A stretch of 63,301 nucleotides of DNA, filler included, from Reclinomonas americana ATCC 50394 (Eukaryota): assembly GCA_048213135.1 (NCBI GenBank). It is 4 parts of 2 records of this genome, joined end to end, with 100 filler letters (N's around TTAATTAATTAA, not from the genome) between each part and the next. Parts side by side here need not be neighbours in the genome. Positions count along the whole stretch, not along the records: positions 1 to 28,493 come from PS015261.1; 3 more parts are not named here. The stretch is one strand, 5' to 3'. The notes beneath the pieces are model-generated. The model saw only the letters and a program-made list of their open reading frames with translations. It was not told where the DNA came from and searched no databases. Each line of letters begins with the position of its first letter. Position 1 is the first letter of the stretch. This document shows positions 1-63,301 of this stretch, one piece after another. A program made the position numbers and the translations under genes.

Positions 1-65
1 GAGAGAGAGAGGGAGAGGGAGAGGGAGAGGGAGAGGGAGAAGGTGGTGTCAGCGCGCGAACAAGA

Positions 66-480
66 GATGAAGTGCCACTGGACGACAACGAAACTGGCGA
101 CGCGGCCATGCCCAGGTAGCACAGCTGACCGTCCAGCAGCAGCCGCTGGCTCTTTGGCCGCAAATAAATGTCACCATTGGAGGTGGTGTTGGTGGTGCGA
201 ATCACCAAGCCGGTGCTGTCGTGCGTAAAGGTGACTGTGTGTGTGCGTGTGATCACAGATGAGTAAGTCAGCACTGGCAAAGTGCACGCTTGAATGGACG
301 CACCACCACTGGCACTCTGCGAGTCGACCATGCCAAAGTTAAAGCGCGATGTCGCCACCGTCACGTCCTCGTTGAAGCGCACACCGCCACCAATGAGGGT
401 CTCGAGGATGATCTCGCTCTCGGTGGAGACCGGGAAGGAAGTGGACGGTGCTGTAGCAGCAGCGCGAGTCAGTCTCCCCT

Positions 481-527
<47 letters not shown>

Positions 528-3156
528 TACGNNNNNNNNNNNNNNNNNNNNACGGACGGCCATGAGCCAGGTCACCCTCGGACCGATCACATTGTCGCTT
601 GTGGGATGCGGGGAAATTCGATGCGCGGCAAAATGCAACGAGAACCGCTGAAAATCTAACAACAGTGTGCAACACGAGAGAGTGTGTGGAGGGGAGGAGA
701 GAGAAGAGCGTGTGCCTACTTTTGCTATCTTGCGTGCCTGTGTGTGTGCAGCGAAGAGGAGAGAGCGAGGAAAAGAGATATGTTCGATTGTGCCGGTCGA
801 TCGGCGCTCCGATGGATTTCCACCCCACCATACCTTGCACGACCAGGCCGCCGGTGATGACCCAGCTTGTCCACAGCTGGCGCGACGCAAACACAAAGAT
901 GATAAAGGCCACCTGCGCGCGAGAAGGGAAAACGTCAGCACAGACAGATGAGAAATTGTGTGCCGAGTGACAAACCAGGAGCAACACGATCGCCGCCACG
1001 ACGCCCGTGATCACCGCCAGCCAGCAGCGCGTCCGTCTGGACATGCGCACAATGTGCTTGTCCCTGTACGAGCGGCGCATGAGCACAGAGAGAGCGAGAA
1101 AATAACAAGAGAAATATCAAACGAGCGCGCAACTCGAGCAGGAGATATCGCAGCGCCTGATCGCGGTCCGGTGTGAGACCGGAGCCGAGTGTGGAGCTGT
1201 TGGTCGTCAGGTCGTTGCCGGGTGTCACGCTGTCAAAGTAAAAGGCCTTGCCACTCTTGCCGTCGAGGTCGGTCGGCGCCGTACGCAGTGTCACGCGGCG
1301 GCCCGTCGGAGCCGGCAACTCAAACATGGGTTGCAGTCTGCCAGCAAGACAAGGGTGAGACACACACGCACACAGATAGCCTCATTCTCCTGCACCTCCC
1401 GCCTCACCTCGACGGTCGGGGCGCCACACCACCGTCGCCCATTGGCCGCAAGTACGAGCGGCCGTGGACGGGCGAGGAGAGCGGACTGCCGCTGATCTCG
1501 CGCAGCTGCAGCAGTCGCTGGTGTGCCTTGTCGGTGTTGCTGGACGCTGTGTCGTCGTCCTCGTCCACCTCCACCATGGACGACTTGCGGCGCGTCTTGC
1601 CGTCCGCCTGGTCCGCCGTGTCGCTGACCACGGAGCGATTGTCTTCCACATCGCCGGGGGTCGGCATGCCGTCAGTCTCGTTGCCGGTGCGTGAGCCCGC
1701 ACGTGAACCCGACCGGCTCTGTCGCGCACTCCAGCTGCGCCGCCGACCAGGTGGCGACCTCGGCTGTGGGGAGGTCGGGCTGCGCAACGAGCGCAGCTTC
1801 TCCTCGAGTTCGGCGCCCGGTGTGTCAATGGGCAACAGCGGCGGCTTGCGTGCACTCGGCAGCGTGCGTCTCTCCACCGGGTGGTCGGTGCCAATGTACT
1901 CGAGGTGACGACGCGAGCGCTTCGTCTCCGCGTCCTCCTCCTCATCGTGCTGCTTCTTACCACCACCAGCTGTCACGTCGCTGCTGCTGCGCCGACGCAA
2001 GTGGCCACCAGCATCCGTCACGCGCATGTCGTCCTCGTCCTCGACACCCTTCACGCGATCATACGGTGACACAAACGGCTGCACGGGCGTGCGATTGCCA
2101 GAGTCCCCTCTCGTGTGCCCATTCGACATGAAGGAGGCGCCTGGCGGTGCAGGCAGACGTGGTGGTGGACCAACAGCCGGCAGCGTGTGTGGCTGCTGCG
2201 GCTGCTGCTGCTGCTGTTGCAACGGCAGTGGCGGCGAGTGACGCACCGGTTGATGCCGCTGCACCGGCGACAGACGCGTGTACTCCTGATAGTACGCAGG
2301 CGGCGACGGAGTGCGTGGTGGTGGCAGTCGTGGATCCCATTGAGTCTGCACGCAGCAAAGACGTGAGCATCGCGTCGTGGACGCAAAAGCAACACACTGC
2401 AACGAAACGCTGGACGGTCGTCCCACAGCCGGCGTGGCGGCATTCACCGAGCGCCCACCAAACACGCTGTTGGCATCCTGAAACAACGACACGCCACTGT
2501 AACCATCCTCGGTCACTGTGTGCGGCGAGTGATCAGTCGTCCGCGCAGCGCCTACAGAACGCAATCTACACTACCACAGACCACTGGCGCGCACAGCTCG
2601 CGAGCCACCGCCCCGCGCCGCCGCCGTAGACACTGGCGAGCCGGGGGAGACGTGCTGCAGCGGCTGCAGCACTGGCACCGAGGGAGACGGTGGAGAGAGC
2701 ACGCCGTAGCCAATCAACGACGTGTCATCGTTGCTCATCTGACTGTCGCCGCCGGGGCTACCGGCGCGCATGGGAAGCCGTGAGTGGTCGCCCATTCGCA
2801 TATCTGAATCAGCGTGTGTGTGAGAGAGACAGAGTGATGCGCGCACAATCATGGATGGACTCACCGAGGAACGGCGAGTTGGCGCGCGTGTTGAACTGTG
2901 ACGAGCGGCGCATGTGTTGTGGGCTTGACTGACGCGAGAGTGCCTCCTGTGTATGTGGAGAGAGTGAGCGTGTTGTGCGACAGCGTGTACCGGACATGGC
3001 GCAAGTGCCCCAGCCCCGCACCGGCTTTGGCACTTCGTCCTCGCCCTCGCCCTCTGCGCCCTCGCGATCGCTGTCGGTGTTGTCTGGCGAGGGTGGGTCA
3101 GCGGGCAGTCGAGGCACTCCTTGGGCCGGAGCCGCCGATGGAGGTTGTGCGCTCAT
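66..3156 (-). CDS. Multi-exon hypothetical type II membrane protein (long Ser/Pro/Arg-rich N-terminus, one TM helix, beta-rich C-terminal part); 3' end runs off the window
   Basis: ATG at 3156 (MSAQPPSAAP...), long low-complexity exons around 1404-2400, a hydrophobic segment CWLAVITGVVAAIVLLL near 975-1030, then exons such as ESEIILETLIGGGVRFNEDVTV and FTHDSTGLVIRTTNTTSNGDIYLRP. No recognised family; exon boundaries approximate. Confidence 0.5.
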
Positions 3157-3299
3157 GACGCAGAGACGGAAAAGGCAGTGAGGTGATGGGGCGATGTGAC
3201 ACCCGGTGGTCATAAGAAGAGTGGAGAAACAAATCAAGCCAAGTGCAGCACAGCTGCATGATGATCAATGAGTAAAGATCCACTGGTCAGCCACGCTTA

Positions 3300-3711
3300 T
3301 GCGGTGAAGATCGCAGTTCTCGACTTGTTCGGAGCTCCGAGAGCGAACACACACACACAAGAAACCTGCTGCTTCCTCAAGATTGGTGTCTGTGTTGATG
3401 TTTTGGATACGGTTGAACTTGGTCATCCCGACAGCTGTGAGGTTGTTGCTGTTTGTTGTTGTTGACGAATGAAGCAGGCACGAGAAAAAATCGGCGTTTC
3501 TGCAAGAGAAACGGCTTGTAATTGACGCCAAATTCGATCGCGATCGCGAATTCCAACAAGAGTGCAGCTTGCAAGAAGTGGTGTGAACAATTCATAACAA
3601 ACAAGCAGCTAGTCCAACCATATACAAAACATCAACACAAACACCAGCCTTGAGGGCAGCAGCAGGTTTCTGTGTTCGCTCTCGGAGCTTCGAACTGCGA
3701 TCTTCACCGCA
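3300..3711. mobile_element. Foldback/MITE-like element with long imperfect terminal inverted repeats
   Basis: 3300-3419 (tgcggtgaagatcgcagtt...gagagcgaacac...gaaacctgctgc...ctcaag...tgtgttgatgtttt) is the imperfect reverse complement of 3611-3711. A related arm occurs at 15439-15540. No transposase seen. Confidence 0.55.
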
Positions 3712-3758
3712 AAGTCACAAGGAAGACCAAGCAAAGCAAGACAACGTCCATTTGAGTC

Positions 3759-4478
3759 TCAGTACTGGCAGGCCCACACTGGTGCGTGCAGATCCTGCAG
3801 CTTGATGATCAGGCTGAAGCCCTTGACGGAGGGCTCGGCGCAGTCCTTGGTGCGCAAACGCGGGGCGGCCGAGCTGCTGTCGGCGTACTGTATCATGACA
3901 GAAGGTGGGTGAGAGAGGGCCGAGAAGGAGAGTGGAGCGCCGAATGCATATACCTCACAGGCAAAGATCGGCTTGCCGTGGTCGAGGAAGGCGTCGTACG
4001 TGTCGCACTCGTCGTATTGGAGACACGACTCGACGACAGCGTACTCCATGAGCGGCTGTGGAGGAGGAGGAATGAGGAGGGGGAGGGGAGAGAAACAAGG
4101 AACGGTGGAGGAGCAGCACCTGTGCCTTCGTGGCCAGGTCGTTTGTGTTCTTCAGTCCGACGGCCAGTCCGCGGGCGTGCCCCTCGGTGGAGAGGAACGT
4201 GAGGTAGTCCATGGCTACGAGGGCGAGTGAGTGGGAGAGGGAGAGGGAGGGAGAGGGAGAGGGAGACTCGCCACCGCAGGAACAGAAAAATCCAAGCACA
4301 GTCCATGACACAGAAGAGAAACGGGAGAGAAAGGAGAGACACGATCACGACGACGACGGCCGTTTCTAACTTTGCCACCGCATGTGCAGGAACTTTGCGG
4401 TATGTGGTCGCCCAGTGCGCTCATGGCACAAGAGAGAAAAAGGTGAGAGAATAGAGTGGAGAGGAAGAGAAGAGAGCG

Positions 4479-4549
<71 letters not shown>

Positions 4550-5933
4550 GACGACGTACGNNNNNNNNNNNNNNNNNNNNNNNNNNNNNNNNNNNNNNNN
4601 NNNNNNNNNNNNNNNNNNNNNNNNNNNNNNNNNNNNNNNNNNNNNNNNNNNNNNNNNNNNNNNNNNNNNNNNNNNNNNNNNNNNNNNNNNNNNNNNNNNN
4701 NNNNNNNNNNNNNNNNNNNNNNNNNNNNNNNNNNNNNNNNNNNNNNNNNNNNNNNNNNNNNNNNNNNNNNNNNNNNNNNNNNNNNNNNNNNNNNNNNNNN
4801 NNNNNNNNNNNNNNNNNNNNNNNNNNNNNNNNNNNNNNNNNNNNNNNNNNNNNNNNNNNNNNNNNNNNNNNNNNNNNNNNNNNNNNNNNNNNNNNNNNNN
4901 NNNNNNNNNNNNNNNNNNNNNNNNNNNNNNNNNNNNNNNNNNNNNNNNNNNNNNNNNNNNNNNNNNNNNNNNNNNNNNNNNNNNNNNNNNNNNNNNNNNN
5001 NNNNNNNNNNNNNNNNNNNNNNNNNNNNNNNNNNNNNNNNNNNNNNNNNNNNNNNNNNNNNNNNNNNNNNNNNNNNNNNNNNNNNNNNNNNNNNNNNNNN
5101 NNNNNNNNNNNNNNNNNNNNNNNNNNNNNNNNNNNNNNNNNNNNNNNNNNNNNNNNNNNNNNNNNNNNNNNNNNNNNNNNNNNNNNNNNNNNNNNNNNNN
5201 NNNNNNNNNNNNNNNNNNNNNNNNNNNNNNNNNNNNNNNNNNNNNNNNNNNNNNNNNNNNNNNNNNNNNNNNNNNNNNNNNNNNNNNNNNNNNNNNNNNN
5301 NNNNNNNNNNNNNNNNNNNNNNNNNNNNNNNATCGACATTGTCGGGCTCCACTCCGTCGCACTGCTTCGACACGGCGAGATCCATGCGCTGCTGCATGAT
5401 GTGGCGCACGTTGGCAGAGCGCGTGTCGAGCCAGCGCTCGCCGGGCCACCCGTCGAGTGGCTTGCCCATGTCGGAGGCCTTGAACTCTTTGAAGTCGGGG
5501 CGCCAGTTTTCCGAGCTGCCGGCGGAGAAGTAGCAGATGACGTGGTGGGTGGCGTTGTGCAGCTGGTCGATGACGGATTGTGGGGTGCTGTGCGCGTGTG
5601 AGAGCACAGAGAGGGCGAGAGAGAGAGGGTGGATGGAAGGATGTAATGCGCAACTCAAAGAGATCAATGTCAAACACTTGTGCGGGCACTGAGGTGTCGA
5701 TGGTGCCGGTGAGCTGCCACTGCCACTTGGTACCGGCAGGAGGCTGCCACACAGTGCCGTTGTTGACGCGAGCGAGTGCTTTATCACGGAAGAGTGTGAG
5801 AAGAGGATAATGCACTGCATGTGTGTGTGGGTGTGCAGACGGACGCACCACGCGCTTCGGTGGGAGCGGAGAAGAGACTGATGCATAGCAAGGCGAGGAG
5901 CAGTGTGGCGACGAGAGCGCCCCTGCGCAGCAT
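3759..5933 (-). CDS. Secreted GH114 endo-alpha-1,4-polygalactosaminidase (Ega3-like); one exon lost in the gap
   Basis: Signal peptide MLRRGALVATLLLALLCISLFSA; motifs WQWQL, DIDLFD, VICYFSAGSSENWRPD, LDGWPGERWLD, CDGVEPDNVD, GLAVGLKN, AVVESC, KPIFACEY match GH114. Confidence 0.88.
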
Positions 5934-6206
5934 GATGTTTGCGATGGTGGTGAGCTGTGGTGGCGGACACAAGATATCGGAACGTCGCGTCGATATTTCA
6001 CTGCAGTTGTCTCCCTCGCTGCGTGGGCAAGTCACTGAGCGACGAGTGGGTGGTGCAGACAAGGCACTGAGGCGGGCTGTCACGAGCGACTTCAAGAAAA
6101 CCGGATTCAGTTTCTCACCAAAGCGGCGAGATCGCGTCAACAAGGTCCTCTTCCGGATCCTCCATTCATTAATCATTAACTATTATTTATGCAAGCTGAT
6201 TGCAAC

Positions 6207-6500
6207 TCACGCCTCCGACTGCCTGGCGACTGGAATGGCGTGGCGCACAATTGGCACGACGTTGTTGTCTTGCGGGCCACGCAAGCGCAGCACCAAGTGC
6301 ACAATGGCATTCTCCTGAATGTTGTAGTCCGCCATGGTCCGCTCGTCCACCATTCCGCGTCCGCGATTGATCAGGCGCTGCGAATCGAGAGCGTATCCCC
6401 ACGCCTGGAAAATCTTGTGCTTCAGCGCAACCACAGTGTCCGCCGCCTCCACATCCACGACCGTGGACGCTCCGTTCAGTGTCACCACAGTAATCTGCAT
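6207..6500 (-). CDS. Single-exon ubiquitin-like protein, 97 aa, LRLRGP instead of LRLRGG plus 21-aa tail
   Basis: MQITVVTLNG...QRLINRG...RTMADYNIQENAIVHLVLRLRGP aligns without gaps to ubiquitin residues 1-76. Confidence 0.85.
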   Translation of the reverse strand: MQITVVTLNGASTVVDVEAADTVVALKHKIFQAWGYALDSQRLINRGRGMVDERTMADYNIQENAIVHLVLRLRGPQDNNVVPIVRHAIPVARQSEA

Positions 6501-6674
6501 TGTCTGCTCTCCTTGATTTCGAGTTCAAGCTGCTATTTCCAAATTCGAACGGCGTCGATATCGATCATGCATTGAATGTGCAGCAAAAATGCACGCAAGT
6601 TTCGTGCATGTTGTTGGGGACGCCAATCACCTTCGCGAGCCTTGTCATGCTGCGGTGCACGCGGTGGAAGTACG

Positions 6675-9600
6675 ATGGCCAGCGCAGGAGGAGCAGCTGC
6701 AGTGGCTGCGCCAAACTCCCCTCTCGGTCCGGATCCTCACGAGGTACGTACGCACATGGGTGAAGTGACCTGCACTCATCACTCCACGCTCCAGCAGCCT
6801 CGGAGTCACGACAGGCGAGCGTTACCGTCGGAAACGAGCATTTACGAAATTGCTCGAATCGCCGAAAATTCCACTCACACACTGTCAACAAACAAAGGTG
6901 AGCGAAGAAGAGCCCCGCTGTTTCTGTGTTATCCCGCGCGCTCTCCTTGGCACACCACAACATCTTCTCTCTCGCACACACACACGCACTCTCTTTTACA
7001 TTGTGTTGCGTGGGTGTCTGTGTCCAGTTGGCGCAAAAATAGCCTCGCAACTGCGTCGTCGTTCTCACACGCACACACAAACAACTGCCACTCTCAACTC
7101 ACACATCTTGTCAAACACACGCGCACACACACACGAACAGAGAGAGAGACACACGCACATTCACACATCGTAAAAGTCAGAAGCACCTGACAATTGCCGA
7201 CGACTGAATTGTTGTACGCACGCGTGCACACAGTGACAGCGAGAGAATGACAGAAACGCACTGTCAGACAACGCGCACAACGGTGATTTCTTCACATGCG
7301 ACTCGCATCAAACTCACTTTGCTATTTCTTCCCCCTTTCCCCTTGTTATTATTGTAGATGGAACACGTTCGACTGAAGGTGTTTTTCGCGGATGGAGTGA
7401 CGGTGAAGCGATTCCCGTTGCCGGCGATGGCGACGCTGTCGGCGCTGTTGCAGGCGCTGAGTCAGTATGCGGTGGGGTTGGGCGAGACGGCGCTGCCGAC
7501 GCGCTTCTACCTCGAGTATGACGACGATGAGGGCGATCGTGTGGGATTCGCCTCGGAGCAGGTGTGTGTATAGTTGGGGAAGGGGGGAACGAGACCTTGT
7601 TGACGTCTCCGATCAATCTCCAGTCTTGTGCTCCATCCACTGCTTGTTTTCTCCATTCTTGCTTCGTCGCGTGCTGTGCTGCGAGTTGTGTCTTCCTTGT
7701 TTGTGTGAGATCCTTGCTCCTTGGCGTCAAGCAAACCATCTTTTGCAGATCTTGTGAGAACTTTTCTCGATGACACCAATCTTGCTTGCTTGAGACCCTT
7801 GCTCCTTGGCATATCTTGAAAGCCACCTGTTGCTGAACTCGGGCTCCGCATTGCGCGTCTTCTTTGAGTTTATCTTCCTTGTTTGCTCCGTCAGCTGGCT
7901 TCCCTTCCGTTGCTGACGTCTGACATCTTTTCTCTGTCACGCCGAGCCTTCATCTTCCTTGTTTGCGTGGGACCTTTGCATTCCATTTTCTGCTTATCTT
8001 GTGAGAATTTTCCTTAGTCGCACGAGCCTTCACCTCTCTTGCTTCGCGAGGCATTTGCTCCGTGACCGCTTGTTCTCTCCATTCTTGCTTCATCTCGTGT
8101 TGTTCTGCGAGTTTCTGTCTTCCTTGATCTTTGCTTCTTGGCACCTGTTGTACTGCTTTCTGCTGATCTTGTGAGACCTTTTTTCGATCACGTCGATCCT
8201 TCACCATCTTGCTCTTGCATCTCTTGAAGACCGAGTACTTCTGCGTGATCCTTGTTCCATCGTACCCTTGTATCCAGTCCTTGTCGTTCTTGTTTTGTGT
8301 CGTTTGCTCCATCACTGTTCGTTCCTCCTGTCCTCCTCCTTCTCCTCTCCTTTCCTCTTTCTCCTTTCCTCCCCCGCTCTCCATTCTCCTCCCCCCCTTC
8401 TCCATTCCCCACTCACCCCTTCTCCTTCTCCTCCCCCCTCGCAGGAATGGGTGGAGGCCAAGCGCATTGCTCTGCACATGGAGCGCCCGCTGAAGCTGCG
8501 CGTGATTGCCGGCTCGAGTGGCCCGCACCTGGCGCCGGCGCCGGTGCTCATCAACTCGGGCAGCAGCGCTCTGCCGCTCCTCAGCGAGTCGTCCATGGCG
8601 CCCGGCCTGACCGTTTCCGGCAGCAATGGCAGTGGCAGCAGCAGCGTGCCGCGTGTCCCCGCGCCGCCGGTGAATCCGCGCGACGAGATTGGCGAGTCGT
8701 GGGTCATGGTCGATCACCCGGCCTCGCCGACGCTGGTGGTCCCCATTCCTTCGGCGGAGCACGCGGCCGACGACGCTGTTGATGAGTCCGTGGCGCAACC
8801 GTCACTGTCCATCTCCTCGGCCGTGTCGCCAATGCTGGCGGTGGAGGAGGAGGACACGTCGGTCAACGCACTGCCGCCACCGCCGCCGTTTGTGGAGGAG
8901 GTGGAGGAGGTGCCGCTGATCTCCCCGGTGTCGGAGCCGTCACCTGCCCCGCAAGAGATGGAGATTCTGGCCCCGCCGGCCCCAGCTCCAGTGCCTGAAT
9001 CCGCCCCTGTCCCAGCGCCAGCGCCAGTGCCAGTGGCATCCTCGGCCAGCGACGCGATCAGCGAGGCCGCCCGCAACGAGCATGTGGCCTCGTCGCCGGC
9101 AGTGGTTTCCTCGGTCCCGGCCTGGGCTTCCGCTTCGCAGCAGCGCCCAGTGCTGCCAATGGCCAAATTTGTGGCCGACGCGCAGTTCGAACCCGGTACG
9201 GAGGTGGAGGCCGCCACCTGGTTCACCAAGACGTGGCGCATCGGAAACCCGAAGGAAGCGTGCGTTCTCATCTCTTTTCTTTAGTCATCTTCTCTTCCTT
9301 TGCTGACTTTTGTGTTGTTTGTTTTCCAGGCCTTCGGATTGGCCGCCAGGATGCTACCTGAAGATGGTGGACGGCACGCTGCTGGAGGGTGCACGCGACG
9401 TGCACATTGTGTGCCCGGTGGGCCTGCGACCTCGTGAGACGGCCGACTTTTCGGTGCGCGTGCAAGCGCCGCGCGTGCCGGGCCACTACGTGTCGCACTT
9501 CCGTCTGCACACGCCGACCGGCAACTCGTTTGGCGAGGTGTACTCGATCCGTATGAACGTCATCCCGCGTGGTGTGGACGATTCGTCGCCGATTCCACTG

Positions 9601-10009
9601 GCTGCCATGGTGGCCGCTCACCCGCCGCCGCCACCACCGCCACCGCCACCAATGCTGCCGCCGCAGCCGCAGCCGCAGCCGGAGCCATTTGTGCCGATGC
9701 CGCCGCAGCCGGCGCCGTTTGTGCCACCGCAGCCTGTGGCGGCCCCGGCGCCGGTGCTGTCGCCCGAGGCCATGGACGCCATCCAGGTGTTGGTGGAGAT
9801 GGGTTTCTCGCAGACGCTGTCGACTTACTACGTGCAGAAGACCAATGGCAATCTTGAGCAAGCACTCGAGGTATGTGGTGGGAGAGAGGGAGATGGAGAT
9901 GGAGGGGAAGAGTGTGTGTGCGGAGACTCATTGTTTTGTGTGGTCGCAGATGCTCATGGAGGTGCAAGAGCGCGTTCGTGCGGCGCAGGCCAGTGACCAT
10001 GATCTGTAA
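6675..10009 (+). CDS. NBR1: NBR1-like selective autophagy receptor (PB1 - LIR - FW - UBA)
   Basis: Exons 6675-6743, 7358-7561, 8445-9259, 9330-9870, 9950-10009. PB1 (LKVFF...YLEYDDDEGDRVGFASEQEW), LIR-like DEIGESWVMV, FW domain (AKFVAD...FTKTWRIGN...WPPG...APRVPGHYVSHFRL), UBA (LVEMGFS...GNLEQALEML). Confidence 0.82.
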
Positions 10010-10099
10010 AGTCGACGTTTGTCGTGCACCAGCAGATAGCAGCAGCCCGTGTGTGTATTGAGTGAAGGGAGGAATTGTGTTGTGTACTATGCATTTTAA

Positions 10100-14996
<4,897 letters not shown>

Positions 14997-15438
14997 TTGT
15001 GGTGGTGGAGGCAGCTGAGCGCGGTGGTGACTGCGAAGTTCGAATTCGAACAAACTGCACTCGCCTGCGTTTGCAAGCCGGGTCGGCATGCATCGAGCGG
15101 TCCAGGTGCGATAAGAACATGCGCTGCCTCAGGAGCCACCCGAGTCTGTGGCTCAGTCATGTTTTCCTGTCGGTTTCCGGCATATTGCGAACATCTTTCT
15201 TGCGCCACGGCGAGCTCTTGCTCACCAGAACCTTCGATCCTGAGTGCGCAACGGCCTGCTCCTCCCACAGTTGCTCTCGAGCTTGGCAAGCGTTCCCGCT
15301 GCGAGTCGGTGCGCTGCGTTTTCGCCGTTTCTTGCATTTCGGACAAGTGATCGTACGCGCTGCAGATCTGCGCGCTGGAAGCCTGGTACGCCAGCCGCAG
15401 GACCGTTAGGAGCACATGCAGCTCCAGATCTCGGTGCA

Positions 15439-15600
15439 GATCGCAGTTCTCGACTTGTTCGAAGCTCGGAGAGCGAACACAGACACAACAACAGAAATCC
15501 TGCCGCTGCCCTCAAGACTGGAGTTTGTGTTGCAATTGCTCCGGTAGGACAACAACATCTTTCCTGATCCAAACAGCAACACAGCTGCATGATGATCACC
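15439..15600. repeat. Dispersed copy of the 3300-3711 element arm, in the RAD17/MAPK divergent intergenic region
   Basis: gatcgcagttctcgacttgttcgaagctcggagagcgaacac...ctcaagactggagtttgtgttg matches 3309-3400; cacagctgcatgatgatca near 15580 matches 3249-3267. Confidence 0.75.
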
Positions 15601-16058
15601 ATCTCGACTTGCTCGTCGAGTATCGATATCTTGTTTGCCTGTTCATATGCATAGGAATGAATTGTTGTTGTACATGTCACGTGCACAGAACGCTTATCTT
15701 GCGCATGCACGCGTGATCGGTCCGCAACCATGCACCGACTTCGTATCACACGCACGCACTTCTCTGGACAGGCAGTCACGATCGCTGCTCCTGCTGCACA
15801 ATGCGCAATGTATGCATGCGCATGCATGACAAAATCAAAATATTCTCCCCGCAACGTCGACACCTCCTCGCCTCCACCACGCGCCCGCACCATTCCTTCA
15901 CACACACACACCACCACCACAACAACAAACAATTCGAAACCACAGAATCTCCACTGCACGCAGCGGGGAAACGATCGATCGATGTCCCGTTTGTCAGTCA
16001 CCACTCGCACCGATCGATCGCCCAAAGAGAGAGCGCGCACACACACACACCACTCTAC

Positions 16059-16528
16059 ATGTCTGCACACCATCAACACCACCATCACTATGGTGGCGAT
16101 GGCGGTGGCGGTGGCAGCAGTGGGGCGAGCTTCTACCCGCAGCCCTCCTCTGACATGGAGGATCTCTCTGCCTCCACAGGCTCTGCTGGTGCTGGTGGAG
16201 GAGGAGGAGTGGCAGGTGGAGGTGGTGCAGGTGGCATGTATGCGGGCATGGGAGGCGCGCGACGAGAAGTGCGGCAGATTTTGGGCACCACTTTCGACAT
16301 TGATGGGAGATATATGATTGAGCGTGGATTGTTGCGTTCGCTCTTCTTGTGTGTGTGTGTGCGTGTGCGAGAGAGAGAGAGAGAGTGTGAGAGAGAGAGA
16401 GACAAGAACACGCGCATGACAGATAATCTCTCACTCACTGCAGTCGCTCACAATCTCTCTCACTCTCTCTGACTCTCTCTCTCACTCACTCTCACACTCA
16501 CTGCACTCACTCACTCTCACACACTGCA

Positions 16529-16593
<65 letters not shown>

Positions 16594-19500
16594 TCACTGC
16601 ATTCACTGTTCACACTCACTGCCCTCACTCACTCACTCTCTCCTCTGCTCTTTGCCCTCTTTCTCCTCTCTTACATCACACAGTTTTGTTTCTCTCTGTC
16701 TCTCTCTTTCTCTTTAGAGTTTAGGCGCGTGAGTTATCTTTGTTTGTTGTCTTTTTTTTTTGTTGTCGCTCTCATCGCTGCTCCAGCAATATCACGCTGA
16801 CATGTTCTTCTTGTGTGTGCAGGGGACGCGGGTCGTATGGAACAGGTGCGTTGCTGCTGCTGGATTTCGGATTGTATCTCTGGAGTTCTTTCGCTCTTGT
16901 TTTGTTCCTTATCCTTCCTCTTTATCGCCGTGGTCTTCCTGCTCTCTGCGCTCCTTACCTCTCATTGTGGTCCGTTGCATCTCGCTGTGCTGCATGCTTT
17001 CGCCGTGCGCTCCTTCCCTGTCGCTCCTTCCTCACGCTGCGGACCACCTCTCTCGATGTACTCCGTTCCTCTTGCTTTCTCCTTCGCCCTCATCGTACTC
17101 TCCGCTGAACTGCTTTCCTCCAGCTGTGTTCTATCCCTCTCGCAGTTCTGCATCTCTCTTGCTGTACCCCTTGATCTTGCTGCTCTCCATCTCTCTCGCG
17201 CTGTGCTTCTTTCGCCCGCTGCGCTCCTTCCCTCGTTGTTTTCCATCCCTTCCGCCTGCTCCTCGTCGTGCTTCTCTCCTCCCCCTTTTCCCTTCTCTCC
17301 TCTCCTTCCCCTGTNNNNNNNNNNNNNNNNNNNNNNNNNNNNNNNNNNNNNNNNNNNNNNNNNNNNNNNNNNNNNNNNNNNNNNNNNNNNNNNNNNNNNN
17401 NNNNNNNNNNNNNNNNNNNNNNNNNNNNNNNNNNNNNNNNNNNNNNNNNNNNNNNNNNNNNNNNNNNNNNNNNNNNNNNNNNNNNNNNNNNNNNNNNNNN
17501 NNNNNNNNNNNNNNNNNNNNNNNNNNNNNNNNNNNNNNNNNNNNNNNNNNNNNNNNNNNNNNNNNNNNNNNNNNNNNNNNNNNNNNNNNNNNNNNNNNNN
17601 NNNNNNNNNNNNNNNNNNNNNNNNNNNNNNNNNNNNNNNNNNNNNNNNNNNNNNNNNNNNNNNNNNNNNNNNNNNNNNNNNNNNNNNNNNNNNNNNNNNN
17701 NNNNNNNNNNNNNNNNNNNNNNNNNNNNNNNNNNNNNNNNNNNNNNNNNNNNNNNNNNNNNNNNNNNNNNNNNNNNNNNNNNNNNNNNNNNNNNNNNNNN
17801 NNNNNNNNNNNNNNNNNNNNNCGTCCGTCGTCGTCGTTCTTTCCGTCCCGTCCGTCGTCGCGTCTTCCCTTCCTTCGTTTCTCCTCCTCCCTCCTCGTCC
17901 TCCTCGTCGTCGTCTCTCCCTTCCTTCCTCTCTCTCTCCCTCTCCCCCCCCCCCCCCCCCCCTCACCCCCCTTTTTCTGGCCCACAGTATGCAGAGCACG
18001 GAACCGCGAAACTGGCGAAGTGGTCGCCATCAAAAAGTTCCGCGATGTCTTCAAAGTTCCGTGAAACCCTGCTTTCCCCCCTCATCGTTCCCCTTTCGCC
18101 CGTCTCTCACACCCTTCGCTTCTCTCTCGTCAGAACCTACGACACGCAAAGAAGTTTCTGCGCGAGATCAAGCTGCTGGTGCACTTTCACGGACACGAAA
18201 ATGTTGCGCGCACACATTTGTCAACGATGCCTGCCCATCCCTCTCTCACCGCCTGCGCGCAGATCGTCTCTGTCAAAGACATTGACAAACCGCCGGACCC
18301 GTTCAATTTCAAGGACATTTACGTGGCCATGGATCTGATGGTTTGACGCCGCACAGCAATCTGTGCCTGCCTCTGCGCGTGCCTGACATGCGTGCCCCCT
18401 CCGGCTGCAGCAAACGGATTTGCATCAGGTGCTGCAGAGCTCGTTCCGACTCACCGAGGACCACATTCAGTACTTTATGTACCAGATTTGTCTCGGCTTG
18501 CAGTACATTCACAGCGCCGACGTGTTGCACAGAGACTTGGTGCGTCTCCCTCCCTCCCTCCCCCTCTCCCTTTCTCCTTCTCACTCACGCTCCTTGTGTG
18601 TGCGCCCACCGCAGAAACCAAGCAACATTCTACTCAACGAGACGTGCGATCTGAAGATCTGCGACTTTGGTCTGGCGCGCGGTCGCGGCGTGGGCGAGCA
18701 TCTCACCGAGTACGTGGTTACGCGGTATTACCGGCCGCCGGAGATTCTCATGAAGGATCGCAACTACACCAAGGCGGCGGACGTGTGGTCTGTCGGCTGC
18801 ATCTTTCTGGAAATGTACCACCGCAAGGCGGTCCTCCGAGGCGACGATCGCTACGATCAGGTGCGTGCGCTCTTGTGGAGACGAGTGGAACGCCATTGTT
18901 TTATTCATCCGTTGTTCACAGTTGCGGTTGGTGGTCAACTTTACTGGCTCCCCCGCCGAGGAGGAGTTCAGTGCCGGCGCGAGCGACGAGATGAAGGCCG
19001 AGGTGCGGTCCATGGGCTTCCTTCCACGCAGATCGGTCCGCGACTTGCTGGATCCCTCGGTGCAAATCTCGGACCTCGGTGCGCGAATTGTAGTGCAAGG
19101 GGGCGGGGCATTCATTTTTGTTGTTCCTCACACTCTTCCGTGCCTGTCGCGACAGCGTGTGACTTGATCGAACAGATGCTCCGCTTTGCACCCGGTGATC
19201 GTTGCACGATGGAGCAAGCGCTGCAGCACCCCTACTTTGAGGAACTCTTCGACATGGAGGATCTCGTTGCGTGTGCTGTGTGGGAAAGGCTGTGTCGCTC
19301 TCGATCGCTCGTACGTTGTGTCTGTGGCTCTCCTACTGTGCATTGCTCGACCTCTGCGTGTGTTCGCTGGGCATCGCCTGACAGCCTTCTTATGTGTGAG
19401 TGTCTCGATGGGGGAGTCTTGCGCTTGTGCGTCAGTGTGTCGACTCTGCGTGTGTCTCTCTCGCTGTCTGTGGCACCGTCTCTCGCACAGTGCACTGCTC

Positions 19501-20550
19501 GATCTCTGTGTGCGTTCCCTGGGCATCGCCTGACAGCCTGTTTAAGTATTTGTGTGCTGAGTCTTGCGCTCGATCGCTCGTGCGTCATTGTGTTGCTTCC
19601 TGTCTTCGGCTTCATCTCTCTCTTCGCGTTCTCACTGGGCATCGCCTGACCGCCTCTTTATGTGTGCGTGCGTGTGGTGTTGGACGAATCTTTGTTCTTC
19701 TTCCTCGCTATCACGATTCTCTCATTGGCCGTCACGGCGCCGGTGTCGTGCACTGCAGTGTGGAGGACGTGTGTGCATCTATCTACGTATGTGTGTGTGT
19801 CTCTCTCTCCGTGTGCACATATTAGATACGCGCACCACACAGTTCGTTGTCGCGACAGAGAGGAATGTGGCTCCAGTTTCTTCACTGTTATTATTATCTG
19901 TTCGGTGCTGGGTGCAGGTGTGAGGCGCCTCTCCCTGTCTCCCTCCCTTGTGTTCTCGCGTGTCTTTGCCCTCGGTTGCAGATTCTTTTATTCCGCCGTT
20001 TCGCCGTTGTGTCGACTACTTGCGATTCATCTCTCGCCTTCTGTCCGCATTCGTCTCCAACTCCGTCACTCACCTGTCGCCGCATGTGCACTTGTCCAGG
20101 CGAACGCCCCGCCCTTTGATAATGCCTTTGAGGACGTGGCCGAATCGCAGACGCACTTGCGCGGTCTGTTTCTCGAAGAAATCACCCGCTTCCGCCCCGA
20201 ATTGCCCGACGAAATTCTCAACGCGATGTACACGTTGCGTTTGCATTCGCTTGCCATGTTTCCGTGATCATCTGGGAAACCTCACTTTGGGCGTTTCAAC
20301 AGGGGCGACGTGATACCAACATTCGATCCGATGTGCTTCCCGTCGTTCGAACGTCGGCGACAGGAACGAGAGGGCGAGTTGGCAGTGATGGGTGGTGCCG
20401 CAGAGGTGTGTATCTGTGTTTTGCAAGCATGCTGTCGCACTCTCTCTCTCTCTCTCTCTCTCTCTCGCACTCGCACCCACTGTCTGCAAGCTTGCTTGAC
20501 TCTCCGTCTTCCGTGTGTTCTTGCTTTGTTTGTTCTCTTTCATTTGTCCT

Positions 20551-20594
<44 letters not shown>

Positions 20595-20997
20595 CTCGCA
20601 CACGCTGACTGCAAGCTTACTTGGCTCTCCGTCTTTTGTATGTGCTTGTTTTCTTTCTTTCTTCTCTTTCCTTTGCCCTCTCTTTCTCTCTCCCTCTCTC
20701 TTTCCTTCTCTCATTCCTCGCCCGCAGGCATCACGAATGTTGGGTGCCGAGGTGGCCGCGCAGTTGCACGACTACGCTGTGCCTGGTGGGTGGATGCAAC
20801 AGCCGCCCTACGGTGGTGGCTTCGACGCAGAAGAGGCGTACAGGGCGGCGGCTGCCGCCGGCATTGTGGGTGGTGGAATCGTCTCGGCGGTCGGCCTGGA
20901 CGATGCGGTACAGCCACCGCCAGGTCACCACCTCACATATGTGGCCGACGCCGTACCCGGCACGCCCGGTGACGCGGGTCAGATGGACTGGGAGTGA
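16059..20997 (+). CDS. Mitogen-activated protein kinase, TEY type, 12 exons
   Basis: Spliced protein contains [38 protein letters not shown], activation loop HLTEYVVTRYYRPPE, DVWSVGCI, ALQHPYF; His/Gly-rich N-terminus and a C-terminal extension. Confidence 0.95.
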
Positions 20998-21175
20998 TTC
21001 CAGCAACAACTCCAACATTAAGTATGTGATGTGCTTCCCCCCAAACAACCTGTATGACATAACGATCGACAACAATTCCATCTGTTTTTTCTCTTTCTGT
21101 ATCTCCTTCCCCTCTACTACCATTCTCAACCAAGTGTAAGTGCAAAAAAACACACAATGACAATCAGGACGCTCG

Positions 21176-28493
<7,318 letters not shown>

Positions 28494-28537
28494 NNNNNNN
28501 NNNNNNNNNNNNNNNNNNNNNNNNNNNNNNNNNNNNN

Positions 28538-28549
28538 TTAATTAATTAA
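28538..28549. other. Artificial scaffold linker TTAATTAATTAA (stop codons in all six frames)
   Basis: Identical N-flanked 12-mer also at 40899 and 57297. Confidence 0.95.
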
Positions 28550-28963
28550 NNNNNNNNNNNNNNNNNNNNNNNNNNNNNNNNNNNNNNNNNNNNGGATGGG
28601 CAGGCGGCTGGACGGGTGATGGAAGAATGGGTGGCAGGAGTGCCATGTCTTGACTGCTGAGGAGGCTGCAATAGTGGACGCGAATGACCACTCCACACAC
28701 ACACACGCTCTCTCTCTCTCTCTCTCTCTCTCTTTTGCTCACCGAAACCTCATGTTCCTCCTCTTCAACGGAGGCTCCTTGGAGGAGGTGGTTGTGGTCG
28801 CGATTGCGCATGCACGTGGTCTTGTCCACGGGCATGCAAAGTCAATCATGTCGGGCGCCTCTGTTGCTGCTCCCTCCTCCTCACACTCTCGCCGTGTGCG
28901 ATTCTCCATGAATGTGTTCACTTCAACTCGGCAAAAATGCGCGATGCTCGCGTTTCATTATTG

Positions 28964-29746
<783 letters not shown>

Positions 29747-30314
29747 TGCGAGATCAACGAGGTTGGTGAAGGAAGGCAAGGGAGGGGGAAGGAGGGGGGA
29801 AGGAGGGGGAAGGAGGGGGAAGGAGGGGGAAGGAGGGGGAAGGAGGGGGAAGGAGGGGAAGGAGGGGAAGGAGGGGACGGAGGGGAGAAGGGAGGAGGGA
29901 GGGAGGAGAGTGAGAGAGAGAGAGAGNNNNNNNNNNNNNNNNNNNNNNNNNNNNNNNNNNNNNNNNNNNNNNNNNNNNNNNNNNNNNNNNNNNNNNNNNN
30001 NNNNNNNNNNNNNNNNNNNNNNNNNNNNNNNNNNNNNNNNNNNNNNNNNNNNNNNNNNNNNNNNNNNNNNNNNNNNNNNNNNNNNNNNNNNNNNNNNNNN
30101 NNNNNNNNNNNNNNNNNNNNNNNNNNNNNNNNNNNNNNNNNNNNNNNNNNNNNNNNNNNNNNNNNNNNNNNNNNNNNNNNNNNNNNNNNNNNNNNNNNNN
30201 NNNNNNNNNNNNNNNNNNNNNNNNNNNNNNNNNNNNNNNNNNNNNNNNNNNNNNNNNNNNNNNNNNNNNNNNNNNNNNNNNNNNNNNNNNNNNNNNNACA
30301 CACACACACACACC

Positions 30315-30361
<47 letters not shown>

Positions 30362-30587
30362 GCTCACCGAAACCTCATGTTCCTCCTCTTCAACGGAGGC
30401 TCCTTGGAGGTGGTTGTGGTCGCGATTGCGCATGCACGTGGTCTTGTCCACGGGCATGCAAAGTCAATCATGTCGGGCGCCTCTGTTGCTGCTCCCTCCT
30501 CCTCACACTCTTGCCGTGTGTGATTCTCCATGAATGTGTTCACTTCAACTCGGCAAAAAATGCGCGATGCTCGCGTTTCATTATTTG

Positions 30588-33500
30588 TCACTGTAGGTCC
30601 CGCGTGAATCCGCCAAGTCGCTCCCGCAGGTCTTGCATCACGACTTTGGCGGTCTCCGATGTTGAACGCTCCTCCTCGTACAGCGACATGCATCTGCGGA
30701 GCGAGACTAGCCGATCAGTTGACTGGAGGGAGGGTTTCGAACAGGATCGTCACGCAACTGTACACCGAGTCGAAGTAATCCGTACGCCACATCTGCAGGC
30801 CACTCGCCCGCTGTGGCATCGGCCTCGCGCAATGCGTCCACTGTTTCTGGTGCGCGTTCCCAGCGCGGTGCAAGTGTCACGAGCAGTCGTGCTTCTTGGC
30901 CGGTGAGCAATTGTAGGGCGATCAAGCCGAAAGCGTACATGTCCATCGACTTGCGAATGTTGCCCGATTGCAGGAAGAGTGGATCAATGTAGTGTGGCGA
31001 TCCAGCGTGCGTCGTGGTGTGGCGGTGCGTCTGCAGTGAGGTGCATTGAGAAAAACGAAGGTTGATTGGTGCCGACGCTCTGCGCATTCTCACCTCCCCC
31101 TCGTCGAACGTGCGGGCGATACCAAAGTCGCCAAGTCGCGGCTCGCATCGGTGATCCAGGAGAATGTTTGACGGTTTCAGATCGCGGTGCACAACATCGT
31201 TCTGCAAAGGCAAGTGAGACGAAGGAGAGGGCATGCGCAAAATAGAGGGACACTCACTCGCCTGGTGCAGGAAGCACACGCCCTCGGCGATGCCGAGTCC
31301 GATTTGCACTCGCTCCACCACCGTCAGTGGCTGCATGCCGTCCTTTCGATTCAGCAGGCGCACCTCCAGGTCTTGACCACTGCGAGATCAACGAGGTTGG
31401 TGAAGGAAGGGGAGGAAGGCAAGGGAGGGGGAAGGAGGGGGAAGGAGGGGGGAAGGAGGGGGAAGGAGGGGGAAGGAGGGGGAAGAAGGGAGAAGGAGGG
31501 GGAAGANNNNNNNNNNNNNNNNNNNNNNNNNNNNNNNNNNNNNNNNNNNNNNNNNNNNNNNNNNNNNNNNNNNNNNNNNNNNNNNNNNNNNNNNNNNNNN
31601 NNNNNNNNNNNNNNNNNNNNNNNNNNNNNNNNNNNNNNNNNNNNNNNNNNNNNNNNNNNNNNNNNNNNNNNNNNNNNNNNNNNNNNNNNNNNNNNNNNNN
31701 NNNNNNNNNNNNNNNNNNNNNNNNNNNNNNNNNNNNNNNNNNNNNNNNNNNNNNNNNNNNNNNNNNNNNNNNNNNNNNNNNNNNNNNNNNNNNNNNNNNN
31801 NNNNNNNNNNNNNNNNNNNNNNNNNNNNNNNNNNNNNNNNNNNNNNNNNNNNNNNNNNNNNNNNNNNNNNNNNNNNNNNNNNNNNNNNNNNNNNNNNNNN
31901 NNNNNNNNNNNNNNNNNNNNNNNNNNNNNNNNNNNNNNNNNNNNNNNNNNNNNNNNNNNNNNNNNNNNNNNNNNNNNNNNNNNNNNNNNNNNNNNNNNNN
32001 NNNGGAGGGGGAAAAAGGGGGAAGAGGGGGAAGGGAGGAATGAAGATGGAAGGACGAGAGAAGAGACGAACACGGTAAAGCAGAGGAATGAGAAGGAGTA
32101 AAAGAAGTAGGAGAAGGAGAAAGAAGAGACGGAGAACTGCAGCATGCACAACAGCCACAAAAGGGAGGATGAGACAGTGGTCGGCAAGGCCCAGCGCACT
32201 CTCTGTCGCTCACTCCCAGTCGCCTTCTCGCTCACGATCAATGACACATTCCTCGAAATTCACACCTTCTCTCACCACAAAGCTAACAGCACATGTCTCT
32301 TACAAACTCACCGCATGGCTCGATAGACAAGACACCGCTCCCTCGCCGTACCCTCCACAAGTGCAGCGAATCCGAGCAGAGGAACTAGTCGTCGATGGTG
32401 CAGTCGGCCAATCGTATTCACCTTCAATCGTTGCAGCGTTACGGTCGGAAAACACACGCACTTCTGCCCCACCGCTCCTCCTCCACCCACCTCTGCCTCG
32501 TACGACTCGGCCGCCCACGGTGCGCTGCTGTCGAGCAGCTTGATGGCCACATCCTCTTCGTCGAGCCAGCACAGATACACTGCACCCTGACCGCCCTCCC
32601 CGGCCTTCATCTTCTTGTTGAACGATCCAGTGGCGCGCACAATATCCGCCCACGCGTACTTGCGAAGACGAGCGGGATCCGCAGCTACAATGCATGCGCG
32701 CATGAGTCCGCAAGACCGTGGAATGGCGGTTGGTCGTCCACCTACCGTAGAACAAGTTCAACTCTCTGCGCAGACGCTCGACCTCGCTGGCGAGATCGGC
32801 AGCGCGCTTCTTTTCGGCGGCAAGCGACTCCTCCACAGCCTGTTGCGCCTCTGCGCGTTGTTGCAGGTCGCGTTGCAGTCGGGCCACCCGCTCCTCCGCC
32901 GCACACGCCCTCTGCTGCATGTGTGCCACGATTTCGTCGGCCGCCAACACTTGCTCCTCAGCAGCATCCGCCCTTCGCTTCTCTCCGACCAGCCTCTCCT
33001 GCACGCGCGCCGCGTGCTGCTCCGCAGCGGCCACTTTGCGTTGCAGTTCATCGCGCTCTCGACGGACCACGGCAAGCTCGCGCTGGAGATCGGCGACAGG
33101 AGGATCGCCATCCACTGCTGGCGACGGACCGCCCTCGTCCGCCTGCGACGCCGGCTGCATCACGAACAGCACCAATGAGACTAGAGAACACCGCAGAAGC
33201 AACGCAGCAGGCTCGCACCTGATCGGATCCCTCTGCGCACCGACACAAGCTCCGGCTGAGACCACAACGAAACACGGAGGAGTGAGAGGGACGCAAGCAA
33301 ACAAACCTGGCAATCGTCGAGTCGGCGAAGGCTGCCCGACCAGCCGCCCGAGCAACTCGCTCACCGGTCGCCTGCCCTGCTCGCGAGCCAACTGCGCCGC
33401 GGTCTTGCCATGCGCATTGACGAGAGGAATGAGATCGGGGAACGCAGTGGCCAGGTGCCGCACAATCGCCTCGTGTCCATTGTAGGCCGCACAGTGCAAC

Positions 33501-33927
33501 GCCGTCGATTGCGGCTCCCACGATCGATCGTTGGTGACCGCCCGCACCATCTCCCCCGGACACCGTCGCTCATCCGCGAGCAGCCACTGCACCACATGCA
33601 CGTGTCCGTCGTTCGCCGCTCCCATCAGTGGCGTCCATCCATTGTCGTCGACCAACTGCGCGAGCTGTGGACCGACGCCACTCTCCTCCCAGAGATACTC
33701 CAGCACTGTAAGGTGGCCACTGGAGGCGGCCAGGTAGAATGCCGAGCCTCCGTCGTACATCTCCTCGCGGAGGAGGAGGGAGCGGCCGCCCTCGCGCGAC
33801 ACTAGCTCGCGCAGGGCGGCCACGTCACCGGCGCCTGCCATTCTGTACGCTCGTTTGCGAGGCGAGCTGTGGTGATGGTGAGGAGACGGGCAAAGGAGAG
33901 TTGCGTGGCAGAGCTTCGTTACCTCAT
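30588..33927 (-). CDS. Ankyrin-repeat + coiled-coil + RLK/Pelle(IRAK)-type Ser/Thr kinase
   Basis: Ankyrin repeats (GGSAFYLAASSGH, GWTPLMGAANDGH, TALHCAAYNGH), a long coiled coil, then RLRKYAWADIVRATGSF...[72 protein letters not shown]. Probable 5-nt first coding exon at 33923-33927. Confidence 0.85.
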
Positions 33928-34292
33928 GGTGGCGTGATGAAGCAAGTTGTCCGAGACCTCTGACAGGACGCATTGCTTGGATCACTTGACTCGGAACAAA
34001 GTCTGCGAGTCAACCACAGAGCTAATCGTGCAGTGATAAGGGGGAAGAGATCACATGCGATCGTGAAAACTGCCGCCAGCGAACAAGCGTCAAGGACACG
34101 AGAGATATCGAAGGTCGAGGGCGTGGATCCACTGCAGGGCGGATCGACAGGCCGCTGAGTGCTGAGTGTACGAGCTCAACGAAAGTGCCGTCTTCCACCG
34201 TCGTACGTCGCCTCTCCGTGAAACTCAACAGAAAACAACCCAACGCTGTTTACTTACAGGCTCTACCACTCCTTTCTCCCCTACGCACTCCT

Positions 34293-36705
34293 CTATTCTG
34301 GCTGCTGCTCCGCCACCGCCGTCGACACCGATGATGCTGGTGGTGGAAACACGACTCCGCTCCCCTCCGCCTCCATCTGCACCAGTGGGGACACGGCCAC
34401 GGATATTGTCTGCGGTCGCGCCGGTCGCTTGGTCACTGGCGGTGGCGCCGGCAACAGTGGCACCTCGGCACTCGCCGCCGCCGCCGCAGATTCCCGCTCT
34501 TCGTCCACCTCCTCCAGGTACGACGACTCAAACACCTCAATCACCTGATCAATGTACACATTGTAGACGAGGCTGGAGGCCTGGAAAATACAGTAGTATA
34601 GTATGCGGTTGCGGATGGCCGCGATAATCCTGCGCGACAGCGCACGCAGCATCGTCAGGAAAGGGCTAATACACACATGCATGAACACAGGCACGCGAAC
34701 CAGAAGAGATGCTCGCATCGGTACTCGACATCGTCCCACTTGCTCGACACGTCGCACTGCGCCGTGAGTTCGCACGCGTCTTGCCCGACAAAGCGGCATC
34801 GCGTGCACAGTGCAGGCTCCGACGAACGTGATATCATCTGGAGACGAGAAGAGTGAGGGTGAAAAACTACCCCAAACAACACTCCTTGTGCATTATTTCG
34901 CACCTGGCTCGACTGCTGCAGCGACATGAGCAGCGGCTCCTTCATCAGCCGCAACAGCACCACAGGATCGGTGTAGTCCGCCAGCTCCTTGGGCAGCTGT
35001 TCTCGCGACACCTTGAGAGTGGCCACTCTGCACTCACCATCAGCGAGGACGAGAGAAGAATGGCGATGGATGAGGACGACGCAACGGATCGCGCTCCAGA
35101 CTCAGCACCGCCATGTAACCGATTTCGTGGGGCGGGGCGTACTTGGAGAGGCGCGGCCGCACAATCCAGTGAGCGGGGGCGCGGAGGATGACGTCGCCGA
35201 GGTGGTGCGTAGTGAACTGCAAGAAAGGGGGAAGGGAGGGTGAGGGAAGATAGGCAAAGGGATCCAGACGGGGAGAGAGTTGGGGGAAAGAAAGCGAATG
35301 CGTGATGCGTGTTCAGCCAAGCATCATCAGTTTCTCTCTCGTACAGTCGTCGCCTCTCTCGCCATCTCTCTGCCTTTCTCCCTATTCGCTCAGTTGCATA
35401 CCCGCTCTCACTGTCCGGCAGGGGAGGTGGGAAGACGGAAGGAGAGAAAGATAAAAAAAGAGAGAGAAGAGGGAGTCCCTGCCTCTCTCTCTTTCTCACT
35501 CACGGGCATGGGAGGAGGGAAGACGGAAGGGGAGAAGAGAAGAGAAAAATTAAGAAGAAACAGAGAGGAAGTCCCTGCCTCTCACTCATTCTCACTCTCG
35601 GGCATGGGAGGAGGGCGACGGGAGGAAAACAAGGTGGTACAAGAAACGATGGAAAGAGAGAGTGAGAGAGAAAGTGTGTGCATGATGAAGGAAGTCAGGA
35701 AGCGAGCAATGCACATCTCGACATCTTTGTGCATATGTAGACAGAAAGAGGACGAATGCGGCGGGCACGAAACACTTGCAGCGGAACTGTCACAGAAATT
35801 TTGAGGAAGCGTTCAACTGCACGCACTGAATGCATCCTTGTCCCACTCGGTGAAAGTAGGCGATGACGTGAATGAGACACGCACAAGAGTGTGAACGATC
35901 GCGCACAGTTGTGCATTCGTGCTATCGTCAGCAGCCCCACTAACCGCCTCCACCGGCCCTGCCGTGCGCCGCAGATCGTCCTCCATGGCTTTCCTCACTT
36001 CGTCGTCCAGCTCAGGCAGCGCTGCCAGTGGACTCTCCAGAAGCTCGACTGCGCACATCGGAGATGGTCAACAATGAGTGCACGGCCGATACGATGCAGG
36101 GAGAAGAGAGTATCATCTCCTTTTCTCTCTCTCCTTCTCCCTCTCTCTCTCTGTCATAGTCTCTCTCTCCCTCCCTCTCTTTCACACTCTCTTTCTCTCT
36201 CACACACTCGCGATCACTATCTCTCGCTGTCATAGTCTCTCTCTCGCTCACTTTCTGTGTGTGCGTGTGTCTCTCCCTCCCTCCCTCTTCTCCCCTCTCT
36301 CCCTTGTCCACTCACACGTGGTCGACGATCGGAACGGATCGCGAGGCACCGTCTCCTTCAGCCCCGCAGCCTCCAAAAACGCATCGCGCCACCGCAACGC
36401 CTCTGCCATGTCATCAAACGCTGCAAAATGCGTGTGCGTCTGCGCAAAGAGCGCCACGCAATTGGCTCGACGATCGCTGAGACGGGCGTCGGTCAGCTGC
36501 GACAGCGGCCAGGTGCCCTTCATCACTCGACACTGTGTGGCGCGTGAGTGAGGGGGACGAATGGAGTCACCATCCGGGAGGGCAGAATAACCTTGTCGTC
36601 GACAAAGTAGTCCAAGCGGGCGCCCTCCGCACCGCCGGCATGCAGCACCATCCAGCGGCGTTTCCAGTTCTTGACAATGCCCGAGGCGCGCTTCCATCCA
36701 AAACC
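34293..36705 (-). CDS. PH-domain-containing hypothetical protein (5' exon not identified)
   Basis: GFGWKRASGIVKNWKRRWMVL...LDYFVDDK|CRVMKGTWPL...EALRWRDAF is a typical PH domain; several downstream exons; stop at 34293. Confidence 0.68.
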
Positions 36706-36809
36706 CTGGAAAGAGGGGCGAAGAGGGGGTGAGAGAGGGAAGGAAAGAGAAGGAGAGCGCGAGGTGAAGACAAGTGATGACGGAAATCTGCGTCTGGTGG
36801 TCTCCGATG

Positions 36810-37060
<251 letters not shown>

Positions 37061-37387
37061 NNNNNNNNNNNNNNNNNNNNTTTACCCGGAACGGGCGACG
37101 AGAACCCTAAGTTCGTCGCCAAGAAGTCGATAGGCGCTCGCCGACGCGGGGGCGTAGAGACCGAGTCGAGAGGAGTAGAGAGAGAAAGGGAGAGCAAGAG
37201 TGGGAGAGTGCGAGACAAGTGGGAGGGAGAAGGAAAGTGACAGGAGAGAAGGAGAGCGCGAGGGAAGACTGAGGAGGAAGGGAGGGAGAGGGACGAATGA
37301 AGTGAGGAGAGCACGAGGAGAAGACAAGTGATTGCTGAAATCATGGTAGTCTCTCATGCTGTGAGAGTGGTGAGAGACTCTGTGAGC

Positions 37388-37431
<44 letters not shown>

Positions 37432-37624
37432 AAGAGAAAGAGAGAGGAGGGAGGGGGAGGGGGTCTGTGTCTCATGACTCAAATGAGAGAATGCACGCCC
37501 AATCGCCACTGACTATCCTCAAAGCCAACACCAACACCGAGAGACAATGAAACAGGAGAATAGAGAGAGAGATGAGAAACAGAGAATGAGAAGAGAGAGA
37601 GACGAGAATGAGAAACAGATCGAG

Positions 37625-37655
<31 letters not shown>

Positions 37656-37796
37656 CACCGCCTACACCCTCTGCTGCTCTCTCGCCTGTGCGCACACACA
37701 CCGCACCTCGCGTACAACTCTCTCCGCCATTCTGTCACACTCCTGTTCGTTGTCACACGGGTGTCCTACACTCTCCAACTCTTCCTCCTTCGCGCA

Positions 37797-55375: not shown

Positions 55376-56516
55376 GACAAAAAAAGCGAGTGACAGATAG
55401 GCGGAGAGAGAAGGATAGGAGAGTTGCTACAATGGCACAGAGAAAGGTGCGTATGTGTGTGTGTTTTCGTNNNNNNNNNNNNNNNNNNNNNNNNNNNNNN
55501 NNNNNNNNNNNNNNNNNNNNNNNNNNNNNNNNNNNNNNNNNNNNNNNNNNNNNNNNNNNNNNNNNNNNNNNNNNNNNNNNNNNNNNNNNNNNNNNNNNNN
55601 NNNNNNNNNNNNNNNNNNNNNNNNNNNNNNNNNNNNNNNNNNNNNNNNNNNNNNNNNNNNNNNNNNNNNNNNNNNNNNNNNNNNNNNNNNNNNNNNNNNN
55701 NNNNNNNNNNNNNNNNNNNNNNNNNNNNNNNNNNNNNNNNNNNNNNNNNNNNNNNNNNNNNNNNNNNNNNNNNNNNNNNNNNNNNNNNNNNNNNNNNNNN
55801 NNNNNNNNNNNNNNNNNNNNNNNNNNNNNNNNNNNNNNNNNNNNNNNNNNNNNNNNNNNNNNNNNNNNNNNNNNNNNNNNNNNNNNNNNNNNNNNNNNNN
55901 NNNNNNNNNNNNNNNNNNNNNNNNNNNNNNNNNNNNNNNNNNNNNNNNNNNNNNNNNNNNNNNNNNNNNNNNNNNNNNNNNNNNNNNNNNNNNNNNNNNN
56001 NNNNNNNNNNNNNNNNNNNNNNNNNNNNNNNNNNNNNNNNNNNNNGAGGGGGAAAGAGAGAGAGAAGGCGCAAGCGCTTTTCTAAGAGAGTTGGGTTGTT
56101 TAGAAGGTGGTTGCTTGAAGCAGTGTTGGGGGAGCAGCGGGGGTGGGGCTAAGGGGCGTCATGGTGTGCGTGGTGTTTGTTCGTTGCGGAAAGCGAGCGT
56201 AGGACATGCGACGTTTGCTCAAAGAGACAGAGTGGGCGGAGTGAGCAGAGCGCGCGCGCGCTCTGTTCTCTGTAGTGGCTGAGCATGCGAGGAATGAGAG
56301 TGGGGAAGGTGAGCGAGGCAGCGGTGGTTGTTCGTTGGCTCGCAATGTCGACGTTGTCATTTCTCACCACTGGAAGCAAGGAAAATGCCGCGCGTTGCAG
56401 CATGCAGGGAGAGGAGCATGTGCACACACAGGCAAGCAAGAAACAAGCGCAAGGAGAGAAGAGTAACAGACGTCACGGGCGACAGGACATTTTCACTTTT
56501 GATCAACTCACGAGCG

Positions 56517-57252
56517 ATGGGCGTTGCGTCATCACTCTCACACTCACACTCTCTCATTCACTCTGTCGGCCTCACTGTTCTCATCTCGCGTGTGCAGCTT
56601 GCGGAAGACTTCCAAGCAGCTGCCGACGAGGCACGCACCTTTGAGAAGGGCTCAAACGACGACAAGCTCAACCTGTACAAGTTGCGCACACAGACACACA
56701 CACACACATACACATTCACTCTGCACATTAGTGTGCTTGTGTAAGAGCGAGAGAGACAAGTAANNNNNNNNNNNNNNNNNNNNNNNNNNNNNNNNNNNNN
56801 NNNNNNNNNNNNNNNNNNNNNNNNNNNNNNNNNNNNNNNNNNNNNNNNNNNNNNNNNNNNNNNNNNNNNNNNNNNNNNNNNNNNNNNNNNNNNNNNNNNN
56901 NNNNNNNNNNNNNNNNNNNNNNNNNNNNNNNNNNNNNNNNNNNNNNNGTTGTTCCGACATGTCCATGCTCATGTCTCTCCTCTCTCCTCTCTCTTTGTGT
57001 GTGTTTGCGTTGTTGTGTGTGCGTGTGTCACAGGTACTTCAAGCAGGCGACTGTCGGTGACGTCAACATTGGTGGGTGATTCCCTCTTTTTCTTCTCTCA
57101 CTTTGCACACACGTGTACTCACTCTCACTCTCTCTCTCTCTCATGTGTGTGTGTGCAGAGCGCCCGGGCATGTTCTCGGTGAGTGCATTCTCTCTCTTAC
57201 ACTGTCTCTCTTTGTGTGTGTTGCTGACTCGTTGTCTTGCAGAGTTGCGCTT
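56517..57252 (+). CDS. ACBP: Acyl-CoA-binding protein (3' truncated)
   Basis: Spliced MG|LAEDFQAAADEARTFEKGSNDDKLNLYK|YFKQATVGDVNI|ERPGMFS matches the ACBP signature (LY..FKQATVGD.N..RPG). Confidence 0.9.
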
Positions 57253-57296
57253 NNNNNNNNNNNNNNNNNNNNNNNNNNNNNNNNNNNNNNNNNNNN

Positions 57297-57308
57297 TTAA
57301 TTAATTAA
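57297..57308. other. Artificial scaffold linker TTAATTAATTAA
   Basis: Identical N-flanked 12-mer. Confidence 0.95.
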
Positions 57309-57426
57309 NNNNNNNNNNNNNNNNNNNNNNNNNNNNNNNNNNNNNNNNNNNNCGGAGGAGGAGGAGGAGGAGGGCAGTCAGAGGCAACGAATCGATGACA
57401 CTCGATTTCCCCCATTTACTCCTCAC

Positions 57427-60400
57427 CGTGTTGGGCGTCCATCGAAGACGACTGGAGTACACCACCGGGTCCACCAGCGACAACCGCAGCTTCGTTCTGC
57501 ACATGCGAACGCCATTGTCGGTCACATACCGCTCGGAGGTCTCCATCTGCGCCGCGCAATGCATGTGAGCTATAGGTGCACATTTTTTGAGCACAGAATC
57601 CACGGCGACGCAACATGCTCGACAATGTCAGACAACGGGAGTGGAGTCAGTTGCGTGGCAGCGAGGCGCAGCTTGGGCTTGTTGATGTGCGGCAGTCCCT
57701 TGACGCTCATAATCGGCTGCTTCACACTTGCCGACATCAGAAGCTCACGCAAACGCGGGATACCGACAGTGACGTGAGCCATATCGACACCTGCACACGA
57801 CCGAGCATGGATTGTAAGCAGGGGCAGGAAAAAGATGCATTGGCTCGGAATATGAAAACGAACCGGCAAAGTGGAACGTGTTGAGCGTCATTTGCGTCGA
57901 CGGTTCACCAATGGACTGACCGGCGAGCACGCCCACGGCATCGCCCGGCTGCACAATGCTGTGCATGTACTTCAGATTCACCAGTGCGCGCAGTCCGTTC
58001 GGAGGCAACGTGAGCTGCGGAAAGCGTGTCAGCAAAAAAGACGCAACCTCTCGCGATACGCTAGAAAACAAAGAAAACGAAACAGCGTGCTCCATAAAAT
58101 CGGGCGTGTCGGCGGTGCCGACGAGCTTGTCGGGATTCTTTGTGATGTAGTCCTCCACAGACTTGGCCACCTTCTCCGAGATGCAACCGAGGTTGTTGGT
58201 GGGGTTGAACTTGGAGATGGCAGGCATCACTGGATTCTCGCGATTCAGCAGACCGCCGCCCCGCTCCACTGCCGCCGCGTACTTGCGCATTGTCTTGCTG
58301 GCGTAGCTGCGTTGCTCCAGCACCTGCAATCCAGCCGTTAGCGACCCACGAAAAATAATGTGCAAAGGGAAGCTCCTCATACCTGCAGCACTTGCGGCGC
58401 AGCGTACTTTTCGCTCAACGCCTTGGAGTTCATGGCCAGGAACGACATGTTGTGCAGGTAGCGATTCTTCATCACGTCGATCGAGTCCTCGCCGTAGTTG
58501 AACTGCAAGCAGATCGACATGAGATCCAGCGCACTGTGGTAAGTCAGTTGCTCACAAACCTGCACCACACTGCCGTCGGCATCGCGCACGGTATTGTCGT
58601 ACGCCACCGTCAGGCCCTCCATGTGCTTGATGAGACAGCGCTGCAGGTAGCCTGAACGCGACGTCTTGACAGCCGTGTCGATGAGACCCTCGCGACCGGC
58701 CATGCAGTGGAAGAAGTATTCCTGCGAGAGGGAACAAGGTAAGAGGGAGAAGGGTGGAAGAGAGAGAAGGGTGGGAGAGAGAGAGAGAGAGAGAAGAGAG
58801 AGAAGGCACGAAGATGCACAGAAAAGGAGACAGCAAAAAGGGGGAAGAATTTGACAGCAGGAGATGCAGCAAGAGAGTGGAGACTCGACAGCAGTACGGG
58901 AGAAATACCTCACAACAAGAGAGAACAGACAAAGCAGGTGGAGAGACAAGACAACAGAGGAGAAGAGTCTCAGCGTCAGGAGAGTAGATACACGACATCA
59001 AGGGAGACAACAAGAGATAGAAGACTCTACTGCAGCAGGAGAAAAAAACTCGACAACCAGAAGACGACAACAGAAATGAGATCAAGAGAAGAGACTTGAC
59101 AACAAAAATGAGATCAACGAGAGAAGAGACTTGACAACAGACACAGCGAGAGAGAGGAGACTCGACAACAGCACGAGCAGAAACACTCGATACAGAGAGG
59201 GATACAGAAGAGAACAGGCACAACCTCACGAGATGAGAGGCAGAACAGGTTAGGACAGATACTGCAACGAAACAAGAGACTCGACAGCAGCAGGTTAAGA
59301 ATCTCCACATCAAGAGAGACAACAACAGGGAAAGACACGACTGCAACGGAAAACGAAATAAAGAGAATGACAACCGAGAAGAGTCGATCGAGGGAAGGAA
59401 CTCTCACAACCTTGTTTCTATGCTTTCCTCATCTCTCTCCCATGCCTCACCTGCGGTCGAATGCCCGTCAAGAAACGATCACGAATGAAACCACTGGCGC
59501 GCGCCTGCGGATCAAACGGCTCAAAGCTCGGCAGAGTCTTACCGCTCGGCATCGGAGGCACACGCTTGCCCTCGTACTCCTGCTGGCCGAGAAGGGCCAT
59601 AATCTGCGACATGTTGACCATACTGCCCTTGGCGCCGGACTGCGTCATCAAGCTGAAGTTGTTGCGAGGGAACTCCTTCAGCTGGCCGGCGGGGATGCAC
59701 GACCGAATCACGTCCGAGGCCATCTTGTTCAGCGTCTTCTTCACCTCGCCGTCCAGCTTGCGCGCATTGGTGGGATCCTTCAGGAACACTTGCATCTTGT
59801 TCTTCATCTCCAGCTTGCTGTACTGCTCGTGGAACAGCTCGTGGGAGGCGGCGTTGTGCTTGGGTCGCACCTCGGCCAGTCGCGCGTAAATGTCGTAGCA
59901 CGATACGTTGGCCTCGGCGAGCACGCGGTTGCGGTATTCCTCTGCCTTGCTCTGTGAAGGGGAGGGTGAGGGAAAGGGAGGGTGAGGGAAAGGGAGGGTG
60001 AGGGAAAGGGAGGGTGAGGGAAAGGGAGAGAAGAGAGGGAAAGGGAGGGAGGAGAGTTAGGGAAAGGGAGGAGAGGGAAAGTGAAGGAGGAGAGGGAGAG
60101 AGATAGGATTGGTAACACAGAGAGAGACAGACAGACGAGAGAGAGGTTTTGTGCGAATGCAGTAAGAGATGTGGTGGGAAGCGAGCAACGCAAGCAGCGG
60201 TGTGTGAGTCGAGACATAGTGAAGGAATATGCACACAAGTGAACACAATCTCGCAACGCATGAAAGCAAAGCGTTGTAAAGGAGCACAAGCTCACGACAC
60301 TATCACACGCTGATTAAACAATTACACGAGTGCTATGACGAGTAACAGACTGACGATCTCTCTCACATACAAAGACACGAGGGTCGCCTACTTGGGAACA

Positions 60401-63153
60401 GAGCTGCACGCGTACAACACTATCACACGCTGATCAAACAAATGCACGAGTGCAATGACATGTAACAGACTGACGATCTCACACGATGATCAAACACATG
60501 CACGAGTGCTATGACGTGTAACAGACTGACAATCTCACAATCAAAAACACGAGGGTCACCACATGAGAACAGAGCTGCACGCGCACAACACTATCACACG
60601 CTGATCAAACACATGCAAGAGTGCTATGACATGAAACAGACTGACAATCTCTCACATACAAAGACACAAGGGTCGCCTACTTTGGGAACAGAGCTGCACG
60701 CACCACCAGCATGAGATCGTCGAGGCCGCACGTCAGACCGTACATCTGAATGTACAGCGTAAAGAGACGACCGAAAATCGTCAACAGCGAGCCGGCCTTG
60801 GACGCGCCGTAGGCTTCGTACACCGACTGCAGTTCAGAGACCGCAGTCAGCCACATGCATGCACTCGTCGTCACAGTCGCCACACTACGCGTACGCAACG
60901 TGCACGAGACCGAACTCCGAAGCGCCAAATTGGTTCTTGTCCAGCACTCCAGTCAGCAGCTGGTTGTCGCGGAAAATGACGGTGCCCTCCTCAATGGCAC
61001 CGGTCCACATGCTGGCCGGCACCTTGGTGCTCGAATCGAGGTTCAGACCTGGCGAGCCGGCGGTGAGCATGTTCATGATGCTGGTGATCTGCACGACGAC
61101 AATGATGACGATAACGTGTCAAACACGATGATGACCGACGACTGGATCACGACGAATGCACGCACCACTTGCTTGCCACTCCACATGGGCACCGGCTTGA
61201 AAATGCACGGCGGCACGGTGTAGATGCGCTTCGTGCCGATATACTGGTACATGCAGCCGTACAGAAGCGTCTGGTACTCGTCGCGGGTGAGGAACGTGTC
61301 CTTCTTTGTCAACAGCACACCACCGCACACGTGATCCTGCGCGCGCACACATGAAAGTGGTCAACATCGGTTGAAGGTGGAGGATTGTGAACATTACAGT
61401 GAGCACACCTGAATGAGACCGCGGATGGGCTTGCCGGACGTCGGCACCACGTACTGGTTGTCCGTGTTGGAGATGAGCATGGCCTCGGCACTCGCGAGGT
61501 AGTTCTGCACAGCAACCACGCAGTCAGCAATGAAGAGATAAAAAAAGGGGCGCGGAAGCACACACCTGCGCCAAGTGAAGATTGATTTCATCACCGTCGA
61601 AATCGGCATTGTACGTGTTGCAGTTGGCGTAGTGCATGCGAATGGTCTTTTGGTTGGAGATCACACGCGCGCGATGCGTCATCATACTCGGCTTGTGCAA
61701 CGTCGGTTGGCGATTCACCAACAGCATGTCGCCATCTCGCAGGTGACGCAGGACTTTCTTTGGTCCGCGATCTGCTCGCGTGTGAGGCATGATGAGAACG
61801 CGATGGAAAGAAACAGGTGGGACACGAACCGCCAGTGCCAGTGGTGGTCATCAGAGTCTTGCTCGTGGCGATGCGTTGCTGCTCGGTCAGGTGTGACTGT
61901 GTGGCAATAGAGGTGAGTCGAGGTCGAATAGGGAAGGAAAAGAGGGAAGGAGAAGGGGGAAGGAGAAGGGAGAAGGAGAAAGAGGGAAGGAGAAGGTGAA
62001 GGAGAAAGAGGGAAGAAGAAGGGGAAAGAGAAGGGAGAAGAGGGATGGGAAGGTGAAGGGGGAAGGTGAAGGTGAAGGCGAGAGGAAGGAGACAGGGGAA
62101 GGTGAAGCGGGAAGGTGAAGGACCGGAAAGAGAAGGAGAGGGAGGAAGGTGAAGGGGGAAGGTGAAGGGGGAAGGTGAAAGGGGAAGGTGAAGGGGGAAG
62201 GTGAAGGGGGAAGAAGGGGGGACGGAACAGGGGCAGGAACTCTGGCAGGATGAGGAGGAAGGAACAGGGGGGAGGAACAGGGGGACAATGAAAGGCACTT
62301 TCTCCATCTCTCTATTTTTCTCCCCTCTCCCTCCCCTCTCCCTCTCCACCCCTATCCCTCGTCCTTCTCCTCTCTCCTCCCCTCCCGTTCTCCACCCACT
62401 CACCAAATCAATCATCCGACCATCCTCCTCCACCACAAACAGCGCACCCGGATGCTTGCGCGGTCCATTGATGACGCACTGGCGCAGGCGCTCGACGTTG
62501 AAGGAGTTGACGGACTCGGGGAACGAGAGACGCGTGGCAAAGTACAGCGGCACGCCAATTTCGCTCGTCTCCAAGTACAAGTCGGGGGAGATGACGGAAC
62601 GCGCGGCGTAGTTCACACGCTTGCCCATCATGTGCTTGCGGAAGAGACCCTCCTTCTTCTCCAGGATCTGCTTGATGCCGGGAGGATCGCCGGCAGCGCC
62701 ACCCGTCGAGTCCATCAGCGCATTCACCGCACGCTGCATCTCCAGGCAAATGTTGATGATCAGACCCGCCTTCTCCTTCTGCATTCGAGCAAAGATAGCG
62801 CGGTCGAACGGGTGAGAGCTGTGGAAGAGAAACAGAGGCAGCCATGACCAGACAAACCTCGCCGACTTCACCCGGCTTCTGATCGAGCATGGCAAAGAGG
62901 GCTTGATTGGAGCGCAACACGCGCATCAACGTCTTGTTCTGCACATGCTCGTACACCATGTCGTTCATCACGGCCGGCGGGCGGAATCGATTCGGCGGCA
63001 CCGCCACCACGTCCATGAAGAACATGTCGGCGCTGACGGGCACGCGGACACCGTCAGTGAGCGTGCCAAAGAGTCGAGTCAGCAACTCGCTCTCCCGCTG
63101 CCACATCTTGCACAAGTGGGCGCGCACTTCCGGCACACTCATGTATACGATTC
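57427..63153 (-). CDS. RPA1: RNA polymerase I largest subunit (internal part; both ends missing)
   Basis: [128 protein letters not shown]; these are the Pol I-type variants of the motifs. Confidence 0.95.
60297..60702. repeat. Degenerate tandem minisatellite in an RPA1 intron, starting at the 5' splice site
   Basis: Repeated acactatcacacgctgat.aaaca..tgca.gagtg..atgac...aacagactgac.atctc units; gaacagagctgcacgc at about 60396, 60567 and 60686. Confidence 0.82.
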
Positions 63154-63301
63154 CTGAGACGAGGCGCGCAAAGTGAGGAGGGCGATGAGACAGAGGGCAG
63201 GTGGGAGAGGGAGAGGGAGAGGGAGAGGGAGAGGGAGAAGGAGAAGGAGAGGGAGAGGGAGAGGGAGAGGGAGAGGGAGAGGGAGAGGGAGAGGGAGAGG
63301 G

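Follow-up and report, generated by a model that had tools for sequence, protein, structure and literature searches.

Two classes of GT-AG intron, distinguished by donor motif and last exon base, in a nuclear window of Reclinomonas americana

The role of the conserved G at the end of exons is still debated, and pairing with U1, pairing with the U5 loop and later steps of splicing have all been considered. The genes described here raise the question of what a 5' splice site looks like when the exon in front of it ends in another base. It seems that the same genes hold two donor solutions, one in which the exon carries the G and another in which it does not and the intron has an additional base. 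We address this in a single 63-kb window of Reclinomonas americana ATCC 50394 (the whole stretch of DNA analyzed, 63,301 nucleotides with the filler between its parts), which is nuclear DNA of a eukaryote rich in introns. Donors are termed shifted when they read GTTnCG, conventional when they read GTnnG, and other for the remainder; H stands for A, C or T, and a slash marks the cut between exon and intron.

Coupling of donor class to the last exon base

Introns were called by two routes, both of which are blind to the last exon base (position -1): a purpose-built gene finder, and spliced alignment of proteins to the genome in which any GT..AG was accepted. The basis of every junction is reading frame, coding potential and homology. 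The gene finder called 88 introns in the window when run with bare-GT donors and 97 when run with a donor model of the intron side only, and the merged set, with homology corrections applied, contains 102. A homology-fixed subset of 29 introns belongs to the genes for a MAPK, the RNA polymerase I largest subunit (RPA1) and a GH35 protein, with a minimum support of 6 of 10 or 10 of 12 homologs for each intron. A first finder, which trained its own full matrix for donors and acceptors, called 133 introns; it ran genes together, no longer recovered the MAPK gene and was discarded.

Within the window, donor class is coupled to the last exon base. In the merged set, 27 of the 28 GTTnCG donors follow A, C or T and one follows G, in keeping with the original prediction of 26 in 27. 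That prediction also placed about 53 of about 55 conventional donors after G; the preference stands, but at the lower rate of 49 among 62 GTnnG donors, with 13 after non-G and 12 donors in the remainder (class versus -1 base, Fisher p = 3.9e-12). Several of these 13 look like mispredictions, with introns of 43-47 nt or >1 kb, or microsatellite GTGTGT, and some are credible, such as those at 9260 and 23967. The intron-side-only set of 97 introns comprises 26 GTTnCG donors (25 after non-G, one after G), 56 GTnnG donors (43 after G, 13 after non-G) and 15 others (Fisher p = 1.5e-10). Unsupervised clustering of positions +3 to +9 in the 88 bare-GT introns yielded a TGCGT component in which the -1 base is T12 C10 A3 G1, and outside this component it is G39 C14 T8 A1. 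In the homology-fixed set, all 22 non-shifted donors follow G and 6 of the 7 shifted donors follow A, C or T (22/22 G versus 1/7 G, p = 1.5e-5).

Shifted donors account for about 27% of the introns in the window. A G precedes them less often than codon-position composition would give: it occupies -1 at 1 of 26 shifted donors, where a fraction of 0.33 is expected (binomial p = 4e-4), and it stands just before 8 of 40 GTTGCG sites that were not called as donors. The conventional donors that happen to read GTTnG follow G in 11 of 12 cases in the merged set, indicating that a T at +3 is not by itself the determinant of class. Both motifs are also enriched in the raw sequence, with 27 occurrences of GTTGCGT against 8.5 +/- 3.1 in 100 shuffles, and 90 of GTGCGT against 40 +/- 5.9 expected.

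It is very improbable, in our judgment, that the pattern is an artefact of intron calling, or that it was laid down by a mobile intron family carrying its own 5' end and inserting after non-G bases. The gene finder was exact at only 12 of the 29 homology-fixed donors with bare GT and at 20 with the intron-side model, so that the predicted intron sets are noisy. However, it is the homology-fixed set, for which no donor model was used, that shows the coupling most cleanly, and the bias is already present in the raw heptamers, where G precedes GTTGCGT in 2 of 27. With respect to a mobile family, the shifted introns are unlike each other past the donor and share no intron body (mean local alignment scores: shifted introns with each other 7.7, conventional introns with each other 7.85, one class against the other 7.9), and self-comparison of the window revealed no repeat family covering them. 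On these two grounds an introner-like family finds no support in the window.

The two classes are alike in intron length, composition and acceptor. In the spliced alignments accepting any GT..AG, 7 shifted and 22 other introns are GT..AG introns whose removal restores the reading frame. Median intron length is 69 nt for shifted and 77 nt for conventional introns, and a CAG acceptor ends 22 of 26 and 51 of 56, respectively. As a candidate branch-point motif upstream of the acceptor, YTRAY occurs in 8 of 21 short introns of the shifted class (median distance to the 3' end 17 nt) and in 9 of 30 of the conventional class (median 20 nt), and CTGAC-like motifs are seen close to some intron 3' ends. 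The shared genes, intron length, composition and CAG acceptors point to one spliceosome for both classes, and the same spliceosome most likely removes both. U12-type 5' splice sites are of the RTATCCTT kind; the 28 shifted donors of the merged set are GTTGCG (24) or GTT[TC]CG (4) and do not match that motif.

Shifted and conventional donors in individual genes

Pfam searches with 300 of 540 six-frame ORFs and 48 of 71 predicted exons named few genes in the window, namely GH114, ubiquitin-like, NBR1-like, Rad17, MAPK, two kinases, ankyrin, Ras-like, GH35 and RPA1. The exon at 1410-2345 (312 aa), used as a homolog query, matched nothing among longer proteins.

The MAPK gene lies on the plus strand at 16287..20405, counted from the exon of its first listed donor to the last exon listed, and was identified by tblastn and by spliced alignment of 10 homologs. 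The part that these homologs cover comprises 11 exons and 10 introns. The spliced model is 387 aa long, stop-free and matches MAPK homologs with E values of 1e-81 to 1e-103, eight residues of that model being garbled by an exon 2 set one base off; spliced alignment places exon 2 at 16823-16845. All 11 donors that the original prediction had listed for this gene read as written, and 5 of the 11 are shifted, with conventional donors in the same gene. Seven are backed by 9-10 of the 10 homologs in the GT..AG-only spliced alignment: the conventional AG/GTGCGT at 16846..16851 (9/10; its intron, 16846-17987, contains an N gap), the shifted AA/GTTCCGT at 18056..18062 (9/10) and AT/GTTGCGC at 18203..18209 (9/10), and the conventional TG/GTTTGA at 18341..18346 (10/10), TG/GTGCGT at 18540..18545 (9/10), AG/GTGCGT at 18861..18866 (10/10) and CG/GTGCGC at 19079..19084 (10/10). 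Upstream of these, the shifted TT/GTTGCGT at 16331..16337 (intron 16331-16822) is backed by 4 of 10 homologs, with an alternative at 16355 in 2, and the sequence read across the 16331 junction is the kinase glycine loop, G-R-G-S-Y-G. The shifted TC/GTTGCGT at 19266..19272, whose intron runs to 20099, is ambiguous: it was called by the gene finder and is backed by 2 of 10 homologs, whereas 8 of 10 prefer a rival 12 nt downstream, T/GTGTGG at 19278. The last two donors, the shifted AC/GTTGCGT at 20234..20240 and the conventional AG/GTGTGT at 20406..20411, come from the gene finder only.

In the RPA1 gene, on the minus strand, 1 of 11 homology-fixed donors is shifted, AC/GTTGCGT at 60893..60899 (intron 60827-60899; 10/10 homologs). 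Its conventional donors include TG/GTGCGT at 61160..61165 (9/10), which supersedes a finder miscall at 61126, and AG/GTTTGT at 58554..58559 (10/10), the start of a 57-nt in-frame intron that the finder missed. The GH35 gene, also on the minus strand, has 4 shifted donors among 11 homology-fixed ones: AT/GTTGCGT at 48438..48444 (12/12 homologs) and again at 47494..47500 (donor in 12/12), CT/GTTGCGT at 46804..46810 (12/12), and GG/GTTGCGT at 46611..46617 (10/12). The last of these is the sole shifted donor after G, and the homologs uphold it as the single such exception foreseen from the sequence, TGG/GTTGCGT at 46617. P0241, a strong match to a GH35 exon, was ruled out as the organism's own protein (spliced score 504).

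Two C/GTGCGT exceptions expected in the conventional class were both recovered by the gene finder, with and without a donor model. These are GC/GTGCGT at 9260..9265 on the plus strand, in the NBR1-like gene, where the flanking exons have coding scores of about 192 and 143, and CC/GTGCGT at 23962..23967 on the minus strand. A further possible A/GTGCGT near 51725 fared less well: a GTGCGT is present there on the minus strand, but the finder picks a donor 54 nt upstream. Three shifted donors, each AT/GTTGCGT, lie in the Rad17-like gene (10856..12334, minus strand; first intron bases 10862, 11994 and 12334) and were found even with bare-GT donors. Six more were predicted by the gene finder in one gene at 23553..28467, minus strand (23559, 23832, 25020, 25183, 27658 and 28467), two of which, 25020 and 25183, were likewise found with bare GT. 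In two tandem kinase genes, donors reading C/GTGTGC are predicted at 29645 and 31279, where aligned MAPK homologs score only about 110, too distant to support or oppose them.

Register of the donor motif and pairing with U1

The conventional pattern is G/GTnnGT(G) and the shifted pattern is H/GTTGCGT(G), the G-C-G-T(G) block lying one base farther from the cut in the shifted class. In the intron-side-only set, 21 of the 26 shifted donors carry T at +7 and 11 carry G at +8; among the 56 conventional donors, T is found at +6 in 36 and G at +7 in 27. We give about an even chance to the reading that genes in the window mix two ordinary kinds of GT-AG intron, of which the shifted kind has its 5' splice site read one nucleotide out of register. 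Conventional donors depend almost fully on the exon-end G. The second donor kind, H/GTTGCGT(G), would serve exons ending in A, C or T; with the G-C-G-U(G) block sitting one base farther from the cut, the intron's own G+1 would fill the slot held by the exon-end G in conventional donors, and the sole GU available would still set the cleavage point. We infer that snRNAs, U1 first and then U6, read the offset by base pairing, and that the spliceosome requires a G in the "-1 pairing slot". By position, a one-base shift would bring G+1, U+3, G+4, G+6 and U+7 into slots -1, +2, +3, +5 and +6.

The original prediction joined both classes in one 7-mer, G-K-T-G-C-G-T, read in a fixed register, and this interpretation is partly supported. 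The one-base offset of the block is in its favour, as is the scarcity of G directly upstream of the proposed 7-mer (in the merged set, 1/28 at -1 of shifted donors and 2/49 at -2 of conventional ones). On the other hand, among conventional donors it fits those that read GTGCGT and no others. GTGCGT is the commonest conventional hexamer, at 10 of 56 in the intron-side-only set; the rest are GTGAGT, GTGTGT, GTTTGT and others, with variation at +3 and +4 (A 14, C 16 and T 23 of 56 at +4), and the shifted class of the same set is almost invariant (22 GTTGCG and 4 GTT[TC]CG of 26). A plain shift of the same motif would lead one to expect GTTGAGT and GTTGTGT donors too. These heptamers are present 7 and 12 times in the window, and no GTTGAG or GTTGTG donor was found among the introns called, the bare-GT run included. 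Moreover, the preference for A at -2 is found in both classes of the merged set (13/28 shifted, 30/62 conventional) and has not moved to -1 in the shifted one (6/28). An origin of shifted donors from G/GTGCGT, through a G+1-to-T change and a one-base slide of the junction, was rejected by reasoning, because the lost exon base is irreparable at the AG acceptor by such a slide.

The unmoved preference at -2 is what would be expected if the exon stayed in register and one U were bulged instead. U1 and U6 would then pair normally at G+1 and U+2, one U of +2/+3 would bulge, G-C-G-U would pair as +3 to +6, and the exon end would be unpaired; the missing -1 G would have an evolutionary cause, the bulged form surviving only behind exons that have no G to offer, and GTGCGT winning elsewhere. 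Passages of Tan et al. (2016) report both a bulge at +3 (or +2) and the one-base-shifted register as proven for human U1. In human, passages of Artemyeva-Isman and Porter (2021) report that the loss of -1 G is compensated by stronger pairing of U6 with positions +5 to +8, which would fit the strict C-G-U(G) of the shifted class. With such a bulge, however, one more pair should form where -1 is G, which ought to make that base either favoured or neutral; in fact it falls below background, and the duplex with a human-type U1 is predicted to be negligible when -1 is not G. We regard the bulge as unlikely.

Pairing strength was predicted with RNAduplex for a human-type U1 5' end, which may not be this organism's U1. 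H/GUUGCGUG has a predicted duplex energy of -0.6 to -1.4 kcal/mol, weaker than the -2.3 to -2.5 kcal/mol of the rare H/GUGCGUG; a G at -1 would strengthen the GUUGCGUG duplex to a predicted -5.9 kcal/mol. Taken together, the weak duplex and the gain from a -1 G mean that canonical U1 pairing predicts the opposite of the observed pattern, and RNAduplex with this U1 does not pick the one-base-shifted register. The failure of human-type pairing to explain the class, and a sequence near-invariant like a dedicated binding site, could speak for a separate reader of GUUGCGU, whether a U1 variant, an altered U1 5' end or a protein factor, and for two parallel donor codes. A GTGCGTG consensus is known in Ostreococcus and Micromonas, for which passages of Irimia and Roy (2008) and Verhelst et al. 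(2013) raise changed snRNAs as a possibility. Nonetheless, an Rfam scan of the window gave zero matches, i.e., no snRNA gene within it, a separate reader alone does not explain the avoidance of -1 G, and the downstream GCGT(G) common to both classes suggests a common reader. This explanation appears to us quite improbable.

Returning to the out-of-register reading, a stronger form of it can be put forward only tentatively, since we lean against it. The spliceosome would require that a G stand a set number of bases before the U6-paired G-U(G), on either side of the cut, so that exon-end G and intron G+1 would be interchangeable; about a quarter of all introns would use a second, regular donor code offset by one base, with exon ends freed from G. 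If true, this would be a natural, genome-scale split of the place where U1 and U6 bind from the place of the cut, and it could also imply an altered or second U1.

Relation to known donor registers

One-base-offset registers are known in human, where they are rare; a register of this kind that served about 27% of introns and was tied to the -1 base would be new. A text search, which misses figure logos and supplements, found no published description of a GTTGCG or GUUGCG donor class. Bulge registers at human 5' splice sites, reportedly described by Roca and colleagues in 2012, are similar in having one extra nucleotide between the GU and the G-U paired by U1 and U6, and GTT-GCGT can be written as GT(T)GCGT. 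They differ in that the exon stays in register there, so that a -1 G should help, whereas here it is depleted; the class described here is also far more frequent and near-invariant in sequence.

In human shifted-register sites, all U1 pairs are moved by one position (Roca & Krainer, 2009, as cited in passages of Tan et al., 2016). There, as proposed here, the intron starts with GU, the downstream bases fit U1 one position over, G+1 falls in the -1 slot and the cut is made before the GU. In contrast, all validated noncanonical registers together make up 1.5% of human 5' splice sites in those passages of Tan et al. (2016), against about 27% of the window introns. Here, moreover, one near-fixed heptamer is tied to a non-G exon end, and the class pairs poorly with a human-type U1 5' end. 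As in the human compensation between -1 G and +5 G, the loss of -1 G goes with stronger conservation farther into the intron; according to the passages of Artemyeva-Isman and Porter (2021), however, the human case is a graded trend in one register, whereas here there is a near all-or-none switch between motifs one inserted base apart.

Ostreococcus and Micromonas have AG/GTGCGT(G) donors and a CTGAC branch point, unlike the usual GTRAGT, as given in passages of Irimia and Roy (2008) and Verhelst et al. (2013). The window resembles them in its commonest conventional hexamer, GTGCGT(G), and in the CTGAC-like motifs near some 3' ends, but those passages describe no GTTGCGT class. In contrast to these green algae, the organism is intron-rich and its RPA1 protein is nearest to amoebozoan and opisthokont proteins, not to those of green algae. 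A scan of metagenomes with an RPA1 exon found only loci 40% and 28% identical, which leaves no relative usable for a comparison of orthologous introns.

The presence of two donor types may throw light on the role of the exon-end G in splicing. If confirmed by RNA data and the snRNA sequences, they would provide hundreds to thousands of matched natural cases for the effects of register, bulge and the -1 base on donor strength, and for how the position of cleavage stays separate from snRNA binding. They would also matter for annotation, as gene finders trained on a single donor matrix would get about one intron in four wrong in a genome of this type; our own gene finder did likewise until it was given a two-component donor model.

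Coupling of donor class to the last exon base

In this study, we show that the class of a 5′ splice site in the R. americana window is coupled, far beyond chance, to the last base of the preceding exon (position −1). The original prediction, made by eye, had shifted donors (GTTnCG, mostly GTTGCGT) following A, C or T (H) in 26 of 27 cases and conventional donors (GTnnG) following G in 53 of 55. In a merged set of 102 introns, in which four miscalls were replaced and nine homology-supported donors were added, a base other than G stood before 27 of the 28 GTTnCG donors, reproducing the first proportion; G stood before 49 of the 62 GTnnG donors, still a majority though below the predicted one (other donors, n = 12; p = 3.9e-12). 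All results are based on the window sequence and on homologs from distant organisms. Several of the 13 non-G conventional calls are doubtful (43- and 47-nt introns, gap-bridging introns of more than 1 kb, and a GTGTGTGTG tract), and the two foreseen exceptions at 9260 and 23967 (first intron base), both C|GTGCGT, look sound. At a possible third, 51725, GTGCGT does follow A and could open a same-frame intron of 76 nt; however, it lies 54 nt downstream of 51779 (minus strand), which is the predicted donor.

The coupling was recovered by a gene finder blind to the −1 base, a purpose-written generalised HMM run in two modes. Mode A took a bare GT as donor, learned only codon statistics, an acceptor matrix and intron length, and called 88 introns; unsupervised two-component clustering of their positions +3 to +9 separated a TGCGT component (weight 0.30), preceded by T12, C10, A3 and G1, from another preceded by G39, C14, T8 and A1. 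Mode B, which adds a two-component donor model seeing only +3 to +9, called 97 introns and recovered nine of the predicted MAPK donors. Its −1 bases were A6, C8, T11 and G1 at 26 GTTnCG donors, and G43 with 13 non-G at 56 GTnnG donors (other donors, n = 15; Fisher p = 1.5e-10). The coupling persisted in the stricter mode B subsets tried: where both exon scores were at least 10 and the intron was needed for frame, −1 was G at 0 of 15 shifted versus 29 of 37 conventional donors.

Across both strands GTTGCGT occurs 27 times versus 8.5 ± 3.1 in dinucleotide-preserving shuffles (27 reached in 0 of 100), and GTGCGT 90 times versus 40 ± 5.9 expected. Counted without a gene model, G precedes 2 of the 27 GTTGCGT copies. 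At shifted donors, −1 G was found in 1 of 26; intron phases, together with base composition by codon position in the predicted exons, give an expectation of 33% (binomial p = 4e-4). Among GTTGCG sites not called as donors, it was found in 8 of 40.

Introns fixed by protein homology

Predicted intron sets are noisy, since the gene finder placed the exact donor of only 12 (mode A) and 20 (mode B) of 29 introns fixed by homology. This set comprises 7 introns of the MAPK gene (16.3–20.4 kb, plus strand, identified by protein homology), 11 of the gene for RPA1, the RNA polymerase I largest subunit (minus strand, from 57.5 kb to 63.3 kb, where the window ends), and 11 of a GH35 beta-galactosidase gene (minus strand, 44.6–48.9 kb). 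MAPK junctions came from spliced alignment of 10 homologous proteins to the DNA by a purpose-written program in which every GT..AG pair is admissible and no splice-site matrix is used; consensus junctions of the other two genes came from spliced alignment of 10 RPA1 and 12 GH35 homologs. Introns entered the set when at least 6 homologs of 10, or 10 of 12, backed them; junctions on which fewer homologs agreed, or homologs were divided (16331, 19266/19278, 62857/62866, 58083/58122, 57614 and 45811), were excluded. Donors other than GTTnCG had −1 G in 22 of 22 cases, and the bases before the seven GTTnCG donors were T4, A1, C1 and G1 (Fisher p = 1.5e-5). The single G is TGG|GTTGCGT at 46617, already singled out as an exception and here backed by 10 of 12 homologs. 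Where homology corrected a gene-finder call, the corrected donor followed the rule.

The eleven predicted MAPK donors read in the sequence exactly as proposed. Seven have the backing of 9–10 of 10 homologs, namely AG|GTGCGT (16846), AA|GTTCCG (18056), AT|GTTGCG (18203), TG|GTTTGA (18341), TG|GTGCGT (18540), AG|GTGCGT (18861) and CG|GTGCGC (19079). The first donor, TT|GTTGCGT at 16331, is backed by 4 of 10, with the kinase glycine loop read across the junction. TC|GTTGCGT at 19266 is ambiguous: 8 of 10 homologs favour a rival GT 12 nt downstream (T|GTGTGG, 19278), a choice that lengthens a poorly conserved part of the protein by four residues. The last two (20234 and 20406) lie outside the homology and were called by the gene finder alone. 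A unit that ends in GGGCATCGCCTGACAGCC, with a CTGAC branch-like motif, recurs several times in the long intron 19266–20099.

Set against 8 homologs, the RPA1 model proved to contain three gene-finder errors, which reading the DNA resolved as TG|GTGCGT (61165), AC|GTTGCGT (60899) and AG|GTTTGT (58559). The last opens a 57-nt intron (58503–58559, minus strand) that is in frame, lacks stop codons and is revealed only by homology, as 18–19 extra residues missing in 8 of 8 homologs compared; introns of this kind are invisible to frame-based calling.

Register of the two classes and pairing with U1

Single genes contain donors of both classes. Shifted donors are stereotyped in sequence (GTTGCGT 17, GTTGCGC 4, GTTGCGG 1, GTTTCGT 3 and GTTCCGT 1 of 26) and conventional ones varied (GTGCGT 10, GTTTGT 7, GTGTGT 7, GTGAGT 6, and others). 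A +3 T is not decisive: −1 is G at 11 of 12 GTTnG donors of the conventional class. GTTGAG and GTTGTG were never called as donors, bare-GT mode included, though the heptamers GTTGAGT and GTTGTGT occur 7 and 12 times. Median intron length was 69 nt (shifted) and 77 nt (conventional), and phases, intron length, CAG acceptors, base composition and YTRAY motifs showed no clear class difference; shifted introns shared no mutual similarity beyond the donor. Among predicted introns, the downstream exon began with G in 12 of 26 shifted versus 13 of 56 conventional cases, a weak difference.

It had been proposed that both classes are one 7-mer, G-K-T-G-C-G-T, in which K fixes the cut, K = G placing it behind the initial G and K = T in front of that base. 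The pattern can be put in this form, and a common register is supported by the downstream block, which lies one base off (in shifted donors its T is at +7 and its G at +8; in conventional donors they are at +6 and +7), and by the rarity of G just before the 7-mer in both classes (1 of 28 and 2 of 49). However, a plain shift of one motif is opposed by the near-invariance of the shifted class and by the A favoured at −2, which is unshifted (13 of 28 shifted, 30 of 62 conventional). The same idea, a register shifted by one base, has been shown for a few human donors, and in a closely related register one base, at +3 or +2, is bulged out; the estimated share of human donors that use any validated noncanonical register is 1.5% (Tan et al., 2016).

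Nearest-neighbour energies were computed with the human-type U1 5′ end of Tan et al. (2016), which may not be that of R. americana. Predicted pairing was −8.9 kcal/mol for AG|GUGCGUG, −2.3 to −2.5 for H|GUGCGUG, −5.9 for AG|GUUGCGUG and −0.6 to −1.4 for H|GUUGCGUG. A canonical U1 would thus make the common shifted class the worst binder, and one helped by −1 G, so that pairing energy with a standard U1 does not explain the coupling. We consider, with moderate confidence, that the best explanation is a role of the G in the "−1 slot" beyond duplex stability, together with an offset register in which the intron would supply that G. It is also possible that a bulged-U register is used and that evolutionary compensation set the −1 pattern; in human, a trend towards compensation of −1 G loss by downstream U6 pairing is reported (Artemyeva-Isman & Porter, 2021). 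Alternatively, GUUGCGU could be read in R. americana by a changed U1, by an additional U1 or by some other factor.

Ostreococcus and Micromonas are described as having GTGCGT(G) donors and CTGAC branch points (Irimia & Roy, 2008; Verhelst et al., 2013), but the portions of these accounts consulted do not mention a GTTGCGT class, which the R. americana window has. Text searches of the literature for the motif, with figures and supplements outside their reach, returned no description of such a class. The observation is best filed as an offset-register GT-AG donor, a regular second code tied to the exon end, with the mechanism as a proposal.

Gene content and repeats

The window (63,301 bases, ~50% G+C, 24 N runs) contains numerous tracts of (CT)n and (GT)n, and its genes are split by introns into short exons. 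They include a GH114 glycoside hydrolase gene (3.7–6.0 kb) and ubiquitin-like, NBR1-like, Rad17-like, ankyrin, Ras-like and two tandem kinase genes. An Rfam scan of the window gave zero matches, and the protein collections searched held no near-identical protein. The nearest relatives of RPA1 were amoebozoan and opisthokont proteins, from dictyostelids, nucleariids, Capsaspora and chytrids (49–67% identity).

A segment of a protein-kinase gene is duplicated in tandem (28708–29870 and 30333–31505), the copies being 93.6% identical over 1181 bases that include the introns; a predicted C|GTGTGC donor (29645, 31279) and a predicted H|GTGCATGCG donor (28815, 30437) are common to the two. These last two paralogous sites and 51779 are the three predicted H|GTGCATGC donors (minus strand). 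A repeat of ~250 bases, itself built on a short period, lies at 36806–37060, 49790–50034 and 53868–54130, each copy adjoining an N gap, with many offset self-matches (88–99% identical). Finally, 40955–41275 and 43944–44262, both within predicted minus-strand exons, are 82% identical over 324 bases.
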